From positions 32,001 through 96,000 of the IMG/VR virus record IMGVR_UViG_3300045988_011313: DNA of 64,000 bases; one strand, 5' to 3'. This DNA is from a virus. Under the pieces are notes generated by a model that was not told where the DNA came from, did not search any database, and saw nothing but the letters and a program-made list of their open reading frames with translations. The translations under genes and the position numbers were made by a program. Shown here piece by piece: positions 1-64,000 of this stretch. How positions within the stretch are numbered: position 1 is the first letter of the stretch; every line of letters starts with the position of its first letter.

Positions 1-1708
1 TCCTATCTGTCCATAAATCCAATACAAATATAGAACCCAAAGACATAGTATTTGACTCATCATCATCATAAGGGTCAGCACCTAATATGTACCTGTCATT
101 ATATGGTTTACCTGTATTCTTATCAATCTCAGGCATTTGGTATAACTCAATAGCACCCTCTATCTTATTATCCTTATGTGGAAAATCCCTGATAGGTGTA
201 GCAGAGGTAGGTTTATACTCTACCTGACCCTCTTTATTGAATACCAAATCACCTACATATACATCATCATACTCTGTAGGATTAGCATCCAATTGACCTA
301 TTCTCTCAGTCAAGTCAGCTACAGGGAACATATTTACACCTGTCTTAACAATAGCCTCAGCAGGAGTAATAGGAACCTCAGCAATGGTCTTAATGATAGT
401 ATTAGGGTCAGTAGAATTATACTTTACTCTGTACCTATTCATAAGAATCTCAATAAGAGCCTTAATCACATCAGATACACCATTCTCATTATAGCATCCC
501 TTTCTATTTACATAGCCAGGAAAGAAGAATACAAAGTAAGGTTTACCTTGGTTATACTTATCAAATACATTAGGCAAGGCATACATATTATAACCTTTCG
601 GATTATACATAATTTCCTGAGCACCAGCAAAGTCTGATTCATTATCACCAGCAGTACCTAACATATAGATTTGACCAAAGACAATATCACCTTCTTGTAC
701 TGAGGGCAACAATACATTATATAGGTCCACAAGTCTTGGAAATGTACCAAACTCCTCAATAAGAATCTTAGCAGCTCTCTTACCTCTCAACTTAGACTCA
801 TCATCCTTAGATGATACTCCGAGTACTGTATTTTGAGTACCTCTTTCAATATCAAGGTCTACATCCTTATATCCCATTATCCAAGTCATTTCTTGCAAAG
901 AGTTCTTTAATCTCTTTCTTGGAAACTGGGTATTGGTTGCACAGAAGTTAGCCATATCCACAAACTTATTAAGAACACCATCCTTAGTAAGGTACTCCTT
1001 CTGATAGGCAGTTACTATACCCTTTACCTTCTCATGTGCTTCCTCATTCTCACCTACTACAAAGATGTGGTTAAGTATGGATGCAAGACTATATGACTTA
1101 CCTTTACCTCTGGAAGCAAGCTCAGCCATGTGCTGACCTCCCTCAAAGTTATTATACAAGCCACCATTTGATGCTTGGTCTAAGCAATGAAATCTCCAAT
1201 AGATTCCTTCCCAACATTCAGGAAGTGCCTCTATTCTATCAGCTCTTTTAGACTTTCTCTTCTTGCCATTCTTATCCTTATACTCTCTAATCTTAGAGAG
1301 CATCATAGGAGAATAGTTAAGGAACCAATACATATAGCCTGTAACCCATTCTCCATCACTTTCCCTCACATAACCATCCCAGATTCTTCTCCTTTCCTCT
1401 CTTACCCACTTACCATATTCACTATTAGGATTGGCATTAGGTCTAAGGTTAGTAAATGTACCATACTTCTCATAATGTATAGCAGATGGTCTGAAATAGT
1501 CCATATCCTCCAATATATGAGGATTAGCCAAGTCCACAATGATTCTACCTCTATCATCTCTTGGTCTATCCTTGGCATGCTCTCTTGTAGGGCTTATCAA
1601 TCTCTTGACAAACTCTACATTATTTATAATATCAAATAACTGGTCCTGAACTTCCTGAGGAAGGGTATTAACCAATTCCTCAGTTAGCTCAGTTTGATAT
1701 TTATTCAT
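1..1708 (-). CDS. terL: Terminase large subunit, N-terminal ~569 aa; C-terminus lies beyond the window's 5' edge
   Basis: My own translation of the minus strand from ATG at 1708-1706 is open all the way to nt 1, so the ORF track missed it. It reads MNKYQTELTEE...AELASRGKGKSYSL (Walker A), AAKILIEEFG (Walker B plus catalytic E) and ILGADPYDDDES (start of the nuclease domain). The ATG overlaps the upstream stop (ATGAATAA). Confidence 0.8.
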   Translation of the reverse strand, partial: MNKYQTELTEELVNTLPQEVQDQLFDIINNVEFVKRLISPTREHAKDRPRDDRGRIIVDLANPHILEDMDYFRPSAIHYEKYGTFTNLRPNANPNSEYGKWVREERRRIWDGYVRESDGEWVTGYMYWFLNYSPMMLSKIREYKDKNGKKRKSKRADRIEALPECWEGIYWRFHCLDQASNGGLYNNFEGGQHMAELASRGKGKSYSLASILNHIFVVGENEEAHEKVKGIVTAYQKEYLTKDGVLNKFVDMANFCATNTQFPRKRLKNSLQEMTWIMGYKDVDLDIERGTQNTVLGVSSKDDESKLRGKRAAKILIEEFGTFPRLVDLYNVLLPSVQEGDIVFGQIYMLGTAGDNESDFAGAQEIMYNPKGYNMYALPNVFDKYNQGKPYFVFFFPGYVNRKGCYNENGVSDVIKALIEILMNRYRVKYNSTDPNTIIKTIAEVPITPAEAIVKTGVNMFPVADLTERIGQLDANPTEYDDVYVGDLVFNKEGQVEYKPTSATPIRDFPHKDNKIEGAIELYQMPEIDKNTGKPYNDRYILGADPYDDDESNTMSLGSIFVLDLWTDR

Positions 1709-2054
1709 TGGTATCTTTTGAAACTCCATTATATTCTCCCTTTATAACTGCTTCATAAGAATAAGAGCCTATCCAATTGAATATTAGTGTACTTAACCTA
1801 ATATTCATCTCTCTTAACATATTCTCTTCCTGACCATCAGGAACCTTAGCAGTATGTTGTACTGCTATTACTCTATAAGATTTACCTTTTTTAGTGAACC
1901 AAAGAGTGTACTTGTAAATCTTATAAACCTTGAATGAGGAATGAGGTATGATTTCTCTCTGTAATACTATGTGCCCTGCATTTTCAATTCCCCTTTCACT
2001 TCTCCTTGTCTCAATGTATTTATTAAGACCTTCTATAATATCTTCTGCTTTCAT
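1701..2054 (-). CDS. Hypothetical protein (117 aa)
   Basis: ORF track. Its stop overlaps the terL start, and it is packed on the same strand as its neighbours. Confidence 0.7.
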   Translation of the reverse strand: MKAEDIIEGLNKYIETRRSERGIENAGHIVLQREIIPHSSFKVYKIYKYTLWFTKKGKSYRVIAVQHTAKVPDGQEENMLREMNIRLSTLIFNWIGSYSYEAVIKGEYNGVSKDTNE

Positions 2055-2056
2055 AG

Positions 2057-2596
2057 TTATAGTGTCAAGTCATCTTCAAATATAGTCTTTTCTCCCTGTC
2101 CTCTCATCCTACCTGACTCTCTCATTTCAGAGTTAAGTGCCTTTTCAGCCTCATTGAGGTCTTTCACAAGAGAAGGTATTTGCTTAATGAGGGCACCTGC
2201 TTCTTTCAAGTCCTTAATTTCAAGTTCATCAAACTCTTGGGCTTTTAATCTTTTCCTATACTTATCAACCATAAACCTTGTGTCTTCAAGGAGTAAAGCT
2301 GAGATTGGCTTAAAGGACTTATAAAATTCCATTGCCCCTGTTACTATTCTGTCTGGTTCCCATTTAGGAGGTAATCCCTCTCCCTCTTTAATAGCTTCCA
2401 TTCTTTCCTTGTCATCTACAAGGTACTGATAGTCACTTCTTGGGTCGCAGAAAAAATAAATAAACCCAAGTTCCATAATAGCCTTATCCTTATTAACAGT
2501 CTTATCTCTTTGCCATATTTGTCTGAAAGGTTTAAGAGCAAAGGCTTCCTCAGATATTACTACTTTGTAACCTTCATATTTGAACAATTTTATCAT
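2057..2596 (-). CDS. Hypothetical protein (179 aa) upstream of terL; I recognise no motif
   Basis: ORF track; 2-nt gap to the next gene. Confidence 0.7.
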   Translation of the reverse strand: MIKLFKYEGYKVVISEEAFALKPFRQIWQRDKTVNKDKAIMELGFIYFFCDPRSDYQYLVDDKERMEAIKEGEGLPPKWEPDRIVTGAMEFYKSFKPISALLLEDTRFMVDKYRKRLKAQEFDELEIKDLKEAGALIKQIPSLVKDLNEAEKALNSEMRESGRMRGQGEKTIFEDDLTL

Positions 2597-2603
2597 AATC
2601 TAA

Positions 2604-2647
2604 GAAAAAAAAAGAGTGTATCAAGATTAGTTTTCCTGATACACTCT
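2604..2647 (-). terminator. Intrinsic terminator (minus strand)
   Basis: 11-bp stem AGAGTGTATCA/TGATACACTCT (2613-2623 / 2637-2647). On the minus strand it is followed by a run of 9 T (plus-strand A-run 2604-2612). Confidence 0.6.
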
Positions 2648-2653
2648 TTTGAG

Positions 2654-3079
2654 TTATATAATTAGTTTCTTCTTCTCTGGTTGAATGATTGGTGAAGGAG
2701 TTGGGTCAGGAACTTCCTCATACTCTTCAATAATGAAGTCAATATCCCTATCTTGTAACAATAAGCACTGCTTTCCATCCATCTCAACAACATCAAAGTT
2801 GTAAGTTATGATAGGGTTATCAGTGATTACTCCATCCTTTAGAGAACCTTCTCTGTGTTTCTTTACACCAAATCTTGTAGGATTAACCCATACCAAGTCA
2901 CCAACTTTAATGTCTCTAACAGAGCTGCCCACTGCAAGTACCCTCTGATATTCCTTCAAGCTGCCTTCTCTCTTAGTCACATCAATAAGACCTGCTCCTA
3001 CCATCATATCATGGTCATACTTATCCATTGTAGTGATAAGTGCAGTGAACATTGGCTTTATCTTTTTTACTTTTAACAT
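2654..3079 (-). CDS. GroES/gp31-like co-chaperonin candidate (141 aa)
   Basis: The pattern KIKPMF...GLIDV...QRVLAVGSSVRDIKVGDLVWVN...DGKQCLLLQDRDIDFII parallels GroES (IKPL..RVLV...G.VLAVG.G...VKVGD.V.F....G.E.LI....DIL). Confidence 0.4.
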   Translation of the reverse strand: MLKVKKIKPMFTALITTMDKYDHDMMVGAGLIDVTKREGSLKEYQRVLAVGSSVRDIKVGDLVWVNPTRFGVKKHREGSLKDGVITDNPIITYNFDVVEMDGKQCLLLQDRDIDFIIEEYEEVPDPTPSPIIQPEKKKLII

Positions 3080-3345
3080 TTCTTCTCCCTTATCTGTTTA
3101 ATAAACTTGAGTCTCTTTTTCATACCTAACATCCTATCATAAGTGCAAGTCAATTTACCCAGTGATGGAATGTTGAAATTTGTTCTTAACTTAGCAAAAT
3201 CCTCTTCATTAAGATTCTCCTTTAATGGCAAGGACTGTATGGATTGGTTAATGAATAACCAAAATGCCTTATATGTCTTATCTACCACTTCTTTAGGTAA
3301 ATTCAACTCTTCAGAAACCTTACCAATTATATCAGGATAATTCAT
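3073..3345 (-). CDS. HU/IHF-like DNA-binding protein candidate (90 aa)
   Basis: The N-terminus DIIGKVSEELNLPKEVVDKTYKAFWLFINQSIQ resembles HU helices 1-2, and FNIPSLGKL resembles the L.GFGTF strand. The arm region is divergent. Confidence 0.35.
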   Translation of the reverse strand: MNYPDIIGKVSEELNLPKEVVDKTYKAFWLFINQSIQSLPLKENLNEEDFAKLRTNFNIPSLGKLTCTYDRMLGMKKRLKFIKQIREKKC

Positions 3346-3722
3346 TTCAATTCAAAAAGTAACAATAGTTGGAAAGTGCCAGTTTCCTCATCAATGTTAG
3401 GAATAAACCTTGGATTAATCTTGCCATCAATGATAACCTTATTCTTCCTTAGCTTGCCCATAATTACTTGAAAGTGTGGGAGAGTGATATTACACTCTTC
3501 CCTTACTTTCTTCTTTGTATCTTCACTCATTGTAACCTTATCAAGTATCTCATTGTCCTTGATAACTTTACTGAGTTCATATCTCTGCTTAACAAAGGAT
3601 GTAATTACATCAATCTCTCTATCAGTTAGCTTATGAAAAGGCTCTAAAAATTTGAACCAATACCTGAAGAAGCTTCCACTCAAAGAACATGGTACTCTAA
3701 CTATATTATTAGGCTTCTTCAT
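3342..3722 (-). CDS. Hypothetical protein (126 aa)
   Basis: ORF track; 4-nt overlap with the downstream gene. Confidence 0.7.
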   Translation of the reverse strand: MKKPNNIVRVPCSLSGSFFRYWFKFLEPFHKLTDREIDVITSFVKQRYELSKVIKDNEILDKVTMSEDTKKKVREECNITLPHFQVIMGKLRKNKVIIDGKINPRFIPNIDEETGTFQLLLLFELK

Positions 3723-3733
3723 ATATGACTATA

Positions 3734-4066
3734 CTAATCTTCAGTTTTAATATCTGGTGTTTCCCTTTCCTTGTTATCTTCCTCAGCCTCTTCAGGGACT
3801 GTCATAATTTCCTCAATCTCAGCAATACACTTTTCAAGGAAGTCCTGCTTAAACATATGTCCATTCTCTACTACCTTAAACAAGTAGTCAAGTCTCTTGA
3901 ACATATTACTCATATTAGCAGCCTGTAACTTCATATACAACTGCTTAGCCTGCTCACTAAGCTGATGGGCTATGTTCTCTAACTGCTCATAAGACATCTT
4001 CTCAGGTCTCTCTGCTTCCTTTGTTACTGGTTGCATCTCTGCAACCTTTTTCTTTTGCTCTTCCAT
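3734..4066 (-). CDS. Hypothetical acidic coiled-coil protein (110 aa)
   Basis: ORF track. The antisense 3725-3928 ORF is low-complexity. Confidence 0.65.
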   Translation of the reverse strand: MEEQKKKVAEMQPVTKEAERPEKMSYEQLENIAHQLSEQAKQLYMKLQAANMSNMFKRLDYLFKVVENGHMFKQDFLEKCIAEIEEIMTVPEEAEEDNKERETPDIKTED

Positions 4067-4086
4067 TTTACTTTATAATTAAGTTA

Positions 4087-4308
4087 TTAATACTCTTCGA
4101 GGTATCTATGCCCATATCTATTCTTGTAGAGGGTCTCCCATTCCTCTATTGAACATTCTCCTATATCAGTGGAGCCACACTTATCACAGTAATCTGAATC
4201 CTCCATTCTTGGAATGTTCCTAATATTCAATGATAGGCAATGCTTGCAGTATAATACTGGCACCTCATTGTAATCATTAGGCTGATTTTCTGTGTTTAAG
4301 TTGCTCAT
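4087..4308 (-). CDS. Zinc-ribbon protein (73 aa)
   Basis: Two CxxC pairs: CKHC...CDKC. Confidence 0.6.
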   Translation of the reverse strand: MSNLNTENQPNDYNEVPVLYCKHCLSLNIRNIPRMEDSDYCDKCGSTDIGECSIEEWETLYKNRYGHRYLEEY

Positions 4309-4579
4309 AAATCATCTTCTTTCTGTCATTCAGACTATTTTTACCATGCTTAGCATTGTTAAAAGGTCTCTTAGGATAAATAAATCCATCAAGAGATATA
4401 TGACCTCTTCTGATTGCTCTCCCTACAGACTTAAACTTGCTTACTGCTTCGTAAGTTCTTAGGTGAAGAATACCTCTTTCATAGAAATCTCCTACAGTAT
4501 CTACTCTATTCTTCTTTATGTAATCCTTGAACTCCTCTTCACTCATCAAGGGTCTTTCTATTGTCTTCTGCTCTTCCAT
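4277..4579 (-). CDS. Hypothetical basic protein (100 aa)
   Basis: ORF track. Confidence 0.6.
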   Translation of the reverse strand: MEEQKTIERPLMSEEEFKDYIKKNRVDTVGDFYERGILHLRTYEAVSKFKSVGRAIRRGHISLDGFIYPKRPFNNAKHGKNSLNDRKKMIYEQLKHRKSA

Positions 4580-4591
4580 TTTTATAATGTT

Positions 4592-4789
4592 TTATTTAAA
4601 GTAGATTAATACAAACTGACCATTTTCTTTAAGTAGAGAAACTATATCCTCCCTCTTAATCCCTTCCTCACTGGCTGACCTTACAATACCCCTGATTGTA
4701 GTATCAGTTAATGCAGTCATAATTTGATGAACCTCTGAACCATTGGTCTTTTTGGTTCTTGTCATCTTTGTCTTTTCTATCTCTTCCAT
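4592..4789 (-). CDS. Hypothetical protein (65 aa; start trimmed to the internal Met)
   Basis: The first 41 codons of the track ORF 4592-4912 are translated tRNA sequence. MEEIEKTK starts at 4789. Confidence 0.5.
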   Translation of the reverse strand: MEEIEKTKMTRTKKTNGSEVHQIMTALTDTTIRGIVRSASEEGIKREDIVSLLKENGQFVLIYFK

Positions 4790-4803
4790 ATTACCTAAAT
4801 TAG

Positions 4804-4876
4804 TTGCGGGGGAGAGACTCGAACTCTCAACCTCAAGGTTATGAGCCTTGCTAGCTACCATTGCTATCACCCCACG
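4804..4876 (-). tRNA. tRNA-fMet(CAT), initiator type
   Basis: CGTGGGG...CCCCGCA-A gives a C1.A72 mismatch and A73, as in bacterial initiators. Anticodon loop CTCATAA; T-loop TTCGAGT. Confidence 0.8.
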
Positions 4877-4887
4877 ATGTATATTTG

Positions 4888-4959
4888 AGCAGATAGTGGG
4901 AATCGAACCCACACATTAACATTGGAAGTGTTACATACTAACCTTTATACTATACCTGC
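4888..4959 (-). tRNA. tRNA-Gly(TCC)
   Basis: Acceptor GCAGGTA/TATCTGC; anticodon loop CTTCCAA; T-arm GTGGG-TTCGATT-CCCAC. Confidence 0.8.
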
Positions 4960-4964
4960 ATTTG

Positions 4965-5037
4965 AGTAGATAATCAGACTTGAACTGACCCCTTGACATT
5001 GGCAATGTCATATGCTAACCACTAACACCATACCTAC
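4965..5037 (-). tRNA. tRNA-Gly(GCC)
   Basis: Acceptor GTAGGTA/TATCTAC; anticodon loop TTGCCAA. Confidence 0.8.
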
Positions 5038-5044
5038 ATTATAG

Positions 5045-5118
5045 AGCCTCCTGAAGGATTTGAACCCTCTCTTCCTGTTTACAAGACAGGCTTGCTAAAC
5101 CATTAACACTAAGGAGGC
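5045..5118 (-). tRNA. tRNA-Thr(TGT)
   Basis: Acceptor GCCTCCT/AGGAGGC; anticodon arm CCTGT-CTTGTAA-ACAGG. Confidence 0.8.
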
Positions 5119-5122
5119 ATTG

Positions 5123-5206
5123 TAGTCTAAGAGGGATTTGAACCCTCAATCCCTAAAGGGCGAGGGATTTTAAGTCCCTTGTGTATTCCAGTTCCACCAT
5201 TAGACC
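5123..5206 (-). tRNA. tRNA-Leu(TAA), class II
   Basis: Anticodon arm AGGGA-CTTAAAA-TCCCT, long variable arm, T-arm GAGGG-TTCAAAT-CCCTC. Confidence 0.8.
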
Positions 5207-5667
5207 ATTTTATTTTTCCCTCTGTAATTGTCTGTCAGAGCATGACAATTAGGACATAAGAGCTGTAAATTACCTATTTCATTATTACTATTATTACCAT
5301 CTTTGTGATGCAGCTCTAAAGGTATCTTTTGTCCTTGCCATTCAGACAACCCACATCTCTCACATCTATATTCTTTTATATTTTCTGAAAGTAATCTTCT
5401 CTTTAGATTGTTTGAGTTATATCTTGAAGGATTTACAAGAATCCTACTAAGAGGGAATTTCTTAACTACTGGAGAATATCTTTCACCAGAGTTCCATCCC
5501 TGACCTGTAAAGTGGGAAGTATCTATATTGTATAAATCAATTGCTTGATGTATAGTTCTGTAATTCCCTCCTACAGGCTTTATATGCAGGTATCTACATA
5601 CTTGTGCTATACTAAGACTGTTTCTTATAGCCTCTTCATATACTTCTCTACTTCTCAGTTTTGTCAT
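5200..5667 (-). CDS. HNH homing endonuclease (155 aa)
   Basis: HNH core ELHHKDGNNSNNEIGNLQLLCPNCHA preceded by CERCG. The last 7 nt, including the stop, overlap the 5' end of tRNA-Leu(TAA). Confidence 0.8.
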   Translation of the reverse strand: MTKLRSREVYEEAIRNSLSIAQVCRYLHIKPVGGNYRTIHQAIDLYNIDTSHFTGQGWNSGERYSPVVKKFPLSRILVNPSRYNSNNLKRRLLSENIKEYRCERCGLSEWQGQKIPLELHHKDGNNSNNEIGNLQLLCPNCHALTDNYRGKNKMV

Positions 5668-6113
5668 TAGTAAGGTCTTATATCACATAAGTGGAATAAG
5701 TAGTCATACTTATTGATATTCTGAATAAAGGTCTCACATTCAGATGTTATACCTTTATATATGGTCTCTTGAGGAATCTTATCATAGAATGCAATAGTAG
5801 CAGACTTAACTTCACTTATAAAGTCAAAAGCATTCAGTGCATCACTTGGAGTTCCTTTGATTACATTAGGTTGCATCTTACCAAGTATTCCCATATACCC
5901 TTCTGCAAGCCCATCCTGATAATCTGACAATATATCAAGGAACTCATCAAGATATACATGGATATTCTTCTTAGGTGCTGCCCAATGCAGATTCTTACAC
6001 TTAGTCTTCCAACCTTCAAGCTGATTTAAGAAGTTGATAAAGAGCTGAGAACCAGACACTTCAGTACTTCTGCTTGATTCCATTGGGGTAAATAGATTAT
6101 CTTCTCCAAACAT
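5667..6113 (-). CDS. Dps/ferritin-like protein candidate (148 aa)
   Basis: LFINFLNQLEGWKTKCKNLHWAAPKKNIHVYLDEFLDILSDYQDGLAE parallels the Dps signature (LN...K..HW...G..F..H..LDE......D.AER). Confidence 0.45.
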   Translation of the reverse strand: MFGEDNLFTPMESSRSTEVSGSQLFINFLNQLEGWKTKCKNLHWAAPKKNIHVYLDEFLDILSDYQDGLAEGYMGILGKMQPNVIKGTPSDALNAFDFISEVKSATIAFYDKIPQETIYKGITSECETFIQNINKYDYLFHLCDIRPY

Positions 6114-6133
6114 ATTCTCTTATTTTGATGGTG

Positions 6134-6165
6134 CAAAGATAAGTATTTTAATTGAAATATGCAAG
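6134..6165 (-). promoter_or_regulatory. Bacteroidota sigma-A-type promoter (minus strand)
   Basis: The minus strand reads TTGC-N19-TATCTTTGCA, which matches the -33 TTTG / -7 TAnnTTTG architecture. It lies about 20 nt upstream of the ATG at 6113. Confidence 0.5.
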
Positions 6166-6192
6166 TAAAATACTATATTTTTTTTTTATTTT

Positions 6193-6513
6193 TTAAAAAT
6201 AAAATACAGAGAGTAGAGTATAAGCTATTTTTGCCCATATACTCTGATTTATATTTAAATCTACTGTACCTGTCCTTCTTCTTTTTATATGTAAAAAGTA
6301 TAATAGATTATGTGCTCTCCATTCATTAACCATACCAAATATACTTCTCTTGTGTATAGCATAAGAATTATCACATGTGTTTCTTATCTTCTTTAAGACA
6401 TTAACCATGTCATTTATTCTCCTTATCCTATAAGAGTCTGTTATAGAAGTATTATAGGTACTTAAAAGCACATTAATAATGTACTCACTATATTTAATAT
6501 TAATCATTTTCAT
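6193..6513 (-). CDS. Hypothetical protein (106 aa)
   Basis: ORF track. The start codon lies 2 nt from the 3' end of tRNA-Leu(TAG). Confidence 0.55.
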   Translation of the reverse strand: MKMINIKYSEYIINVLLSTYNTSITDSYRIRRINDMVNVLKKIRNTCDNSYAIHKRSIFGMVNEWRAHNLLYFLHIKRRRTGTVDLNINQSIWAKIAYTLLSVFYF

Positions 6514-6515
6514 AG

Positions 6516-6604
6516 TACCCTCTAAGAGACTCGAACTCTTACACTACTATTACTTCATGTCTGCTTCTAAGGCAGATGTGTCTACCAAATTCCACCAAGA
6601 GGGC
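6516..6604 (-). tRNA. tRNA-Leu(TAG), class II
   Basis: Acceptor GCCCTCT/AGAGGGT; anticodon arm TCTGC-CTTAGAA-GCAGA; long variable arm. Confidence 0.8.
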
Positions 6605-6796
6605 ATATAGCCTTTGACCACCTTCGGCTATTAAAGTGAATGATACGACATTCATTAGGGGCTAGTCTTACTCTGTAAATATTATTAATATTCAGAAACC
6701 CTAAGAGTTACGTTGCTACATATAATCTAGAACTCATAGCTTTGTTAGTTCTTTTTAAGTGCTCACATACCTTGGTTAAATATGCAAGCACTACTG

Positions 6797-6871
6797 TGGG
6801 TGCTCAAAGAATCGAACTTTGTTCTAAGGATTTTCAGTCCTCCGCAATGTAACCATACCTGCCCAACACCC
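6797..6871 (-). tRNA. tRNA-Phe(GAA)
   Basis: Acceptor GGGTGTT/AGCACCC; anticodon loop CTGAAAA; T-arm CAAAG-TTCGATT-CTTTG. Confidence 0.75.
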
Positions 6872-6939
6872 ATAATGACTTATTTGTGTCTCTACCCACA
6901 TCACTTTCCATAAGTCAAGGACAAAGATTTCTATTGAAG

Positions 6940-7022
6940 TGGGGCAGAAAGGAATTGAACCTTAAATAGCCTGAGGCAGTGGATTTACAGTCCACACTAA
7001 TTCACCACATTAAAGCTACCCC
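6940..7022 (-). tRNA. tRNA-Tyr(GTA), class II
   Basis: Acceptor GGGGTAG/CTGCCCC; anticodon arm GTGGA-CTGTAAA-TCCAC; long variable arm. Confidence 0.8.
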
Positions 7023-7054
7023 ATATAATATTTATTACTCACTCCAACATCAAA

Positions 7055-7082
7055 GGAACTATATTCCAATTGGAATAGTTCC
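7055..7082 (-). other. Stable hairpin at the end of the mini-ORF
   Basis: GGAACT(AT)ATTCC-AATT-GGAAT-AGTTCC. On the minus strand it is followed by TTTG. Confidence 0.4.
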
Positions 7083-7166
7083 TGTAGGTGTCCAAGCATA
7101 AGACTTAGCAGCCTGTCTAAAATATGCCTTAGCACCTTTCTTAATTAATGAAATAACCTTTTTCAT
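7059..7166 (-). CDS. Possible 35-aa basic mini-protein (MKKVISLIKKGAKAYFRQAAKSYAWTPTGTIPIGI)
   Basis: My own translation; the ORF is below the track's length cut-off. It fills an otherwise unexplained 180-nt gap in the tRNA array. Confidence 0.3.
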   Translation of the reverse strand: MKKVISLIKKGAKAYFRQAAKSYAWTPTGTIPIGI

Positions 7167-7201
7167 AACAATTAAAAATTTGAAGTTAATAATATGTTAT
7201 G

Positions 7202-7274
7202 TTCCCCCATAAGGAATCGAACCTTACTCTCCAGATTAAAAGTCTAGAGCATCCACCATCAATGCTTTGGGGGA
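7202..7274 (-). tRNA. tRNA-Lys(TTT)
   Basis: Acceptor TCCCCCA/TGGGGGA; anticodon loop CTTTTAA. Confidence 0.8.
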
Positions 7275-7296
7275 GTATTTGCCAAGGTTGAGGTTG

Positions 7297-7370
7297 TGCT
7301 CCCACAAGGACTTGAACCTTGAGTCCCCTGTTTAAGAGACAGGTGCTTTAACCAATTCAGCTATAGGAGC
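7297..7370 (-). tRNA. tRNA-Lys(CTT)
   Basis: Acceptor GCTCCTA/TGGGAGC; anticodon arm CCTGT-CTCTTAA-ACAGG. Confidence 0.8.
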
Positions 7371-7371
7371 A

Positions 7372-7623
7372 TTATTTCTTTTCATACTTTTCAGACCATG
7401 CCTTAGTAATACCTGCTGATGCAAATACTCCAGCAACAGCACCTATATAAGCAGCAAGACCATTAAGGTCTGTCTGTATGGTATGATTATAACATATTTC
7501 TATTATAAGAAGTACAGCAGGAACTGATAGTAGGATTAAACCTATTAAAGTAACTGCCACTAAGAAGAAGTTCTTTGAAGAAATTCCTGTATTGTTCTTT
7601 ATAAGTTTATCTATATAACACAT
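7372..7623 (-). CDS. Small two-TM membrane protein (83 aa; holin-like topology)
   Basis: The track ORF 7372-7650 is trimmed to MCYIDKL because its first 9 codons are tRNA-Cys sequence. It has two hydrophobic helices and a charged C-terminus. Confidence 0.5.
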   Translation of the reverse strand: MCYIDKLIKNNTGISSKNFFLVAVTLIGLILLSVPAVLLIIEICYNHTIQTDLNGLAAYIGAVAGVFASAGITKAWSEKYEKK

Positions 7624-7625
7624 AG

Positions 7626-7700
7626 ACTTGGAGGTGGGATTTGAACCCACGAATCATCAGATTTGCAGTCTGTGCCCTTAGACCACTTAGGTACTCCAAG
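7626..7700 (-). tRNA. tRNA-Cys(GCA)
   Basis: Acceptor CTTGGAG/CTCCAAG; anticodon loop CTGCAAA; T-arm GTGGG-TTCAAAT-CCCAC. Confidence 0.75.
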
Positions 7701-7704
7701 ATAG

Positions 7705-7781
7705 TACTGGCAGAGGGGATTGAACCCACATGCAACCTATTACCCTTTCTACTGTGTATAAGACAGAGGGGATATGCCAGT
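7705..7781 (-). tRNA. Non-canonical 77-nt tRNA-like gene, anticodon loop CTTATAC (TAT, Ile/AUA); no canonical D-arm
   Basis: Perfect 7-bp acceptor ACTGGCA/TGCCAGT and T-arm GTGGG-TTCAATC-CCCTC. The acceptor is followed directly by an extended anticodon helix (CCC..CTGT-loop-ACAG..GGG), then a mini-hairpin GTAA-TAGG-TTGC. Confidence 0.5.
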
Positions 7782-7788
7782 ATATTGG

Positions 7789-7862
7789 GGTGTTAGATGG
7801 GATTTGAACCCACGCCATAAGGAGCCACAATCCTCTGCTCTACCTGACTGAGCTACTAACAC
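7789..7862 (-). tRNA. tRNA-His(GTG)
   Basis: Acceptor GTGTTAG/CTAACAC, C73, anticodon loop TTGTGGC. Confidence 0.8.
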
Positions 7863-7864
7863 AG

Positions 7865-7936
7865 TGCTGATGGAAAGACTCGAACTTTCAACTACTGCCT
7901 TATGAGAGCAGCCTTCTACCATTGAAGTACATCAAC
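7865..7936 (-). tRNA. tRNA-Met(CAT), elongator type (or Ile2 if lysidine-modified)
   Basis: Fully paired acceptor GTTGATG/CATCAGC; anticodon arm CTGCT-CTCATAA-GGCAG. Confidence 0.75.
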
Positions 7937-7957
7937 TATTACTCTTCTTGACCAATG

Positions 7958-8034
7958 TTGGGATGGTGAGAATTGAACTCACCTGTAACCAACTACTCTT
8001 TCAGCTGCTTATCAGACAGAGGAGATACATCCCA
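7958..8034 (-). tRNA. Non-canonical 77-nt tRNA-like gene, anticodon loop CTGATAA (GAT, Ile); paralog of 7705-7781
   Basis: Acceptor TGGGATG/CATCCCA and T-arm GTGAG-TTCAATT-CTCAC, with the same D-arm-less layout as its paralog. Compensatory changes relative to the paralog: CCC/GGG becomes CTC/GAG, and GTAA/TTGC becomes GTAG/TTAC. Confidence 0.5.
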
Positions 8035-8039
8035 ATATG

Positions 8040-8112
8040 CTGAGAAGATAGGAATTGAACCCATAACTGCTGGTTTTGGAGACCAGTGCTCTACCAATTG
8101 AGCTACTTCCCA
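8040..8112 (-). tRNA. tRNA-Trp(CCA)
   Basis: Acceptor TGGGAAG/CTTCTCA, G73, anticodon arm CTGGT-CTCCAAA-ACCAG. Confidence 0.8.
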
Positions 8113-8121
8113 ATTACTTAG

Positions 8122-8194
8122 TTGCAGGTAGTGGATTTGCACCACTGGTCTCCCCATTAAGGGTAGGGCGAGATTACTACTTCTCTAACCTGCT
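8122..8194 (-). tRNA. Atypical tRNA-like gene (anticodon loop CCCTTAA; possible pseudogene)
   Basis: The cloverleaf folds (D GAGA/TCTC, anticodon stem CCCTA/TGGGG, T-stem AGTGG/CCACT). It has an A1.A72 mismatch, C at position 33, and T-loop TGCAAAT (G55). Confidence 0.4.
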
Positions 8195-8303
8195 AAAACA
8201 TCAAATCATTGATTACTTCTTCTTATTGCACTCAGAGAACTTTCAGAAATGATGTCATCAAGTATTGCAAGCTACTTGACTAAACTTCTTGCAAAAGTTT
8301 TTG

Positions 8304-8375
8304 CGGGACCTGTAAGACTCGAACTTACATCTAAGGGTTAACAGCCCCTTGTTCTAACCTTTGAACTAAAGACCC
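8304..8375 (-). tRNA. tRNA-Asn(GTT)
   Basis: Anticodon arm AGGGG-CTGTTAA-CCCTT; T-arm GTAAG-TTCGAGT-CTTAC; one T.T mismatch in the acceptor stem. Confidence 0.75.
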
Positions 8376-8382
8376 ATTTATG

Positions 8383-8456
8383 TTGCTCCTATTAGAATTG
8401 AACTAATGACCTTTTCCTTGTAAGGGAACTATTCTAAACCACTGAACTAAGGAGCA
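8383..8456 (-). tRNA. tRNA-Val(TAC)
   Basis: Acceptor TGCTCCT/AGGAGCA; anticodon loop CTTACAA. Confidence 0.75.
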
Positions 8457-8462
8457 TTGATA

Positions 8463-8490
8463 GGGCAGTTTCTTTAACCTCTAACTGCCC
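8463..8490. other. 8-bp GC-rich hairpin between tRNA-Ala and tRNA-Val
   Basis: GGGCAGTT-N12-AACTGCCC. There is no U-tract on the transcribed strand. Confidence 0.4.
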
Positions 8491-8542
8491 AAAAGATGGT
8501 TCAAGCAAAAGCTCAACATTATGAAAACATGAAAACATAGTG

Positions 8543-8616
8543 TGGACCTTGTGAGATTTGAACTCCTCTAAAACATTGCAAATGTCTTGTGCTAACCTGA
8601 TTACACTACAAAGCCC
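8543..8616 (-). tRNA. tRNA-Ala(TGC)
   Basis: Acceptor GGGCTTT/AAGGTCC with the G3.U70 identity pair; anticodon loop TTTGCAA. The T-stem is weak (3 good pairs). Confidence 0.7.
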
Positions 8617-8621
8617 ATTAG

Positions 8622-8694
8622 TATGGGTACTTGGACTTGAACCAAGGACAACTGGCTCCCAAAGCCAGCATTCTACCTACTGAATTACACCCAT
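8622..8694 (-). tRNA. tRNA-Pro(TGG)
   Basis: Acceptor ATGGGTG/TACCCAT; anticodon arm CTGGC-TTTGGGA-GCCAG. Confidence 0.8.
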
Positions 8695-8700
8695 ATATTG

Positions 8701-8786
8701 CGGAGAGCATTGTACTCGAAACAAATACCTTATTAGGGTACTCACTATTTAGCAGATAGGACTATCACCTTGATAGTTTACTCTCC
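8701..8786 (-). tRNA. tRNA-Ser(GCT), class II
   Basis: Acceptor GGAGAGT/GCTCTCC, G73, anticodon loop CTGCTAA, variable-arm hairpin GTACC/GGTAT. Confidence 0.7.
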
Positions 8787-8827
8787 ATACTTTCCTTCAC
8801 CAATATGTCAAAGAACACCTATTATTG

Positions 8828-8912
8828 CGGAGAGATGAGGTCCCGACCCCCAAGCATTTTACTGCTCCCATTGTTTTCAAGACAAGTCCCAGTCCCACTG
8901 AGTTACCTCTCC
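8828..8912 (-). tRNA. tRNA-Ser(TGA), class II
   Basis: Acceptor GGAGAGG/TCTCTCC, G73, anticodon loop CTTGAAA, variable arm GAGCA/TGCTT, unusual T-loop GTCGGGA. Confidence 0.7.
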
Positions 8913-8966
8913 ATTGCCTACCTACCTCTGTAGGATAGGACTTCAGTAGATTAAAAGTGGATTAGC

Positions 8967-9037
8967 AGGATGTGGGAGAATTGAACTCCAATCTTCTGAT
9001 TGACAGTCAGACACATTAACCACTATGCTACACACCC
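8967..9037 (-). tRNA. tRNA-Asp(GTC)
   Basis: Acceptor GGGTGTG/CACATCC; anticodon arm TCTGA-CTGTCAA-TCAGA. The T-stem appears to be only 4 bp. Confidence 0.7.
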
Positions 9038-9044
9038 TAAGTTG

Positions 9045-9116
9045 TAGAGCTATTGGGAATTGAACCCAAGTTTCTGCCTTGAGAGAGCAGTTACCTATCC
9101 ACTAGTAGATAGCTCT
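9045..9116 (-). tRNA. tRNA-Glu(CTC)
   Basis: Acceptor AGAGCTA/TAGCTCT; anticodon arm CTGCT-CTCTCAA-GGCAG; T-arm TTGGG-TTCAATT-CCCAA. Confidence 0.75.
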
Positions 9117-9122
9117 ATATTG

Positions 9123-9196
9123 TATTGGGTATGGGGCTTGAACCCATAATCTCCACATTGAAAGTGTGGTGACTTAACCACTTCGTCTAACCCAAC
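9123..9196 (-). tRNA. tRNA-Glu(TTC)
   Basis: Acceptor GTTGGGT/ACCCAAT; anticodon arm CCACA-CTTTCAA-TGTGG. Confidence 0.75.
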
Positions 9197-9202
9197 ATTT
9201 AG

Positions 9203-9274
9203 TACCCCCTGAGGGAATTGAACCCCCATTAAAGGCTTAGAAGGCCCTTGCATTATCCATTATACTAAGAGGGC
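9203..9274 (-). tRNA. tRNA-Arg(TCT)
   Basis: Acceptor GCCCTCT/AGGGGGT; anticodon arm AGGGC-CTTCTAA-GCCTT. Confidence 0.8.
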
Positions 9275-9291
9275 ATTTACCTTTACTATTG

Positions 9292-9364
9292 TTACCCCAA
9301 TAAGACTTGAACTTATGTTACAGGAGCCAAAATCCCGTGTAATAACCAACTATACTATGGGGCA
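9292..9364 (-). tRNA. tRNA-Gln(TTG)
   Basis: Acceptor TGCCCCA/TGGGGTA; anticodon arm CGGGA-TTTTGGC-TCCTG. Confidence 0.8.
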
Positions 9365-9411
9365 ATAAAAAAGGAATGTTACTCTAAACAACTGGTTAAA
9401 GTAACATTCCT
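9365..9411 (-). terminator. Intrinsic-terminator-like hairpin plus U-tract immediately upstream of the tRNA array
   Basis: 11-bp stem AGGAATGTTAC/GTAACATTCCT (9372-9382 / 9401-9411). On the minus strand it is followed by TTTTTTATT. Confidence 0.55.
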
Positions 9412-9458
9412 AGCAATGGAAATTTCCTAAAACCAATCTCTCTTTCTTAATTGCTCTG

Positions 9459-9491
9459 CAAAGGTAAGCAAAATATTTGAAACCACCAAAC
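9459..9491 (-). promoter_or_regulatory. Bacteroidota sigma-A-type promoter (minus strand)
   Basis: The minus strand reads GTTTGG-N20-TACCTTTGCA (-33 TTTG, -7 TAnnTTTG). Confidence 0.5.
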
Positions 9492-9578
9492 TTTTTCCCA
9501 ATTATTTTTAATTCAAGCATCATTTTCTTGTCATGAAGGAGTAAAGTTGTGCTTTGGTTTAGGTCTAATCTATATTCT

Positions 9579-9980
9579 TTAAGTAATTCCTACTAACTTG
9601 TTAGCCCAAGATTCAGTATAAAAACTGTAGTAGTTCCACTTAATTCCTATCTTACTACATAGATAATGCACTATGTTATGTAGTAATGATGGGATTCCTA
9701 TTACTATCAAATATAGTGGACCTAATATATCAGATTGCTTACTATGACCACATTCATGTTGGATAGACTCTTGTAATGACATAGGATTCACAAAGAGGTA
9801 ATCTCCTAATGACATAGCTGAAGGTAGAGCAATATTTACTATAATAGTATTACCATCTGCCTTACCTTCTCTGTATGCAGCTTGGCACAATATACCCTCT
9901 ATACATAAAGCAAGTATATTCTGTGGAAATTGCCACAGCCACTTAATAGAATCCTTAAAGTAATTACTTATCTTCTTCAT
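9579..9980 (-). CDS. Small HExxH (zincin-like) membrane-associated protein (133 aa)
   Basis: HECGH motif (ESIQHECGHSKQSD) flanked by hydrophobic segments. Confidence 0.45.
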   Translation of the reverse strand: MKKISNYFKDSIKWLWQFPQNILALCIEGILCQAAYREGKADGNTIIVNIALPSAMSLGDYLFVNPMSLQESIQHECGHSKQSDILGPLYLIVIGIPSLLHNIVHYLCSKIGIKWNYYSFYTESWANKLVGIT

Positions 9981-10268
9981 TCTTGTATACAGTAATATCC
10001 CTGAAGCTTTGTTATGGCTTCATAAGAGTTATTTTTAATCTCCTTTTAACTACTAACTTCATTAGACCAGTTCTTGATTATACCCCTATAGCATGATTCC
10101 CTGTGCATTTTCTCAGGTGGATGTGCTCATGCAATCTAATTTATATAGTAGCAATTTTAGTAGTATTGGGGACAACCTCCTCTCTATGTAAGGTGAGAGT
10201 ACTAACCCAACTTCTAACCCATTACTTTTTAACCTCATGGGTGAAAGGTTAATCCACCATTAACCTCT
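9981..10268 (-). ncRNA. About 290-nt structured leader or ncRNA between the promoter at 10278-10310 and the ATG at 9980
   Basis: No ORF above 45 codons. Several strong local helices on the minus-strand RNA: AGGUUAAU-GGUGG-AUUAACCU, ACCCAU..AUGGGU, CUCUC..GAGAG, GCAUGA..UCAUGC, GAAGC..GCUUC. Confidence 0.35.
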
Positions 10269-10277
10269 ACTGGGGTG

Positions 10278-10310
10278 CAAAGGTAAGTAAAAATTTTGAT
10301 ATATGCAAAT
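10278..10310 (-). promoter_or_regulatory. Bacteroidota sigma-A-type promoter (minus strand)
   Basis: The minus strand reads TTTGCA-N-TACCTTTGCA, with 20 nt between TTTG and TA. Confidence 0.5.
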
Positions 10311-10419
10311 ATATAAATAAAAAATTTATTGCATAAAAAATAATTTTTTTTTTTTAATTTTTTTTTTCTATTGTATTTTTAGGAGTGGTACTTACACCAA
10401 CCACACCCTCCCCATCACT

Positions 10420-10450
10420 TAGCCCAAGGGGGTCCTACCCCCGTAGGCTA
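10420..10450 (+). other. GC-rich two-tier hairpin in the leader of the first plus-strand gene
   Basis: TAGCC-CAA-GGGGG-TCCTA-CCCCC-GTA-GGCTA. There is no U-tract on either strand. Confidence 0.5.
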
Positions 10451-10486
10451 AAATTAACATTATTAACAATTTAACATTTTATCATT

Positions 10487-10744
10487 ATGGGAAATCTAAC
10501 TTTCAATGACACTCTGACAGTAGAGCAGTTCAAGGCACAAATGAATGTATCACGCATTGATGTGAAGAAGAATCCTAAGACAGGCAAGCTCTTCTTCACC
10601 TATGGTGCAAAGACAGGAGCAGTTGCAGTCAAGGGTATTCCAGCACATCCTATGCTGAGCAATGTCACTGGCTCTGATGGTAGCTCATTCTGGTTGCTCC
10701 ATGAGGAGGGACAGGGTGGTGCCCCTGTATTGGCAAGCTTCTAA
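10487..10744 (+). CDS. Hypothetical early protein (85 aa), GC-richer than its surroundings
   Basis: ORF track. It is the first gene of the plus-strand block and is bracketed by a hairpin and a terminator. Confidence 0.7.
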   Translation: MGNLTFNDTLTVEQFKAQMNVSRIDVKKNPKTGKLFFTYGAKTGAVAVKGIPAHPMLSNVTGSDGSSFWLLHEEGQGGAPVLASF

Positions 10745-10751
10745 GCAGGAA

Positions 10752-10786
10752 GGCAACAGGCAGGAATGCCTGTTTGCCTTTTCATT
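10752..10786 (+). terminator. Intrinsic terminator
   Basis: Stem GGCAACAGGC / GCCTGTTTGCC (one bulge) followed by TTTTCATTT. Confidence 0.6.
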
Positions 10787-10823
10787 TCCTCTGAGCATTA
10801 ATAGTATTTAAGATAATTTAAGG

Positions 10824-11069
10824 ATGAAAGAAGAATTAGATATGCTCTTTCTATTGGAGCATTTCAGTCTTAAAGATTTAGTAAAGGCTGAAGAAGAGTA
10901 TGTTAATTATGAATATGCTAACACCGACAATATTGTTGAGTGTTATTCTGATGTAGAAGAGTATATAAATGATGAATGTACAGAAACTATTACAACAAGA
11001 GAGTATTCAACCTCTATTTATACTAGTTGGATGAATCTTTCATTTGAATCTTTAATATTCAATGATTAG
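10824..11069 (+). CDS. Hypothetical acidic protein (81 aa)
   Basis: ORF track. Confidence 0.55.
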   Translation: MKEELDMLFLLEHFSLKDLVKAEEEYVNYEYANTDNIVECYSDVEEYINDECTETITTREYSTSIYTSWMNLSFESLIFND

Positions 11070-11669
11070 AGGAAACTCTATTTACATCTCTTCCTGACAA
11101 GAGGATTAGAGAGGTAAGTAGAGTGTTTAGGAGTTCAGTGCATTGAGTAAGTAGGATAGGATAATAGAGTGTGGAATACACTTTATGTCCTATCTTCCTT
11201 GTTTTGTATTGAATGTAACTTGTTGATTTATTGAGAGTTAATAGTATGGATTGACATATTGTCAGATGTGTGACATTATATCACTACCTCACAATTATTA
11301 CCTCATTACAATCAGCAACAAAGAACAATCATCCAATAATGTATGACTGTTTTTACTGTTACAGTGATAATACAAAACTACACTCCAACAAACAAACAAT
11401 TGAACAAACACATATTAATTGTTGTTAAAATGTCTTCAATTAGTACCAATAATATTGAGAGGTGCTACTGAAATTGGGTGCAGATGTGAAGAATAGTACG
11501 CTATTACAGGACTGTGGTGAGAGTGATATTAATTACTCAATAAACTTAGTGATGATAAAAAGGACAGAATCAACATAAAATTGCACAGAGAGTAAGAAGG
11601 TTTAGAAACTAAATATATTAGGTCAGAATTAAGACATATAAAAGGCAACAACTAATATTATATGATTTA

Positions 11670-11740
11670 GGAGGTATTAGTACAATGTTAGTACATAACT
11701 TATTGCAGTTATATGGTAGTTCAAGTCTATCATACCTCCC
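11670..11740 (+). ncRNA. Degenerate tRNA-like element
   Basis: Acceptor GGAGGTA/TACCTCC (or G-1 plus GAGGTAT/ATACCTC, C73), D GTAC/GTAC, T-arm GGTAG-TTCAAGT-CTATC. The anticodon stem ATAACT/AGTTAT closes a 6-nt loop TATTGC, and the variable region is too short. Confidence 0.35.
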
Positions 11741-11769
11741 TTTTTATCAACTTATAAACAAACAATCAA

Positions 11770-12093
11770 ATGAGCAAACAAGCATCTTACAATGGCATAC
11801 TTTATCAGATAGAGTATCAGCCACAACTGTCAAACAATGATTACACACAACACAAAGTGTATCATATCAAGACAGAAGAAGAGAATTATGGCAAATCAAG
11901 AAAAGCTATTGCATCCATCATGGAAGATGAGCTTGGTTACACACAAGGATATTTATGGTCTGCGGGTGAATATCATATAAAGAATACACAGCAGCCATCT
12001 ATAATTAATGGTTTGCATCCATACTATAAATTCACCTATGATGAGGACTTGGATGTATATGTATTTACACTTGTTATACCTTATGATGATTGA
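11770..12093 (+). CDS. Hypothetical protein (107 aa)
   Basis: ORF track; its stop overlaps the next start. Confidence 0.7.
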   Translation: MSKQASYNGILYQIEYQPQLSNNDYTQHKVYHIKTEEENYGKSRKAIASIMEDELGYTQGYLWSAGEYHIKNTQQPSIINGLHPYYKFTYDEDLDVYVFTLVIPYDD

Positions 12094-12281
12094 GTATGAG
12101 CAGTGTTAGAGGAATAAAGAAAGTCTTGAAGAATAGTAAAGGCTTTTGCACTATAGTAGGTAAAAATGGTATGTGTGCTTGCATTTCAGAGTGGAATACT
12201 ATAAAGTATCACAAACATGGAGTATCTGTTAGTGATTCAGTATATGTACCATATAAACTTATCAAAGGAATAGGATTATGA
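12090..12281 (+). CDS. Hypothetical protein (63 aa)
   Basis: ORF track; ATGA-type coupling on both sides. Confidence 0.6.
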   Translation: MSMSSVRGIKKVLKNSKGFCTIVGKNGMCACISEWNTIKYHKHGVSVSDSVYVPYKLIKGIGL

Positions 12282-12469
12282 CCACAAACAAACAGAAAGC
12301 TGCTGTTCACTTTTGTGAGCAGTGGCTTAATGTCACCTTCAGTGGTGATATTAACAATTTCCAACAGGTAAGTAATTTTCTCTCAGAGTATTTAGAGGAA
12401 GCCAAACTGACTTATAGTGAAATTGCATGTGAGTATGAATCATATTTATGGGACTTAATGATGGACTAA
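12278..12469 (+). CDS. Hypothetical protein (63 aa)
   Basis: ORF track; coupled to its neighbours. Confidence 0.6.
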   Translation: MTTNKQKAAVHFCEQWLNVTFSGDINNFQQVSNFLSEYLEEAKLTYSEIACEYESYLWDLMMD

Positions 12470-12472
12470 GTT

Positions 12473-12709
12473 ATGGCAAGATATAGAATAAACCCAAATG
12501 CTATATGTAGTTCAGAGAACTACAAGCAATCAAAGAAATTACACATGGATATGTTGAAGAGAAATCATAAAGTATTCATAGAAATGGTAATAAAGGAAAG
12601 AATAGTTATCAAGAAACAGGCATACATCAAAGTATTTGGTAACTTGATAGCTATTACTCCAAGTGAAGTAGCAAGATTTAAAAAGGAGATGACTATAATA
12701 TGGAAGTAA
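12473..12709 (+). CDS. Hypothetical basic protein (78 aa)
   Basis: ORF track. Confidence 0.6.
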   Translation: MARYRINPNAICSSENYKQSKKLHMDMLKRNHKVFIEMVIKERIVIKKQAYIKVFGNLIAITPSEVARFKKEMTIIWK

Positions 12710-12772
12710 TACTATTCATAGTGGCTTTGGTATTCCATGCCATAGTTCTTTACATCATATTTAGTTGCTTCA

Positions 12773-13003
12773 ATGACAATTAGAGAGTTATATATCTTTG
12801 CTCAATCTCATGCTCTTCTTGACAAGAGTGTGGGATTGGTCATTGATGAATATATAAAGCACATCTCTGTGCATAATGATACCTTAGCTCATAGCAGCAT
12901 TATGAATAATCAAGGCAATGAATCTGTGAGTAAGTCTAACATAGACTATAAGAATAAGGTAGAGTTTAGTACAGAAGATGTGCTTGAGTTATTTTCAACT
13001 TAA
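12773..13003 (+). CDS. Hypothetical protein (76 aa)
   Basis: ORF track. Confidence 0.55.
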   Translation: MTIRELYIFAQSHALLDKSVGLVIDEYIKHISVHNDTLAHSSIMNNQGNESVSKSNIDYKNKVEFSTEDVLELFST

Positions 13004-13020
13004 CAAACAATTAAACAAAA

Positions 13021-13257
13021 ATGAACAAATTTAAGCTTATACTCAAAGGCATATTGTTATGGACAACAGCCTTTGTGACTATACTCTTTGTAGCAGGAGT
13101 AGATAGCATCTATGACAATGGATATTTCTTTCTGACTACAATTGTTGCAGTAATGGTACTCTGTTGCTACAAGCTAATCTCAGAGGAAGAGTTTGAAGTA
13201 TTGTCTTTGTACATATGGTTTAACAAAATAATAGGAGAAGAATCATGCGGACAGTAG
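13021..13257 (+). CDS. Small membrane protein (78 aa)
   Basis: Two hydrophobic helices. Confidence 0.6.
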   Translation: MNKFKLILKGILLWTTAFVTILFVAGVDSIYDNGYFFLTTIVAVMVLCCYKLISEEEFEVLSLYIWFNKIIGEESCGQ

Positions 13258-14009
13258 CTGTAATTTTCACAGATAGGAGAATACCTCTTAGTGAGGTATC
13301 TTCCTACAAAAAGTACAAATTCTTGTGCAACTATGATATTATATCATCACTTGATATGATAGAAGACCCAAGATACAATAGTAAGATGATGGTAGTAGGG
13401 TTTACTTGTGATACTGATAGAGTTCAACAAGGAATAACACTGAAAGACATCTACATTACCAAGGTAAATGGACAAGTTATTATCCAGCCTGCTGGATTGG
13501 TTAATGGTAGCTTGGTAGGAAGTGATTTTGACATTGACAAACAAAGAACAAATAACATGGAAGAGAAAAGAAACATCAAGGTAACACTTGAACAGGCAAT
13601 GGAGTGGTATAATAGTGGTAATAGTACATTGCGTACATTAGCACTGAGTGCATATACTGAGGATGAATTGAAGTTCAACTTCAAATACATCAGCAGTAAA
13701 GTATGCAGTACAATAGGCTTCTGTGCCAATGTCCCTGCTGGTGAAGCAGAGAAGTATAATACACTTGCAGACTTGGCAATCCTTGCTAAGTTCTTCAATT
13801 GCTATTGGAGAAAAACTACAAGCAATACAGGATATTTCCTTGGCAAGTATAACAGAGGCAATGGTCCTGTAGTTGATGTTTGCAATGGTGTTGGTGTGTA
13901 TGAGCACAATACTGTACAGTATGCAGGTGTTGTATACTTCAAAAATCAAAAAGATGCAATCAAAGCAGTCAAGATTCTTGGTGATAGAGTGAAAAACTTA
14001 TTTGATTAG
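13245..14009 (+). CDS. Hypothetical protein (254 aa)
   Basis: ORF track. The three antisense ORFs inside it are rejected. Confidence 0.75.
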   Translation: MRTVAVIFTDRRIPLSEVSSYKKYKFLCNYDIISSLDMIEDPRYNSKMMVVGFTCDTDRVQQGITLKDIYITKVNGQVIIQPAGLVNGSLVGSDFDIDKQRTNNMEEKRNIKVTLEQAMEWYNSGNSTLRTLALSAYTEDELKFNFKYISSKVCSTIGFCANVPAGEAEKYNTLADLAILAKFFNCYWRKTTSNTGYFLGKYNRGNGPVVDVCNGVGVYEHNTVQYAGVVYFKNQKDAIKAVKILGDRVKNLFD

Positions 14010-14205
14010 AACATTAAATTGTATGATTATGGAGATTCCAGAAATTCCAGAAATTTGGTATAGTTAGGAGAACCAAAGCATTTAATAGAGGCTCATGGTT
14101 GTTATTACACACAAAGTGGGTTTTAGATTGGACGGATGATTTAAGAGATTTCTGTAATAATTATTCGTCCAATCATTATACTTACAATATTTATTTAATA
14201 GAGCA

Positions 14206-14352
14206 ATGAATGTAGATAAAGCAAAGAGAAACATCAGAAAAGTATATAAAGATATTCAGACAGAATCTGCTTATGGTAGCACGGTTAGTGTTAGCAAGAT
14301 GAATGAATGGGCAGAAATACTTGATGATGCCATTGCATTCTTAGGAGACTGA
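14206..14352 (+). CDS. Small hypothetical protein (48 aa, MNVDKAKRNIRK...)
   Basis: My own translation; below the track's cut-off. It forms a tight head-to-tail series with the next two ORFs. Confidence 0.45.
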   Translation: MNVDKAKRNIRKVYKDIQTESAYGSTVSVSKMNEWAEILDDAIAFLGD

Positions 14353-14355
14353 CTT

Positions 14356-14526
14356 ATGAATAAAATGTATCAGATAGACCAAGACCTCAAAGACAAGCTA
14401 GTCAAGTACTTCTCAACCATCGAGGAAATGGCAGATGAACTGACTACTGGTAATGTGGCTCACAAGAAAACAGCCATCAAGGGGTTTGCTGGTAGAGCAA
14501 AGGAATATCTAATTAAGCATACATAA
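14356..14526 (+). CDS. Small hypothetical protein (56 aa, MNKMYQIDQDLKDK...)
   Basis: My own translation; 3-nt gap from the previous ORF. Confidence 0.45.
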   Translation: MNKMYQIDQDLKDKLVKYFSTIEEMADELTTGNVAHKKTAIKGFAGRAKEYLIKHT

Positions 14527-14527
14527 T

Positions 14528-14665
14528 ATGAGTAAATGGATAGGAAAATGGAAGAAATCTCGTCAACCCTATGGATGGACTGGAATACTTTATTGGAATA
14601 ACATCCCAATAACACGTATGTATGAATCTGAATTTGATTTATTAATGAATAAACCAACAAAATGA
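14528..14665 (+). CDS. Small hypothetical protein (45 aa, MSKWIGKWKKSRQPYGW...)
   Basis: My own translation; 1-nt gap from the previous ORF. Confidence 0.4.
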   Translation: MSKWIGKWKKSRQPYGWTGILYWNNIPITRMYESEFDLLMNKPTK

Positions 14666-14671
14666 TTAACT

Positions 14672-14977
14672 ATGGATAAGAAGAAAGTTGAAGAGCTGAT
14701 AAAAGAAGCAAAACATTTAGCAATTTTACGCAAATATGAAAATAGACAAGCATATTTGAATAATTGCATTCGTTGTTTGAAAGAAGCTTTGGAAGAACTC
14801 TCCAAGTCTGACTGGATTTCTGTAGAGGATGAACCTGCACCAAGACTTGAATGGGACGGCTCTTGGAATGATATTGTTGTGTGCTACAAAGATAAATGGG
14901 TACTTCCTTTATCTTACGTTGTACGCAATGATGTAGAGTTCACACATTGGCGTAGAATCGAAAAGTTGGAGGAGTAA
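14672..14977 (+). CDS. DUF551-like phage protein (101 aa)
   Basis: DWISVEDEPAP...VVCY...THWRRI resembles my recollection of the DUF551 pattern (WISVKD.LP ... THW). It uses CGN Arg codons, unlike the rest of the genome. Confidence 0.5.
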   Translation: MDKKKVEELIKEAKHLAILRKYENRQAYLNNCIRCLKEALEELSKSDWISVEDEPAPRLEWDGSWNDIVVCYKDKWVLPLSYVVRNDVEFTHWRRIEKLEE

Positions 14978-14979
14978 GT

Positions 14980-15207
14980 ATGAAGGCATTAAAAAGATTA
15001 GTATATGTGCTACTTATGTATTCAACATGTATCATAACTCCATTTATAGATATAATATTTATACTTATACCAATTAAGTGGATAATAACTGGGAGTGTTT
15101 TACGACAGAAAGTAACTAAAGGGAAGAAAACATTCTATGTTTATACCATAACGGAAGTGGCATATTATAGTATGGATAAGTATTTAACTAAATTATTAAA
15201 GCTATGA
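14980..15207 (+). CDS. Small membrane protein (75 aa)
   Basis: ORF track; hydrophobic N-terminal half. Confidence 0.55.
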   Translation: MKALKRLVYVLLMYSTCIITPFIDIIFILIPIKWIITGSVLRQKVTKGKKTFYVYTITEVAYYSMDKYLTKLLKL

Positions 15208-15590
15208 ATAGAGAACAAGCAAAACAGCTATTGCCTATTATTCAAGCATTTGCAGAAGGTAAAACAATACAATATCGTCACGGAGATGTAGATTGGGTAG
15301 ATGTTGCTCCTTATAGTGTTCTTGATTTTAATGATGATACTTCAAAATATCGTATTAAACCAGAATCAAAATACCGTCCTTTTGCAAATGCAGAAGAGTG
15401 CTGGCAGGAAATGCAAAAACATCAACCATTTGGGTGGTTGAAGATAGATGATTGGTATTGCACAATAAAAGAAATTAGACCTACATGTACTTTTTGTCAT
15501 GGTGGTGGGGATGTATTCTATTATGCAGATATGGTAAAGAAAATAAACTTTGCTGATGGCACTCCATTTGGTATTAAAGAGGAGGAATAG
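15204..15590 (+). CDS. Hypothetical protein (128 aa)
   Basis: ORF track; ATGA coupling. Confidence 0.65.
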   Translation: MNREQAKQLLPIIQAFAEGKTIQYRHGDVDWVDVAPYSVLDFNDDTSKYRIKPESKYRPFANAEECWQEMQKHQPFGWLKIDDWYCTIKEIRPTCTFCHGGGDVFYYADMVKKINFADGTPFGIKEEE

Positions 15591-15906
15591 TAGAGAATAT
15601 TGATATAAAACTTAAAGAGATATAGTTATGGAGCAACGCATTATCAAATTTAAGGCAAAACCAATGTAAATAACCGTCCTTATAGGACATAATAATAAAT
15701 AATATGAATAAAAGATTAACAAATCACCTTCTTCTGTAAAAGGGAGAGGGGGATAAAAAAATATACTTTAATTGGTGGAGCGAGTCGCTCTTTCTGTACA
15801 GAGTATGTAATTTCAAGCATAATATAAGATAGCTCTGTTGTTATGTGATGCTATGCAGCATACAGGAGTTTCTAATATAATTAGAACGTAAGTATCTTAT
15901 ATTTAC

Positions 15907-15980
15907 ACTCTCATAGCTCAGCAGCATAGAGCATTGGTTTCCTAAACCAAGGGTCGAGGGTTGGAGTCCCTCTGGGAGTA
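15907..15980 (+). tRNA. tRNA-Arg(CCT)
   Basis: Acceptor ACTCTCA/TGGGAGT; D GCTC/GAGC; anticodon arm TTGGT-TTCCTAA-ACCAA; T-loop TTGGAGT (G at position 56). Confidence 0.75.
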
Positions 15981-16069
15981 CTAAGGTGTTATTTGTAAAG
16001 GTAATTTGATTGTTTTTAGGTATTTATTATAGGAAACTGGTATGTGATATATAGGTTTCCTTTTGTTAT

Positions 16070-16141
16070 GTCTCCATAGTTCAAGGGATAGAACAATAGT
16101 CTTCTAAACTATATATCTGAGTTCGAGTCTCAGTGGAGATA
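16070..16141 (+). tRNA. tRNA-Arg(TCT), second copy
   Basis: Acceptor GTCTCCA/TGGAGAT; anticodon arm ATAGT-CTTCTAA-ACTAT; T-arm CTGAG-TTCGAGT-CTCAG. Confidence 0.8.
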
Positions 16142-16352
16142 CAATGTCTATTTAACTACTATTTCCTGACCATGCTGTGCAAAATGACTGAAAATGTGGT
16201 GCTGATAGGTAAGCTATCACCACTTATAAATGCAACTACTTCAATGTGGGGATATAAAGAGAAAGTTACGTGACTTTAATAATGATGTTTCAATAGGAAA
16301 CAATATTTGACTTTGTTAGGACATTCTTTCAATAAGAAATGAATCCAAATAA

Positions 16353-16735
16353 GGGGCATTTTTTGGTTTTGATTGCTGATTATTTAGTAAGAGAACATGC
16401 AAAGACTGATGGAAAGACATCAAAACAATAACTGGCAATACTTCTTATAGAGTTGCTGCCTAAATAGGCTGAGTAGCACTTACTTGGAAACAGAAAGGTG
16501 CAAAGCCTGAATGAAGACTAAGGCTGAGGGTCCTACTTTAAGAGCATTAATAGGCTGTGGTCTCGCAGAAGGTAACTCAACTTTTTCCTTGTTTATGGAC
16601 AATAAAATAAGGTGGTGGAAATGCTGTAAATCCAGACAGACCCAGTGGGTAACTGACCACATTAAAAAGTAGTAAGCATGTGTAATTCTTTTATTAAAGA
16701 TTAGTAAGACAGGGGTTCGATTCCCCTATGCTCCA
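16353..16735 (+). ncRNA. ssrA: tmRNA (SsrA), about 383 nt, with tag ORF GNTSYRVAA*
   Basis: The 5' GGGGCAT pairs with the 3' ATGCTCC, including the G3.U70 alanine identity pair, and A follows as discriminator. The 3' T-arm is AGGGG-TTCGATT-CCCCT. The 5' TGGTTTTGA resembles Bacteroidota tmRNA. The internal frame ggc aat act tct tat aga gtt gct gcc taa lies at 16434-16463. Confidence 0.8.
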
Positions 16736-16769
16736 CAAAATAACTTTAGTATTAACTAAAAAAAAAAGT

Positions 16770-17165
16770 ATGTTTTATTTATTAATGTTTGAGTTCATGC
16801 TATTGGGAGTAATAGGTGGACTATTAGGTATATTCTATAGGAATTGCCTGAAGGTTGAGGATATGATATTCTATCCTTTGTATAGTAAAGTGTTTGTACC
16901 TATGGTTAAAAGTGGCAATAGGTTCTTACATTTTATAGCATTCCCATTAGGATTCTGCATCTATTGTAGTACCTTTTGGATAACTATGCTCATTCTTATA
17001 CTCTTCCTGACAAGCTGGGATTCACTCCCTAAGTGGCAGTATGTTGTAATAGGAATCATAGCAGCAGAAGGTGTAGCTCACCTAATAGTGTGTATAAGTT
17101 GCAGATTCTTAATATACAAACATCCTGACTTGGATAAGCATTACTTAAAGCATTTACATGAGTAA
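16770..17165 (+). CDS. Polytopic membrane protein (131 aa; start trimmed)
   Basis: The first 14 codons of the track ORF 16728-17165 overlap the tmRNA 3' end. MFYLLMFEF starts at 16770. It has 4 hydrophobic helices. Confidence 0.6.
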   Translation: MFYLLMFEFMLLGVIGGLLGIFYRNCLKVEDMIFYPLYSKVFVPMVKSGNRFLHFIAFPLGFCIYCSTFWITMLILILFLTSWDSLPKWQYVVIGIIAAEGVAHLIVCISCRFLIYKHPDLDKHYLKHLHE

Positions 17166-17214
17166 CTAAAACATGTGAGTATTTATTTGTGATTAATTTA
17201 TTTTTAATAGAATT

Positions 17215-17649
17215 ATGATTGATATTAAGTTAAATCTAAGTATTGAACTTCCAGGAAGTACTATGCTTAGTAAGGAGGAGTGCCTTAAAACAACTCACAA
17301 AGTGATTGAGAAGAAGACCAAAGCTGGTAAAATCTACAAGAAAACCATTAAGGTAGAAGTAGAGGATTGGGACAAGGTGGAGAAGCACTCTATGAGAGTG
17401 ACTAATGCAAATGGTACCAATCCAGAGATTATCACTTTCCATACAAGAAAGTGTAAACCAGCTACACAGTCCCTGAACATGAGCAAGGAGGCTTATGAGC
17501 ACATGATAGATGAGGGTTCTTGTCCTTCATGGTCTAAGCCTGGCAAGTGGGCTGCAATGAGTGAAAAGGAAAGACTTGAAGCTCATTTGCAGAGAACAGT
17601 GGAATACCTTGGAGGTATATCATATACCTATCAGGTGTTTGAGGACTAA
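17215..17649 (+). CDS. Hypothetical protein (144 aa)
   Basis: ORF track. Confidence 0.7.
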   Translation: MIDIKLNLSIELPGSTMLSKEECLKTTHKVIEKKTKAGKIYKKTIKVEVEDWDKVEKHSMRVTNANGTNPEIITFHTRKCKPATQSLNMSKEAYEHMIDEGSCPSWSKPGKWAAMSEKERLEAHLQRTVEYLGGISYTYQVFED

Positions 17650-17668
17650 ATGGAGGTGTTCTTGTAGT

Positions 17669-17712
17669 AAGGGCAGGGGTACTAATAATACCCTTGTCTT
17701 TCTTTTTTTTTT
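17669..17712 (+). terminator. Intrinsic terminator
   Basis: About 13-bp stem (AAGGGCAGGGGTA / TACCCTTGTCTTT, with G.U pairs) followed by T9. Confidence 0.6.
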
Positions 17713-17749
17713 ACAACCTACTGATTAAGTGGGATAAAACTAAGAGACT

Positions 17750-18301
17750 ATGGGATATGTTCCTAAATTTATACATTTTAGTCATTCCGTTGATGTAAAG
17801 TACCCATTTGGTGTTTATTGGGAGCATAGCTACATACAACAGAGTGCAGAAGTAATCCTCAATACATACAAAGAAGATATTAAGGAAGGCACAAGCATTA
17901 CTTTTGTAGCAAGAGGTACATCAGGAGCTATGATTGCAGGTGCTATGCTCAATGAGTTACATAACATTAACCCAACTACTAAGACATATATCCTGATTGT
18001 CAGGAAGGAGGAAGAAGTAGGTGCTCATTGTTCTTCATTATATGGAATTGATATGGTAGGTACTACAAGGTTTATAGTTGTGGATGACTTCATAGCATCT
18101 GGTGAAACCATTGAAGCAATCATACAGAAACTAGATTGGTACTTTACTAGTGTAGCACATCATCCTACTAATAAGTATGATATGCTTTGTGTAGGTAACT
18201 CTATTGATGCAAAAGCATTAAAGAAGAACTCATGTGCTGGTTACAGAAAATGGAAAGGGATTTGTTCAAGATTTAAGTATGTAGTATGCTGCCCTGATTA
18301 A
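17750..18301 (+). CDS. Type I phosphoribosyltransferase-fold protein (183 aa)
   Basis: PRPP-binding motif RFIVVDDFIASGETIEAI (hydrophobic x4-DD-x3-SG-x-T). Confidence 0.6.
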   Translation: MGYVPKFIHFSHSVDVKYPFGVYWEHSYIQQSAEVILNTYKEDIKEGTSITFVARGTSGAMIAGAMLNELHNINPTTKTYILIVRKEEEVGAHCSSLYGIDMVGTTRFIVVDDFIASGETIEAIIQKLDWYFTSVAHHPTNKYDMLCVGNSIDAKALKKNSCAGYRKWKGICSRFKYVVCCPD

Positions 18302-18328
18302 ATTGGGAGCTAAATAAAAAAGTAATTT

Positions 18329-18520
18329 ATGACAAGGATATGGATTATAGTTTTACTAATAATATACGTGATGGTCCTTATTAATAAATATGAACCATCA
18401 ATAGATATAATAGTACAAGGTAAAAGGTATAGGGTGTTATTATGGTATAATAGCCATAAGTCAAATTATCCTAATAAACCTACGGTAGTAAGAAATTACA
18501 TACAACTGTTTGTAATATGA
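18329..18520 (+). CDS. Small membrane protein (63 aa)
   Basis: N-terminal TM segment IWIIVLLIIYVMVLI. Confidence 0.55.
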   Translation: MTRIWIIVLLIIYVMVLINKYEPSIDIIVQGKRYRVLLWYNSHKSNYPNKPTVVRNYIQLFVI

Positions 18521-18723
18521 GTAAAGGAAGAAAGTATAAAATACCCCATAAGTATCTTAGCAAATATCCTATAAGGAAAAGGACTAGATATAAGGTAATG
18601 GGAGGTAAAAACCGTAAAAAATCAAAGTTTAAGTTCTTTAGGCACCTGAAATTCTGGAAGACTCTAGAAGGTCATATATCTATGAGGAAGATGGTGGCTA
18701 TGTATAGTTGGATTTGGAATTAA
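18517..18723 (+). CDS. Very basic small protein (68 aa)
   Basis: K/R-rich; ATGA coupling. Confidence 0.5.
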   Translation: MSKGRKYKIPHKYLSKYPIRKRTRYKVMGGKNRKKSKFKFFRHLKFWKTLEGHISMRKMVAMYSWIWN

Positions 18724-18727
18724 TAAT

Positions 18728-18919
18728 ATGAGAAAGTTCATTATCAAGGTAGTATGTTTAGTACTGTGTTTATTCATAGCACTAAATGCTGTTACTCAAT
18801 TACTCACCGTGAGTAACACAGCTGCTAACATTGCAGGAATTATATTGTTCGTAGTAGCTATATGGATAGGTGTAGAAGTAATGATTAAATTAATTAAAAC
18901 AAAAGAAAATGAAAAGTAA
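18728..18919 (+). CDS. Small two-TM membrane protein (63 aa)
   Basis: Hydrophobic helices VVCLVLCLFIAL and IAGIILFVVAIWIGV. Confidence 0.55.
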   Translation: MRKFIIKVVCLVLCLFIALNAVTQLLTVSNTAANIAGIILFVVAIWIGVEVMIKLIKTKENEK

Positions 18920-19694
18920 AGTAATTATGTGCCTTATGGCATTGTTTACCATGTTGAGTATGTCCTCATGTGGTTATGAGAGAGTAGATGCAGGTTGTGA
19001 GGGTATTAAGGTAAACCTCTATGGCTCTGACAAGGGTGTGGATGATGTATCTTTGGTTACTGGTGCAGTGTGGTATAATCCATTCACTGAGCAAGTATAT
19101 GAGTATCCTACTTATGTACAGACAGTAGATTATCCTGCTTTCACAATTAATGCAAAGGATGGCTCAGAGTTCAGTATTGACCCTACTATTTCATTGAAGA
19201 TTGCTGATGGTAAGTCACCTCAGGTATTCAAGAAGTATAGGAAGGAGCTTGCTGATGTTATCAATGGAACCCTCTTTAATTATGTAAAGGATGCCTTCAG
19301 GATTCAGCTCAATAAGTATACCACTGATGAGATTGTATCAAACAGAGATATGGTAGAGAAAGCTATTGAAGCACATCTTTCTAAAGCATTGCTTAAAGAG
19401 AATTTTCAGTTGGAGCAACTGACTTCAGGATTGAAATATCCTCAGTCTATTGTTGATGCAGTAAATGCAAAGAATGCTGCTATTCAGAAAGCTCAGAAAG
19501 CTCAGAATGAGTTAGCTGTAGTAAAGGCAGAGGCAGAGAAGAAAGTAGTTGCAGCACAGGCTGAAGCAGAGGCTAATAAGCTTAGAACACAGGCTTTGAC
19601 ACCATTGATTCTTAAGCAGCAGTGGATTGAGAAGTGGGATGGTAAGCTCCCTGTATATGGTAGTTTGCCTACATTATTTAAAGGTATAGAATAA
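18909..19694 (+). CDS. SPFH/band-7 (prohibitin-like) lipoprotein (261 aa)
   Basis: Signal peptide with lipobox LSMSSC. The body carries the Ala/Glu-rich coiled segment AVVKAEAEKKVVAAQAEAEANKL that is typical of SPFH proteins. Confidence 0.55.
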   Translation: MKSKVIMCLMALFTMLSMSSCGYERVDAGCEGIKVNLYGSDKGVDDVSLVTGAVWYNPFTEQVYEYPTYVQTVDYPAFTINAKDGSEFSIDPTISLKIADGKSPQVFKKYRKELADVINGTLFNYVKDAFRIQLNKYTTDEIVSNRDMVEKAIEAHLSKALLKENFQLEQLTSGLKYPQSIVDAVNAKNAAIQKAQKAQNELAVVKAEAEKKVVAAQAEAEANKLRTQALTPLILKQQWIEKWDGKLPVYGSLPTLFKGIE

Positions 19695-19696
19695 CT

Positions 19697-20005
19697 ATGG
19701 ATTGTATTATATTTGGTTTAATATCCTTTATAATCCAGGTATATGTACTCAAGCATACTTACTCCTATAGAGTAAAAGGTGATATTCCACTTGATTGGGC
19801 AGAAGCTGAAAAAATAGGTATTCCTTTATGGACAGTACTTATTATGCTTATTACCAGTATCATTCCATTTGTTAATATAGCAGAGACTATTGCGTTTTGG
19901 GCTGTATGGTTGAAATATTGTCTCAATCCTAATACAGGTCCATACTGTAATACTTGGTACACATATTGGAGATTCAAGGATAAATTCTTTTCAAGAAAGA
20001 TATGA
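19697..20005 (+). CDS. Membrane protein (102 aa)
   Basis: Three hydrophobic segments; ATGA coupling to the next gene. Confidence 0.6.
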   Translation: MDCIIFGLISFIIQVYVLKHTYSYRVKGDIPLDWAEAEKIGIPLWTVLIMLITSIIPFVNIAETIAFWAVWLKYCLNPNTGPYCNTWYTYWRFKDKFFSRKI

Positions 20006-20526
20006 GAAATAAATGGTTGAAAGCACTTATTGTAGCAGCTACAGTAGTGCCGTGGAGTGTAGTAATTGCATTACTCTTGCAAGTTAAGAGTATAGTCTCT
20101 CAACAGCCAAAGGTTGGAACTGCCCCTGTCATAGAGGTAGCTGATACCATTATTAATGAGCAACCAAAGTTCTTCTTTCAGACCCCTAAGGAGGGTCTGG
20201 AGGAGGCTTTGTCTTATTATGGTTTAAAGCATAAGGATATTGTCTATGCTCAGGCTGTTCTTGAAACAGGGCATTTCAAGTCTAAGGTATGCTTGAAATA
20301 TAATAATCTCTTTGGTCTTTATAATAGTAAAGAAAAGAGATATTGTAAGTTTAAGCATTGGACTGAAAGTGTTGTAGCTTATAAGGAGTGGATTCAAAAG
20401 AAATATCAACCTCCGAATAACTATTATGCTTTTCTTGAGAGTATTAACTATGCAAGTGATAAAGAATATGTAAGTACATTAAAAAGTATTGTAAATAAAG
20501 AGAATGACAAGAGAAGAGATACATGA
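20002..20526 (+). CDS. Signal-anchored glucosaminidase-family peptidoglycan hydrolase (174 aa; endolysin candidate)
   Basis: AQAVLETGHFKSKVCLKYNNLFGL matches the FlgJ/glucosaminidase core (AQA.LESGWG......NN.FG). It has an N-terminal TM anchor. Confidence 0.6.
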   Translation: MRNKWLKALIVAATVVPWSVVIALLLQVKSIVSQQPKVGTAPVIEVADTIINEQPKFFFQTPKEGLEEALSYYGLKHKDIVYAQAVLETGHFKSKVCLKYNNLFGLYNSKEKRYCKFKHWTESVVAYKEWIQKKYQPPNNYYAFLESINYASDKEYVSTLKSIVNKENDKRRDT

Positions 20527-21643
20527 TTTAGCCCTATCTAAGGTAGATAAGGCTAAGTACTTGATACTTGAGTTGATAACTGGAATGGGTAAGACTAAGG
20601 CAGCAATAGACCTCATTAATCATATATGTGATAGGGTATTCAGGAATGATGAAAGCCCTACTACTATACTTATTCTTGTGGCTAAGACTGTGCATAAACA
20701 GACTTGGAAGGATGAGATTGAGAAATGGGGAGGTATTAAGTCTGACTATATTACCATTGAATGCTATGAGTCATTAAAGAACTATGAGAACTCATGCTTT
20801 GATGTAGTGGTGGCAGATGAGATGCAGCATTTGTCAGAAGCAAGAATTGATGTATTGGAGACTATCCATATCAATGAATCTTTCATTGGATTGTCTGCCA
20901 CTATCAAGAGAGATATGAGGGATTATTTTATCCGCAGTCATAAGGCTGAGGTCATTAAATGTGGTCTCAAGGAGGCTGTAGAGGATGAAGTATTGCCTGA
21001 GCCTACAGTATATCTGTTGCCTTTAACCTTGGATAATTCTATATATAAATACAGAACCAAAAGATTTGGTAAGGAGGTTACTACTACTCAGAAAGGCTAT
21101 TATGATAGTGTCTCTTCACTTATAGAGTGGTACAAGAATAAGTACTTTAATTCAAGAAATGAGAGAATAAAGAACTTATGGCTTTCAACAGCAGGCAAAA
21201 GGTTGAAGTGGTGTGCTGAACAGAAGGAAGCTCTTGTATTACATCTTCTTGACAAGTTCAGGAATTACAAGACTTTGACTTTCTGTAGTAGTATTGAGCA
21301 GTCAGAGAGGTTGGGTAAGTATAATATCACCTCAAAGAATAAGGCTTCAGTGAAGAACCTTGAGATGTTTAACCTCAACAAGATTAAGCATATTACTGCC
21401 TGTAACATACTCAATGAAGGTGTGAACTTGACTAATTGTAGGATAGGTATATTCTGCAACTTGAATAGTTCGGAGATTGTAGTAAAGCAAAGAGTTGGTA
21501 GAATACTTAGACATAAATCCCCTATTATTATCATACCTTATTTCAAGGATACAAGAGAAGAAGAACTTGTACAGAAGATGATAGAGGAGTACTCTGAGGA
21601 TTCCATCATTAGTGTTGATAGTATTAATGATATTAAACTATGA
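20504..21643 (+). CDS. Superfamily 2 (DEAD/SNF2-like) helicase (379 aa)
   Basis: Walker A TGMGKTKAA, motif II VVADEMQHL, motif VI QRVGRILR. Confidence 0.65.
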   Translation: MTREEIHDLALSKVDKAKYLILELITGMGKTKAAIDLINHICDRVFRNDESPTTILILVAKTVHKQTWKDEIEKWGGIKSDYITIECYESLKNYENSCFDVVVADEMQHLSEARIDVLETIHINESFIGLSATIKRDMRDYFIRSHKAEVIKCGLKEAVEDEVLPEPTVYLLPLTLDNSIYKYRTKRFGKEVTTTQKGYYDSVSSLIEWYKNKYFNSRNERIKNLWLSTAGKRLKWCAEQKEALVLHLLDKFRNYKTLTFCSSIEQSERLGKYNITSKNKASVKNLEMFNLNKIKHITACNILNEGVNLTNCRIGIFCNLNSSEIVVKQRVGRILRHKSPIIIIPYFKDTREEELVQKMIEEYSEDSIISVDSINDIKL

Positions 21644-22239
21644 CAATATGTTTAAGTAAAGAAGGGTGTCAGAAGAACAACATTAGTCTTGCTGAGGCTC
21701 TTTTAATGCTTGCCATCCATAATAATGCTGACCTTGATGCAGCTCAAAAGGAGCTAATCAAGAAAGGCTATATAACTGCTAACAGGGATGACCTGTTTCA
21801 GCAGGTTGGATGGAGACTCACTAATAAGGGCACTGAGGCAATAGATTCTGTAATTGTAGATTCTGACAAGAAGCAGGAACCTAATGACAGGTTAGTTCAG
21901 TTGGCTACAAGGCTAAAGGAGATATTTCCTAAGGGCAAGAAAGATGGTACTAATTATTATTGGGCAGATGGAGTAGCTTTGATTGTACGAAGATTAAAGT
22001 TATTCTTCAAAAAGTATGGAAATACTTATACTGATGAGCAAATCATACAGGCAACCAGTAAGTATGTAGAGGGTTTCAATGGAAACTATACGTATATGAG
22101 GTTATTAAAGTATTTCATATTCAAAGAGAAAGTTGGTGCTGCTGGTGAGGTTGAAGGAGACTCAGAATTGATTAGTTATATTGAGAATGCTGGTCAAGAA
22201 GAGAATCTAAGGAATGATTGGACTTCTACAATTAACTGA
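21640..22239 (+). CDS. Hypothetical replication-module protein (199 aa)
   Basis: ORF track; coupled between two helicase genes. Confidence 0.7.
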   Translation: MTICLSKEGCQKNNISLAEALLMLAIHNNADLDAAQKELIKKGYITANRDDLFQQVGWRLTNKGTEAIDSVIVDSDKKQEPNDRLVQLATRLKEIFPKGKKDGTNYYWADGVALIVRRLKLFFKKYGNTYTDEQIIQATSKYVEGFNGNYTYMRLLKYFIFKEKVGAAGEVEGDSELISYIENAGQEENLRNDWTSTIN

Positions 22240-22241
22240 TT

Positions 22242-23453
22242 ATGAGTAGATTTAAACAAGTAATGGGAAATCTAAGGTTAAGGAGAGACAGGGTTCTTAA
22301 TGGACTTTATAACTGTATTCCTTTCCCTTTTCCAAGATTTAGAGCATGGGTCCCAGGCATTGAAACTGCTAAGTTCATAGTGGTAACTGCCAATCAGAAG
22401 GTAGGTAAATCAAAGTTCTGTGATTATCTATTTGTATATGAACCCTTGTTCTTTATATTGGAGCATCCTGAGATGAGAGTAAAGGTTCTCTACTTTACTT
22501 TGGAGATGAGTCCAGAGGAAAAGTATAATGAGTTCTTGTGTCATCTGTTATTCAGACTGGATGGGATAGAGGTGTCTCCTACTGAACTGAAAAGTACAGA
22601 TAGAGACCATCCTATTGATGAGAAGATTCTTGAATTGCTTGAGACTGATAAATATCAGAGGTATATCAAGGCATTTGAGGATATGGTTGAGTATATTGAT
22701 GACCAAAGGAATCCTACAGGAATCAATAAGTACTGTAGGGACTATGCCCTTACTCATGGACATCTTAACTTTAAGAAAGGTAAGAGGAAAGACCCTATCA
22801 CAGATAAAATCATAGATGCAGATGTGGTAGATAGTGACAATCCTTATACCCCAGATGACCCAGAGGAGAGGAGAATAATCATCATAGACAATGCCTCAAA
22901 TCTATCTCTTGAAAGTGGATTGAAGAAGATGGAAACTATTGATAAGATGAGTAAGTATGGTATTACTCTCAGAAATCAATTGAAGTTCATCTTTGTATTG
23001 ATTCAGCATCAAGCACAAGCTCAAGAAGGTATTGAGAACCAAAAACTGAATAAGCTCAAACCATCTTCTGATGGTCTTGCAGATTGTAAGACTACTACCA
23101 GAGATGCCAATATGGTTATAGGTCTCTATAGTCCATTCAAGTATGGACTAAGAGATTATGAGGGATATGATATAACTAAGTTCAAGAATCATATAAGGTT
23201 CATGGAGGTAATTGAAGATAGAGACTATGGAGCAAATGGTAAAATCTGCCCTTTATTCTTTGATGGTGCAGTGAGTACATTTTATGAGCTTCCAAGACCT
23301 GAGGATAAGAAAGCACTACAAAGAGTATATGACTATATGGAATCAAGGAATAGCAAAACTGCTAAGACTTTCTTTAGTTATGGAATAAATAAAATGAATA
23401 AAGAGTTGCACAGGTGGAGAATATTTCGTAAATTTGCAGCCCTTTTCAAGTAA
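22242..23453 (+). CDS. DnaB-like/RecA-fold replicative helicase candidate (403 aa)
   Basis: P-loop TANQKVGKSKF, Walker B RRIIIIDNASNL, and a downstream QHQAQ segment. Confidence 0.5.
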   Translation: MSRFKQVMGNLRLRRDRVLNGLYNCIPFPFPRFRAWVPGIETAKFIVVTANQKVGKSKFCDYLFVYEPLFFILEHPEMRVKVLYFTLEMSPEEKYNEFLCHLLFRLDGIEVSPTELKSTDRDHPIDEKILELLETDKYQRYIKAFEDMVEYIDDQRNPTGINKYCRDYALTHGHLNFKKGKRKDPITDKIIDADVVDSDNPYTPDDPEERRIIIIDNASNLSLESGLKKMETIDKMSKYGITLRNQLKFIFVLIQHQAQAQEGIENQKLNKLKPSSDGLADCKTTTRDANMVIGLYSPFKYGLRDYEGYDITKFKNHIRFMEVIEDRDYGANGKICPLFFDGAVSTFYELPRPEDKKALQRVYDYMESRNSKTAKTFFSYGINKMNKELHRWRIFRKFAALFK

Positions 23454-23482
23454 AAGTAACATTATAAAACAAAAAAAAAACA

Positions 23483-24253
23483 ATGGCAAAGATTTTAATT
23501 TTGGCTAAGTCAGGCTTTGGAAAAACCACTTCCTACTGTGGTAGGGAGAAGTTAGGCATCAAAGGTCTTGACCCAAAGGAAACTTATGTTATCCAGTGTA
23601 TTGGTAGGGGTGTTCCTAACCCTAACTTTAAACTGATTGAGGGTAGCATTGGAGTAGAGAACGCAGGCAAGCCTACACAGAAACTTACAAATGCAAATGC
23701 CCTTGGCACAGGTAATAGAGTGCAGGTAGATGGTCTCACAGGTCTTGACAGATTTGCAGCAGTAGCAGAGATTATCAATATGCTGAAGAAGTCTCCTTTC
23801 AAGAATATTGTGATTGATGATTTCAATTATCTTGCACAGGATTTCTATATGGCAAATGCTATGAAAGGTGGATGGGATACTCCTAAGCAGATTGGATATG
23901 GAATGGGTCTTATCTTTGATGCCTTTAAGGGACTCCCTGAGAACAAAAATATCATCTGCTGTGCCCATTATGAGGAGTATAAGGATAAGAATGGTGATTC
24001 CATTTCCTATAAGTTCAAGACCACTGGAAAGATGGTGGATGATTACATCACACCAGAAGGTAAGTTTGATATTATCCTCTTTGGCAAGGTAGGGTATGAT
24101 GCAGAAAACAAGAGACCTATCAAGCACTTTGTCAAGGAGTTTGATGGAGAATATCCTGCTAAAGACAGTCTTGGTGCATTGGATGACCTTCCTGATGAGA
24201 TTCCTAATGATTTGTCTATAGTAGTAGACAAATTGAGGGAGATTTATGGATAG
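23483..24253 (+). CDS. P-loop ATPase (AAA_24/Sak4-like) (256 aa)
   Basis: Walker A AKSGFGKTTS at the N-terminus; Walker B NIVIDDFNYL. Confidence 0.5.
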   Translation: MAKILILAKSGFGKTTSYCGREKLGIKGLDPKETYVIQCIGRGVPNPNFKLIEGSIGVENAGKPTQKLTNANALGTGNRVQVDGLTGLDRFAAVAEIINMLKKSPFKNIVIDDFNYLAQDFYMANAMKGGWDTPKQIGYGMGLIFDAFKGLPENKNIICCAHYEEYKDKNGDSISYKFKTTGKMVDDYITPEGKFDIILFGKVGYDAENKRPIKHFVKEFDGEYPAKDSLGALDDLPDEIPNDLSIVVDKLREIYG

Positions 24254-24533
24254 AAATGAGACTGTGAGAATATTAAGGTTAGCTACCTTTGGTGGACTTA
24301 CTGAAAGTGATGCCAATATGATACTTATGCAGTATTGTATAGAGCATGGGAAACCATATTATGAAACTGCTATGTTTGTGATGAATGTGCTGAAAAGTAA
24401 ACAGCTATTAGTACATTGTCTCAACATAGCATTAAGTTTCTACGAGAGAAAGTTCACAGTATATAAGCTATGGAGTGCTCCCAATCCATTAAATAACAGG
24501 GGGCAAGAAAGAAAGTTATTACAAATCTTTTAA
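24246..24533 (+). CDS. Hypothetical protein (95 aa)
   Basis: ORF track. Confidence 0.6.
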   Translation: MDRNETVRILRLATFGGLTESDANMILMQYCIEHGKPYYETAMFVMNVLKSKQLLVHCLNIALSFYERKFTVYKLWSAPNPLNNRGQERKLLQIF

Positions 24534-24544
24534 TATAAGAAAAT

Positions 24545-25030
24545 ATGAAGACATTAACAGTAAGACAGTTTGCAGGTGTAAAGAGAATTGCACAGAATGT
24601 TAATCCTTTGGTAGTAAAGAAGAATAAGATTGCTGCCAAGATTAATGAACTTAATGCAGAGTATAATGCCCTGACTGAGGAAATTGAGGGACATGAGATG
24701 GGTGTCAAGGCTTTGACAGGTGGTCTCACAAGTGAAGACTTGGTTGTCAAGAAGGTAGAAGATACTGGTAAGGTTGGTAAGGATGGTAAGCCTATAAAGG
24801 TTACTAAGTATGAACCTAAGGCTGATACAGTAGTATTCAATGAAGAGGCTAATGTGTATGAGATTCATATAGAGGAGCCTGAGGTTGAAGATGTTGCTCC
24901 TGAGACAGTAGATGATACTGAGATGGCACCTGAGACAGAAGTAAAGGCTGGTGAAGAGTCTTCTTTTGACCCTACTAATCCATTTAACAATGGTGCAGAA
25001 GCCAGTGACAAACTGCCCCTTGGAGAGTAA
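24545..25030 (+). CDS. Hypothetical protein with acidic tail (161 aa)
   Basis: ORF track. Confidence 0.65.
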   Translation: MKTLTVRQFAGVKRIAQNVNPLVVKKNKIAAKINELNAEYNALTEEIEGHEMGVKALTGGLTSEDLVVKKVEDTGKVGKDGKPIKVTKYEPKADTVVFNEEANVYEIHIEEPEVEDVAPETVDDTEMAPETEVKAGEESSFDPTNPFNNGAEASDKLPLGE

Positions 25031-25077
25031 TCAGAGTAGTAAGAAGTAGAATCAAGAACAAGAAAAATCATTAGAAA

Positions 25078-26034
25078 ATGAAGAAGACAAATTTTGCATT
25101 TATGGCATTTGCTGCTGGTAAAGTATCTACTGAAGGCAATGCAGTAAAGAGATATACAGGTGTAGCTCCTGTATTTGTTTTGGCTGTAAACCCTAACAAA
25201 GCAGAGCTTGAGAAGTTGTATGATACCCAACTTGAAAATGACCCTGAATATCTGGGTGAAGTTGAGGTAGGTGAGGACAAGCACAAGGTACAGAGTGTCA
25301 GACTTGACTTCATTGTTAAGACTGATGCTGAGAAGTGTGGTGGTATTGAGTTTACTACCAAAATAGCTTTCTTCATCAGAAAGGAATACAGATACAATAA
25401 AGACCATACTAAGGTACAGGTAATTGATAAGTATGGTAGAACTGCTTGGGTTACTATAGAGCAGGCTAAGGCACATGAAATTCCTGTATATAAGAATGGT
25501 CCTGCCAATATTGATAAGGGCTATAGACCTGCTTATCAAGGAGAGGAAGAGCTTACTAACTTCATCAAGGCATACCTCAACATTCCTAATGTAATGAAGT
25601 ATGTCAATAATACTTGGGTTATGGTAGACAAACCTGAGGACTGTGAAGCAAGACTTGAGAGCATTGATGAGTACTTCAAGGGCAATTTCAAGGAGCTGAG
25701 AGATGTTATTGCATTGCAGCCTAATAACAAGGTTAAGGTATTGTTTGGTGTAAGAACCACTGATGATAACAAGCAGTATCAGGCTGTTTATAATCAGATG
25801 TTCTTGAAGAACAATATCACTGACTATAGTAAGTTGGATGCAGACTTGCAGGAAAGAAAGGCTGCTGGTTCATATCCTACTACTGAGTTTACTGTAGGTG
25901 ATAAGGTTACTGTAGGGAACTTGAAGGAGTATAATGTAGAATCTACAGACCTCAGCAGCTCTGGTGCATCAGGTGATGTACCTTTCCCTCCTGGCAATGC
26001 TGATGGAGGTACACCTTGGAATTTTGGTAAGTAG
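25078..26034 (+). CDS. Hypothetical protein (318 aa); position suggests a single-stranded DNA-binding protein
   Basis: This call rests on gene context only (between the ATPase and the primase). I could verify no motif. Confidence 0.3.
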   Translation: MKKTNFAFMAFAAGKVSTEGNAVKRYTGVAPVFVLAVNPNKAELEKLYDTQLENDPEYLGEVEVGEDKHKVQSVRLDFIVKTDAEKCGGIEFTTKIAFFIRKEYRYNKDHTKVQVIDKYGRTAWVTIEQAKAHEIPVYKNGPANIDKGYRPAYQGEEELTNFIKAYLNIPNVMKYVNNTWVMVDKPEDCEARLESIDEYFKGNFKELRDVIALQPNNKVKVLFGVRTTDDNKQYQAVYNQMFLKNNITDYSKLDADLQERKAAGSYPTTEFTVGDKVTVGNLKEYNVESTDLSSSGASGDVPFPPGNADGGTPWNFGK

Positions 26035-26051
26035 TAATTAAAAAAAAACAA

Positions 26052-27092
26052 ATGGCATTCAGCAAAGGTAAATCTTCTGTGAGCCTTGATGATATTCTAA
26101 GTAAAGTGACAGAGGCAGACATCCTGTCACATTACTTGGGAGTCACAGAGGTTCCGTGCATAATCAATAGTCCTCTTAGACAGGATAGGAGACCCTCCTT
26201 TGGTCTTTACTCTTCTGATGGGATAAGGATATTTTATATAGACTTAGCCACAAAGGATAGTGGGGGTCTGTTTGACCTTCTTGGTAAAATGTGGAATTGT
26301 GGTTTTAAGGAGGTCTTAAGTAAAATTAATAATGACATTTCAAAGTTCTGTGGTGGTGCCAGTATTCATTCATACACTCCCTGTGCTGTAAGAAGTACAA
26401 ATAGTTACAACAAAGATACAGACTTGCAGTGCAAAGTCAGAGATTGGAGAGATTATGATATTGAATATTGGGCATCCTATGGTATAACTTTGGAATGGCT
26501 CAAGTATGCAGAGGTTTACCCTATATCTCATAAGATTGTCATAAAAGATGGTCATAGATATGTGTTTGGGGCTGATAAATATGCCTATGCTTATGTAGAA
26601 CACAAGGAAGGTAAGGTTACTCTAAAGATATACCAGCCTTTCAATAAAGCTGGTTATAAGTGGAGTAACAAGCATGACAATTCTGTAGTAAGCTTATGGA
26701 CTAAAGTACCTGAATATGGGGAACAGATTTGCATTTGTTCTTCACTGAAGGATGCCTTATGTCTATGGGCTAACACAGGTATTCCATCTCTTGCCATTCA
26801 AGGTGAGGGGTATAGGATGAGTGATACTGCAATTAGTGAGCTGAAAAGAAGATATAAACAAGTCTTCATTTGCTTGGATAATGATGAGCCAGGATTAAAG
26901 GATGCTCAGAAATTATCTGAAGAAACAGGTTTTACTAATGTAGTATTACCACCCTTTAATGAAGGGAAAGATATTAGTGACTTGATGAAAGCTAAGGGCA
27001 AAGATGAGTTCCTTAGAATAATCAAGCCTTTATTTGACTCTTCAAGACAAGAGGACAATGATTGGAATGATTTGCCCTTTTGTATAGATTAA
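26052..27092 (+). CDS. DNA primase (Toprim domain) (346 aa)
   Basis: The N-terminal SPLRQDRRPSFGLY resembles the primase Zn-finger region. Toprim acidic motifs: ICICSSLKDA...QGEGY...FICLDNDEPG. Confidence 0.6.
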   Translation: MAFSKGKSSVSLDDILSKVTEADILSHYLGVTEVPCIINSPLRQDRRPSFGLYSSDGIRIFYIDLATKDSGGLFDLLGKMWNCGFKEVLSKINNDISKFCGGASIHSYTPCAVRSTNSYNKDTDLQCKVRDWRDYDIEYWASYGITLEWLKYAEVYPISHKIVIKDGHRYVFGADKYAYAYVEHKEGKVTLKIYQPFNKAGYKWSNKHDNSVVSLWTKVPEYGEQICICSSLKDALCLWANTGIPSLAIQGEGYRMSDTAISELKRRYKQVFICLDNDEPGLKDAQKLSEETGFTNVVLPPFNEGKDISDLMKAKGKDEFLRIIKPLFDSSRQEDNDWNDLPFCID

Positions 27093-27138
27093 AAAAAAAG
27101 TTTCAATAAGTTCAATTTATAAAAAAAAAAGTGAAAAC

Positions 27139-27831
27139 ATGGAAGCAAGAAAAATTACAGTCGTACAGACTAAGAATCAGAAAAAGAGTGTTATTATGTC
27201 AGCAGCCACAACCCTTGCTGAGTTGAAAAGTGACTTGAGAGACAATGGCATTGACTATGATGGTATGACCTTCTTTGAAGGCACATCAAAGGTTGAATTG
27301 AAGAATGATACTTCTGTTCTTCCTCATGATGTTCCTTACAAGGGAACTGTCACCAATGAGTTGGTTTTCATGCTTACTAACACTAACAAGAAAATCAGAA
27401 GTGGTGCTACTACAATGAGCAGAGCTGAGGTATACAGTGCTATCAAATCTATGGGTTTGCAGGATGCTTGTGTAGAGAAGTTTGGCAAGAACTTCACTAT
27501 GTGTAAGACTGCTGACCTTATTGCATTAGTACAGAGCAATGGTGCTTCAAAGCCTGCTCCTGCTACTCCTAAAGCTGAGGCTAAGGCTGAGGCTAAGGTA
27601 GAAGCACCTGCAAGTAGTGATGGTGAGTGTGTTGATACTGTAGCAAGAGCTGCTATTAGTAAGTTGGTGGAAATTCTTGAGGACAATGGCACAATCGAGG
27701 ATTATGAGAAAAAGGAATTGATTGGCATTCTTGGGGGTAAGGTTGCAGTAAGTGCTGAACCTTCTGGGGAGCCTTCTCCTTATTCTGATGATGAGATTGG
27801 TGATATGTTCGCAGAAATGGGTGTCAATTAA
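27139..27831 (+). CDS. Hypothetical protein (230 aa): N-terminal beta-grasp-like segment, KAEA repeat linker and acidic tail
   Basis: Residues 5-90 show a ubiquitin-like alternation of secondary structure (KITVVQT..KKSVIMSA..TLAELKSDLRDNGI..MTFFEG..ELVFMLT..KKIRSG). This is inferred from the sequence pattern only. Confidence 0.6.
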   Translation: MEARKITVVQTKNQKKSVIMSAATTLAELKSDLRDNGIDYDGMTFFEGTSKVELKNDTSVLPHDVPYKGTVTNELVFMLTNTNKKIRSGATTMSRAEVYSAIKSMGLQDACVEKFGKNFTMCKTADLIALVQSNGASKPAPATPKAEAKAEAKVEAPASSDGECVDTVARAAISKLVEILEDNGTIEDYEKKELIGILGGKVAVSAEPSGEPSPYSDDEIGDMFAEMGVN

Positions 27832-27845
27832 CAAAAGTAAGTAAC

Positions 27846-27889
27846 AGTAGGTAAGGAGGTTAGGAATGCCCCCTTACCTACTTTTTTTT
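27846..27889 (+). terminator. Intrinsic terminator
   Basis: 11-bp stem AGTAGGTAAGG/CCTTACCTACT followed by T8. Confidence 0.6.
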
Positions 27890-27897
27890 ACAGTAAT

Positions 27898-29190
27898 ATG
27901 AGTGGAGAAACAATTAAATTAATTGAGGAGGGGATAGAGAAACTATATAACTCCTTAATGGACAAGCCACTTCGAGTATTAGACATATTCAATGATTTCT
28001 TTGGAGAGGATAAAGTTGATATGCAAGGGTATTGGAGTTTGGACAAGTTCAAACTTTGGATGTATACAGAGCCTTTATCTACTTATATCTCTGTTGGTAA
28101 TATAGACAGGAATGACTGGAATATATATGAAACACAGGCTATTACTGATTTACCTGAAGACCAAGTAGGAAAGGCTGTTAATATGCTTACAAGTACTATG
28201 GCAAAAGAAAGAATTGGTAATGCTAAGTTCAGTAACATATTCATTCTTGTACATTTTCCTCATGTAAGAGTAACTAATGAGCATGATAGATTTGTGGATA
28301 TTAACCATCTGTGGGCTAAGGTGAAAGTAATGTATGATGGCACATTGAATGGTGGATTTACACTTAATAGGTCAGAATATACTATGCTTCACATTAGTAG
28401 TGGATATATGCACAGTCATATCAGTAGTATTCCTAAAGGTGACTTTACCCGTTTTCAGAATCCTTGCACAGGCAGTGGTCCTATTAATGGTACTATTGGT
28501 GCCCTCAATAGGGACTATGATGAGGATATGTGGAATATGTTCTGTCTTGAGCTAAGTAAGTATGTAACTGTAGAGTCCGTTGCTGGCAGACCTTATAAAT
28601 ATTTGGAAAAGTTAGGTACCAATGATATGGAAATAGGTATAGATAGATTCATTACATATCTGTCTCCTGATTACCATGGAAATGTCATTACTCCTAATAA
28701 ATTCAAGGAGTTTGTAAGGTACTTTATTAGCACTAAGAAGCTCAAATTTAACTATGTCAATGGTTCTTATTCTATTGGAATGTCACTTATTGAATTTATT
28801 GTACTCATCAGTAATGAGTTCATTAAATGGTATAATGACCAGTTCAATAAAGAGGAATTAACTATTAAGTTTGCAGACTTGAAGAGACATGGTATCTTGA
28901 AAGAGTGCATCATAGACAATGAAAAGATTTACTATGATAGGAGCAGGGATAATGTAAACAACTATGCTCAGTATATAGGCAAGAAAGTCTGTGTATTCAA
29001 GGGAAGAGAGATAACTGTAGATATTACAGATATTGCAGAAGTGAAGAATGAGAACAAGAGTATAATTCTTAATACTCATACTGCATTATACATATTAACA
29101 ACAATACTCAAAGTATTAAATTACAGGTATGGAAGAAACAAAGCAACCCACGAAGGTAATCAGCTTGGTACAGAAGTCAGGTATCTATAA
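27898..29190 (+). CDS. Hypothetical protein (430 aa), first gene of the JAB/E1 cassette
   Basis: ORF track. The next ORF overlaps its 3' end by 62 nt. It contains His/Cys-containing stretches (FPHVRV, YMHSHISS, NPCTGSG) that I cannot assign. Confidence 0.75.
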   Translation: MSGETIKLIEEGIEKLYNSLMDKPLRVLDIFNDFFGEDKVDMQGYWSLDKFKLWMYTEPLSTYISVGNIDRNDWNIYETQAITDLPEDQVGKAVNMLTSTMAKERIGNAKFSNIFILVHFPHVRVTNEHDRFVDINHLWAKVKVMYDGTLNGGFTLNRSEYTMLHISSGYMHSHISSIPKGDFTRFQNPCTGSGPINGTIGALNRDYDEDMWNMFCLELSKYVTVESVAGRPYKYLEKLGTNDMEIGIDRFITYLSPDYHGNVITPNKFKEFVRYFISTKKLKFNYVNGSYSIGMSLIEFIVLISNEFIKWYNDQFNKEELTIKFADLKRHGILKECIIDNEKIYYDRSRDNVNNYAQYIGKKVCVFKGREITVDITDIAEVKNENKSIILNTHTALYILTTILKVLNYRYGRNKATHEGNQLGTEVRYL

Positions 29191-30337
29191 TTATAAGCTG
29201 ATTATTCCAGCAGAAGTGGAAAGAAAGATAAGGTTTACCTGTCAGAAGGTATGGAATACTGAATGGTCAGGTACATTGTTCTTTACACATGAAGGCTCAT
29301 TTGAGAATAATGACCTTGTGATAAGATGTGTGGACATTTATATCATGGATATTGGAACTCAAGCCTATACAGAGTTTGATATGAATCCTGATGTAATATC
29401 CTACATGTGTGAAAATCCTGAATTGCTAGATTGTCAGATGGGTCTTATACATTCCCATAACAATATGAGTACTTTCTTTAGTGGAACAGATACTGCTACT
29501 CTAAAGGAAGAAGGCAGGGATAGAAACAATTTTGTGTCTCTTATTGTGAATAATGCAGGTTCCTATACTGCTGCAATTACAAGGAGAGTCAAGTCAAAGC
29601 AGGTCAGGGAGTCTGTATCTTATGAGTTCTTTGGTGATGGTGAAAAACAGGACACTAAGGAATATGTAAGTGATGCAGATGAGATTGAGTGGTTCTATCT
29701 TAAAATAGAGAAAGAAGATGAGAATTATTCCTTTCCAGACATGGCAGCAAGACTTGAGGAAATCAAACAGGCTAAAGCAGAGAAAGCCAAGAAAGTGCAG
29801 ACACCTGTATATCAAAGTGGCTATAAGCATACTATTGCTAATTCCCATGATACAAAGGCAGGTCCAGCAAATCTTGTCAAGAAGGAAGCTGATAAGCCTA
29901 AGGTAGACCAGCCATCCCTCTTTGACAATGTGGATGATTTGCCATTTGATGATAACTATAGTCTGCCTTATGGTCAGGTGACACTTGATAAAGTCACTTT
30001 GAAATCTCTTGTACTCCAATTGGTTACAGGCAGTATTCTTATTTCTAATGATAGTAAGATTGATATTCCTAAATGGGCTAAGTCAATGTCTACATTGTAT
30101 GAAAAGAGATTTGGCAAGGGTGAAGAAGGCATGGAAAATTTCAAAATGTGGGCAGATACCTATACAGAATATCTGACATGGTATGTGACAGATGAGAAAT
30201 TAGAAAAGCTTGGCTTTGATGAAACAGAAATTTGTGCTATTTGTGCCCATGATATGATAGAGGAGCTTACAAAACTTCCTGAAAATGATTATATCAAAGG
30301 GTATATTGATGCACTTCAAAAATACTTAATATTATGA
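29129..30337 (+). CDS. JAB/MPN+ (JAMM) metalloisopeptidase-domain protein (402 aa)
   Basis: Complete JAMM motif: upstream Glu (NTEWSG), then HSHNNMSTFFSGTD = H-x-H-x7-S-x2-D (nt 29450-29491). Confidence 0.7.
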   Translation: MEETKQPTKVISLVQKSGIYNYKLIIPAEVERKIRFTCQKVWNTEWSGTLFFTHEGSFENNDLVIRCVDIYIMDIGTQAYTEFDMNPDVISYMCENPELLDCQMGLIHSHNNMSTFFSGTDTATLKEEGRDRNNFVSLIVNNAGSYTAAITRRVKSKQVRESVSYEFFGDGEKQDTKEYVSDADEIEWFYLKIEKEDENYSFPDMAARLEEIKQAKAEKAKKVQTPVYQSGYKHTIANSHDTKAGPANLVKKEADKPKVDQPSLFDNVDDLPFDDNYSLPYGQVTLDKVTLKSLVLQLVTGSILISNDSKIDIPKWAKSMSTLYEKRFGKGEEGMENFKMWADTYTEYLTWYVTDEKLEKLGFDETEICAICAHDMIEELTKLPENDYIKGYIDALQKYLIL

Positions 30338-31230
30338 ATGAAGAAGTAACAATTTCACCAGAAATAATTGACAGGTATCTTGCAGGGGTACCTATCCCTG
30401 TACCTGTAGAGGATGGTGACAGCATTAGCTTTGAACTTTCAGAAGAAGAACAGGCTATTCTTGACCAAGCTGTAGAAGATGCACATCAGGAAATACCATC
30501 AAACTCTGCAACTTTGCTTGTAGATGAAACTACAAGTAGGTTTAGTTCTGCCATTTGGTATGAGAACATTCAGAAGAAAACTGTCATTTTGGCAGGTGTA
30601 GGTGGCATTGGTAGTTATGTAGGCTTCTTATTGGCAAGGATGAAGCCAGCTTCTATGTTTATCTATGATAATGACATAGTAGAAGCTGTCAATATGTCAG
30701 GTCAGTTGTATGGTCAGTCTGATTTAGGTAGGTCTAAAGTATCTGCACTGGCTGAGATGATTAGAAACTATGCTAACTATAGTAGTGTCTTTGCAATAAA
30801 TGAAAGATTCACTGATGAATCTGAAGCATCAGACATTATGATTTGTGGCTTTGATAATATGGCAGCAAGAAAACTTTTCTTTAATAAATGGGTAAATCAT
30901 GTTCAATCCAAACCAGAGGAGGAAAGGAAGAATTGCCTGTTCATTGATGGTAGGTTGGCAGCAGAGGAGTTTCAGGTATTGTGTATTAAGGGAGATGATG
31001 AGTATAACATCAATAGGTACAATAATGAGTTCCTATTCTCTGATGCAGAAGCTGATGAGACTGTCTGCTCCTATAAACAAACTACCTTCTGTGCAAATAT
31101 GATTGCATCCTATATGGTCAATCTGTTTGTGAACTTTTGTGCTAATCAGTGTGAGCCTCTCATTGACAGAGACTTGCCATTCCTTACCACATATAATGCA
31201 GAGACAATGTATCTTAAAACTGAAGTATAA
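30334..31230 (+). CDS. ThiF/MoeB/E1-like adenylyltransferase (298 aa)
   Basis: Rossmann motif ILAGVGGIGS (30595-30615), DNDIVEAVNMSGQ, GRSKV, FDNMAARK. These correspond to the E1 superfamily nucleotide-binding motifs. Confidence 0.7.
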   Translation: MNEEVTISPEIIDRYLAGVPIPVPVEDGDSISFELSEEEQAILDQAVEDAHQEIPSNSATLLVDETTSRFSSAIWYENIQKKTVILAGVGGIGSYVGFLLARMKPASMFIYDNDIVEAVNMSGQLYGQSDLGRSKVSALAEMIRNYANYSSVFAINERFTDESEASDIMICGFDNMAARKLFFNKWVNHVQSKPEEERKNCLFIDGRLAAEEFQVLCIKGDDEYNINRYNNEFLFSDAEADETVCSYKQTTFCANMIASYMVNLFVNFCANQCEPLIDRDLPFLTTYNAETMYLKTEV

Positions 31231-31994
31231 TGGAATTTAGCCAAAGATTTGTATATAGTGCTATAGGAGTCTTCAATAGTAGTGATACCAATGGTGTAGC
31301 TTGGCTTAGGAGTGAGTTATCTCTTGATAGTAACAATGTATTTAGTAGAAGCCTTGTTGTTGAAGTAGATGATAATGAGGTAGAGATACCTGTGATTGCA
31401 AGAGAACACTTTGAGGGTTTAGTGTCAGAGAAGATAGACCACCCATTAGCTGTAGGAACCAAGAGGATAATACTGCCATTGTATGATAATGCACCAAGTC
31501 AGGAGAGAAGAACTTTTGATAGTATCATAAAGCAGTTGTTTACTAATGTAAGATGTCATGAAAGATTGCAGAAGATAACTACCAACAGGGGTGAAGTGTA
31601 TTATGGTGGCAAAGGTATTATCTTTGATGAAAGCTATACCCCATTGCTATTATGTACATTAACTGCAAGAAAGGTACATACAGAAGAAGGTGGCAATAGT
31701 ATGGTCTATTATAGACCTGTATGCCATGTTAGCCCTAAAGTATTCTTAGAGTCTGACAAGTTGATTAACAAAGGTATTATTAAGAAACTTATTCCTATCT
31801 ATACAAGTAGAGAGGTAAGTCTTCCTAATTACAATTTTGATGTCAATCCAGAGAGTAAAAAGGTGAAAGTTGTAGTGGATAATTTTGATAAGTTCTTTAT
31901 AGAGCCTATCAAGCCTACTCCATCTGCCACTACTAATGATGCACTGAATGAATGCCTTATTGACAATATGGATGACATAATGATGTTGATATGA
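31230..31994 (+). CDS. Hypothetical protein (254 aa), last gene of the JAB/E1 cassette
   Basis: ORF track. The start overlaps the E1 stop (TAATG), and the stop overlaps the ung start (ATGA). Confidence 0.75.
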   Translation: MEFSQRFVYSAIGVFNSSDTNGVAWLRSELSLDSNNVFSRSLVVEVDDNEVEIPVIAREHFEGLVSEKIDHPLAVGTKRIILPLYDNAPSQERRTFDSIIKQLFTNVRCHERLQKITTNRGEVYYGGKGIIFDESYTPLLLCTLTARKVHTEEGGNSMVYYRPVCHVSPKVFLESDKLINKGIIKKLIPIYTSREVSLPNYNFDVNPESKKVKVVVDNFDKFFIEPIKPTPSATTNDALNECLIDNMDDIMMLI

Positions 31995-32668
31995 CATTAG
32001 ATGAATACTTTGGAGATTGGATGAAAGTAATTGATAGGGCAGAGCTAAACAATGTAATGGCTAAGGTTGGACAGGAATATAGGAGGAAGCCTCTATGTCC
32101 TGCCCAATCTGATGTGTTCAGAGCATTTGAGCTTTGTCCTCTCAAGGACTTAAAAGTAGTTATGTTAGGTCAAGACCCCTATCCACAAAAGGGAGTTGCA
32201 ACTGGCATACTTTTTGGTAACAAGAAGGAGGTTGATGAGGATAACTTGTCTCCTTCATTAAATGTTGTTAAAGAAGCAGCCATTAATTTTGAGATTCCAC
32301 ATTATTGTATTACCTTTGACCAAACTTTAGAGAGTTGGGCTAAACAAGGAATACTAATGATAAACTCAGCTTTGACTGTGGAGATGAACAGGATAGGCTC
32401 CCATGTGATGATGTGGAGACCTTTCATAGCTAAACTGTTGAAAAACCTGTCTGAATATGACACAGCCATAGTATATGTGCTATTTGGCAGACAGGCTCAG
32501 ACTTTCAAACCTTATATCAATAGTAGATTCAATCACATTATAGAGATTGAACATCCTGCATACTTTGCAAGGAGTGGCACTAAGATGCCACACCAACTAT
32601 TTATTGATATAAGTAATAGAGTAAAAGGAATTTATGGTGTACCAATAAAATGGTACGAAGAGTATTAA
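31991..32668 (+). CDS. ung: Uracil-DNA glycosylase, family 1-like (225 aa)
   Basis: Water-activating loop VVMLGQDPYP, later IEHPAYFARSG (HPSP-loop equivalent), and an MINSALTV segment. Confidence 0.75.
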   Translation: MTLDEYFGDWMKVIDRAELNNVMAKVGQEYRRKPLCPAQSDVFRAFELCPLKDLKVVMLGQDPYPQKGVATGILFGNKKEVDEDNLSPSLNVVKEAAINFEIPHYCITFDQTLESWAKQGILMINSALTVEMNRIGSHVMMWRPFIAKLLKNLSEYDTAIVYVLFGRQAQTFKPYINSRFNHIIEIEHPAYFARSGTKMPHQLFIDISNRVKGIYGVPIKWYEEY

Positions 32669-32690
32669 TATTAAACAATAAAAAAACAAA

Positions 32691-33242
32691 ATGGAAAAGA
32701 TTTATTTGACAAATGGTAAGGAAGTACAGATTGGAGACATTCTGACTAAAGTATCTAAAGTGAAAGACCCTTTCTTTGGTAAGGGCACTATAGTTCAGCA
32801 CGTTGCAGTGACTGAAGACATTCTTCCTGAACTACTTGAACTTGGCATTGTTACTACTGTTAAACCTAAAAAGCCAGTAGCTGAGACTGAGGTTCCTATG
32901 GAGTTGGAGTACTACATTCAGAAGATTGCAGAGAAGCTTGGTTGGAAGATTGAGAAGGTCTATAACTATCTCAATAGTGTAGATACTATTCTTCCTGCTG
33001 CTGCATTCTCTATGGTACTTAGAGAAATAGCCATTGAGTTGGACAAGAAGTATAAGGACCACATTGAGAAGAGTCCTGAGATTTATGTAATCTCTATGTT
33101 TGATGGTAGAATTACAAAGGCTAATAAGGCTCACATTAAGAACTATAGGAACTTTGCAGCGTTTAGGTCTGTAAATGATGCTAAGATTGCTTGCAGAATT
33201 ACAAAGGATATTCTTAAAGAAATGTTCAAAAGTGGTAAATAA
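32691..33242 (+). CDS. Hypothetical protein (183 aa)
   Basis: ORF track. Confidence 0.7.
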   Translation: MEKIYLTNGKEVQIGDILTKVSKVKDPFFGKGTIVQHVAVTEDILPELLELGIVTTVKPKKPVAETEVPMELEYYIQKIAEKLGWKIEKVYNYLNSVDTILPAAAFSMVLREIAIELDKKYKDHIEKSPEIYVISMFDGRITKANKAHIKNYRNFAAFRSVNDAKIACRITKDILKEMFKSGK

Positions 33243-33726
33243 GAAAATCAGAAATGCCACACAGAGTAGTTCTAAGGGTATAACATTCAAATCCCAGTTG
33301 GAGAAGAGCATATACAACACTCTTCTTCAACAAGGATTTGAACCTCAATATGAGCCAATTACCTTTACTTTGTGGGAGGGTTTTAAGCCTATTACCCCAT
33401 ATTATGACAAGGAGACTGATAAGCAGAAAATCAAAAGATTATCAGATGGCACAGACATCCGTACTTCAAAGATACTTATTCAGAAAACAGGTAAAATTGT
33501 TGGTATCAGATATACACCAGACTTTTACTTCAAGTATAATGACCTTAATGTTTATATTGAGGCAAAAGGTATTGAGAATGATGTATTTTATATCAAGAAG
33601 AAGATGTTTATAAAATATCTTGATAACCTGTACATTGAAAAAGGTAAAAAATCAATCTATTTTGAGGTATATACCAAAAAGCAACTCTTGCAGGCAATAG
33701 AAATTATCAAGAGTTATGGACAATAG
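33175..33726 (+). CDS. T7 endonuclease I-like PD-(D/E)XK Holliday-junction resolvase (start uncertain; GTG at 33232 is plausible)
   Basis: GIRYTPDFYFKYNDLNVYIEAKG matches the YTPDF...E.KG core of endonuclease I. An ATG at 33175 would overlap the upstream gene by 68 nt. Confidence 0.55.
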   Translation: MMLRLLAELQRIFLKKCSKVVNKKIRNATQSSSKGITFKSQLEKSIYNTLLQQGFEPQYEPITFTLWEGFKPITPYYDKETDKQKIKRLSDGTDIRTSKILIQKTGKIVGIRYTPDFYFKYNDLNVYIEAKGIENDVFYIKKKMFIKYLDNLYIEKGKKSIYFEVYTKKQLLQAIEIIKSYGQ

Positions 33727-34033
33727 AGAACCAGTAGACATAATAAAGGCTTTGATTCCATCATTGCCTAAGGGAGATGCAAAGCTTGCACATAAGTTCC
33801 TGAATAGTAGGGATTTTGAGTCTCTTCAGCTCTTAGTTGATTCATCTCTTGTCAGAGTAAAGAAAGGTCTTAGTAGGGAAAACCCTAAGGAGGAGTACCT
33901 GAGAGCAGACCTTGGAGAAATGGGGAAATTGAAGTCAGAAATAGATACCTACTGTGAGGCTCTTGAGTTGCCAGAGCGAGAGGGTGAATATGAAGATTTC
34001 AATAGTGAAGAATACAATCAAGATTATTATTAA
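33716..34033 (+). CDS. Hypothetical protein (105 aa)
   Basis: ORF track. Confidence 0.65.
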   Translation: MDNREPVDIIKALIPSLPKGDAKLAHKFLNSRDFESLQLLVDSSLVRVKKGLSRENPKEEYLRADLGEMGKLKSEIDTYCEALELPEREGEYEDFNSEEYNQDYY

Positions 34034-35082
34034 TGGAGAGAAAATCTTTAAGAAGTATATCTTGGGATGTGTCTGAAGAAACATATAGGGCAGACCCAGC
34101 ACTAAGTTATTCAACTCTTGCAAGATATGAGAGGGAAGGATTCAATAACTTGGATAAATTATTTAACAGGTTAGAGACACCTTCTCTTACTTTTGGTAGT
34201 GCTGTGGACAGCATTATCACAGGTGGTCAAGAAGAGTTTGATGAAAGGTTTATGGTTGCTGAGTTTCCTTCCACTCCAGACTCTATTACAAAGATGGTAA
34301 AATCTTTGTTCAGTCAGTATAGAGATTCTTATAGGAGTCTTATTGCAATTCCTGATGATGCAATCATTAAGGAGACTGAATATCAGAGTTATCAAATGAA
34401 CTGGAAGCCTGAGACAAGGGCTAAGGTTATCAAGGAGAAAGGAGTTGACTACTATAACCTGTTATTTATAGCAGGTAGTAGGACTATACTTGATACTCAG
34501 ACCTACCAAGATGTGTGCAATGCAGTAAGGGCATTGAAAGAGAGTAAATCCACTCAGTTCTACTTTGCAGAGAATAGTCCATTTGAACCAGACATTGAAA
34601 GATTCTATCAGTTGAAGTTCAAAGGAGAGTTCAATGGTGTAAAGTATAGAAACATGGCTGACTTAATTATAGTCAATCATAAGGAGAAGTGGGTAAAGCC
34701 AGTAGATTTGAAAACAAGTTCCCATACAGAGTGGGATTTCTATAAATCCTTTGTAGATTGGAGATATGATATTCAAGCCAGGCTATATTGGGCTATTATA
34801 AGGCAGAATATGGATAAGGATGAGTATTTCAAAGACTTCAAGCTGCTTGACTATGATTTCATTGTAGTTAATAGGAGAATCCTTGTCCCATTAGTATGGA
34901 CTTGTCCATTTACAAAGGCAGTAGGTACATTGAAGTTTGGAAAGAATGACCAAATAGAAATGAGGAGTCCTTTTGTGATAGGAGAAGAGCTTTCTTCTTA
35001 TCTTACTTCCAGACCAAAGGTGCCTATGGGAATTAGTGAAACTGGTCCTAATGATTTAAGAGAATGGTTAAATACATTGTAA
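34033..35082 (+). CDS. PD-(D/E)XK (RecB/YqaJ-like) exonuclease candidate (349 aa)
   Basis: MADLIIVNH...VKPVDLKTSS fits the D-x(n)-(D/E)-x-K motif. Confidence 0.5.
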   Translation: MERKSLRSISWDVSEETYRADPALSYSTLARYEREGFNNLDKLFNRLETPSLTFGSAVDSIITGGQEEFDERFMVAEFPSTPDSITKMVKSLFSQYRDSYRSLIAIPDDAIIKETEYQSYQMNWKPETRAKVIKEKGVDYYNLLFIAGSRTILDTQTYQDVCNAVRALKESKSTQFYFAENSPFEPDIERFYQLKFKGEFNGVKYRNMADLIIVNHKEKWVKPVDLKTSSHTEWDFYKSFVDWRYDIQARLYWAIIRQNMDKDEYFKDFKLLDYDFIVVNRRILVPLVWTCPFTKAVGTLKFGKNDQIEMRSPFVIGEELSSYLTSRPKVPMGISETGPNDLREWLNTL

Positions 35083-35083
35083 T

Positions 35084-37243
35084 ATGCAAGTAGTAAAAAG
35101 AGATGGTAGTATAGAGGAATTTAATGTTGATAAGATTATAAGTGCTGTGGAGAAAGCCTTTAAGTCTTGCAACAAGGAAATGCCTCAGTATCTGTATGAT
35201 ATGCTTGGTGCTTTGTTTGGCACTTTGGAAGGAGATACTATAGGTATTGAGGAGATACAGAATAAGGTTGAGGATGTTCTTATGAATGACAAACACTTTG
35301 ATGTGGCAAAGAGTTATATCATTTATAGAGAGCAACATAAGCAGGCAAGGTTCATTAGGGAAAGAATTGATTATATGAATGAGTATAGTCAATCCAATGA
35401 GAATGCAGCTACTTCATCAGAGACAGATGCCAATGCAAATGTAACCATGAAGAATGTTGCTAACCTTGAGGGTGAAGTGTATAAGACTACTAATAGGGTT
35501 ATTCAGAGGCAAAGGATGAAAGACAAGCTGAATGAAATGTACCCTGAAGTAGCCAAGAAGTATGAAGAGGATTTGAACTCTCATATCATTTATACACATG
35601 ATGAAGCAACCACTCCTGTCTTGAAGCAGTATTGTATGGCTGTAAGTCTATATCCCCTTATGATGGAAGGAGTAGGTAATATTGATGGTATCACTCCAAC
35701 ACCTCCTAATGACTTGCAATCATTCAGTGGTCAAGTAACTAATCTTATCTTCTTGTTATCCTCCCAGTGTAAGGGTGCAGTGGCAGTAGGTGAATACTTT
35801 ATTGCCCTTAACTATTACATTGTACAGGAGTTTGGACCTAATTGGTATGAAAAGTTAGATGTAATAACTACTACAGACCATTGCAGTAAGCAGAGGACTA
35901 TCAGAGATGCTATATATAAGGCATTCAAACAGTTTATCTATGGTGTAAATCAGCCTGCTGGTAATAGGAGCTACCAAAGCCCATTTACAAACATTTCATA
36001 TTATGACCATACATATTTTGATTCACTGTTTGGGGAGTTCTATTATCCTGATGGTACTAAGCCTCAATGGGAAGCAGTAGATTGTCTACAAAGGCTGTTT
36101 ATGAAGTTCTTCAATAAGTTGAGAACCAAGCAGATTCTTACATTCCCTGTAGAGACAATGGCTATGGTGTATGACCCTAAGACCAATGATATTATAGATA
36201 AGAACTATAAGGACTTTACTGCTGAAATGTATGCAGAAGGTCATAGCTTCTTCACCTATATATCAGATAGTGCTGATAGTCTTGCATCATGTTGTAGGTT
36301 GAGAAATGAGCTTGCAGAGAATACTTTCAATCCTACATCAGGTCTTACTGGTGTAATGACTGGTAGTTGTAATGTTATCACTCTTAATATCAATAGGATT
36401 GTACAAGATTGTAATAAGGCTTATGGATTGAAGAGGAATGGAGGATGGAAAGAAAATACTTCATTTCTTAGGGATTACTTGGTAGATATTCTCCAAAGAG
36501 TCTATAAGTATCATATTGCATTCAAGACTATGCTCTATGACCTTGAAGATAAGGGGATGTTTGCTGCTTCAAATGGTGGATATATTCACATAAGCAAGTT
36601 ATACAGTACCATAGGTATCAATGGCTTGAATGAGGCTGCAAGATTCTTAGGTATGACTGTTGGTAACAACAAGGAATATATTGAGTTCCTGCAACTGGTT
36701 CTTGGTACTATCAAAGAGCAGAACAAGATACATTCTATTCATAATGCCCATAGACCATTCTTATTCAACTCTGAGGTAGTTCCTGCTGAAGGATTGGGAG
36801 GAAAGAATTATAGATGGGACTTACAAGATAATTACTGGGTTCCTGAAGATGAAAATCTTTATAACTCATATTTCTTTGATGCTCATGATAATACTTCAGT
36901 ATTAGATAAGATGATTTTGCATGGAAGGCAGACAGCACAATATTGTGATGGAGGCTCAGCTTGTCATATTAATCTTGAAGACCATCTGAGTAAGGAGCAA
37001 TATCTCAAGCTAATAGACTTTGCTATAGCTAATGGAACCAACTACTTCACATTCAATATTCCTAATAGTAAGTGTGATGATTGTGGCTACATTACTAAGC
37101 ATCCTATCACTGAATGTCCAAAGTGTCATAGTAAGAACATCACCCAATATACTAGAGTGATTGGCTATCTTAGACCTATTAAGTCATTTGGTAAGGATAG
37201 ACAAATAGAAGCAAGTAAAAGAATTTATAGTAAAAATATTTAA
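35084..37243 (+). CDS. nrdD: Anaerobic ribonucleoside-triphosphate reductase (class III) (719 aa)
   Basis: N-terminal ATP-cone VVKRDGSIEEFNVDKIISAVEKAF; C-terminal Zn ribbon CDDCGY...CPKCHS; glycyl-radical motif TRVIGYLRP. Confidence 0.85.
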   Translation: MQVVKRDGSIEEFNVDKIISAVEKAFKSCNKEMPQYLYDMLGALFGTLEGDTIGIEEIQNKVEDVLMNDKHFDVAKSYIIYREQHKQARFIRERIDYMNEYSQSNENAATSSETDANANVTMKNVANLEGEVYKTTNRVIQRQRMKDKLNEMYPEVAKKYEEDLNSHIIYTHDEATTPVLKQYCMAVSLYPLMMEGVGNIDGITPTPPNDLQSFSGQVTNLIFLLSSQCKGAVAVGEYFIALNYYIVQEFGPNWYEKLDVITTTDHCSKQRTIRDAIYKAFKQFIYGVNQPAGNRSYQSPFTNISYYDHTYFDSLFGEFYYPDGTKPQWEAVDCLQRLFMKFFNKLRTKQILTFPVETMAMVYDPKTNDIIDKNYKDFTAEMYAEGHSFFTYISDSADSLASCCRLRNELAENTFNPTSGLTGVMTGSCNVITLNINRIVQDCNKAYGLKRNGGWKENTSFLRDYLVDILQRVYKYHIAFKTMLYDLEDKGMFAASNGGYIHISKLYSTIGINGLNEAARFLGMTVGNNKEYIEFLQLVLGTIKEQNKIHSIHNAHRPFLFNSEVVPAEGLGGKNYRWDLQDNYWVPEDENLYNSYFFDAHDNTSVLDKMILHGRQTAQYCDGGSACHINLEDHLSKEQYLKLIDFAIANGTNYFTFNIPNSKCDDCGYITKHPITECPKCHSKNITQYTRVIGYLRPIKSFGKDRQIEASKRIYSKNI

Positions 37244-37247
37244 TAAT

Positions 37248-37508
37248 ATGGCAAAGAATGAAGTTTTAGCAGCGACTGCTGCACTAATGACAAGTGAAAA
37301 TTACAAAGATAGGTTTAAGGCTGAATATATACAGCTTAAAAACAGGTATGAAGGGCTAAAAAGAATGACTGATAATTGGGATAATGGTACCCTTAGTTTC
37401 ACTCCTACCTGTCCAAGGACTACATATAATTTTCAGTTGAGTGCTATGAAGGATTACCTCAGTATTCTTGAAATAAGGGCTAAGATAGAAGGAATTAATT
37501 TAGAGTAG
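37248..37508 (+). CDS. Hypothetical protein (86 aa)
   Basis: ORF track; lies between nrdD and nrdG. Confidence 0.65.
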   Translation: MAKNEVLAATAALMTSENYKDRFKAEYIQLKNRYEGLKRMTDNWDNGTLSFTPTCPRTTYNFQLSAMKDYLSILEIRAKIEGINLE

Positions 37509-37510
37509 AT

Positions 37511-37999
37511 ATGCTAAAGTATGCAGATGCAAAAGTAGTCTTTGCTGAAGTGCCAGATGAAGTAACTCTTGCTATCAACATATCTAATTGTCCATGTCAA
37601 TGTAAGGGCTGTCATAGCTCTTACTTGGCACAGGATATTGGGAAAAGACTTTCTTTTAGGTCTCTTCATGAACTAATTATTGAAAAGAATAAGGGAATTA
37701 GTTGTGTGGCTTTCATGGGAGGAGATAGTGACCCAAGTAGGATTAATACTTTAGCCTCTTTCCTCAAGGCACATCATTATCCTGTGAAGATAGCTTGGTA
37801 TAGTGGGAGACAAGAGTTAAGTAATCACATTGACTTGTATAACTTTGATTATATAAAACTTGGACCATATAAGGAAGAGTTTGGTCCACTTAACAGTAGG
37901 ACTACCAATCAGAGATTTTATAAGGTTAGTGGTGGAGAATTAGTAGATATAACAAGCAGATTTTATGACAGAAATTTGGAAACCTGTAGTGGGATATGA
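37511..37999 (+). CDS. nrdG: NrdD-activating radical-SAM enzyme (162 aa)
   Basis: Cys cluster NCPCQCKGCHS near the N-terminus; adjacent to nrdD. Confidence 0.7.
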   Translation: MLKYADAKVVFAEVPDEVTLAINISNCPCQCKGCHSSYLAQDIGKRLSFRSLHELIIEKNKGISCVAFMGGDSDPSRINTLASFLKAHHYPVKIAWYSGRQELSNHIDLYNFDYIKLGPYKEEFGPLNSRTTNQRFYKVSGGELVDITSRFYDRNLETCSGI

Positions 38000-38180
38000 A
38001 AGTCAATATCAAGTATCAAGCCTTGGTAATGTAAAATCCCTTAATAAGGGAATATTAATGTCTCCCTCTACTACTCCTAATGGATACTCTATAATTGCCT
38101 GTAGAGGCTATTATACTAAGAATAGTAGGAAATATCCTGTAAAGTCAGCTTATGGGTATGTTTGGAGATATGCAAATTGA
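37965..38180 (+). pseudogene. Stand-alone NUMOD4-like module (71 aa): probable remnant of a homing endonuclease
   Basis: EIWKPVVGYESQYQVSSLGNVKSL is the NUMOD4 signature (W..I.G..G.Y.VS..G.V.S). No HNH or GIY-YIG catalytic domain follows. Confidence 0.5.
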
Positions 38181-38206
38181 TAAAAAAAAATATAAATTTT
38201 GGAAAC

Positions 38207-38740
38207 ATGAAACTGAAAATTAAAGTAAAAGTATTGACTAAGGGCTGTATGCCTGTGATTAATGAGAATGGTGATTGGATTGACCTTAGGGCAGCAGAGG
38301 ACATAGTATTAAAAGCCCCTCAAGCAGGTGTATTAAAGAGAAAGATTATTGATGGTGTAGAAATATCTCATAGAGATGTGACATTTGATACTAAATTGTT
38401 TGGACTGGGTATTGCAATGGAACTTCCTAAAGGATTTGAAGCTCAAGTATTACCAAGAAGTAGTACTCCTAAATTAGGATTCTTTCAACCTAATTCAGAA
38501 GCTGTTATAGACAGTGTTTATAATGGAAATAATGATGAATGGAGGTATTGGGCTACTGCACTGAGAGATACTACAATTCATAAAGGAGATAGAATCTGTC
38601 AATTTAGGATACAGCTTAGTCAGAAATCTACTATGTGGCAGAAGATTAAATGGCTGCTAAGTTCAGGTGTTGAACTTGTGGAAGTAGATGACTTGGGTAA
38701 TGATAACAGAGGGGGGATTGGTACTTCTGGTATCAAGTAG
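38207..38740 (+). CDS. dut: dUTPase (trimeric family) (177 aa; start trimmed to MKLKIKV)
   Basis: Motifs DLRA, LPRSS, VIDSVYNG, ICQ, and a C-terminal RGGIGTSG (motif 5). Confidence 0.75.
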   Translation: MKLKIKVKVLTKGCMPVINENGDWIDLRAAEDIVLKAPQAGVLKRKIIDGVEISHRDVTFDTKLFGLGIAMELPKGFEAQVLPRSSTPKLGFFQPNSEAVIDSVYNGNNDEWRYWATALRDTTIHKGDRICQFRIQLSQKSTMWQKIKWLLSSGVELVEVDDLGNDNRGGIGTSGIK

Positions 38741-38763
38741 TAACTAAAAAGAAAGTGTGAAGC

Positions 38764-39261
38764 ATGGTATTAGAAATAATTGGTATTATGCTTGCAGTAA
38801 TCATTTTATCTGTTATCATTAATGGTGTAGAAGATTATTGCAAGCAGAGTAAAAGGGTAAATATGTCTTTCAAAGAGGCTATGGATTTGGTAGAGTTGCC
38901 TGTGGTAACATTCCTTAATGGAGATAAGAAACTTAACTTCTTGTTGGACACTGGAAGTAACATCTCCCAAATCAACAGTTCTATTCTCCCTCTTATTGAC
39001 CATAAGAAGATAGAAGAAAAAGACATGGATGTGACAGGAATTGAAGGTAATAAGGTAAATACTAAGTTCTGTGAAATGACAATCACTTACAAAGGGCAAG
39101 AATTTGTAGGTGATTTCTGCATTCATGATTTGGATGATGCCTTTGCTATTGTTAAGGAAGAGTCTGGTGTGCAGATTCATGGCATCCTTGGCAGTCTGTT
39201 CTTCCAAAAATATAAGTATGTCTTTGACTTTGCCTCCTTAATAGCATATAGTAAGAAATAA
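38764..39261 (+). CDS. Membrane-anchored retropepsin-like aspartic protease (165 aa)
   Basis: N-terminal TM helix, catalytic LNFLLDTGSNISQI (D-T-G-S), later IHGILGSLFF (flap/dimer motif). Confidence 0.6.
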   Translation: MVLEIIGIMLAVIILSVIINGVEDYCKQSKRVNMSFKEAMDLVELPVVTFLNGDKKLNFLLDTGSNISQINSSILPLIDHKKIEEKDMDVTGIEGNKVNTKFCEMTITYKGQEFVGDFCIHDLDDAFAIVKEESGVQIHGILGSLFFQKYKYVFDFASLIAYSKK

Positions 39262-39530
39262 TGGAAGATATTATAAAACTTAGGTCCAGATATAGAGCTG
39301 AGAACTACCTCAAGAAAATGCCTAAACTTGATGGTGTTGATTCCAAAACTTATGTACTCAAGACTGATGTACCTACACTGAGAGTAGGTGAGGTTCAGGG
39401 AGGAAATAAGTTTATTGACCCATCAGGAGGTCCAATAATTGTGGTAGGTCATAAGCTTGAAGAAGCCAAGGCAGTTGTCAAGTCTATAGACTTTGTTGAA
39501 GGTTATGGATGGACTATAACATTTGAATGA
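39261..39530 (+). CDS. Hypothetical protein (89 aa)
   Basis: ORF track; coupled on both sides. Confidence 0.65.
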   Translation: MEDIIKLRSRYRAENYLKKMPKLDGVDSKTYVLKTDVPTLRVGEVQGGNKFIDPSGGPIIVVGHKLEEAKAVVKSIDFVEGYGWTITFE

Positions 39531-41839
39531 TGATATATTTTGTTACTGGTCAGAGAGAACTATTTGAGTTTCCTAATGCTAAGTATAAGTGTATCTCTGT
39601 AGAAGAATCTCTTAAAATATTAGAGCCTCTTCGAGTAGTAGGCTTAGATACTGAAACTACAGGTACAGAGATATGGCAAGGTAAATTGCTTACTCTTCAG
39701 CTTGGTAATAAGGAAAATCAAATTGTAATAGATTGTATAACTGTTGATGTCAAGCAGTATAAGGATTATCTTGAAAGTGGCAGGCTATTCATCATTCATA
39801 ATGCAAAGTTTGATTTAAGATGGCTGTATAAGGAACATATTGTAGTCAGAAATGTTTATGATACTTATTTAGCTGAAAAAATTCTATTTCTTGGATTTCC
39901 ACCTGGCATTGTATCTTTGTCCTTGCAGGCTTGTTGTGATAGGTATTTACATATCTATCTTGACAAGACTGTCAGAGGGCAGATACATGCAGGTATGACA
40001 GAAGAGGTTATAGTTTATGCAGCAAATGATGTTGTGCATCTTGAGGATATTATGAACTTGCAGCTTATTACTATCAATGCAAGAGGTCAGAAAGTGGCAC
40101 TTGATATTGAAAATGAGTTTGTAAGAGTCCTTGCATACATTGAATATTGTGGTATTAAACTTGACCCTGTTAAATGGAAAGCTAAGATGGCTAAAGATGC
40201 AGAGAGGTTAAAGATTGCTGAGCAAAAACTTAATGATTGGGTAATAGATTATGTAATGAAAAAGGGTGACCCCTCTCTTATTGCAAGAAACTATGACACT
40301 CACAAGAAAGGTAAGCCAGCCAAACTTGCAGATAATGTATATGTGGTAATACCACAACCATCATTATTTGCTGAGTTTGACACTGGACCTCAGTGCATCA
40401 TTAACTGGAATAGTTCTAAGCAGGTAATCAGATTGTTTGAGGAACTTGGGTTTGACCTATTGGTTAAAGACAAGAAAACAGGCAAGATGAAAAAGTCTGT
40501 AGAGTCTAAGTTTATAGAGTTGCAAGCAAGTAAGAGTAGTATTGTTCCTTTATACTTGGAGTATTCAGCAGCTTTCAAGGTAGTGACATCTTTTGGTCAG
40601 AACTTCCTTGATGCCATTAATCCTGTTACGCAAAGAATCCATCCAACATTCAATCAAATGATGGATACAGGTAGGTTATCTTGTGGTTCAGGAGGAAAAG
40701 GTAAAGGAGGCAAGACTAAAGATTATGATGTTGCAGAGGAGGTAGATGAGAACAAAGATACTTCTACACATACAAATGATAAGAGTGTTAATGTTCAACA
40801 ACTGCCAGCCACAGAAGAAACAAGGGCAGCATTTGTACCTGAAAAGGGTCATTTGCTGGTAGATTGTGATTATGGAGACCAAGAGGGTCATGTATTCACT
40901 GAACTATCCAATGATAGGGAATGGATTGCATTTTATAATGACCCTGACCAGAGAGATGGGCACTCCTTTGTAGCTAAGATGTGTTTCCCTAAAGACCTTG
41001 ATGGGGTTGCAGAGAAGGATGTCAAGAAGGTAAGAAAAGACCTTAGGGACTTGGCTAAGAAGGCAAGGTTCTGTTTCAATTATAATGGTCAGGCTCCAAC
41101 AATGGCAACTAATTGTAATATTCCTGTGGACTTTGCAACTGAGATTTATAACAACTATTTCAAGAGATTTAATGGTATAGCAAGCTATTTCAAGGTACAA
41201 AAGAGAGATATGTGGAATAGAGGCTATATCCTAATCTCAAAGATAACTGGATTAAGAGCATATATCTATGACTATCCTATACTGAAAGGTATTGAAATGA
41301 GAAAGAATGGTATGGAAGATTTCTGGGATATATACAAAGCTGCAAGAGATAGTGGTAGAGTAATATCTGAGATTCCACCACCTGTCATGCAAGAAATTGC
41401 AAAGAGGTTTGCTCAGGGTGCTCCTATTGAGGAAATAGCTGTTAGGTATTCATATAAGGTTAAGAAGGCAGGCAAGATAGAGGAAAGATTCATTGATATT
41501 AACAGAGAAACTGTATATGTGTCAGTGATGAAACACTTATGGAAGAGAAAGAGTGCTTCTGATAACCAGTCATGCAACTATCCCTCACAAGGTACTGCTG
41601 CTGCAATGACTAAGATAGCAGGTATTAGATACTTTAATCACTTGGTTAATGATGGGCTTATATTCAAAGTCCTCATCCCTAATGATGTGCATGATGAGTA
41701 TCTGATAGAGCCACCTGAAGAAATTGCAGAGCAGGAAGCTAAGAAATTAAGTGAGTGTATGGAGTATGCAGCTAATATCTTTTGTAAAAAAGTATCCATT
41801 AAGGCAGTTCCTGAAATTGCAGCCTGTTGGGTACATTAA
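39527..41839 (+). CDS. Family A DNA polymerase with 3'-5' exonuclease (770 aa)
   Basis: ExoI VVGLDTETTG, ExoII HNAKFDLRWL, ExoIII YAANDV; pol motif A LLVDCDYGDQEGHV, motif B RDLAKKARFCFNYNGQ, motif C VHDEYLIE. Confidence 0.85.
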   Translation: MMIYFVTGQRELFEFPNAKYKCISVEESLKILEPLRVVGLDTETTGTEIWQGKLLTLQLGNKENQIVIDCITVDVKQYKDYLESGRLFIIHNAKFDLRWLYKEHIVVRNVYDTYLAEKILFLGFPPGIVSLSLQACCDRYLHIYLDKTVRGQIHAGMTEEVIVYAANDVVHLEDIMNLQLITINARGQKVALDIENEFVRVLAYIEYCGIKLDPVKWKAKMAKDAERLKIAEQKLNDWVIDYVMKKGDPSLIARNYDTHKKGKPAKLADNVYVVIPQPSLFAEFDTGPQCIINWNSSKQVIRLFEELGFDLLVKDKKTGKMKKSVESKFIELQASKSSIVPLYLEYSAAFKVVTSFGQNFLDAINPVTQRIHPTFNQMMDTGRLSCGSGGKGKGGKTKDYDVAEEVDENKDTSTHTNDKSVNVQQLPATEETRAAFVPEKGHLLVDCDYGDQEGHVFTELSNDREWIAFYNDPDQRDGHSFVAKMCFPKDLDGVAEKDVKKVRKDLRDLAKKARFCFNYNGQAPTMATNCNIPVDFATEIYNNYFKRFNGIASYFKVQKRDMWNRGYILISKITGLRAYIYDYPILKGIEMRKNGMEDFWDIYKAARDSGRVISEIPPPVMQEIAKRFAQGAPIEEIAVRYSYKVKKAGKIEERFIDINRETVYVSVMKHLWKRKSASDNQSCNYPSQGTAAAMTKIAGIRYFNHLVNDGLIFKVLIPNDVHDEYLIEPPEEIAEQEAKKLSECMEYAANIFCKKVSIKAVPEIAACWVH

Positions 41840-41850
41840 AAAAAAATAAT

Positions 41851-42100
41851 ATGGAACAGAGAGTTGATAATGTTAATCACCCTCCACATTATACATAGCT
41901 TAAAGATAAATGTGGGATTGAGGTGATTGATATAGTAAGACACATGGATTTTTTGCTTAGGTAATGCCATTAAGTATATACTTAGGGCAGGGCATAAGCA
42001 GGATGCAAGCCTTACAGATAATCAGAAGGAAATTGAGGATTTGAAGAAGGCTATGTGGTACATCAAAGACAGGATAAAACAATTAGGTGGTGAAGTATGA
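41851..42100 (+). pseudogene. DUF3310-family gene disrupted by an in-frame TAG and a frameshift at a T6 run
   Basis: It reads MEQRVDNVNHPPHYT-TAG(41896)-LKDKCGIEVIDIVRHMDF. After the T6 run at 41949-41954 the next frame continues (C)LGNAIKYILRAGHKQ...EDLKKAMWYIKDRIKQLGGEV*. Together these match the DUF3310 pattern NHP.HY..GIE.ID...GN.IKY..R...K...DL.KA.WY. Confidence 0.6.
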
Positions 42101-42240
42101 CATTTATAATTCATTTCAAAGATGGACATAGAAAAACCTATAGTAATAGGTATGATGAGGATGATGAGCATGAGAGAGATGCAGCATGGGATGATGTCTA
42201 TGCTGCATTTCCTAATGCTGATTATATTGAGCCTTTCTAA
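42097..42240 (+). CDS. Small acidic hypothetical protein (47 aa)
   Basis: My own translation (MTFIIHFKDGHRKTYSNRYDEDDEHERD...). ATGA overlap with the preceding stop. Confidence 0.4.
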   Translation: MTFIIHFKDGHRKTYSNRYDEDDEHERDAAWDDVYAAFPNADYIEPF

Positions 42241-42263
42241 GTCCATCATAGGAGGGTAGAAAG

Positions 42264-42446
42264 ATGAGTGGAATTAAAGTTAGTGTTAAAACAAAGGCTA
42301 AAGAGACTCTGAAACTATCTAACCATCTAAGGTCATATCTTTTTGAACAGGAGTATGGTGAATTGAGTAACTGTACCCCTGCTCAAAAGAAGACTCTTAG
42401 AGATGCTTTGTTAGTTTTGAACTCTGTAGTCAGCAAGAGTAAATAA
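42264..42446 (+). CDS. Hypothetical protein (60 aa)
   Basis: ORF track. Confidence 0.55.
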   Translation: MSGIKVSVKTKAKETLKLSNHLRSYLFEQEYGELSNCTPAQKKTLRDALLVLNSVVSKSK

Positions 42447-42447
42447 T

Positions 42448-42738
42448 ATGACAGAGAAGCAACTAAGATGGCAGAAAAGAAATAGAATACTTTTTAGGTT
42501 AAAAGGTATGACTGGCTTTTCTCTTGAAGAAGAAGGAGTACTTACACCTCTTGAAAGAAATGAGCTGAGTACTGCCCTTAGCATCATTAGAAAAATAATC
42601 CGAGATTCAACAGAGTCAAGTATTGAATTAGGATTTAATGCCAAGAAAAGATGCTTTTGTGGGAAACCTGTTGTGGAAGGTAGTGAGTATTGTGTAGAAC
42701 ATAAAAATTTAGTAAATGATAATAGCAGTGGATTTTGA
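42448..42738 (+). CDS. Hypothetical protein (96 aa)
   Basis: ORF track. Confidence 0.6.
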   Translation: MTEKQLRWQKRNRILFRLKGMTGFSLEEEGVLTPLERNELSTALSIIRKIIRDSTESSIELGFNAKKRCFCGKPVVEGSEYCVEHKNLVNDNSSGF

Positions 42739-43144
42739 TGGAACTTGTGTTGCACATGAGTTTCCTAAAGTAGGCAAAGATATAGGAGCTGCTCCTATCT
42801 TGAAGAAGTTAGTAGAGAAAGGTCATAAGATTATTCTTTACACTATGAGAAGCCATCCTGATAAAAATAATCAGGGTAAAACTCTTAGTGGAGAGATTGT
42901 ATCTAATGATACTTTACAGGATGCTATTGACTGGTTCAAGAAGAATGGAATACCTTTATGGGGAATAAATGAAAACCCTAAACAAAAGGAATGGACATCA
43001 TCTCCTAAGATATATGCTAATATCTATATAGATGATGCAGCCCTTGGAACACCATTAAAATATGATGAAGATGGTACAATATCTAGACCTTATGTAGATT
43101 GGGACAGAATGATAACTTTTTTAAAGATTAAAGGAGTTTTATAA
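42716..43144 (+). CDS. HAD-superfamily phosphatase (142 aa)
   Basis: Motif I IIAVDFDGTCV at the N-terminus, later YTMRS (motif II Ser/Thr) and IYIDDAA (motif IV). Confidence 0.55.
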   Translation: MIIAVDFDGTCVAHEFPKVGKDIGAAPILKKLVEKGHKIILYTMRSHPDKNNQGKTLSGEIVSNDTLQDAIDWFKKNGIPLWGINENPKQKEWTSSPKIYANIYIDDAALGTPLKYDEDGTISRPYVDWDRMITFLKIKGVL

Positions 43145-43145
43145 T

Positions 43146-43604
43146 ATGGCTAAAATAATTTTATGTAGAGGTATTCAAGGTAGTGGTAAAACTACATGGG
43201 CTAAACAATGGGTACTTGAAGACCCAGAACATAGAGTAAGATTTAACAATGATGACATCAGAAATATGTTAGGTAAATATTGGGTTCCCAGCAGAGAGGA
43301 TTTAGTAAAAAGCTTGAGAAGTGCTTTCTTGTTAAATTCTATGTCCTATGGTTTTGATATTGTTATTGACAATATGAATCTCAATCCCAAGGAATTGGAG
43401 TACTATAATAGAGTGCTTGATGGTTGGAATAATCCAAAGTGGGCAATGCCTGATGTAGTAAGACCAAAGTACAGCCTTGAATTTAAGGACTTCTTTATAC
43501 CTCTTCAAGAGTGTATAGATAGAGATTCTAAGAGACCTAATCCAATAGGAGAAGAGGTCATAAGGAAGACTTATGAGAAGTATAAAGACATTCTGAAAGT
43601 ATAG
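43146..43604 (+). CDS. P-loop kinase similar to the T4 polynucleotide kinase N-terminal domain (152 aa)
   Basis: MAKIILCRGIQGSGKTTWAKQW parallels the T4 Pnk MKKIILTIGCPGSGKSTWA (from memory). It sits directly after the HAD phosphatase. Confidence 0.55.
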   Translation: MAKIILCRGIQGSGKTTWAKQWVLEDPEHRVRFNNDDIRNMLGKYWVPSREDLVKSLRSAFLLNSMSYGFDIVIDNMNLNPKELEYYNRVLDGWNNPKWAMPDVVRPKYSLEFKDFFIPLQECIDRDSKRPNPIGEEVIRKTYEKYKDILKV

Positions 43605-43605
43605 T

Positions 43606-43806
43606 ATGAGACAATATACATCAAGAGAGTTCATAAAGATAGTGGAATTTAATGGTTTCTGTTATAACAGATGTAATGGAGACCATGCTATCTATGTGAA
43701 TGATAAGGGAAGGCATATCAGCATACCTAAGAATCTTGAATGTGTAATTGCTCGAAGACTAATTAAAGAGAATGGCTTGGTAACGGATATTAAAAGGAGA
43801 AAATAA
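43606..43806 (+). CDS. hicA: HicA-family mRNA interferase toxin-like protein (66 aa)
   Basis: REFIKIVEFNGFCYNRCNGDHAIYVNDKGRHISIPKN..VIARRLIKENGL fits the HicA pattern (L...GF...R..GSH..Y......R...IP.H.....GTL..I.K..GL). Confidence 0.6.
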   Translation: MRQYTSREFIKIVEFNGFCYNRCNGDHAIYVNDKGRHISIPKNLECVIARRLIKENGLVTDIKRRK

Positions 43807-43807
43807 A

Positions 43808-44152
43808 ATGACTGAAAGTGGATATTATCCCCCAGGGGCAGAACATGACCCTAATGCACCCTGGAATCAGGTTGATAATCCTGAAAGGGAAATTGAGGTC
43901 ACAGTAAGTATCACCCTTAGTAAAACTGTAAAGGTTAAGGTATCTGACTATGAGATTACTGACTCTGGAAAGGATGAGGATGGTGAATATTTTGAGGATA
44001 TAGACTATTCAAACTGTGACCTTAAAGGTGCAGTTGAAGAGCAGATTGTATTACCTCAAAGTGCTCACCCTTATGTTAAGAGCAATCCAAAAGTACATGA
44101 AGATTTAAGTAATTGGTGTGTTGATGACCTTGAAGTAAATTTAGAGGAATAG
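43808..44152 (+). CDS. Acidic hypothetical protein (114 aa), positioned where a HicB antitoxin would be
   Basis: It starts 1 nt after the hicA-like stop. I recognise no HicB motif. Confidence 0.6.
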   Translation: MTESGYYPPGAEHDPNAPWNQVDNPEREIEVTVSITLSKTVKVKVSDYEITDSGKDEDGEYFEDIDYSNCDLKGAVEEQIVLPQSAHPYVKSNPKVHEDLSNWCVDDLEVNLEE

Positions 44153-44226
44153 TTACGGAAAGATTAGTTGTACATTGATGAATGTCGTATTATGTTCTGT
44201 GAGAGTGTAATTATAAATTTGAAATA

Positions 44227-44478
44227 ATGAAAGTATTAAAGATTTATTCAAGAACTTGTGGACCCTGTAAAGTACTGGAGAGTAATCTCCAACTTGCAGG
44301 TATTCCACATGAAAGTATAGATGTCCAATCTATGCAGGGTGAAGATATTGCAGCCAAGTATGAGGTAAGAACAGTACCTACTCTTATCTTAGTAGATGAT
44401 GAGGGAAATGTTGTAAAAAGACATAGTGGTCTGTTAGGTGTTCAAGAGTTAAAAGAGTTCTACAATGAAACTAATTAA
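44227..44478 (+). CDS. Thioredoxin/glutaredoxin-like redoxin (83 aa)
   Basis: Active site CGPC near the N-terminus, and a cis-Pro-type VPTLI segment. Confidence 0.65.
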   Translation: MKVLKIYSRTCGPCKVLESNLQLAGIPHESIDVQSMQGEDIAAKYEVRTVPTLILVDDEGNVVKRHSGLLGVQELKEFYNETN

Positions 44479-45343
44479 GCCGAGTTTTGAGATATGGAAT
44501 CAGCCTGCTGGTCTTGAAGGAGTTTATAAACAGATTGAGAGGGTGGGTAGAGTATGCTATAAGTCCGAGGATAAGATGACAGAAGATTCTGCCAAGCCTT
44601 TTGTAGATAGGATGATTAAGTCTGGTCATGGTGCTATGTTGGAACATGGTACAGTGTATCTGGCTATGCCTATGGAGACTATACTACCTATAAGAGCTAA
44701 TGGTTGGGGTAAATATACTGAGAATCCTTATTCAAAAGGTTTCAAAGTATGTGAGGTTGATGGTCAGAAGAGAGTAGCTGTTACTACTAATCTTAGGGTA
44801 TTGGTAGAGAATGGTTGGCTCAGAGACTTAGAGTATATCTGTGAACCTACAGAGTTCCATGAAAGGAGAGTTACTGTACACTTTGTATGTGATAGAGGTG
44901 TATCCCATGAATTTGTAAGGCATAGAGTAATGTCTTTTGCTCAAGAGAGTACAAGGTATTGTAACTATTCCAAGGATAAGTTTGGTAATGAACTTACCTT
45001 TATTATACCTTGTTGGATAGAAGAAAAGCAGGAAAATATGTCCTTAGAGATTAGAGATATATGTGGGGGTAATTATACAGAACTCTGTTTCAAAGAAAAC
45101 CTTGCAAGAGCAGAAAGAGCATATTTTACTCTTATTAAAGAAGGTTGGAAGCCACAGGAAGCAAGAGCTGTTTTACCTAACTCCTTAAAGACAGAATTGG
45201 TTGTTACTGGATTTACATCTGATTGGAAGCATTTCTTTGGTCTGAGAGCAATAGGTACTACAGGTGCTCCACATCCTCAGGCTAAGGAATTAGCAGAACC
45301 TTTAATGAAAGAATTTATTGTAAGAAAGTATATTAATAACTAA
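44465..45343 (+). CDS. thyX: Flavin-dependent thymidylate synthase ThyX (292 aa)
   Basis: ThyX motif FVRHRVMSFAQESTRY (RHRxxSxxxxSxR). Confidence 0.85.
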   Translation: MKLIKPSFEIWNQPAGLEGVYKQIERVGRVCYKSEDKMTEDSAKPFVDRMIKSGHGAMLEHGTVYLAMPMETILPIRANGWGKYTENPYSKGFKVCEVDGQKRVAVTTNLRVLVENGWLRDLEYICEPTEFHERRVTVHFVCDRGVSHEFVRHRVMSFAQESTRYCNYSKDKFGNELTFIIPCWIEEKQENMSLEIRDICGGNYTELCFKENLARAERAYFTLIKEGWKPQEARAVLPNSLKTELVVTGFTSDWKHFFGLRAIGTTGAPHPQAKELAEPLMKEFIVRKYINN

Positions 45344-45353
45344 AAAAAAAATT

Positions 45354-45593
45354 ATGGCTTTTGGTACGAAGAAATCAGTTGTAGCTACACCTTCTTTCAG
45401 TGAAAGAATGGCAAGCATTAAGTCTATGTTTAAGGCTGCACATGAGGATGCAAGTAATCTTCATGCAGAAATGGAGTCAGAGATTGCAAAGAAGGAATCT
45501 CAAATTGCTGCATTGCAGGAAGACATCAAAACTATTGATGTTACTAAGCAGGAGGCTGAAACATTTATGTCTAATATAGAAAAGCTTATTTGA
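45354..45593 (+). CDS. Coiled-coil hypothetical protein (79 aa)
   Basis: ORF track. Confidence 0.6.
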   Translation: MAFGTKKSVVATPSFSERMASIKSMFKAAHEDASNLHAEMESEIAKKESQIAALQEDIKTIDVTKQEAETFMSNIEKLI

Positions 45594-45594
45594 T

Positions 45595-46221
45595 ATGATT
45601 GAGCAAATAAATCAGTTAAAACAAGGTTCCATTATTAGTGAGAGTTCTCACTATATTGTGAACAGAGTGTCAGGTTCTAATGCTTGGCTTACTCATTTTG
45701 AAAGTGGTGAAGAGGTTCAGATTGGTATTAGCTATTTGAAGAACTATACTAATTCTGCTGACTTGTTTGAAACTACAGTAAAGGTAACTAAGGAAGATAA
45801 GAAGGATGGTACTCTCGGTATTAGAAGTATCTGGGAGAACATCCACTCTGGTCAAGCATTTACTGTATGCTTCAAGAAGCAGGATAAGCCTAAGAGTAAG
45901 AAGAAGCTCAATGAGGAGATTGACTATCTTGTAAACCAGTTCTCTAAGGATATTGATAAGGTTAAAGCAAGTAAGAAGGGAGTAGCTGAAAGGGCTAAGC
46001 AACTCATTACTGAACTTATCAAAGAGCCTATCTTACCCTATGAAGAAGGTGAAGACAGAGTTCTTAGAGGCTATAAGATTCAGTTTGAATCAAGAGATGG
46101 TAGATATGATTGTGTAGATATGGATATTGTCAAGACTGATAAAGAGTCAGGCATTAGACCAGTCAATATCAACACTATCAAGTGGCTTGTATTCAATGGT
46201 GTCAAGTACATTGTTGAGTAA
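45595..46221 (+). CDS. Hypothetical protein (208 aa)
   Basis: ORF track. Confidence 0.7.
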   Translation: MIEQINQLKQGSIISESSHYIVNRVSGSNAWLTHFESGEEVQIGISYLKNYTNSADLFETTVKVTKEDKKDGTLGIRSIWENIHSGQAFTVCFKKQDKPKSKKKLNEEIDYLVNQFSKDIDKVKASKKGVAERAKQLITELIKEPILPYEEGEDRVLRGYKIQFESRDGRYDCVDMDIVKTDKESGIRPVNINTIKWLVFNGVKYIVE

Positions 46222-46227
46222 TCTTAT

Positions 46228-46269
46228 AAGGGAGAATAAGTTAAATACTTGTTCTCCCTTTAGCTTTTT
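46228..46269 (+). terminator. Intrinsic terminator
   Basis: Stem AAGGGAGAA/TTCTCCCTT followed by TAGCTTTTT. Confidence 0.5.
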
Positions 46270-46278
46270 AAATAAAAG

Positions 46279-46310
46279 CTTGCATATTACAATTAAATTC
46301 CTTACCTTTG
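46279..46310 (+). promoter_or_regulatory. Bacteroidota sigma-A-type promoter in front of the giant-ORF block
   Basis: CTTG-N20-TACCTTTGCA, 22 nt upstream of the ATG at 46333. The -7 box is the same extended form as the three minus-strand promoters. Confidence 0.5.
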
Positions 46311-46332
46311 CACAAATAATATTTTAAATTAT

Positions 46333-49300
46333 ATGAGTTGTTTAATTATAACACCAGAAATTAGAGAATTAGCTAAGAAGTTTCCTAATGAAACAGAGCA
46401 ATCAGTACTTAACTTGGTTGGACTGTGGCAGGAAAAGAATAATAAGTCTATTGAGGATATTCCATTAGGTAGTGAACTCAATGACTTTATCAAGGAGCTG
46501 AGAAGTAGTGAGGCTACTGAACAGCTTGATGAGGCACTTAGCAGTTCTTTTGATACTCCAAGGGTTACTTCTGTTGAGGAACAACAAAAAGTGGACCTAC
46601 TCTTTGACCCAAAAACAAGAAGAGATAGAGTGACACTTATTGCAAGATTCTTCAGTAATGAAGTTGATGATGCCTTGCAAGAAATGACTGATTCTCTGAA
46701 GGGAAGAATTGATGATGCCAGTGGTGTAGAGAAGGAAGAATTACAGGCTGAGCTTAATAGCTTGGATAGATTCTCTGCTATAAAGAAGTACACCCCTGCT
46801 GGTATATTCAAGAGAGTAGCTAATATCTTCAATTCTTATGTACAAGATACAGAAGAAGGTAGAATACAGCAAGAACTTAATGCAATCAACTCTATGAGAG
46901 GTGCAGACAAGTTCTCTGATGAGCAGAAATTAGAAGCTGCCAAGAAGAAAGCCGCTTATAAGAATCAGGAGTATAAGAAGATAGTTGATGACCCCAGTGT
47001 TTATAAAGCTCTTGCTGAGGAAGCAAGTACTTTACTTGTAATGACTGAGGGTATTAGAATAGACCCCAACTATATTGCACCTGCTGATGTAAACCTCAAT
47101 GATGATGACCCTGATGGTAACAGTGAGGTAGATAATGAAGCAGAGGATTGGAGACAAGAGGAGGCTTATAAGGATGGATGGATGACTAATTTCAGACAGG
47201 TAAGTTCACATGAGTCTCTGTCACAAGCTGTAAGAAAAGTAATCAGACAGGTACCTAAACTTGACTATAGAGGTAAGTATGAAAAGGATGATTTAGGTTT
47301 CACAAGATACCTTGATGCTGACTATGTTCATGCTACTTTCATTGACAAGTTAAGGAACATGATTAACTCTGATGATATGCTTCCTTTGATGCAGGATTTG
47401 CAGAGAATTAAGCCTTGGGTTAAGCAAGTAACTAAGTTACTTCAAGGTAATGAGACTTTATTCTCTCAGTTCTATCAAGACTTCAGAAAGGATTTTATGC
47501 CTTACTGGATTCAAAAGAAGAAGATGATGCCTGATGGTACTTTCAAGATGGAAACTATTGCCATCAATAAGCCTGAAGGTGTGTATTATCTCCTTGATGC
47601 TTGGAGAGATAACTATGAGAATGGAGTACAACTTGATGATGATAGTGTATATGAGAAGAACGGGGAAATAAACAAGGATAATGCAGCTAAAGGTTTACAA
47701 TGGACTGAGACATTAAATAATATGTTCCAGAACCTTGATACAGAATCCAGACTTCAACTCTTGGAGAGAGAAGATGTATGGAATACCATAATGAAGTTAC
47801 TTCATATGTTAGGTATTGATGCCAATCCTTCTGTACTAAAGACTGCATTAACTGATATAAAGACAGTTCCAGGTATCACATTTACTGACCCAATCATGCT
47901 TCTTTTACCACAATTGAATATTATATTCAGTGGTATTAAGAAGGGAGAAATCAAGTCTGAGACTAAGGAGGATGGTGCTGAGAAGAGAGGAGACCTTATC
48001 AATACTTTTGGCTCTGCTTACAATATGATTGCAAGTATGATGGCAGAAGTTACTGAAGATGCTATTGAAAGTAGTGTCAGAGAGAATGACAAGTCTTACT
48101 ACTCTCATGTTACTCCTAACTACTTAGGTAAACTTATTAAGAATCTCAAGAATGCTATGAATGACAAGGAGAGATTTGAACAGTTTATGCAGACCGAGTT
48201 CAAAGACTATGAGTGGTTCTTTAAGGATGGTCATTGGAGAAATGACTGGCTAAGACAGCTTGCAGAGTCTGATGAATTGAGAAGAGGTCTTAACCATAAA
48301 GTAGTACTGAACTCTGATAAGGTAGACTATACTAATTGGGATGATTTGGATTATACTTTGGCTCTTCTTACAGAATACTGGGGAGACCCTGATTCTGCAA
48401 AGTCAAGTATAAAGTATGCTTGGTACCATGTTCCTATTCTTTCAGATAGCCCTTCTGCTGAGTTTATCAGATTCAGAAAGTACACAACAGGTGATGTGCT
48501 TGATGAGGATGGTAAGAAGAGAACCTATGATGATGTTATCCTTGACAAGTTAGTAGACTTGGTTAATCAAGAGTATGACAGAATCATGCTGGTTAGGGAA
48601 AGAGATGAGGCTTATCAGAGAGGAGATAAGGGTGTAGAGCCTATTGCCAATTATGATATTGTCAGAAAGGAAAATGGTAGTATAAAAAGTATGGGAGGTG
48701 CAGAATTTAAGTTCCTTCCTGCACTTAACAACCTCAGATATGACAATGGAGAGACATTCATTGATAGGTTAAGCAGACTCAAATCCAAAGGTACTGGAGC
48801 TGAACTCAGAAACTTTCTAAGAACTACTCTTAATGACATGATGGAAGATGGTTTTGAACAGACCTACAGAGATTGGATGAGGGTAGGACTTTTGGATGAG
48901 CTTCCTAATGGCAAGTACAAGTATCTTCCTTTTGAAGGTCAGTCCAAGCAGAATGCAATAACTGCAAAGGCACTCATTAAGGCTAAGGATGCTTTAGGTT
49001 CATTATGGAATACCAATATGGAACTAATGCTTAGAGCCTACAACAACAATAGTGCTTTTGATAGCAGAGAGGCTAATAGCCTAATGGAGCAAATCAAAGC
49101 ATTACTTACAGATAAGGCAACAAGAGGTGAGATGGAGTTGAAAGATGCTCAGTCAATCTCAAGAAGTCTGTTTGTTAAGAACAATACTAAGGATGCACTT
49201 AGGGAATACTATTGGAACAGTAAGTTAGCTACTTCACAAATTATCCAGCTTACTACTACAGACCTTGCTTTCTATAAGAATCTTGAGGACTTTCAGAAGA

Positions 49301-52300
49301 GATATAAGGAGGTTCATGCTCCTGCTCTTAGATTGAATACTAAGGCTACTTATAAAGGTGAGAGAATTGGTAGGGACTGGGAAAGAACTATCTACTTGAA
49401 GGATGATGAGATAATATCCTCTGTACTTGAAGACATCAAGACTGTACTTGATGAAAGGGTTAGAAGAAATGAAATGACCAAGATAGACAGAGATAATATC
49501 ATCAGCAAGTTTAGAAATGTGAATGTAGCAGATGCTCAGGCATATAGAAGTTTGAGTTCCTATAGGGCAATACTTGGTATGTCAGGTCAGTGGACAGATG
49601 ATATGGAGCAGGCATATAACAACTTCAAGAATGGAGATTGGAATATCAAAGACTTCAATATCATTTGGCAGACTAAGAAGCCTTATGTCTATACACAAGT
49701 CAATAATAACAGTGGCATTGAAGGTCATACTGGAATTAAGACTCCTGTACAGCATAAGAACTCAGAGTTCCTATTACTCGCTATGCATGAACTAATTGCT
49801 GGTCCTTTAGGAGGGTCAAGCAAATTGAAAGCCATAAATAAGTTTATGGAAGATAATCAGATTGATGTAGTTCAGTTTGAATCTACTACTAAGGTTGGAA
49901 AACAAGGTGTGATAGATTTAAATGATGTTAATACAGAGGCTGATGTAATTCAAAGACTTAAGGATGCTACAGGTATTGGATTTGGTAATGAGAATCCTAA
50001 TGTAGTACATAAGGTATCTTATGAAGATTATGGTATTCAGACTGCAACTCCTGAACATGCTATTGATGCTGTTCAATTGGTAGGTACTCAGATTAGAAAA
50101 CTAATTACTGCTGACATCTCTGATGACACAATCATTGAGGTTGATGGTAAGAAGATGACTAAGAAAGAGTGGCTTGACCTATACAATGCTATCAACACTG
50201 AGAACATTCTCCAAGCATTTGCTGATGTAGATGAGATATTCAAAGACCCAAAGAAAGTAGAGGAAATCTTACTTGAAGAGATAAGAGGTAATCAAAGATA
50301 TGGTATGGATATGATGAGGGCTTGTACTCTTGATGAGAACAACAACTTCAATATCCCTCTCTTTGACCCTGTGCAATCTCAAAGAGTACAGACACTCCTT
50401 AATAGTGTAATCAAGAGTAGAATTACTAAACAGAAGATTAGAGGTGGAGCTTTAATTCAGGTATCTGATTATGGCTTGACTGATGAACTTCATGTAGTAT
50501 TTGAAGGTGAAGGTGCTAACAAGAGGATTAAGTATCTTGAATGTTATATGCCTGCATATAGTAGAGAGTTCTATGAGCCTCTCATGGACCCAAATACTCA
50601 CCAGCTTGATGTAACTAAACTTCCTGAGGATTTGAGAAAGTTGATTGGATATAGAGTCCCAACAGAGGATAAATATTCAATGGCTCCTCTGTATATTAAG
50701 GGATTCCTTCCTCAACAGAATGGTTCTGCAATCATGCTTCCTGCTGAGATTACTACTCTATCAGGTTCTGACTTTGATGTGGATAAGATGTACATCATGT
50801 TGCCTGAGTTTAATATTAAGAAACTGTATAATATCAAGGGAGCTTGGGATGATTTCTATCTTAATAACCCAGATATTGTGGATGAGATTGATAGAAACTT
50901 AGGTGAGGCACTTGCACAATTTATTAAAGAGCAGACTGAAGATTGGGATGAGGCAGCAGGCTTGGATGACATAGCTGACCTTACAGAAGAGTTTAATGAA
51001 TGGTTAAAGAAAGAGGGTATTAAAAGATATAAATTCTCTGAAACTGCACAGAAGAAATTCTCTGAGTGGTTTAAAACTAATAAGAAGAATTACTTCATTA
51101 GGGAGAAGATAGAAAAGATAAAGTATGACTTCAACAAGTCTCCACAGGAGAACAGTCTTAAAGCAAGAAATAACTTGCTGATAGATATGATGTATGGAGT
51201 TTTGACTAATGCAGATACAGCTTCAAAGATTCTTAACCCAGGTGGCTTTGATTATCAGAAGAAGTCTGCAAGAATAATGACTATTCTCAATGATTCTTAT
51301 GAGAGTGACTTGGCTCAAGCATTAAAGGATATGGGTATAGAACTTAATAAGACTGTACAGAAAGGTGGAAAGTCTTATCCCAAGTCTATTGCTTCATATC
51401 TATTTGACTTAGACCTTGATACTCTTGATAAGTTGGCAGAGAAAACAAAGGTCAAGATGGACCCATTATCACCAAGAACTCAAGTAATGTTACACCAACA
51501 GAACATGACTGGTGCTAAGTTGATTGGTATTTATGCCAACCATAATGCAAATCATGCTTTGATGCAACATACTCAGTTAGCTTTGGATGAAGAAAATGGC
51601 TCATTTATATTGAATGGAAAGAGACTTACATCTTTACATGATATTATGAATGGTGACAAGGAATTTATCTCAAAGAATAATGCTGGATTCTTGGCTGCTT
51701 CTGTGGATAATGTTAAAGACCCTGTGCTTGCAGCACTTAATCAGAATACTTTCACTGCTGATGCTTCTATGCTTCTCTCAAGATTAGGTTATAATCCTAT
51801 TGAGATAGGTCTGTTAATGATGCAGCCTATTGTACAAGAGATTACTCAGACCTATTTCAGAGAGAGTAGAGAGGGCAAAGGCAAAGATACTATCATAGAT
51901 GAAGTACTGGATAAGTATAAGGAGAAGGCTGCTATTAATAATGACTTGACTTATGATAACTACAAGAATAATAGCTTCTATATTGAAGAGCTTGCAGACA
52001 ATATAATGCTTGCTAAGGAGGCTGTTACTGACAGGACTCAGACCTCTGATTTCAGAAAAATTGAGTTCTACCAGAAACAAGTTGCAGTTGGATATTTGTT
52101 CAAGAGAATTATGAACTCTGCTGATGCTTTAGGACAGTTAGTACAGGCTACAAGGTCTGATACCCAAGGAGGAGCTGCTGGTCCAACTATTGCAGATACT
52201 GAGTTGAAGATGCAGAAAGTGAAAGACCTGTTAGACCAGATAGAGAATAATAGCAAGTTCCCATTGAAGAATGCCAATGTAATACTTGATGGTCTATTAT

Positions 52301-53682
52301 CAGACAATCCTAACACTGGCACTCTAAGAGAAAGACTATTGTCTGCTCCTCTTCCCTTCTTACAGGCTTTCTATACTCTTGGTTTACAGAAAACAGAAGA
52401 AATGTTAGGGTCTTATTTCCCTCAATATACTGAATCATTCAGAGCTGTAATTGATGACCTTAGAGGCATGACAAAGACTGGTAAGTTGAATGTAAAGACT
52501 ATGAATAGTATTTATAATGACTTGCTTGCCTATATCATGTCAAAGAATGGATTCTTTGGTTCTGAATTGATTGTAAACCCTAACTCAGAAGTAGGTGATA
52601 TTATTGTGACTTCCTCTGACAAGAGAAAGGATTTCATCAATAACTTCCCTGAATACTTCAAGAGAGTGGTTACAGATAATGAGGATATAGCTGACCTTGA
52701 ATTTATTAAGAGGCTTAAGGTAATTAGGGCAAATGACAATAATCCTGTTAGCACAGTAGTGTTCAAGAATGTTGGTCAATTAAGTCCTACTTTGAGAGAA
52801 AGATATATGAGAGATTGGGCATCTCTATTATATATGAGTAACCCAGAAGCTCAGAAGCTTGCTCTTAATCTATTCAGATATAGCTATTATAGAAATGGCT
52901 TTGCATTTGGACCTTCAACCTTCATCCATTTGGCACCTGTGGCAGTGAGAAATGCTATCCCAGAGTACATAAGTACATTGAGGACTCTCTTATCATCAAG
53001 TGATGACTATAGTCAATTTGTAGACCAGTATGTCTATAACCACTTGGATAATAGAAAGTTGGTTCCTGAAATCCCTGATACAGCCTCTGTCCAGTTCATA
53101 GGAGAGGATAATGAAGTTAAGAATGAAGTTACATTTGTAATTGATGATAATGCTACCTTTGGAGATAAGAAAGTTATCAAGAAAAGGATAGATACTCCTG
53201 ATGGTCCTGCCTATGACTTCTTTAAGTATATAGGTAAGAGAATCAGAGGAAAATATATTTATTACAAACTGGCTTCATTAGGTACTGAACAAACTAATGT
53301 TGCAACCTATGAAAGGATTGAACCATTAGGTTTCAGAAACAGCTTCATTGAATATGAGTATGGTAAGGATGTAGAGGAGATGGAAACTGTAATTGATAAG
53401 AATAGGAAAGATTATGACCCTTATGCAGATATATTGTCAAGATTTGACCCTGGAGATGCAGAAGTTGATTATGATTCTATGCCTGATTATCTAGATACAC
53501 CCCAAGAGTACTGGGATTCTATTCCACAAGTAGATACTGATGCTTTCCAACAAGTATATGGTACTCCTCTTGATACTTCTGCTCCTAAGGCTGATGATAT
53601 AACAGCTATTCAGCCTAATACAGAGTATAAGGATGAGAATGGTGATAATATTTGTGGTGCTCCAACATTATATAGTTTATAA
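46333..53682 (+). CDS. Giant protein (2449 aa): crAss-type virion-packaged RNA polymerase candidate
   Basis: LSGSDFDVDKMYIM (nt 50770-50784) has the DxDxD metal-binding motif of double-psi beta-barrel RNAPs. Size and position match the crAss-like transcription module. Confidence 0.6.
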   Translation: MSCLIITPEIRELAKKFPNETEQSVLNLVGLWQEKNNKSIEDIPLGSELNDFIKELRSSEATEQLDEALSSSFDTPRVTSVEEQQKVDLLFDPKTRRDRVTLIARFFSNEVDDALQEMTDSLKGRIDDASGVEKEELQAELNSLDRFSAIKKYTPAGIFKRVANIFNSYVQDTEEGRIQQELNAINSMRGADKFSDEQKLEAAKKKAAYKNQEYKKIVDDPSVYKALAEEASTLLVMTEGIRIDPNYIAPADVNLNDDDPDGNSEVDNEAEDWRQEEAYKDGWMTNFRQVSSHESLSQAVRKVIRQVPKLDYRGKYEKDDLGFTRYLDADYVHATFIDKLRNMINSDDMLPLMQDLQRIKPWVKQVTKLLQGNETLFSQFYQDFRKDFMPYWIQKKKMMPDGTFKMETIAINKPEGVYYLLDAWRDNYENGVQLDDDSVYEKNGEINKDNAAKGLQWTETLNNMFQNLDTESRLQLLEREDVWNTIMKLLHMLGIDANPSVLKTALTDIKTVPGITFTDPIMLLLPQLNIIFSGIKKGEIKSETKEDGAEKRGDLINTFGSAYNMIASMMAEVTEDAIESSVRENDKSYYSHVTPNYLGKLIKNLKNAMNDKERFEQFMQTEFKDYEWFFKDGHWRNDWLRQLAESDELRRGLNHKVVLNSDKVDYTNWDDLDYTLALLTEYWGDPDSAKSSIKYAWYHVPILSDSPSAEFIRFRKYTTGDVLDEDGKKRTYDDVILDKLVDLVNQEYDRIMLVRERDEAYQRGDKGVEPIANYDIVRKENGSIKSMGGAEFKFLPALNNLRYDNGETFIDRLSRLKSKGTGAELRNFLRTTLNDMMEDGFEQTYRDWMRVGLLDELPNGKYKYLPFEGQSKQNAITAKALIKAKDALGSLWNTNMELMLRAYNNNSAFDSREANSLMEQIKALLTDKATRGEMELKDAQSISRSLFVKNNTKDALREYYWNSKLATSQIIQLTTTDLAFYKNLEDFQKRYKEVHAPALRLNTKATYKGERIGRDWERTIYLKDDEIISSVLEDIKTVLDERVRRNEMTKIDRDNIISKFRNVNVADAQAYRSLSSYRAILGMSGQWTDDMEQAYNNFKNGDWNIKDFNIIWQTKKPYVYTQVNNNSGIEGHTGIKTPVQHKNSEFLLLAMHELIAGPLGGSSKLKAINKFMEDNQIDVVQFESTTKVGKQGVIDLNDVNTEADVIQRLKDATGIGFGNENPNVVHKVSYEDYGIQTATPEHAIDAVQLVGTQIRKLITADISDDTIIEVDGKKMTKKEWLDLYNAINTENILQAFADVDEIFKDPKKVEEILLEEIRGNQRYGMDMMRACTLDENNNFNIPLFDPVQSQRVQTLLNSVIKSRITKQKIRGGALIQVSDYGLTDELHVVFEGEGANKRIKYLECYMPAYSREFYEPLMDPNTHQLDVTKLPEDLRKLIGYRVPTEDKYSMAPLYIKGFLPQQNGSAIMLPAEITTLSGSDFDVDKMYIMLPEFNIKKLYNIKGAWDDFYLNNPDIVDEIDRNLGEALAQFIKEQTEDWDEAAGLDDIADLTEEFNEWLKKEGIKRYKFSETAQKKFSEWFKTNKKNYFIREKIEKIKYDFNKSPQENSLKARNNLLIDMMYGVLTNADTASKILNPGGFDYQKKSARIMTILNDSYESDLAQALKDMGIELNKTVQKGGKSYPKSIASYLFDLDLDTLDKLAEKTKVKMDPLSPRTQVMLHQQNMTGAKLIGIYANHNANHALMQHTQLALDEENGSFILNGKRLTSLHDIMNGDKEFISKNNAGFLAASVDNVKDPVLAALNQNTFTADASMLLSRLGYNPIEIGLLMMQPIVQEITQTYFRESREGKGKDTIIDEVLDKYKEKAAINNDLTYDNYKNNSFYIEELADNIMLAKEAVTDRTQTSDFRKIEFYQKQVAVGYLFKRIMNSADALGQLVQATRSDTQGGAAGPTIADTELKMQKVKDLLDQIENNSKFPLKNANVILDGLLSDNPNTGTLRERLLSAPLPFLQAFYTLGLQKTEEMLGSYFPQYTESFRAVIDDLRGMTKTGKLNVKTMNSIYNDLLAYIMSKNGFFGSELIVNPNSEVGDIIVTSSDKRKDFINNFPEYFKRVVTDNEDIADLEFIKRLKVIRANDNNPVSTVVFKNVGQLSPTLRERYMRDWASLLYMSNPEAQKLALNLFRYSYYRNGFAFGPSTFIHLAPVAVRNAIPEYISTLRTLLSSSDDYSQFVDQYVYNHLDNRKLVPEIPDTASVQFIGEDNEVKNEVTFVIDDNATFGDKKVIKKRIDTPDGPAYDFFKYIGKRIRGKYIYYKLASLGTEQTNVATYERIEPLGFRNSFIEYEYGKDVEEMETVIDKNRKDYDPYADILSRFDPGDAEVDYDSMPDYLDTPQEYWDSIPQVDTDAFQQVYGTPLDTSAPKADDITAIQPNTEYKDENGDNICGAPTLYSL

Positions 53683-53685
53683 GAT

Positions 53686-56600
53686 ATGGCAAGAAGTTGT
53701 GCAATTATTCCAAAAGTGAAGAATAGAAATGGTCAGGTAGTGGACAGCAAGTTATTCAAGGACTTGCTGTCCTTCACCTCTAACAATAGAAGTGAAACTA
53801 CAAGACTGTATCTTATCACAAAAAGCAGTCAGTTTATAAAGGACTGGCAACCAAGATTAACATTAGATGAAAACAATGAACCTACATTGAGAAGTTTGCT
53901 AAAGCAGACTAATCTTAGTAAGGTCATTCCAGAGACTAAGGTGCTTGAAAGGCTCAATAGAGAAATAGGGTACTATAAGAAGGGGATGGACAGACCAGCC
54001 TTATGGGTAAACAATGATGAGAATTATCAGAAGTTGAAACAGAAGGCTATAGCCTTTAATCAGAACTCAGAGTATAGAGATGATTATGTGGCTAATATAG
54101 TTAAGATTCAAGACAGTGAATCCCCAAGAGTATTCATTGGAGTAAAGGTTGAAAAAAGAAACAGGCTTAACTCTATTAATGCAGATAAGATGGAATACAA
54201 TGAAAACCTTAATAACAGGTTGAGAGGTATTCTTGAATCTCATGGAATAGGGATAGGTGCTTTGACTGACCTTGAAAAGAGAATGGGTATTCATGGTGTA
54301 ACTGACTTTGATGTTGCAAGAAATGCAGCAAGTGGTCTTGTTGAAATGATTAGGCTTGCTAATGGTATTCAAGGTGAAAGAGCACTTCCTGAGGAATTTG
54401 CACACTTTGCCATTGAAGCTATGGGAGATAATCCACTCATCACAAGACTTATCAATAACATATCTTCCAATGGATTGGCAAGAGAAATTATAGGTGAGGA
54501 CTATGATACCTATGATACTTTATATCATAGTGATGAGGCTAAGTTGGCAAAGGAAGCTGCGGGTAAATTACTTGCAAAACATCTCCTTCAAGGAGAGAAA
54601 GTCCCATCTGCTCCTTACAGTAATCTGCTGCAAAGAGTAATTCAAGCAGTTAAGAATTTCTTTAAGAACATTAGTGCAAGTCCTATACAAAGAGCTATGA
54701 AGGAAGCTGATAAGAACTTTGGTTCCTTAGCCCAGCAAATCCTTGATGGTAGTATGGATGAGGCTATTGACATTAGCAATATTACTTCAAGTGGGGTGTT
54801 TTATAATACCTCAGAGAGAGTGGCAAGGGATAAAAAGCTGCTTCAAGGAATCATTGAGAATGAGTTGAAGAGATTAAAGATTTATGAAAAGAGAAATCCT
54901 AATAGCAGGTTTAGTGCTAACCAAAGGTTACTCATTGATAGATTGGATATTGAATTAGCTGACAACAATGAGATTGAAGGTATTTATACTTTTGTTGAAA
55001 ATGCTCTTGAAGAATTAACCAAGGTAAGTGATAGGCTTACTATGTTGCAGAATACTCCTGCTACTAATGTCAATGAGAGGGCTGGTGTCCTAAGAGATGT
55101 CAGAAACTACTTGTATAGTTACAAGCATATTACTGATGATATTAGGAAGGCTCTTATTGATGAAGAGAGGCATGCAGACAATAGATATGGTCAAAGAGTA
55201 AGAGTTGTGTTAGACAATACAACTACACTACTTGGAGACTTGTTTGTTAGATACAACAATGTAGCAATGCCCCTTTTTGTTGATTTCATTAAGCCTTTTG
55301 TAGGAGAGAGTATAACTGTTCCCTTTGGTAAGTTCAAGGGTAAGACTATGACTGCTGAAGACTTGGTGAAAGTAGCTGATAAGGACATATCTTTCTTTGA
55401 CAGGTGGCTTGACTCTATGGCAGACTCTTCAGATTATATGCTGAAAGTTATGGACCAAGCTGTCAAGAAGAGTAAAGAAAATGCAAGGTTGGAGACTATC
55501 AATGTTATGAAGGAGCTTCAAGCTGCTACCATTAAGTTAGAGCAAGCTGGAATTAAGAACACTGATTGGATGTTTGAAAGAGATAGTAAAGGTAATCTTA
55601 CAGGTAATTATATTTCTGAGATTAACCAAGGTCTATTCAAGGAGAAAGTCAGAGAAATGTTCAAGTCTCTCAATGAAAAGTATGGCAAGAATCCTGTAGG
55701 AGAAAATGCAGAGAAGTACAGAAAAGAGAGACAAGCTTGGTTTGATGCTAATATGGAAGTAGTCAATGGAAAGAAGCAACCTAAAGTATCAATCTATGGC
55801 AATAAGGCTTATCAGAATTTGAATCCTGCCCAAAAAGAATACTACAATAGGATTATGGAGATAAAAGCCAAGCTGGATTCATATCTTCCTGACAAGTACA
55901 CTACCTTAACTAATGCAGTTAAAATCAGAAAGGATTTACTTGAAAGGGTAAAGGCATCCGATGGTGTAAGGTCAGGCAGTACACAAGTATGGGAAGCTGT
56001 TAAAGACCAATTTATTAGAAGAACAGATGACACTGAGTTTGGAGATAGGGCTACAGTAAAGGACTTTGAAGGTAAAGAGGTACAAGTACTTCCTATCTAC
56101 TATACCAAGATGAAAGAGGGTGAAAGTCCTAATGACCTATCTACTGATATAGTATCTACTCTCACAGCTTATGCAGCTATGGCTAATGACTTCAATGAAA
56201 TGAATAAAGTAATTGATGTTCTTGAGCTTGGTAGAGACATGCTGAAAGAAAGGGAGATTATACAGACAAGGGGTGGTAAACCACTGGTTGAGAAGTTCAA
56301 GTCTGTAGGTAGGAAAGTTGAATCTACTCTCACTAAGTCTGGTGATGAAACAAGGTTCATGCAGAGATTGAATGACTTCTTTGAAATGCAAGTCTATGGT
56401 AGGTATATGGCTGATGAGGGTACATTTGGTAATACCAAGATTGATAAAGGAAAGGTAGCTAACTTTGTTAATAGAATTACTTCTCTTAATATGTTAGGTC
56501 TAAACCTGTTAAGTGGTATATCAAATGTTACTACTGGTAAAATTATGATGAGAATTGAGTCCTTTGCAGGTGAGTTCTATAATGAATCTAATACCTTAAT

Positions 56601-57741
56601 AGCTGATAGGAATTATGGTAAAGCATTACCAGAGTACTTAGCTGAGATAGGTAACAGAGTCAAGACAAGTAAACTTGCTTTATGGGATGAGTTATTCAAT
56701 GTAATGCAGGAGTATGAAACTGATGTCAGAGAGGTAAACTTTGATAGAAAGACTTGGTTCAGTAGAATGTTTGGTACCTCTGCTTTATTCCTTATGAATA
56801 ATGCTGGTGAGCATTGGATGCAGAATAGAACTTCATTAGCACTTGCAGATGCTTATAAGATGAAAGCTCCTGATGGTAAAATAGTTTCCTTATGGGATGC
56901 TATGGAGGTGATTCCTATAGATAAGAACAACAAGAAGTTAGGTGCTAAGTTGCAGTTAAAGCAAGGTTATACTAAGGAAGATGGCTCTGCATTTACAAGG
57001 GATGATATTATAGCATTTAGTAGAAAATCTGCTGCTATAAATCAGAGAATGCACGGTATTTACAATAAGGCTGATAGAAGTGCAGTGCAAAGATTGGCTG
57101 TAGGTAGAATGGGTGTTATGTTCAGAAAGTGGATAAAGCCATCACTTAATAGGAGATTTAAGTCTGCTACATATAACTATGATTTGCAAGCATGGACGGA
57201 AGGTTATTATAATACTACAGGAAGATTTATGTGGCAATTAGCTAAAGAGTTGAAGGAAGGTCAGTTTGCAATAGCTGCTAATTGGAATAATCTTACAAAG
57301 ACAGAAAAAGCCAATATTAAAAGAGCTGCTACTGAAGTAGGTCACTTCTTAATTATTGCTGCATTCTTGGGTCTCATGGATTGGGATGATAATAAGGATA
57401 GACCTTGGTTACAGAAGATGATTGAGTATCAAGCAAGAAGACTTTATACTGAAATTGGTACTCAGGTTCCAGGTCCTCAAATGGTAGGAGAAGCTCTTAA
57501 AATCTTGAAATCTCCTGCTGCTGGTATTAATACTGTAGAGAGTGTTTTGGATATGGTAGGGCTACTGAATCCTATGAATTATGAAACTTTTGCAGGTGAA
57601 GATGCTATTATTCAGTCAGGTAGGTTTAAAGGTGATTCAAGAGCAACTAAGTTATGGTTTGAATCTCCATTAATTCCTATGAATAAGACTATATATAGAG
57701 GTTTACACCCAGAAGAAAGTATTCCATTTTTTAAACAATAA
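53686..57741 (+). CDS. Giant hypothetical protein (1351 aa), probably virion-associated, with a C-terminal TM segment
   Basis: ORF track. It starts 3 nt after the previous stop and has a hydrophobic helix VGHFLIIAAFLGLM. Confidence 0.8.
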   Translation: MARSCAIIPKVKNRNGQVVDSKLFKDLLSFTSNNRSETTRLYLITKSSQFIKDWQPRLTLDENNEPTLRSLLKQTNLSKVIPETKVLERLNREIGYYKKGMDRPALWVNNDENYQKLKQKAIAFNQNSEYRDDYVANIVKIQDSESPRVFIGVKVEKRNRLNSINADKMEYNENLNNRLRGILESHGIGIGALTDLEKRMGIHGVTDFDVARNAASGLVEMIRLANGIQGERALPEEFAHFAIEAMGDNPLITRLINNISSNGLAREIIGEDYDTYDTLYHSDEAKLAKEAAGKLLAKHLLQGEKVPSAPYSNLLQRVIQAVKNFFKNISASPIQRAMKEADKNFGSLAQQILDGSMDEAIDISNITSSGVFYNTSERVARDKKLLQGIIENELKRLKIYEKRNPNSRFSANQRLLIDRLDIELADNNEIEGIYTFVENALEELTKVSDRLTMLQNTPATNVNERAGVLRDVRNYLYSYKHITDDIRKALIDEERHADNRYGQRVRVVLDNTTTLLGDLFVRYNNVAMPLFVDFIKPFVGESITVPFGKFKGKTMTAEDLVKVADKDISFFDRWLDSMADSSDYMLKVMDQAVKKSKENARLETINVMKELQAATIKLEQAGIKNTDWMFERDSKGNLTGNYISEINQGLFKEKVREMFKSLNEKYGKNPVGENAEKYRKERQAWFDANMEVVNGKKQPKVSIYGNKAYQNLNPAQKEYYNRIMEIKAKLDSYLPDKYTTLTNAVKIRKDLLERVKASDGVRSGSTQVWEAVKDQFIRRTDDTEFGDRATVKDFEGKEVQVLPIYYTKMKEGESPNDLSTDIVSTLTAYAAMANDFNEMNKVIDVLELGRDMLKEREIIQTRGGKPLVEKFKSVGRKVESTLTKSGDETRFMQRLNDFFEMQVYGRYMADEGTFGNTKIDKGKVANFVNRITSLNMLGLNLLSGISNVTTGKIMMRIESFAGEFYNESNTLIADRNYGKALPEYLAEIGNRVKTSKLALWDELFNVMQEYETDVREVNFDRKTWFSRMFGTSALFLMNNAGEHWMQNRTSLALADAYKMKAPDGKIVSLWDAMEVIPIDKNNKKLGAKLQLKQGYTKEDGSAFTRDDIIAFSRKSAAINQRMHGIYNKADRSAVQRLAVGRMGVMFRKWIKPSLNRRFKSATYNYDLQAWTEGYYNTTGRFMWQLAKELKEGQFAIAANWNNLTKTEKANIKRAATEVGHFLIIAAFLGLMDWDDNKDRPWLQKMIEYQARRLYTEIGTQVPGPQMVGEALKILKSPAAGINTVESVLDMVGLLNPMNYETFAGEDAIIQSGRFKGDSRATKLWFESPLIPMNKTIYRGLHPEESIPFFKQ

Positions 57742-57825
57742 TATTATGTTTATACATGTGCTTATTGTACCATTAATAAGTATTTTAATTCTTGGTATAT
57801 TTTACAATGATTAGTTAATAATGTG

Positions 57826-57873
57826 AAGGGGAGTGAGTAGATTAAGTTCTACTCCTCCCCTTATTTTTTTTTT
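57826..57873 (+). terminator. Strong intrinsic terminator (plus strand)
   Basis: About 15-bp stem AAGGGGAGTGAGTAGA/TCTACTCCTCCCCTT followed by T10. Confidence 0.7.
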
Positions 57874-57880
57874 ATTTCCT

Positions 57881-57917
57881 ACAAAATAAAAGGGAAGTAA
57901 CATTTCTGTTACCTCCC
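57881..57917 (-). terminator. Intrinsic terminator (minus strand)
   Basis: On the minus strand, GGGAGGTAACA-GAAA-TGTTACTTCCC followed by TTTTATTTTGT. It converges with the plus-strand terminator. Confidence 0.6.
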
Positions 57918-57941
57918 TAATAAAAAATTTCATCCTACTGA

Positions 57942-60900
57942 CTAAAAGGCTATACATTTAACAGCTTGGTTTCTCTCTTCTTGAGAGATTGAATCAAACT
58001 TTTCTTCTGTCCAACCTTTCTTCAATAGATTTTCCTGCATCCCTGTATCTAAAGACTCAAAAGAAGAATTAGGTACTTCTCTATATCTAATATCATCATT
58101 AGTTCTGGAGAATATTCCTACATTGTCTATAGCTGACTTAATTTGATTAGGATTAAATACTATTCTTACATCTTGTCTAACAGTTGGTCCATCTATTACA
58201 TTATTAAACAATACAGAGTCATATCCTTGTTCCTTAGCTTCTTTTATAATTTGTTCTCTAGTTATATACTCTTTATCAGAAACCTTGATAATATAAGGAT
58301 TTTTAGAATTAAGGAAAACGTCATAAACACTAGATTTATATTCATTTCCTATATGAAATAGAAGTTTTAAATTTCCTAATGCACTACCTGTTTCTTTTGA
58401 GTAATAATCTTTAGCTATTTTTCTTTTATTTGTAAAATAGAAACCAGACTTATCACCACTCATAGACCCTATCTTACCAAGTTTAAAAGCATTAAATTGT
58501 TTAGCACTTCCATGATAAACAACTAAAGGTTCACCATTTTCATCAACTACTTTAGAAGCCTCATTAGGATTATTTTCCCAGTCCCCAAACCAATCCTTAA
58601 AGGCTTTAGTTCTTACTTGGGCATATTGTCTTTCAGTAAGATTAGACTTTTTACCATTAGGGGCTAATAAATTACCTTCTGAATCTCTCTTAGCATTAGC
58701 AAGAATATCTTGCATTTCTTTAAAGTATTCTTCTTGTCTTGCTTTAGCTTGACTAAGTGTTTCTACAGGTAATTCTCTATTACTATATTCTCCCCTGTTT
58801 ATCATTTGGTAATATGCAGTAAGGTGAGGTCTAACACTATTCCAATTAGTTACTTTAATCCATAAGTCTTTAAAGAAGTTCTTAATTTTACCTAATAATC
58901 CAGCATTTTGTCTAGTAGTAACATACTCTCTGAATCCTTCTGCCATATCTTCCTCAAGAGAAAGATTGTCTTTTTCACCATATAATTTCCTTGCTTCATC
59001 ATATAGTGCCTGTCTTTCATCATTGTCAAGAAGGAGATTAAATACAGCATGGAAAGCTTCATGGTATGCAGTACCCTCAGCAGCTATGTTAGACAATGTG
59101 ATTACACCTTTATCAAATTGACCCCAAGCTAAGGTACCTCTTTTGCCTACTTTAATAAGACCTTTTACTATTTTTACCCTATCTTGTTCACTTAGTTGAG
59201 GCAAGACTTTATTTAGCCATTTAAGTTCCTTTTCTTGATTCCATACAGGAGTTTCTGTAGTATCCTTTGCCTTTCTTAAAGTAAGTACATCCTCAAACTC
59301 TTCATCACTGTCATTTATTGCCTGTTCCTTTTGAGCAGTATAGGCAGCACCTGTCTGGGTATTACCTTGATTAATAGTTGCAGGAGTCTCTACAGTAGTA
59401 ATAGGAGTAGCACTTACAGTAGGTACTGCATCAGGGTCAAACAATATAGTCTTTTCTGATGCTAAGTCTCTCATTCTTTGAGGATTACCTAATAAGGTTT
59501 TTCTAATGGAATCCTCAACTTGAGACTCACTCATACCTCCTTGTACAGGATTATTCCTTATAAGTAAGAATGTTTTACCATTAGGAAATACTGCATAGTA
59601 ATTATTTGAAGCTACATGAGCTGCTTCTCCCTGTCTGCCAAATCCCTTGGTTATATTAGGAACCTTGGTTATATGGACATCTACTTCTGTAATACCTGCA
59701 ATAGGAGTTAAATATCCTTTATGTAACTTACCATCCAACTCAAAGTAGCCTACCCCCTCATCAGCATTATTCATACTGTGTTCAGGAGTTAAGTCCTCAA
59801 TAGGATTCTGTGTCTCTAATGAAGTCTCAAAGATAGGTAATACTGTCTGAGCTTGTGCTGGAGTAGCAGGAGTTTCTGTAGATTTATTTACCTTAACTGC
59901 ACTTGCTAAAGGCACATTAACAGCAGGATTATATGTAATAGGAATACCCTTTTCACTTTGTACTGCTGATACTTTCTCCTTATTATAACTCAATACAAAT
60001 GGCATTACAGCTAACTTAGTAACTGGTACACCATACTGAGATTCAAATAGGTTCTTATAGGCAGAAAGTTGTAAAGTATAGTAATCCTTTGCACTCATTC
60101 TTTGAGTAGCAGATGGAGTAGTAAAGTAATTAACCTTATGTCCATATATGTCTGTAAAGTCATAGAAGCTGTATCTACTTGTCTTTACATCATAGATTCT
60201 AAAATTACCATCCTTGTCAATAGAAAGAATATCAACCTCACCTGCAACTCTTGTACCATCAGAATATTTTTGGAACAATACAATATTATCAGCAAGGAAT
60301 CTTTCTCCCATTTGCTCCATATTTGACTTAATCCTATTAAGAGTAGTAATCAAATCTATAAAAGCATTTTCTGACATATTAGATGGTCTTACTATCTTAG
60401 ATACATCTCTTATAGTAAAGTACTGTCTAATAATACTATCTACTGCTGAGCCAGCATCAAGTGCTCTTTGTGAGTTAGTACCAGACATTTTGTCTCTTAC
60501 TATATTCACAATAGTGTCTCTACTCTTAGCATCAGTCTTTCCTCTGTAAGCAGTCAAGTCTACTTTGAACTTGTTCTCCAAGTATTTTAAGTAGTTCTCA
60601 TACTGAGTAGGATTATCTACAAACTTGCTAAGATTAAGTCTTGCTAATTCAAGAGCCTTTGTTTGCTTGTCAGATTCTACCCAATTAGAGCCTAATCTAC
60701 TATGCACTCTACTATATTGGTGGTATTCACCATCATCCTCAAGTACATAATAAAACTCACCATCAGTTTTTGTCTTATCTACCCTCTTCTGATTCTCATA
60801 TATTTCACTGATAACCTCCTTAGACTTGGCAACTCTATCCTCTTTTTCCTTCTTTCTACCTGCAATAGCATCCTTTACATCTTGTGCATCCTGACCACTG

Positions 60901-63900
60901 AGATATACTTGCTTACTTCTGTCAAGTACCTTACCATCAGGAGTAAGAACTTTGTTATCTACCATCATTGATGATGCTGTAGCATCCCCAAAGTTATCTT
61001 GTGCCCAAGCTAAATCAAATAATAATTTTGTTGAATATTCATTAATAATGACAGTTTTGCCTTGATTATCCCTTATGGTGTGAGTAGATAAATCTACATA
61101 TACTGGATATGTAAATCCTGCTGGCTGCATATAAATACCCTTTATAGCACCCTCAGTACCACCTACAGGAGTTTCTATCTTCCTCTTAGGTTGAGGAGCT
61201 ACAGAAGCTGGACTTATAGCTTGATGCAGATTACCTTCATTATCAAAGTAGTCAGTTGTAAACCAAGTACTTCTTACTGAAGCCTCAGTAATATTTGAAG
61301 TAAGGATATTAGAGTTTATCAATCTATTGTTGTATGCACCTTCATTTATTCTCCTTGTACTGACTTGCAGAGGAAGATTGAACTTAACAAGGTGTCCGAG
61401 TATCTCATTGTATATATCCTCAGGATTCTTAGGAGTACCTAATGCACTTGTATCTCCCAAGTCTTCAAGAGCAGTTGCATCAAAGTTTATACCTCCAATC
61501 TCTGCACTCTTACTACTTGTAGAGAAATATACATCATACTTATCCTCCTTGATTTGCTCCTTTCCATCAATGGTTACTTTCTCATAAGTACCATCTGGCT
61601 TTCTCACCTTCTTACTGATAACAATACCATCACCTGCCTTACTACTAAACCAAGTAACCATAATATCCTGCATATACAAGTCTTGTGCCAAGTCTTGCAT
61701 AGCAGCAGATACATCATCCTGTGATGTAGCAGTTGATAACTTAGTAATGGCATTCTTTATATCTTCTCCAACAGGAGTAGAACTTACTGAACTGTCATTT
61801 AGATTGAACTCCTCATTATTGAAGTGCTTAACTCTTACAGCAGCAGGAGAATACTTACCAGCCCCATTAGGTATAAGCAGATATAATCTACCTTCCTTTT
61901 GGCTCATATCCACTGGCTTGATGATAAGGCTGTCATCAATCTTACTATTAGTAGTAAGAACACCATTCTTTATAATACCAAAGATAGGCTTTCTATCAGT
62001 TGAAGATACATTAGGTATCTCAGATAGACTTCTCTCAGTATTACCGTAAGGAATCCTACCTACCATTACCTTAGATACCTTTGTAACAGGTGTGGCAATG
62101 AACTTACCTTTAGTTGAAATACTTTTTGTTACATATTTATCTACAGCTTCTTTTTTTAAGGGTACTCTTAAATCTTTATTAATACTAAAATCAACAAAGA
62201 CTCTTCCATCTTTTGTTATTATTATTTTCCTTATATCAGTGTTTGGTCTATTAGTAAACTGGTTAGTAAGTAAAGCAATAATAGTTTCTTTTCCTTCTTC
62301 TATTTCTTCTTTAGTTGCATTATTCTTAGTAACTACTGTACCATCTTGCCTCCTAGTTCCAGCAGCATACTCTGCAAAGTCTATATCATCAAAGTCTAAT
62401 TCTATAAATGCTTTTCCATCTTCTAGAGTTCTTATTTCTCCCTCTTGATGTCCTTTTGGGGCACCTTTAACATAAGTTAGTTTAGCAGAATAAGTTATAA
62501 CAGTATTACCATTATTATCTATTTTCTTATGTGGAGTAACATTATAATTAGCCTCTCTAGTCCCTCTTTTTATATTAAAATTAAATCTATCTTCTGCTTG
62601 ACTCTCATTACCAGATGGTTTTGAAGACTGAGAACCTCTCTCAGCATATTCCTTTCTTATCTTCTCTTCAAGACCCTTCAGACCCTCATACCTTGAAACA
62701 CTGTAGTCAGATTCATCCAAACTACCTACTACTTGACCATTCCTTTTATCTATAATAAATATAGTGTGGTCATTGAATGAAGGGTCAATCATAAAGCCAA
62801 GTTCATCACCTGCTTTTAAGTTACCTTCATTTAGGTATCTAAATGCTCCACTATCTCTTAGATAACCATAAATACCAGAGAAGTCTACACCCTTTTCTCT
62901 CTCACCTACTACAATATCAAATGGTCTGAAATCTCCTTCCTTGCTTGCCTCTATATGTAGTTCAGGTATAGCAGGTCTATAGAATTGATTAGAAGTATCT
63001 CTACTTGGTCTTTGTGGAGTTTCTACCCTCTCATTGGCTTTCTTATTCTCCTCATTAACCATTTCAGCAGTTATATTGCCTACAGGCAGTTCTGTTGTAG
63101 GTAAGCCTTCACTACTTGTTACAGTAGGAGTAGTAGATGTACCACTATCTCCTGTAGTAGTTCTATCATCACCTCTCACAGTCCCCTCTCTTTTTTCTAC
63201 AGGCTTCTTATATTCAGGTGAGAATCTATCCTTAAATCTGTTGTCATTATTTACCTGAGACATAGCCTTCTGTAGCTCATATTGGGCTTCTTGGAATCTT
63301 GTTGCAGACAACTCAACATCTCCCTCAGAATCTTCATCAAAGGCATTTTCATTATTAATGTAAATTGAGTTAGGATTAGCTAACTGTTCAAGTTTTTCAG
63401 AGTTACTGAATTGGTCTTGAAGGAGTTTCATAGCATCTTGCTTAACTTGTGGTTCTGCATCTGACTCATTAAGAACTCTCTTCACTTCATTGTTATATTG
63501 TGAAGTCTCTCTGTAGTTCTTAGCCATTTCACTACCTCCATCCTCAAGTTCTTTTAGAACTCTATCTCTATTCTCTGTATCATCTTGGGCATCTATTGTA
63601 CTTCTAAACTCTTGCAAGTTCTGTGCAGCATTCAAAGATGCCTTCAAGTCATCAGACTTCTTCTTAGCCTCTTGTTGTGCAGCCTGCTCATCAGCTCTTG
63701 CATGGTCTTCTGCTTGCTTTTGAGGATTCTTGAGATACTCTTTTAACTTTGCATTATATGTCTTTGAGGCATTGCCTAACTTGACAATATCATTCAGCTT
63801 AGTTGTAATATCTGCTTTCTCATCTGCACTAAGTACAGTCTCATCTACCTCATTAATTTCCTTGATAAGACCATCTACAAACTTAGGACTAGTTGCTAAT

Positions 63901-64000
63901 GTATGAGCAAGTACCTTATCATCCTGACCTCTAACCATATTAAGAGTGTTGATAGCACCTTCAATGGCTCTTACATTCTTATCTGCTTGCTTATATCTAT
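57942..64000 (-). CDS. Giant polyvalent-type protein (>2018 aa; N-terminus beyond the window's 3' edge) with PD-(D/E)XK nuclease, HExxH metallopeptidase and a C-terminal ART-like domain
   Basis: The frame stays open upstream of the track's Met at 63938 as far as nt 64000. Nuclease: GEVDILSIDKDGNFRIYDVKTS (~60180-60240). Metallopeptidase: TAYHEAFHAVF (~59046-59060). C-terminus: PLVVYHGSAKQFNAF...GFYFTNKRKIAKDYY...GYDSVLF...IVFNPNQIKSA (~57990-58560). Confidence 0.8.
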   Translation of the reverse strand, partial: RYKQADKNVRAIEGAINTLNMVRGQDDKVLAHTLATSPKFVDGLIKEINEVDETVLSADEKADITTKLNDIVKLGNASKTYNAKLKEYLKNPQKQAEDHARADEQAAQQEAKKKSDDLKASLNAAQNLQEFRSTIDAQDDTENRDRVLKELEDGGSEMAKNYRETSQYNNEVKRVLNESDAEPQVKQDAMKLLQDQFSNSEKLEQLANPNSIYINNENAFDEDSEGDVELSATRFQEAQYELQKAMSQVNNDNRFKDRFSPEYKKPVEKREGTVRGDDRTTTGDSGTSTTPTVTSSEGLPTTELPVGNITAEMVNEENKKANERVETPQRPSRDTSNQFYRPAIPELHIEASKEGDFRPFDIVVGEREKGVDFSGIYGYLRDSGAFRYLNEGNLKAGDELGFMIDPSFNDHTIFIIDKRNGQVVGSLDESDYSVSRYEGLKGLEEKIRKEYAERGSQSSKPSGNESQAEDRFNFNIKRGTREANYNVTPHKKIDNNGNTVITYSAKLTYVKGAPKGHQEGEIRTLEDGKAFIELDFDDIDFAEYAAGTRRQDGTVVTKNNATKEEIEEGKETIIALLTNQFTNRPNTDIRKIIITKDGRVFVDFSINKDLRVPLKKEAVDKYVTKSISTKGKFIATPVTKVSKVMVGRIPYGNTERSLSEIPNVSSTDRKPIFGIIKNGVLTTNSKIDDSLIIKPVDMSQKEGRLYLLIPNGAGKYSPAAVRVKHFNNEEFNLNDSSVSSTPVGEDIKNAITKLSTATSQDDVSAAMQDLAQDLYMQDIMVTWFSSKAGDGIVISKKVRKPDGTYEKVTIDGKEQIKEDKYDVYFSTSSKSAEIGGINFDATALEDLGDTSALGTPKNPEDIYNEILGHLVKFNLPLQVSTRRINEGAYNNRLINSNILTSNITEASVRSTWFTTDYFDNEGNLHQAISPASVAPQPKRKIETPVGGTEGAIKGIYMQPAGFTYPVYVDLSTHTIRDNQGKTVIINEYSTKLLFDLAWAQDNFGDATASSMMVDNKVLTPDGKVLDRSKQVYLSGQDAQDVKDAIAGRKKEKEDRVAKSKEVISEIYENQKRVDKTKTDGEFYYVLEDDGEYHQYSRVHSRLGSNWVESDKQTKALELARLNLSKFVDNPTQYENYLKYLENKFKVDLTAYRGKTDAKSRDTIVNIVRDKMSGTNSQRALDAGSAVDSIIRQYFTIRDVSKIVRPSNMSENAFIDLITTLNRIKSNMEQMGERFLADNIVLFQKYSDGTRVAGEVDILSIDKDGNFRIYDVKTSRYSFYDFTDIYGHKVNYFTTPSATQRMSAKDYYTLQLSAYKNLFESQYGVPVTKLAVMPFVLSYNKEKVSAVQSEKGIPITYNPAVNVPLASAVKVNKSTETPATPAQAQTVLPIFETSLETQNPIEDLTPEHSMNNADEGVGYFELDGKLHKGYLTPIAGITEVDVHITKVPNITKGFGRQGEAAHVASNNYYAVFPNGKTFLLIRNNPVQGGMSESQVEDSIRKTLLGNPQRMRDLASEKTILFDPDAVPTVSATPITTVETPATINQGNTQTGAAYTAQKEQAINDSDEEFEDVLTLRKAKDTTETPVWNQEKELKWLNKVLPQLSEQDRVKIVKGLIKVGKRGTLAWGQFDKGVITLSNIAAEGTAYHEAFHAVFNLLLDNDERQALYDEARKLYGEKDNLSLEEDMAEGFREYVTTRQNAGLLGKIKNFFKDLWIKVTNWNSVRPHLTAYYQMINRGEYSNRELPVETLSQAKARQEEYFKEMQDILANAKRDSEGNLLAPNGKKSNLTERQYAQVRTKAFKDWFGDWENNPNEASKVVDENGEPLVVYHGSAKQFNAFKLGKIGSMSGDKSGFYFTNKRKIAKDYYSKETGSALGNLKLLFHIGNEYKSSVYDVFLNSKNPYIIKVSDKEYITREQIIKEAKEQGYDSVLFNNVIDGPTVRQDVRIVFNPNQIKSAIDNVGIFSRTNDDIRYREVPNSSFESLDTGMQENLLKKGWTEEKFDSISQEERNQAVKCIAF

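Follow-up and report, generated by a model that had tools for sequence, protein, structure and literature searches.

Candidate phage tRNA-Ile genes with a probable internal permutation of the D/anticodon domain escape standard tRNA models

Analysis of a 64,000-nt stretch of viral DNA (IMG/VR record IMGVR_UViG_3300045988_011313, positions 32,001 to 96,000; the window), part of a crAss001-like Crassvirales genome, revealed two 77-nt genes, here called A and B, in which the D/anticodon domain (positions 10–44) has, with high probability, undergone an internal circular permutation that nests the anticodon arm in the D-stem and leaves the D-loop outside. The same architecture was found in 117 distinct sequences from IMG/VR viral contigs and cultured phages, which almost certainly constitute a selected structured RNA family. 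Genes A and B are probably working tRNA-Ile built on a rewired plan, with the UAU anticodon of A predicted to read AUA and the GAU anticodon of B AUU and AUC. As far as their sequences tell, they would represent a tRNA with a new chain topology, one that would act as a tRNA while falling outside the formal definitions of current tRNA models.

The window has a G+C content of 36% and carries a tRNA array on its minus strand (4803–9364). Gene A is flanked by tRNA-Cys and tRNA-His, gene B by tRNA-Met and tRNA-Trp, at a spacing of 4–5 nt to most adjacent tRNAs. Both share the 3′ end of their array neighbours, i.e. the discriminator followed by a single C, with CCA not encoded. A plus-strand reading was rejected, as the array lies on the minus strand and nothing tRNA-like was seen on the plus strand. 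An earlier, sequence-only reading of this DNA had reported two paralogous 77-nt genes with perfect 7-bp acceptor stems and 7-nt anticodon loops, CUUAUAC (UAU) and CUGAUAA (GAU), and these observations were confirmed, with both genes on the minus strand. In the RNA numbering used below, position p corresponds to coordinate 7781 − (p − 1) in gene A and to 8034 − (p − 1) in gene B, and "equivalent" denotes the corresponding position of an ordinary tRNA. The features of the two genes are as follows.

7705–7781, minus strand: gene A, putative 77-nt permuted tRNA-Ile(UAU), whole gene (96 bits with the family covariance model R1, and synteny)
7775–7781, minus strand: acceptor 5′ strand of A, pairing 7/7 with 7706–7712; discriminator A73 at 7705
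7769–7774, minus strand: U8 A9 (7774–7773), U10 (7772) and CCC (7771–7769) of A, the last being the putative D-stem 3′-strand equivalent (23–25)
7751–7768, minus strand: C14 (26 equivalent) and anticodon arm of A, U.U plus CUGU/CUUAUAC/ACAG, with the anticodon UAU at 7760–7758
7746–7750, minus strand: A32 and GAAA linker of A, joining the 3′ end of the anticodon stem to the putative D-stem 5′-strand equivalent
7730–7745, minus strand: GGGU (7745–7742, 10–13 equivalent), AAUAGGUUG (7741–7733, 14–21 equivalent) and CAU (7732–7730) of A, the final U of CAU being the position-48 equivalent
7713–7729, minus strand: T-arm of A, GUGGG/UUCAAUC/CCCUC, with one U.U mismatch
7958–8034, minus strand: gene B, putative 77-nt permuted tRNA-Ile(GAU), whole gene (94.6 bits with R1, and synteny)
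8022–8027, minus strand: U8 A9, U10 and CUC (putative D-stem 3′-strand equivalent) of B
8004–8021, minus strand: C14 and anticodon arm of B, U.C plus CUGU/CUGAUAA/GCAG, with the anticodon GAU at 8013–8011
7983–8003, minus strand: U32 and GAAA linker (8003–7999), GAGU (7998–7995), AGUUGGUUA (7994–7986; D-loop-like strand) and CAG (7985–7983) of B
7958–7982, minus strand: T-arm GUGAG/UUCAAUU/CUCAC (5/5), acceptor 3′ strand CAUCCCA (7/7) and discriminator A of B

All seven acceptor pairs are Watson-Crick in A (ACUGGCA/UGCCAGU) as well as in B (UGGGAUG/CAUCCCA). The T-arm, taken earlier to be standard in both genes, is so in B but includes the U.U mismatch in A. None of the other array tRNAs scored above 22.3 bits with R1.

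Homologs were gathered by three pattern scans of IMG/VR and by R1, which was built from the matches; the gathering patterns fixed parts of the core, and many of the contigs are close relatives. Two alignments were analyzed, one of 41 sequences (A2) and a model-derived one including divergent members (A3; 62 distinct rows). In A2, double-sided changes were present at all 7 acceptor pairs and covariation at 4 of the 5 T-stem pairs, and the outer helix (11–13/37–39) was paired in 100% of cases, with double changes at 3/3 pairs. The latter helix exists in the versions CCC/GGG, CUC/GAG, CGC/GCG, UCC/GGA, ACC/GGU, AGG/CCU, CGG/CCG and CCG/CGG, and the replacement of C12–G38 in A by U12–A38 in B is a true compensatory change. 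The anticodon stem was likewise 100% paired and showed double changes at 4/4 pairs once divergent members were included (A3); in the main clade the 27:43 equivalent is a U.U mismatch, leaving only four Watson-Crick pairs in this stem. Over all helices of A3, double changes were found at 20 of 21 pairs. Not one of 500 shuffles matched the observed values for A3, a statistic in which the relatedness of the sequences overstates independence, and pairing in this alignment fell from 93% to 40–53% when the partners were slid. The same fold was predicted de novo by RNAalifold. The discriminator A, U8 and A9 are invariant throughout the 41 sequences. The outer 3-bp helix (CCC/GGG in A, CUC/GAG in B) and the inner CUGU/ACAG (CUGU/GCAG) helix of the sequence-only reading thus stood, as did its view of the paralogs as a selected structure and not a product of decay: the covariation it had proposed to look for among homologs was found in all four helices, with compensatory changes across the 117 distinct sequences. 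Judged by covariation, a D-like helix does form, and it is continuous with the anticodon stem in a single hairpin.

The strand 3′ of the outer helix reads U-A-R-Y-N-G-G-U-N-R-C-A-N, which is the D-loop consensus A14 R15 Y16 Y17 G18 G19 U20 N A/G21 preceded by U13. A41, G45 and G46 are invariant in the 41 sequences, and R42 covaries with position 52; the resemblance to a D-loop that had been remarked upon in the sequence-only reading is therefore real. Among 67 distinct sequences unconstrained at 42 and 52 (a count from which motif matches to UAGAAAGG in the linker were excluded), A42 co-occurs with U52 in 39 of 41 cases, and the 26 cases of G42 divide into 15 with C52, 9 with G52 and 2 with U52 (Fisher test, 1e-13, uncorrected for relatedness). 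This is the pattern of an R15:Y48-like Levitt pair. Gene B, with G42 and G52, has the G:G variant of this 15:48-like pair, and E. coli tRNA-Cys is a known example of a G15:G48 variant. The T-loop sequence UUCRA is kept in 117 of 120 pooled distinct genes. The segment is very probably a relocated D-loop, half of the D-arm having moved 3′ of the anticodon arm; from the D-loop-like strand and the 15:48-like covariation follows the RNA order 22–44, linker, 10–21. The two genes had been described as lacking a D-arm. This applies insofar as no D stem-loop follows U8–A9, but the genes do have a D-stem-like helix and a D-loop-like strand in a different place.

As for the linker, GAAA was part of the search pattern behind the first sequence sets; in a pattern-independent scan it recurred in nearly all 77-nt members. 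Divergent members have GAAA replaced by unrelated linkers of 4–12 nt (AGAA, CAUUAACC, GGAUUAUAAUG and others). Being replaceable by unrelated sequence, it fits a bridging element. Inspection ruled out a K-turn at the AAA bulge, since tandem G.A pairs are absent.

To test the permutation, the block 37–49 was put back in silico between A9 and position 10. With this change, tRNA-Ile(GAU/UAU) or Met(CAU) was called by ARAGORN for 50/51 sequences, compared to 0/51 in native order. The test is lenient, as 45/51 were still called with the block shifted by 4 nt, whereas no more than 6/51 were called with the block reversed. The de-permuted alignment of 73 nt has invariant columns at U8, A9, A14, G18, G19, G53, U55, C56, C61 and A73, and nearly invariant ones at U54 and A58. 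Moreover, R2, a cloverleaf model of the de-permuted sequences, gave the 26 ordinary non-Ile tRNAs of the window a mean of ~32 bits (maximum 49.7), versus a mean of ~15 bits (maximum 22.3) with the native-order model, and scored higher for every one of them.

In their native order, A and B went uncalled by ARAGORN in normal mode, and nothing was detected in its armless (-mt, mitochondrial) mode. Rfam RF00005 missed both at the gathering score; with permissive settings A reached 27.1 bits (gathering score, 29), in an alignment with the D-arm deleted and 18 nt inserted in the variable region, and B was unreported at every threshold tried. A cloverleaf alignment overlooked by the sequence-only reading was thus found by neither program. 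The single-sequence minimum free energy (MFE) of A is no better than that of shuffles (z = −0.45), and the MFE fold of B is a different, non-tRNA one. With regard to the formal hallmarks of a tRNA, the genes possess the 7-bp acceptor, a 5-bp T-stem (in A with the one U.U), the UUCRA T-loop, and an anticodon stem capped by a 7-nt loop in which U33 is present and position 37 is a purine (A37); what is absent is a D stem-loop between positions 9 and 26. After reordering, U8, A14, R15:Y48, G18 G19 and U54 U55 C56 are all present and, at the level of sequence, invariant or covarying. Elsewhere in the window, a weak model match at 11671–11739 (plus strand) is probably due to chance; it is without Rfam support and overlaps small ORFs.

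Contigs carrying the family range from ~100-kb crAss-like genomes to jumbo-size ones of >400 kb. Among cultured phages, BLAST identified the gene in ~77 Streptomyces phages of 130–136 kb (Samistivirus and relatives) and, in an arginine version, in Microbacterium phages; the Bacteroides phage 'tikkala' is a further cultured carrier. Nothing is annotated at the match in tikkala or in nearly all of ~80 cultured Streptomyces phage genomes. In bajarodcaudo virus 1 the match is unannotated too and zero tRNAs are annotated in the stretch examined; the EGole record has a tRNA with identical 77-nt borders, labelled tRNA-Leu. A scan of 185,579 bacterial and archaeal species (one genome each) with a core pattern returned seven matches, all on contigs of metagenome-assembled genomes, and both contigs inspected proved to be phage (large terminase or other phage-family proteins). 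A restriction of the family to phages is well supported by these sequence searches, if short of proof because the cellular scan used one sub-pattern only. Across phages of Bacteroidota and Actinomycetota, the core is near-invariant while acceptor and T stems drift freely, which argues for selection on the core itself.

Several observations suggest that the family functions as tRNA-Ile in translation, which we consider likely on comparative grounds. Anticodons in the 117 distinct genes are UAU (80), GAU (25), CAU (7), Arg ACG (2) and Arg UCU (2), the remaining gene being a probable misparse. When a scan blind to the anticodon was anchored on the relocated D-loop and T-arm, the permuted genes recovered were all NAU (UAU 47, GAU 6, CAU 3). 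In the arrays of crAss001 and cr85_1, tRNAs are ordered Lys-Lys-Ile(UAU)-[His]-Met-Ile(GAU)-Trp with both Ile genes canonical cloverleafs, and A and B occupy the same array positions in the window. The cultured Kehishuvirus tikkala (host, Bacteroides cellulosilyticus) combines a canonical Ile(UAU) with the odd form in the GAU slot, located in an annotation-free gap of its record. More generally, among arrays with at least 8 canonical tRNAs, UAU is supplied by the odd form only in 35, by the canonical form only in 20 and by both in none; the respective figures for GAU are 35, 17 and 3. Across phages, odd UAU is combined with canonical GAU or the reverse, or both are odd, as in the window. Replacement is not absolute, given the three arrays with both Ile(GAU) forms and the Microbacterium phage A3Wally, which apparently has canonical and permuted Arg(ACG) according to the tRNA-Arg(cgt) label of its record.

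Apart from A and B, the otherwise near-complete array of the window contains no Ile decoder, as the sequence-only reading had stated; a tRNA at 5045–5118 that ARAGORN did not call is Thr(UGU), not Ile. The long ORFs of the window use Ile codons at 69 per 1000 and AUA at 21 per 1000. RNase P, the enzymes of 3′-end processing and CCA addition, and EF-Tu chiefly recognize the acceptor/T-arm domain, and in A and B this domain is intact. The 3′ signature shared with the array neighbours and the close spacing fit the same RNase P cleavage, 3′-end processing and CCA addition, as far as can be told from the DNA. A point against this role is that the D-stem and acceptor-stem pairs that serve as identity elements for E. 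coli IleRS are unconserved in the family.

Alternative explanations differ from a permuted tRNA-Ile in structure or in role. A true D-armless tRNA of the organellar kind would have an extended anticodon helix and a variable-arm hairpin, and, lacking an elbow, would adopt a floppy 'boomerang' shape. Up to position 39 its secondary structure is the same as that of the permuted model. The small hairpin (39–42/47–50) that the sequence-only reading placed after the extended helix can be drawn in A and B, and the bases of 40:49 and of 42:47 can pair in every sequence that has both. Yet it shows zero compensatory changes, 39:50 is broken in 12/41 and 41:48 in 13/41 sequences, RNAalifold leaves it out of its prediction, and G39 is shared with the outer helix, position 39 covarying with 11 and not with 50. 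The hairpin as proposed therefore fell, its sole surviving part being a possible closing U40:R49 pair (13:22 equivalent). Organellar D-armless tRNAs lose GG/T-loop conservation, whereas here G45–G46 and the T-loop UUCRA are almost invariant. The hairpin also leaves the 42:52 covariation unexplained, and the armless mode of ARAGORN recognizes none of these genes. Taken together, we regard a D-armless tRNA as improbable.

It also seems unlikely that the genes encode tRNA mimics acting outside translation, be it as a decoy for a toxin or enzyme that targets tRNA-Ile or as a processing or regulatory element in the array. The unusual invariance of the core among phages whose hosts are unrelated could mean one specific protein partner, and phage tRNAs have been proposed to counter host tRNA nucleases (PMC10264068). 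However, the complementary distribution with canonical tRNA-Ile of the same anticodon argues for the same job, the genes are the only Ile decoders of the near-complete window array, and a decoy for one enzyme would have no need of three Ile-box anticodons, intact 7-nt loops, 7-bp acceptors and an invariant A73. Decay of rearranged tRNA-Ile genes to pseudogenes would account for the failure of standard tools and for one homolog (L077) that has a disrupted 3′ acceptor strand and adjoins a canonical Ile(UAU). Against it stand the compensatory changes seen in all helices among 117 distinct sequences, the invariant bases at tertiary contacts, and the presence of the family in cultured phages of Actinomycetota and Bacteroidota; this explanation is vanishingly improbable and for practical purposes refuted by the covariation.

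Returning to a permuted tRNA-Ile, its working can be sketched from the order of its parts. An ordinary tRNA runs from the acceptor via U8 A9 to the D-stem 5′ strand (10–13), D-loop (14–21) and D-stem 3′ strand (22–25), and onward through 26, the anticodon arm (27–43) and the variable loop (44–48) to the T-arm. In the proposed permuted order, acceptor and U8 A9 would be followed by U-CCC (22–25), C (26), the anticodon arm, N (44) and the GAAA linker, and then by GGG-U (10–13), A-R-Y-N-G-G-U-N-R (14–21) and C-A-N, ending in 48, before the T-arm. The resulting helix would comprise 10 stacked layers, namely U10.U40, C11–G39, C12–G38, C13–G37, C14–G33, U15.U31 and four Watson-Crick pairs; the canonical stack likewise counts 10 (four of the D-stem, 26:44 and five of the anticodon stem). 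With the layer count unchanged, the distance from the anticodon to the elbow and acceptor should be kept. The three As of GAAA would bulge at the D/anticodon junction; in this hinge region, the groove of the D-stem is normally occupied by bases 9, 45 and 46. The relocated D-loop, in turn, may retain the U8–A14, R15–Y48 and G18G19–T-loop contacts that build the L-shaped elbow. With these contacts kept, RNase P, the CCA-adding enzyme, EF-Tu, IleRS and the ribosome should all meet a near-normal outline.

Comparison with known systems sets this architecture apart. With canonical tRNA-Ile (RF00005), the family shares the 7-bp acceptor, A73, the 5-bp T-stem, UUCRA, the 7-nt loop with U33 and A37, Ile-box anticodons, array slots and, like the neighbouring genes, the lack of an encoded CCA; it differs in having no D stem-loop between A9 and 26, with the D-stem 5′ strand and D-loop placed after the anticodon arm. 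Non-canonical segment order is also found in the permuted tRNA genes of Cyanidioschyzon merolae, in which the 3′ half precedes the 5′ half, and in the split tRNA genes of archaea. Such genes yield a normal tRNA through a circular intermediate, with the help of splicing enzymes of eukaryotes or archaea. In contrast to the C. merolae genes, the acceptor ends of the phage genes are at the gene ends (7/7 paired) and only the internal 10–44 block is permuted. No such splicing machinery is known in bacteria, and the permuted order is therefore expected to persist in the mature RNA.

Metazoan mitochondrial D-armless tRNAs (tRNA-Ser(AGY); those of nematodes and arachnids) resemble the family in that a conventional D-arm is missing and the acceptor leads near-directly into the anticodon helix. 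In place of the D-arm they have a short connector on the 5′ side of the anticodon stem; the molecules are small and flexible and depend on adapted organellar partners (PMC4013460, PMC7609411). The phage genes, on the other hand, have a full length of 77 nt, a 5′ connector of 3 nt (U8 A9 U10), bacterial translation as their setting, and a 13-nt D-loop-like strand 3′ of the anticodon arm with invariant elbow bases. A long stretch between anticodon arm and T-arm is also present in class II tRNAs (Leu, Ser, Tyr) and in allo-tRNAs; the latter have 8/4 or 9/3 acceptor/T branches and occur in phage tRNA clusters (PMC5389517). There, however, the D stem-loop is normal and the long stretch folds as a variable-arm hairpin, whereas the family has a 7/5 branch, a single-stranded stretch of D-loop sequence and no D stem-loop. 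A literature search, which extended to sources outside subscription-only journals, found no published description of such a tRNA, and neither phages nor permutation come up in a review of non-canonical tRNAs from 2020.

As to how the family arose, canonical and odd genes that occupy one slot have different acceptor and T stems. This rules out a swap of the central domain alone in place and indicates that whole genes were exchanged, not remodelled in situ; the odd form most likely spreads as whole genes, which replace canonical Ile genes slot for slot. The anticodon arm of canonical phage Ile(UAU) is closely similar, e.g. UCUGU-CUUAUAA-GCAGA in Mildred21, which suggests descent from a phage tRNA-Ile, the most likely source judging by sequence similarity. 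The anticodon-blind scan additionally returned ~30 distinct tRNA-Ile(UAU) genes of ~89 nt whose D-arm is normal and whose variable region, unpaired and 22 nt long, includes the UAAUUGGUU-CAU motif of the family. A duplicate-then-delete route to circular permutation predicts such a form, with a D-loop in both places; the flanking bases of these ~89-nt genes match too poorly to name them intermediates.

What advantage the rewiring might confer is a matter of speculation, e.g. resistance to a nuclease or other factor that recognizes normal D-arm or variable-loop connectivity. Phage tRNAs have been proposed to be shaped to escape host tRNA nucleases (PMC10264068), and a rewired core could serve this purpose. 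One tentative extension is that phages of unrelated hosts exchange the rewired scaffold, mainly for Ile and occasionally for Arg, as it keeps a normal L-shape while going unseen by nucleases, defence systems or shut-off factors; on this doubtful scenario, the phage's own enzymes that destroy host tRNAs might also fail to recognize it. If true, the family would offer a natural stealth or orthogonal tRNA architecture.

Because ARAGORN and Rfam are blind to these genes, tRNA repertoires of phages, including calls of 'missing Ile', are wrong for the genomes that carry them. The Streptomyces phages, as well as tikkala on Bacteroides cellulosilyticus, provide cultured, tractable systems for direct study, and the compact rewired scaffold may be of interest for orthogonal-tRNA engineering. 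If confirmed, the family would be a natural tRNA of bacterial translation that breaks the cloverleaf chain order, and would mean that the L-shape, and not the connectivity, is what the translation machinery requires.

Genes of the main clade of the permuted family, the phage tRNA-Ile-like genes whose D-stem 5′ strand and D-loop lie 3′ of the anticodon arm, share a conserved pyrimidine mismatch (U·U or U·C) at the equivalent of pair 27:43, RNA positions 15 and 31. In the two window members, it falls at the following positions:

Window 7767/7751, minus strand, mismatch 15/31 in gene A, Ile(UAU)
Window 8020/8004, minus strand, mismatch 15/31 in gene B, Ile(GAU)

The mismatch thus leaves main-clade genes with an anticodon stem of 4 bp. 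Bacterial tRNAs with 4-bp anticodon stems have been linked to relaxed ('superwobble') decoding (2026 paper, PMC13092985).

The permuted architecture also carries arginine anticodons (ACG, UCU) at four loci, with differing anticodon stems and linkers:

L109:3995-4071, Microbacterium phage A3Wally
L033:634-709
L089:9511-9585
L094:4361-4438

Judging from a tRNA-Arg(cgt) label, A3Wally appears to possess a canonical Arg(ACG) as well. A further family member, L077:3603-3676, has a disrupted 3′ acceptor strand and scores 73.7 bits vs. ~95 for the others; it co-occurs with a canonical Ile(UAU) and is probably a pseudogene that has been rendered redundant.

In Streptomyces phage EGole, the permuted Ile(GAU) gene (L110:301-377, i.e. 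MK494112 75265-75341) was annotated with exactly the right borders, labelled 'tRNA-Leu, codon UUA'; among those listed, the remaining Streptomyces phage records hold no annotation at the permuted-gene match. A phage tRNA nucleotidyltransferase gene immediately precedes the permuted gene in Streptomyces phages (e.g. Mildred21, L108:3465-4077), and genes matching the phage families tRNA-His guanylyltransferase and RNA-binding protein lie near the permuted gene of a 210-kb MAG contig (L104:4522-7366). This possible link of the permuted gene to tRNA-processing genes may be coincidental.

Among the ordinary tRNAs of the window, one was overlooked by each standard tool, ARAGORN and Rfam:

Window 5045-5118, minus strand, Thr(UGU), overlooked by ARAGORN (Rfam, 51.9 bits)
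Window 8122-8194, minus strand, Lys(CUU), overlooked by Rfam at default filters (45.7 bits with filters relaxed)

CCA is encoded by none of the tRNAs in the main array (window 4803-9364, minus strand), almost all of which have a single C directly after the discriminator. Neither ARAGORN nor Rfam detected a tRNA-Ser in the window; crAss001 has Ser(GCU). The window additionally harbors a tmRNA and a tRNA-Arg pair, separated from the main array by ~7 kb:

Window 15907-16142, plus strand, two tRNA-Arg genes (CCU, UCU) upstream of the tmRNA
Window 16353-16738, plus strand, phage-encoded tmRNA (Rfam, 71.9 bits; tag peptide GNTSYRVAA*)

There were also two weak matches. An Rfam match to YrlA (Y RNA-like) at 7836-7894 (minus strand; 28.7 bits, below the gathering score of 69) straddles the boundary between tRNA-Met and tRNA-His, and is most likely an artefact of the adjoining tRNA arms. 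Outside the array, 11671-11739 (plus strand) weakly matched both family covariance models (23.7 and 17.6 bits), probably by chance, as the Rfam tRNA model lends it no support and small ORFs overlap it.

A scan of IMG/VR revealed a second unusual class of phage tRNA-Ile(UAU), ~89 nt in length (L211, L214, L219, L115, L120 and ~25 more), exemplified by:

L211, 89-nt tRNA-Ile(UAU) gene

These genes, called as tRNA-Ile by ARAGORN in 30 of 30 cases, possess a normal D-arm, an A·C mismatch at 31:39 and an unpaired variable region of 22 nt, AAGCAACAGAUAAUUGGUUCAU, in which the D-loop-like motif of the permuted family recurs. The ~89-nt class could represent a 'double D-loop' relative of the permuted family, or an intermediate.

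What the first reader, a model, noticed from the sequence alone, without database searches (positions are those of the whole stretch)
27139..31994. Phage-borne JAB/MPN+ and ThiF/E1-like cassette: candidate ubiquitin-like conjugation or deconjugation system embedded in the replication module
Four ORFs (27898-31994) are translationally coupled: a 62-nt overlap at 29129, ATGA at 30334, TAATG at 31230, and ATGA into ung at 31991. ORF2 carries a complete JAMM site (E...HSHNNMSTFFSGTD). ORF3 has the E1/ThiF nucleotide-binding motifs (GVGGIGS, DNDIVEAVNMSGQ, GRSKV, DNMAAR). The flanking 430-aa and 254-aa ORFs have no motif I can name, so they are candidates for an E2-like enzyme, an adaptor or a target. 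The ORF just upstream (27139-27831) begins with a roughly 90-aa ubiquitin-like beta-grasp pattern ending KKIRSG, but an intrinsic terminator separates it from the cassette. E1+JAB pairs define bacterial Ubl systems such as CBASS Cap2/Cap3, the Bil/ISG15-like systems and sulfur-carrier systems. In a lytic crAss-like phage such a cassette could be a counter-defence or a virion or replisome modification system.
Basis: partly seen in the sequence, partly recalled or inferred. Interest (0 to 1): 0.85.

Follow-up and report, generated by a model that had tools for sequence, protein, structure and literature searches.

The report
Ubiquitin-like tagging cassette in crAss-like phages
Next to its DNA-replication genes, this crAss-like gut phage carries a strictly conserved five-gene block that looks like a phage-owned protein-tagging system, a machinery so far studied in bacteria only as a defence against phages: it encodes a small ubiquitin-like protein, an enzyme that would activate it, a protease that would trim or remove it, and two proteins of unknown kind.

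Summary
ORFs, overlaps, JAMM motif, E1 motifs and the hairpin plus T8 after the upstream ORF all sit at the stated coordinates.

The block ORF0, ORF1, JAB, E1 is collinear in 160 of 171 related viral loci. It occurs in 74 GenBank phages, all from Bacteroidota hosts or gut samples, and in no plasmid.

- **ORF0** starts with a ~76-89 aa domain ending in an invariant Gly (K-[S/A/G]-G). In 13 of 71 relatives the gene stops 1-5 residues after that Gly and the tail is a separate gene. That is ubiquitin-precursor logic.
- **E1** keeps all adenylation residues plus an invariant Cys. Its best solved relative is UBA5.
- **JAB** has an intact E…HxHx7Sx2D site.
- **ORF1** sits where the E2 sits in the bacterial PRTRC/"6d" operon and has invariant His and Cys. 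A confident AlphaFold model (pLDDT 84.5) has no neighbour in the PDB, so an E2 fold is not shown.
- **ORF4** evolves fast and has no known relatives.

No paper in the searched library links crAss-like phages to such a system. The biochemistry and the target are inferred, not shown. The β-grasp fold of ORF0 was not modelled.

The parts
27139..27405 (+). ORF0 N-terminal domain (residues 1-89): candidate ubiquitin-like modifier ending in ...KKIRSG89
   Evidence: Gly89 is invariant in 51 diverse homologues and is the only invariant column (A9); 72 of 74 in the wider set. Thirteen of 71 homologues are stand-alone proteins, twelve of 75-95 aa and one first-ATG call of 106 aa, ending 1-5 residues after this Gly. 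A crude propensity profile gives β-(β)-α-β-β over ~77 columns, as it does for ubiquitin. The fold was not modelled. No Pfam or PDB sequence match.
27406..27831 (+). ORF0 C-terminal part: a short region inferred from its sequence pattern to be helix-linker-helix, a low-complexity linker, and an acidic helical tail ending ...DEIGDMFAEMGVN. Predicted to be released by cleavage after Gly89.
   Evidence: Hypervariable in length and sequence among relatives. In relatives with a stand-alone Ubl, a separate 45-105 aa acidic ORF lies between the Ubl gene and ORF1, and several of these end with the same kind of C-terminal motif.
27846..27890 (+). Hairpin plus T8: terminator- or attenuator-like element between the Ubl gene and the enzyme genes
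   Evidence: dG -21.3 kcal/mol, z -3.8. A hairpin plus T-run at the same place but with unrelated sequence occurs in about 40 of 74 de-duplicated loci.
27898..29190 (+). ORF1 (430 aa): orphan protein with an invariant His/Cys centre (H174, C190, G192, E226; near-invariant N127, R158, Y170, S173, S227, G230, P232). Proposed thioester carrier or ligase, an E2 analogue by position.
   Evidence: Invariant residues in 75 sequences (A5). Family of 3,267 clusters at 50% identity. No Pfam hit in any of 75 members and no PDB sequence hit. AlphaFold pLDDT 84.5 but best Foldseek PDB E = 1.2. BFVD hits are only uncharacterised crAss-like proteins. Same position as Prok-E2_D in PRTRC.
28276..28593 (+). Conserved core of ORF1 (residues 127-232), including the C190 codon at 28465-28467
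29129..30337 (+). JAB/MPN+ metalloprotease (402 aa) with a conserved C-terminal helical domain of unknown function; catalytic core residues 45-121 (nt 29261-29491)
   Evidence: E45, H108, H110, S118 and D121 are invariant. Pfam Prok-JAB 4e-4. Profile hits to CSN5, P. furiosus JAMM1 and Rpn11-like at E 0.015-0.6. hhalign against PRTRC protein A gives 80% probability.
30334..31230 (+). Minimal E1/ThiF-family adenylating enzyme (298 aa); Rossmann core residues 76-219 (nt 30559-30990); invariant Cys245 (nt 31066-31068)
   Evidence: Pfam ThiF 8e-18. Invariant R, GxGxxG, D, N, Q, K, DNM, R, DGR and C. Best PDB relatives are UBA5 (7.8e-15), MccB, PaaA, MoeB and Uba1. hhalign against PRTRC ThiF gives 96.6%. 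All NCBIfam ThiF/MoeB hits are far below their cut-offs.
31230..31994 (+). ORF4 (254 aa): fast-evolving fifth component, function unknown (candidate specificity factor or target)
   Evidence: An ORF starts directly after the E1 gene in 67 of 72 de-duplicated loci. Three sequence clusters (44 loci) are linked by hhalign at 96.5% and 93.0%. No Pfam or PDB match for 43 members.
26052..27092 (+). Context: DnaG-type primase immediately upstream
   Evidence: Toprim domains and PHROG DNA primase at 5e-42.
31991..32668 (+). Context: uracil-DNA glycosylase, start overlapping the ORF4 stop (ATGA)
   Evidence: Pfam UDG 3.9e-12.

Best explanation
The block 27139-31994 is a phage-encoded ubiquitin-like (Ubl) activation and conjugation module of five genes.

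Proposed mechanism (steps 1-5 are inferred; only the sequence features behind them are shown):
1. ORF0 is made as a precursor: a ~89-aa Ubl domain fused to a variable acidic tail. A hairpin plus T-run after ORF0 lets it be expressed more strongly than the enzymes.
2. The JAB metalloprotease cuts after Gly89 (…K-I-R-S-G↓). This frees a C-terminal glycine, as deubiquitinases do with ubiquitin precursors.
3. The minimal, UBA5-like E1 adenylates that glycine with ATP and probably takes it onto its invariant Cys245 as a thioester.
4. The Ubl passes to the invariant Cys190 of ORF1. ORF1 occupies the E2 position of the related bacterial PRTRC/6d operon but has a fold with no solved relative.
5. The Ubl is attached to a target. 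The fast-evolving ORF4 is a candidate specificity factor or substrate. The JAB could also reverse the conjugation.

The module always lies among replication genes (primase, UDG, helicases, RNR). It is therefore most likely expressed with them and acts on replication-phase phage or host proteins. The target is unknown.
For: Shown:
- The ORFs, overlaps and motifs are present.
- The E1 adenylation residues and one Cys are invariant across about 70 diverse homologues.
- The closest solved relatives of the E1 are UBA5, MccB, PaaA, MoeB and Uba1. A sub-threshold second stretch of that match places Cys245 on the UBA5 'GVCAASLPTT' segment. From my own knowledge, that segment holds the UBA5 catalytic Cys250.
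- The JAMM site is intact and invariant. Its nearest solved relatives are Ubl isopeptidases: CSN5, JAMM1 and Rpn11-like.
- The order ORF0-ORF1-JAB-E1 is collinear in 160 of 171 loci.
- ORF1 and this E1 clade co-occur in the same 74 GenBank phage records and in no plasmid.
- The terminal Gly of the ORF0 N-domain is the only invariant column in 51 diverse sequences.
- Thirteen of 71 homologues end 1-5 residues after that Gly, with the tail encoded by a separate gene.
- The bacterial PRTRC operon has the same order: Prok_Ub … Prok-E2_D – JAB – ThiF. It gives the longest E1 match among plasmids (76% of the query), with hhalign 96.6% for the E1 and 80% for the JAB.
- ORF1 keeps an invariant His/Cys centre in 75 sequences.

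From the literature: operons that combine an E1, a JAB peptidase, an E2 and a Ubl perform protein conjugation in bacteria (PMC11601596). Operon type 6d was predicted to do so in PMC1779556.
Against: - No UBC/E2 fold was found. The ORF1 model is confident (pLDDT 84.5), yet the best Foldseek PDB hit has E = 1.2. hhalign against Prok-E2_D is not significant, at about 0.2% probability.
- The β-grasp fold of ORF0 was not modelled. Sequence and profile searches give no significant Ubl hit and no similarity to Prok_Ub.
- The modifier ends in a single Gly (S-G), not the GG of most Ubls.
- The JAB Pfam hit is below the gathering score.
- No target, no E3 and no expression or proteomic data are available.
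- The alignment of Cys245 with the UBA5 Cys rests on a sub-threshold HMMER stretch.
Confidence: 0.6

Rival explanations
1. Sulfur-carrier pathway. ORF0-N is a ThiS/MoaD/TtuB-like carrier. The E1 adenylates it to form a thiocarboxylate, which donates sulfur to a cofactor or to a modified nucleotide or DNA base. ORF1 is the sulfur-using enzyme and the JAB matures the carrier, as in CysO/Mec+ or QbsE/QbsD.
For: GenBank annotates the E1 as 'thiamine biosynthesis protein ThiF'. The best NCBIfam hits are ThiF models. JAB + E1 + carrier sets exist in sulfur-transfer pathways (PMC1779556). The block lies among nucleotide-metabolism genes such as UDG and RNR. ORF1 has an invariant Cys.
Against: The ThiF/MoeB models score 25-69 bits against cut-offs of 150-450. 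No rhodanese, ThiG, MoaE, CysM, PP-loop or cysteine-desulfurase family was detected in any of the five proteins. The carrier ends in S-G or A-G rather than G-G. The E1 sequence shows no paired CxxC motifs; from my own knowledge these are the zinc motifs of ThiF/MoeB. The best solved relative is UBA5, a protein-conjugation E1.
Confidence: 0.1
2. Counter-defence by mimicry. The JAB, and possibly the E1, act on host Ubl systems. For example they could strip Bil-type Ubl from phage proteins or interfere with type II CBASS priming, rather than running a productive phage conjugation pathway of their own.
For: Bil and type II CBASS are antiphage systems built from E1, E2 and JAB parts (PMC11601596, PMC10097602). 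PADLOC 'E1-E2' (Cap2-type) models match the E1 Rossmann region at up to 6e-13.
Against: The module brings its own strictly co-inherited modifier-like gene and two further specific proteins in 160 of 171 loci. It sits in the conserved replication block rather than in a variable accessory region. The PADLOC hits cover only the generic nucleotide-binding part of the E1. This role can coexist with the main explanation, since the target could be a defence protein.
Confidence: 0.12
3. The E1 adenylates something other than ORF0, such as a peptide C-terminus (as MccB and PaaA do) or a nucleic-acid or small-molecule carboxylate. ORF0 would then be an unrelated DNA- or protein-binding replication factor whose conserved Gly is only a domain hinge.
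For: MccB and PaaA are among the best PDB hits of the E1 (1.5e-14 and 6.5e-14). ORF0-N has no significant similarity to any Ubl family. A terminator-like hairpin separates ORF0 from the enzymes.
Against: Gene fission falls exactly at the invariant Gly, leaving 1-5 residue caps. ORF0 co-occurs strictly and collinearly with the enzymes, and the hairpin is itself a conserved feature. Pfam found no further domain in the N-terminal extension of the E1, and that extension is variable among relatives.
Confidence: 0.1
4. There is no functional unit: the genes are merely adjacent in a compact phage genome.
For: Phage genes are generally packed and overlapping.
Against: The same order recurs in 160 of 171 loci while the proteins diverge to 13-36% identity. 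ORF1 and this E1 clade have identical distributions in 50,697 phage records.
Confidence: 0.02

Closest known systems
PRTRC system, corresponding to operon type '6d' of Iyer, Burroughs & Aravind 2006 (PMC1779556): Prok_Ub, Prok-E2_D, DUF2016-JAB and a ThiF-family E1 on plasmids and conjugative elements
   Same: Same order of parts: modifier … E2-position protein – JAB – E1. It gives the longest E1 match among plasmids, covering 76% of the query. hhalign gives 96.6% for the E1 and 80% for the JAB. The E1 is small and single-domain. A rapidly diverging accessory protein is also noted for 6d (PMC1779556). The local motif H-S-[H/P]…C-x-G…P lines up between ORF1 and PRTRC protein B, though not significantly.
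   Different: There is no ParB and none of the PRTRC E/F proteins. ORF0 does not match Prok_Ub, ORF1 does not match Prok-E2_D, and the JAB lacks DUF2016. The NCBIfam PRTRC models are far below cut-off: ThiF 33.5 bits against 144.75, PRTRC_A 13.4 against 101.8. The host replicon is a virulent-type phage replication module, not a plasmid. ORF1 has no plasmid homologue at all. As far as I found, PRTRC itself has not been functionally characterised.
Bil (bacterial ISG15-like) systems, BilABCD
   Same: A separate Ubl, E2, JAB peptidase and E1. The Ubl is conjugated to lysines and no E3 is involved (PMC11601596).
   Different: [quoted passage not shown] Here the E1 has a ~230-aa core. Bil is a host antiphage defence, whereas this module is phage-encoded. 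No PADLOC model matched ORF0, ORF1, the JAB or ORF4.
Type II CBASS Cap2 (E2-E1 fusion) and Cap3 (JAB)
   Same: E1 chemistry plus a JAB that reverses it. PADLOC Cap2-type models hit the E1 Rossmann region. Cap2 structures appear among the PDB hits at about 1e-8.
   Different: Cap2 fuses the E2 and E1 and has no separate Ubl; it conjugates the C-terminus of the cGAS-like enzyme (PMC10097602). Here there is no CD-NTase and no fusion, and a dedicated modifier candidate is present.
Bub (6E/DUF6527) pathways
   Same: A JAB cleaves a precursor to release a functional Ubl: BubCD cleaves the BubAB Ubl-E2 fusion (PMC11601596). This is a precedent for the proposed processing of ORF0. It also shows that diverged E1 and E2 proteins can escape recognition.
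   Different: Bub works through oxyester intermediates, lacks catalytic cysteines and has a DUF6527 serine protease (PMC11601596). Here both the E1 and ORF1 keep an invariant Cys, and no DUF6527 family was detected.
UBA5-UFM1 (eukaryotic minimal E1)
   Same: UBA5 is the best solved sequence relative of the E1 (7.8e-15). From my own knowledge, UBA5 is a compact E1 whose catalytic Cys lies within the adenylation domain, and UFM1 matures to a single C-terminal Gly after a 2-residue cap is removed. Here the modifier ends in S-G with 1-5 residue caps.
   Different: No UFC1- or UFL1-like partners are present. Maturation would be by a JAB metalloprotease, not by the UfSP cysteine protease. Similarity covers only the N-terminal ~95 residues of the Rossmann domain.
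Archaeal SAMP/UbaA/HvJAMM1 and Thermus TtuB/TtuC systems
   Same: A small Ubl plus a MoeB-like E1 plus a JAMM protease, with no E2. P. furiosus JAMM1 is among the JAB hits. The SAMP-activating E1 model hits at 2.6e-6.
   Different: From my own knowledge, those Ubls end in GG and double as sulfur carriers. This module has two additional conserved proteins and no link to sulfur metabolism.

Membership tests
Ubl conjugation systems (E1 + Ubl + DUB ± E2) | E1 adenylation domain with intact nucleotide- and Mg-binding residues | tested here: met
   Pfam ThiF 8e-18, above its cut-off. R, GxGxxG, D, N, Q, K, D-N-M, R and D-G-R are invariant in 7 very diverse sequences and in at least 65 of 72.
Ubl conjugation systems (E1 + Ubl + DUB ± E2) | E1 catalytic cysteine for thioester formation | tested here: inconclusive
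   Cys245 (TVCSYKQTT) is invariant. It is placed on the UBA5 'GVCAASLPTT' segment only by a sub-threshold HMMER stretch. Chemistry not tested.
Ubl conjugation systems (E1 + Ubl + DUB ± E2) | JAB/MPN+ peptidase with the E…HxHx7Sx2D metal site | tested here: met
   E45, H108, H110, S118 and D121 are invariant in 9 diverse homologues. About 71-73 of 80 keep them in the wider set, the rest probably being fragments. The three-dimensional geometry was not modelled.
Ubl conjugation systems (E1 + Ubl + DUB ± E2) | Modifier with a C-terminal glycine that is exposed or can be exposed by processing | tested here: met
   Gly89 is the only invariant column in 51 sequences. Thirteen of 71 homologues end 1-5 residues after it. 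The tail is a separate gene in those loci.
Ubl conjugation systems (E1 + Ubl + DUB ± E2) | Modifier has the β-grasp fold | not tested
Only a crude propensity profile congruent with ubiquitin is available. There are no significant Pfam or PDB hits; isolated weak hits to DIX, UBXL and SAMP2 have E = 0.04-0.08.
Ubl conjugation systems (E1 + Ubl + DUB ± E2) | E2 with a UBC fold and catalytic Cys | tested here: not met
   The ORF1 model has pLDDT 84.5, but Foldseek finds no UBC, RWD, Cap2 or Bil hit and the best E is 1.2. No Prok-E2 or UQ_con Pfam hit appears in 75 members. hhalign against Prok-E2_D gives about 0.2%. An invariant Cys190 with upstream His174 exists, so ORF1 may work like an E2, but it cannot be filed as one.
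PRTRC system (NCBIfam TIGR03735-03742) | PRTRC ThiF and protein A reach the family cut-offs | tested here: not met
   PRTRC_ThiF scores 33.5 bits against 144.75. PRTRC_A scores 13.4 against 101.8.
PRTRC system (NCBIfam TIGR03735-03742) | ParB-family protein, Prok_Ub (protein C), Prok-E2_D (protein B) and DUF2016 on the JAB | tested here: not met
   None of these families was detected in the window proteins or their homologues. They are present in the reference PRTRC locus L171.
PRTRC system (NCBIfam TIGR03735-03742) | Gene order modifier … E2 – JAB – E1 | tested here: met
   Searches compared.
ThiF/MoeB sulfur-carrier adenylyltransferases | Equivalog-level similarity, and sulfur-pathway partners (ThiS/ThiG, MoaD/MoaE, rhodanese) | tested here: not met
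   Best ThiF model scores 69.3 bits against a cut-off of 159; MoeB scores 34.9 against 449. The E1 sequence shows no paired CxxC motifs. No partner families occur in the cassette.
Type II CBASS Cap2/Cap3 | E2-E1 fusion next to a CD-NTase and an effector | tested here: not met
   PADLOC E1-E2 models align only to E1 residues ~46-194. The neighbouring genes are primase, UDG and other replication genes.

The most novel reading that the evidence does not exclude
crAss-like phages of Bacteroidota, including cultured crAss001 and DAC15/17, together with the Flavobacterium FpV4 group, run a self-contained viral ubiquitin-like conjugation pathway. Its thioester carrier or ligase (the ORF1 family, more than 3,000 clusters at 50% identity) has a fold unrelated to UBC E2s. 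That would make it an independently evolved E2 analogue. The pathway would tag replication-phase phage or host proteins.
Probability: 0.3. Interest if true: 0.9.

Novelty: new variant of a known kind. Interest (0 to 1): 0.78.

Why it matters
- **Role reversal.** Prokaryotic ubiquitin-like conjugation has so far been shown only in host antiphage defence: type II CBASS, Bil and Bub. A complete-looking modifier/E1/JAB module carried as a conserved core feature of a phage lineage would put the same chemistry in the hands of the virus.
- **Abundance and tractability.** The lineage includes some of the most abundant human-gut viruses. Cultured members exist (crAss001 in B. intestinalis, DAC15/17 in B. 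thetaiotaomicron, FpV4 in F. psychrophilum), so the idea can be tested directly.
- **Annotation.** Five proteins now labelled 'hypothetical', 'metalloprotease domain' or 'thiamine biosynthesis protein' would get a working function.
- **A large orphan family.** ORF1 belongs to a family of 3,267 clusters at 50% identity, with an invariant Cys/His centre and no solved structural relative. It is a candidate new class of Ubl-transfer enzyme.
- **A mass-spectrometry handle.** The K/R-S-G end of the modifier should leave a Ser-Gly remnant on target lysines after trypsin digestion.

Tried and rejected
1. AlphaFold of ORF1 with a shallow alignment (29 sequences) gave pLDDT 46.6. Its Foldseek hits were meaningless.
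I recovered cluster representatives with the listing of cluster members, which raised pLDDT to 84.5.
3. Foldseek of the good ORF1 model found nothing in the PDB. In BFVD it found only uncharacterised crAss-like proteins. I therefore dropped the idea, based on secondary-structure order, that ORF1 is a recognisable UBC-fold E2.
4. Profile-profile comparison of ORF1 with PRTRC protein B (Prok-E2_D) was not significant. The PRTRC profile came from 90 loci fetched from genomes and metagenomes. Only the short H-S-x…C-x-G motif aligned.
5. Comparing ORF0 with Prok_Ub, and ORF4 with PRTRC E, h74, h315 and h213, showed no similarity.
6. Profile searches of ORF0, its Ubl domain, ORF1 and ORF4 against PDB sequences and Pfam gave nothing significant.
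7. The search for homologous proteins with the window ORF1 and with the ORF0 profile returned only close relatives in the 120 rows listed. The FpV4 query gave only 17 hits.
8. The Xanthomonas jumbo-phage locus with a related ThiF has no recognisable JAB, ORF1 or Ubl by Pfam. I treated it as a different system.
9. Literature searches for crAss/Crassvirales together with ThiF, JAB or ubiquitin found nothing relevant. The 2018 Yutin et al. paper could not be retrieved.
10. A programmed frameshift fusing ORF1 to the JAB across the 62-nt overlap was considered and judged unlikely. The JAB start Met is conserved and no fusion appears among the best 150 ORF1 relatives.

Full report

Yes. The ORF list reproduces the five + strand ORFs: ORF0 27139-27831, ORF1 27898-29190, JAB 29129-30337, E1 30334-31230 and ORF4 31230-31994. 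A UDG gene follows at 31991-32668 and a primase lies upstream at 26052-27092. The junctions are exactly as described: a 62-nt overlap, then ATGA, TAATG and ATGA.

The JAMM site (E45, H108, H110, S118, D121) and the E1 motifs are present. The 'terminator' after ORF0 is a 14-bp interrupted stem plus T8 at 27846-27890. It folds at -21.3 kcal/mol with z = -3.8, and none of 200 shuffles folds as well. The generic terminator scan missed it, although its 7-nt loop lies within the scan's stated limit, so I do not know why.

**2. What is the replicon?**

The region is 80% identical at the nucleotide level to bajarodcaudo virus 1. It is more distantly related to Kehishuvirus phages. The same gene block is annotated in many relatives:
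- crAss001, as Gp79-Gp74
- the PhiCrAssBcn phages
- cr126_1, cr128_1 and cr111_1
- DAC17

These are all Crassvirales, Steigviridae, Asinivirinae. The block also occurs in Dulem virus 41 and in Flavobacterium phage FpV4 as gp53-gp49.

GenBank names are only 'hypothetical', 'metalloprotease domain containing protein' and 'thiamine biosynthesis protein ThiF'. The matching PHROGs are all 'unknown function'.

**3. Conservation**

Two scans of IMG/VR with the E1 brought in 160 viral loci, with E1 identity from 36% to 100%. Iterated HMM searches over these 160 loci, ten annotated phage loci and the window itself (171 sequences) found ORF0, ORF1, JAB and E1 together in 160 of them. The order was always 0-1-2-3(-4). 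The exceptions are mostly contig ends.

In GenBank phages, ORF1 occurs in 74 records. By organism name they are the same groups that carry this E1 clade. They are Bacteroides and Flavobacterium phages and gut-derived uncultured phages. ORF1 has no match in 72,556 plasmids.

The ORF1 family comprises 3,267 clusters at 50% identity, of which 2,997 have E ≤ 1e-10. The best 150 are all 360-447 aa and none is a fusion.

**4. The parts**

*E1.* Pfam ThiF scores 8e-18. All NCBIfam ThiF, MoeB, SAMP-E1 and PRTRC models are far below their cut-offs. The adenylation residues and one Cys (Cys245, TVCSYKQTT) are invariant, even when a Xanthomonas jumbo-phage homologue is included. A profile search of PDB sequences ranks UBA5 first (7.8e-15), followed by MccB, PaaA, MoeB and Uba1. 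A sub-threshold second stretch puts Cys245 on the UBA5 'GVCAASLPTT' segment. From my own knowledge, that segment holds the UBA5 catalytic Cys250. The sequence has no paired CxxC motifs.

*JAB.* The full E…HxHx7Sx2D site is invariant. The weak PDB profile hits are all Ubl isopeptidases: CSN5, P. furiosus JAMM1 and Rpn11-like. A conserved C-terminal domain of about 120 aa has no known family.

*ORF0.* The N-terminal domain is 74-95 aa long, typically about 76. It ends in K-[S/A/G]-G, and that Gly is the only invariant column in 51 diverse sequences. It is kept in 72 of 74 sequences in the wider set.

The sequence after the Gly is hypervariable. In 13 of 71 de-duplicated homologues the protein simply stops 1-5 residues later, for example …KVKSG|F, …KNKAG|K and …KVKSG|NEKKH. 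In those loci a separate small acidic ORF lies between the Ubl gene and ORF1. Several of these ORFs end with the same kind of C-terminal motif (…R-E-[L/M/F]-G-x) as the fused tails.

This fusion or fission exactly at a conserved Gly, with short caps, is how ubiquitin, NEDD8, SUMO and UFM1 precursors are built (my own knowledge). Bub systems give a bacterial precedent for a JAB releasing a Ubl from a fusion protein (PMC11601596).

Sequence and profile searches do not link the domain to any Ubl family. A crude propensity profile is congruent with ubiquitin. The fold itself was not modelled.

*Hairpin.* A hairpin plus T-run directly after the ORF0 stop recurs in about 40 of 74 loci, with unrelated stem sequences. 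This suggests a conserved attenuator that keeps the substrate gene more highly expressed than the enzyme genes.

*ORF1.* H174, C190, G192 and E226 are invariant in 75 sequences. N127, R158, Y170, S173, S227, G230 and P232 are nearly invariant. No Pfam family matches any member and no PDB sequence matches.

The first AlphaFold run was poor (pLDDT 46.6). With 44 sequences, including cluster representatives, the model reached pLDDT 84.5 and pTM 0.65. Foldseek then found no PDB neighbour, with a best E of 1.2. In BFVD it found only uncharacterised crAss-like homologues. ORF1 therefore cannot be called an E2.

*ORF4.* An ORF follows the E1 gene directly in 67 of 72 de-duplicated loci. Its three main sequence clusters are linked by hhalign at 96.5% and 93.0%. 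It is a fast-evolving fifth component with no Pfam or PDB relatives.

**5. Closest known system**

The longest E1 match among plasmids, covering 76% of the query, is the PRTRC ThiF. The PRTRC operon reads ParB – E – C (Prok_Ub) – two ORFs – B (Prok-E2_D) – A (DUF2016 + JAB) – ThiF. That is the same order of modifier, E2, JAB and E1 as in the phage. It corresponds to operon type 6d of Iyer et al. 2006, which was predicted to be a Ub-like conjugation system on mobile elements (PMC1779556).

Profile-profile comparison supports homology for the E1 (96.6%) and the JAB (80%). It does not for ORF1 against protein B or ORF0 against protein C. Only a short H-S-[H/P]…C-x-G…P motif lines up. The phage module fails the PRTRC membership criteria and lacks ParB.

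Bil, type II CBASS and Bub are functional analogues in host defence (PMC11601596, PMC10097602). They differ in E1 architecture, in fusions and in their partners.

**6. Most likely mechanism**

The steps below are inferred from the anatomy.
1. The JAB cuts ORF0 after Gly89.
2. The E1 adenylates the freed glycine and probably forms a thioester on Cys245.
3. The Ubl is transferred to Cys190 of ORF1, the E2-position protein.
4. The Ubl is conjugated to an unknown target. ORF4 is a candidate specificity factor or substrate.
5. The JAB may also reverse the conjugation.

The constant location among primase, helicases, UDG and RNR points to expression with the replication genes. I put 0.6 on this overall reading.

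The rivals are a sulfur-carrier pathway (0.10), counter-defence mimicry acting on host Ubl systems (0.12, and compatible with the main model), and an E1 with another substrate and an unrelated ORF0 (0.10).

**7. Novelty**

The individual E1 and 'metalloprotease' annotations exist in GenBank. No paper in the searchable library connects crAss-like phages or Crassvirales with ThiF or with a ubiquitin-like system. This is a new variant of a known kind: a prokaryotic E1/JAB/Ubl module. It is phage-encoded, core to a large lineage of Bacteroidota phages, and partnered with two orphan families, one of them very large and without a solved structural relative.

**8. Limits**

There is no structure for ORF0, the JAB, the E1 or ORF4. 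There is no expression, proteomic or biochemical evidence. The loci were collected through the E1, so the co-occurrence figures describe E1-bearing contigs only.

Noticed in passing
window 27846-27890; the equivalent position in L001, L002, L083, L086-L089 and many of L091-L170: A hairpin plus T-run directly after the ORF0 stop is conserved in position but not in sequence in about 40 of 74 de-duplicated loci. This suggests a conserved attenuator between the modifier gene and the enzyme genes.
   Followed up: partly
L165, L135, L155, L124, L116, L154, L123, L107, L130, L156, L143, L151, L106 (between the ORF0 and ORF1 homologues): Where ORF0 is a short stand-alone protein, a separate 45-105 aa acidic ORF lies in the gap in most of these loci. 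Several of these ORFs, and many fused ORF0 tails, end in a motif of the form …R-E-[L/M/F]-G-x(0-2). Its role is unknown: a docking motif, or a second Gly-terminated tail.
   Followed up: partly
window 27898-29190: The ORF1 family is very large (3,267 clusters at 50% identity) and has neither a Pfam model nor a solved structural neighbour. Weak Foldseek hits (E 1-5) to winged-helix proteins such as TubR, RosR, HlyU and TnsB hint at a winged-helix-like part, but they are not significant.
   Followed up: partly
window 29129-29190 and homologous loci: The long ORF1/JAB overlap is itself conserved: 62 nt in L001, L002, L086 and L090, and 50-125 nt in L087, L088, L084 and L083. The JAB start Met is conserved, so translational coupling seems more likely than a frameshift fusion.
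   Followed up: partly
window 29970-30337 (JAB residues ~285-402): A conserved C-terminal helical domain of the JAB protein (motifs PYG.V, QLVTGS, LY..RF, AHD..EEL..LP.N.Y) has no Pfam or PDB match.
   Followed up: no
L085 (Xanthomonas phage PhiXhv-12, 137499-150065): A jumbo phage carries a related minimal ThiF-family E1 (27% identity) between DNA ligase and topoisomerase genes. It is preceded by an 892-aa orphan and followed by 70-aa and 243-aa orphans. None of them has a Pfam hit. This may be a different E1-based system that is also linked to replication genes.
   Followed up: partly
window 25078-26034: A 318-aa ORF just upstream of the primase has no Pfam or PHROG match, yet a hypothetical ORF of similar length is annotated at the same position just upstream of the primase in all annotated relatives examined.
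   Followed up: no
window ~10000 and ~58000: GC skew changes sign at about 10 kb and about 58 kb. The + strand replication block containing the cassette lies between two regions with the opposite strand bias.
   Followed up: no
window 30334-30530 (E1 residues 1-65): The N-terminal extension of the E1 is acidic and highly variable in length among relatives: absent in FpV4 and Dulem virus 41, and more than 130 residues long in Kehishuvirus. It is not part of the conserved core.
   Followed up: no
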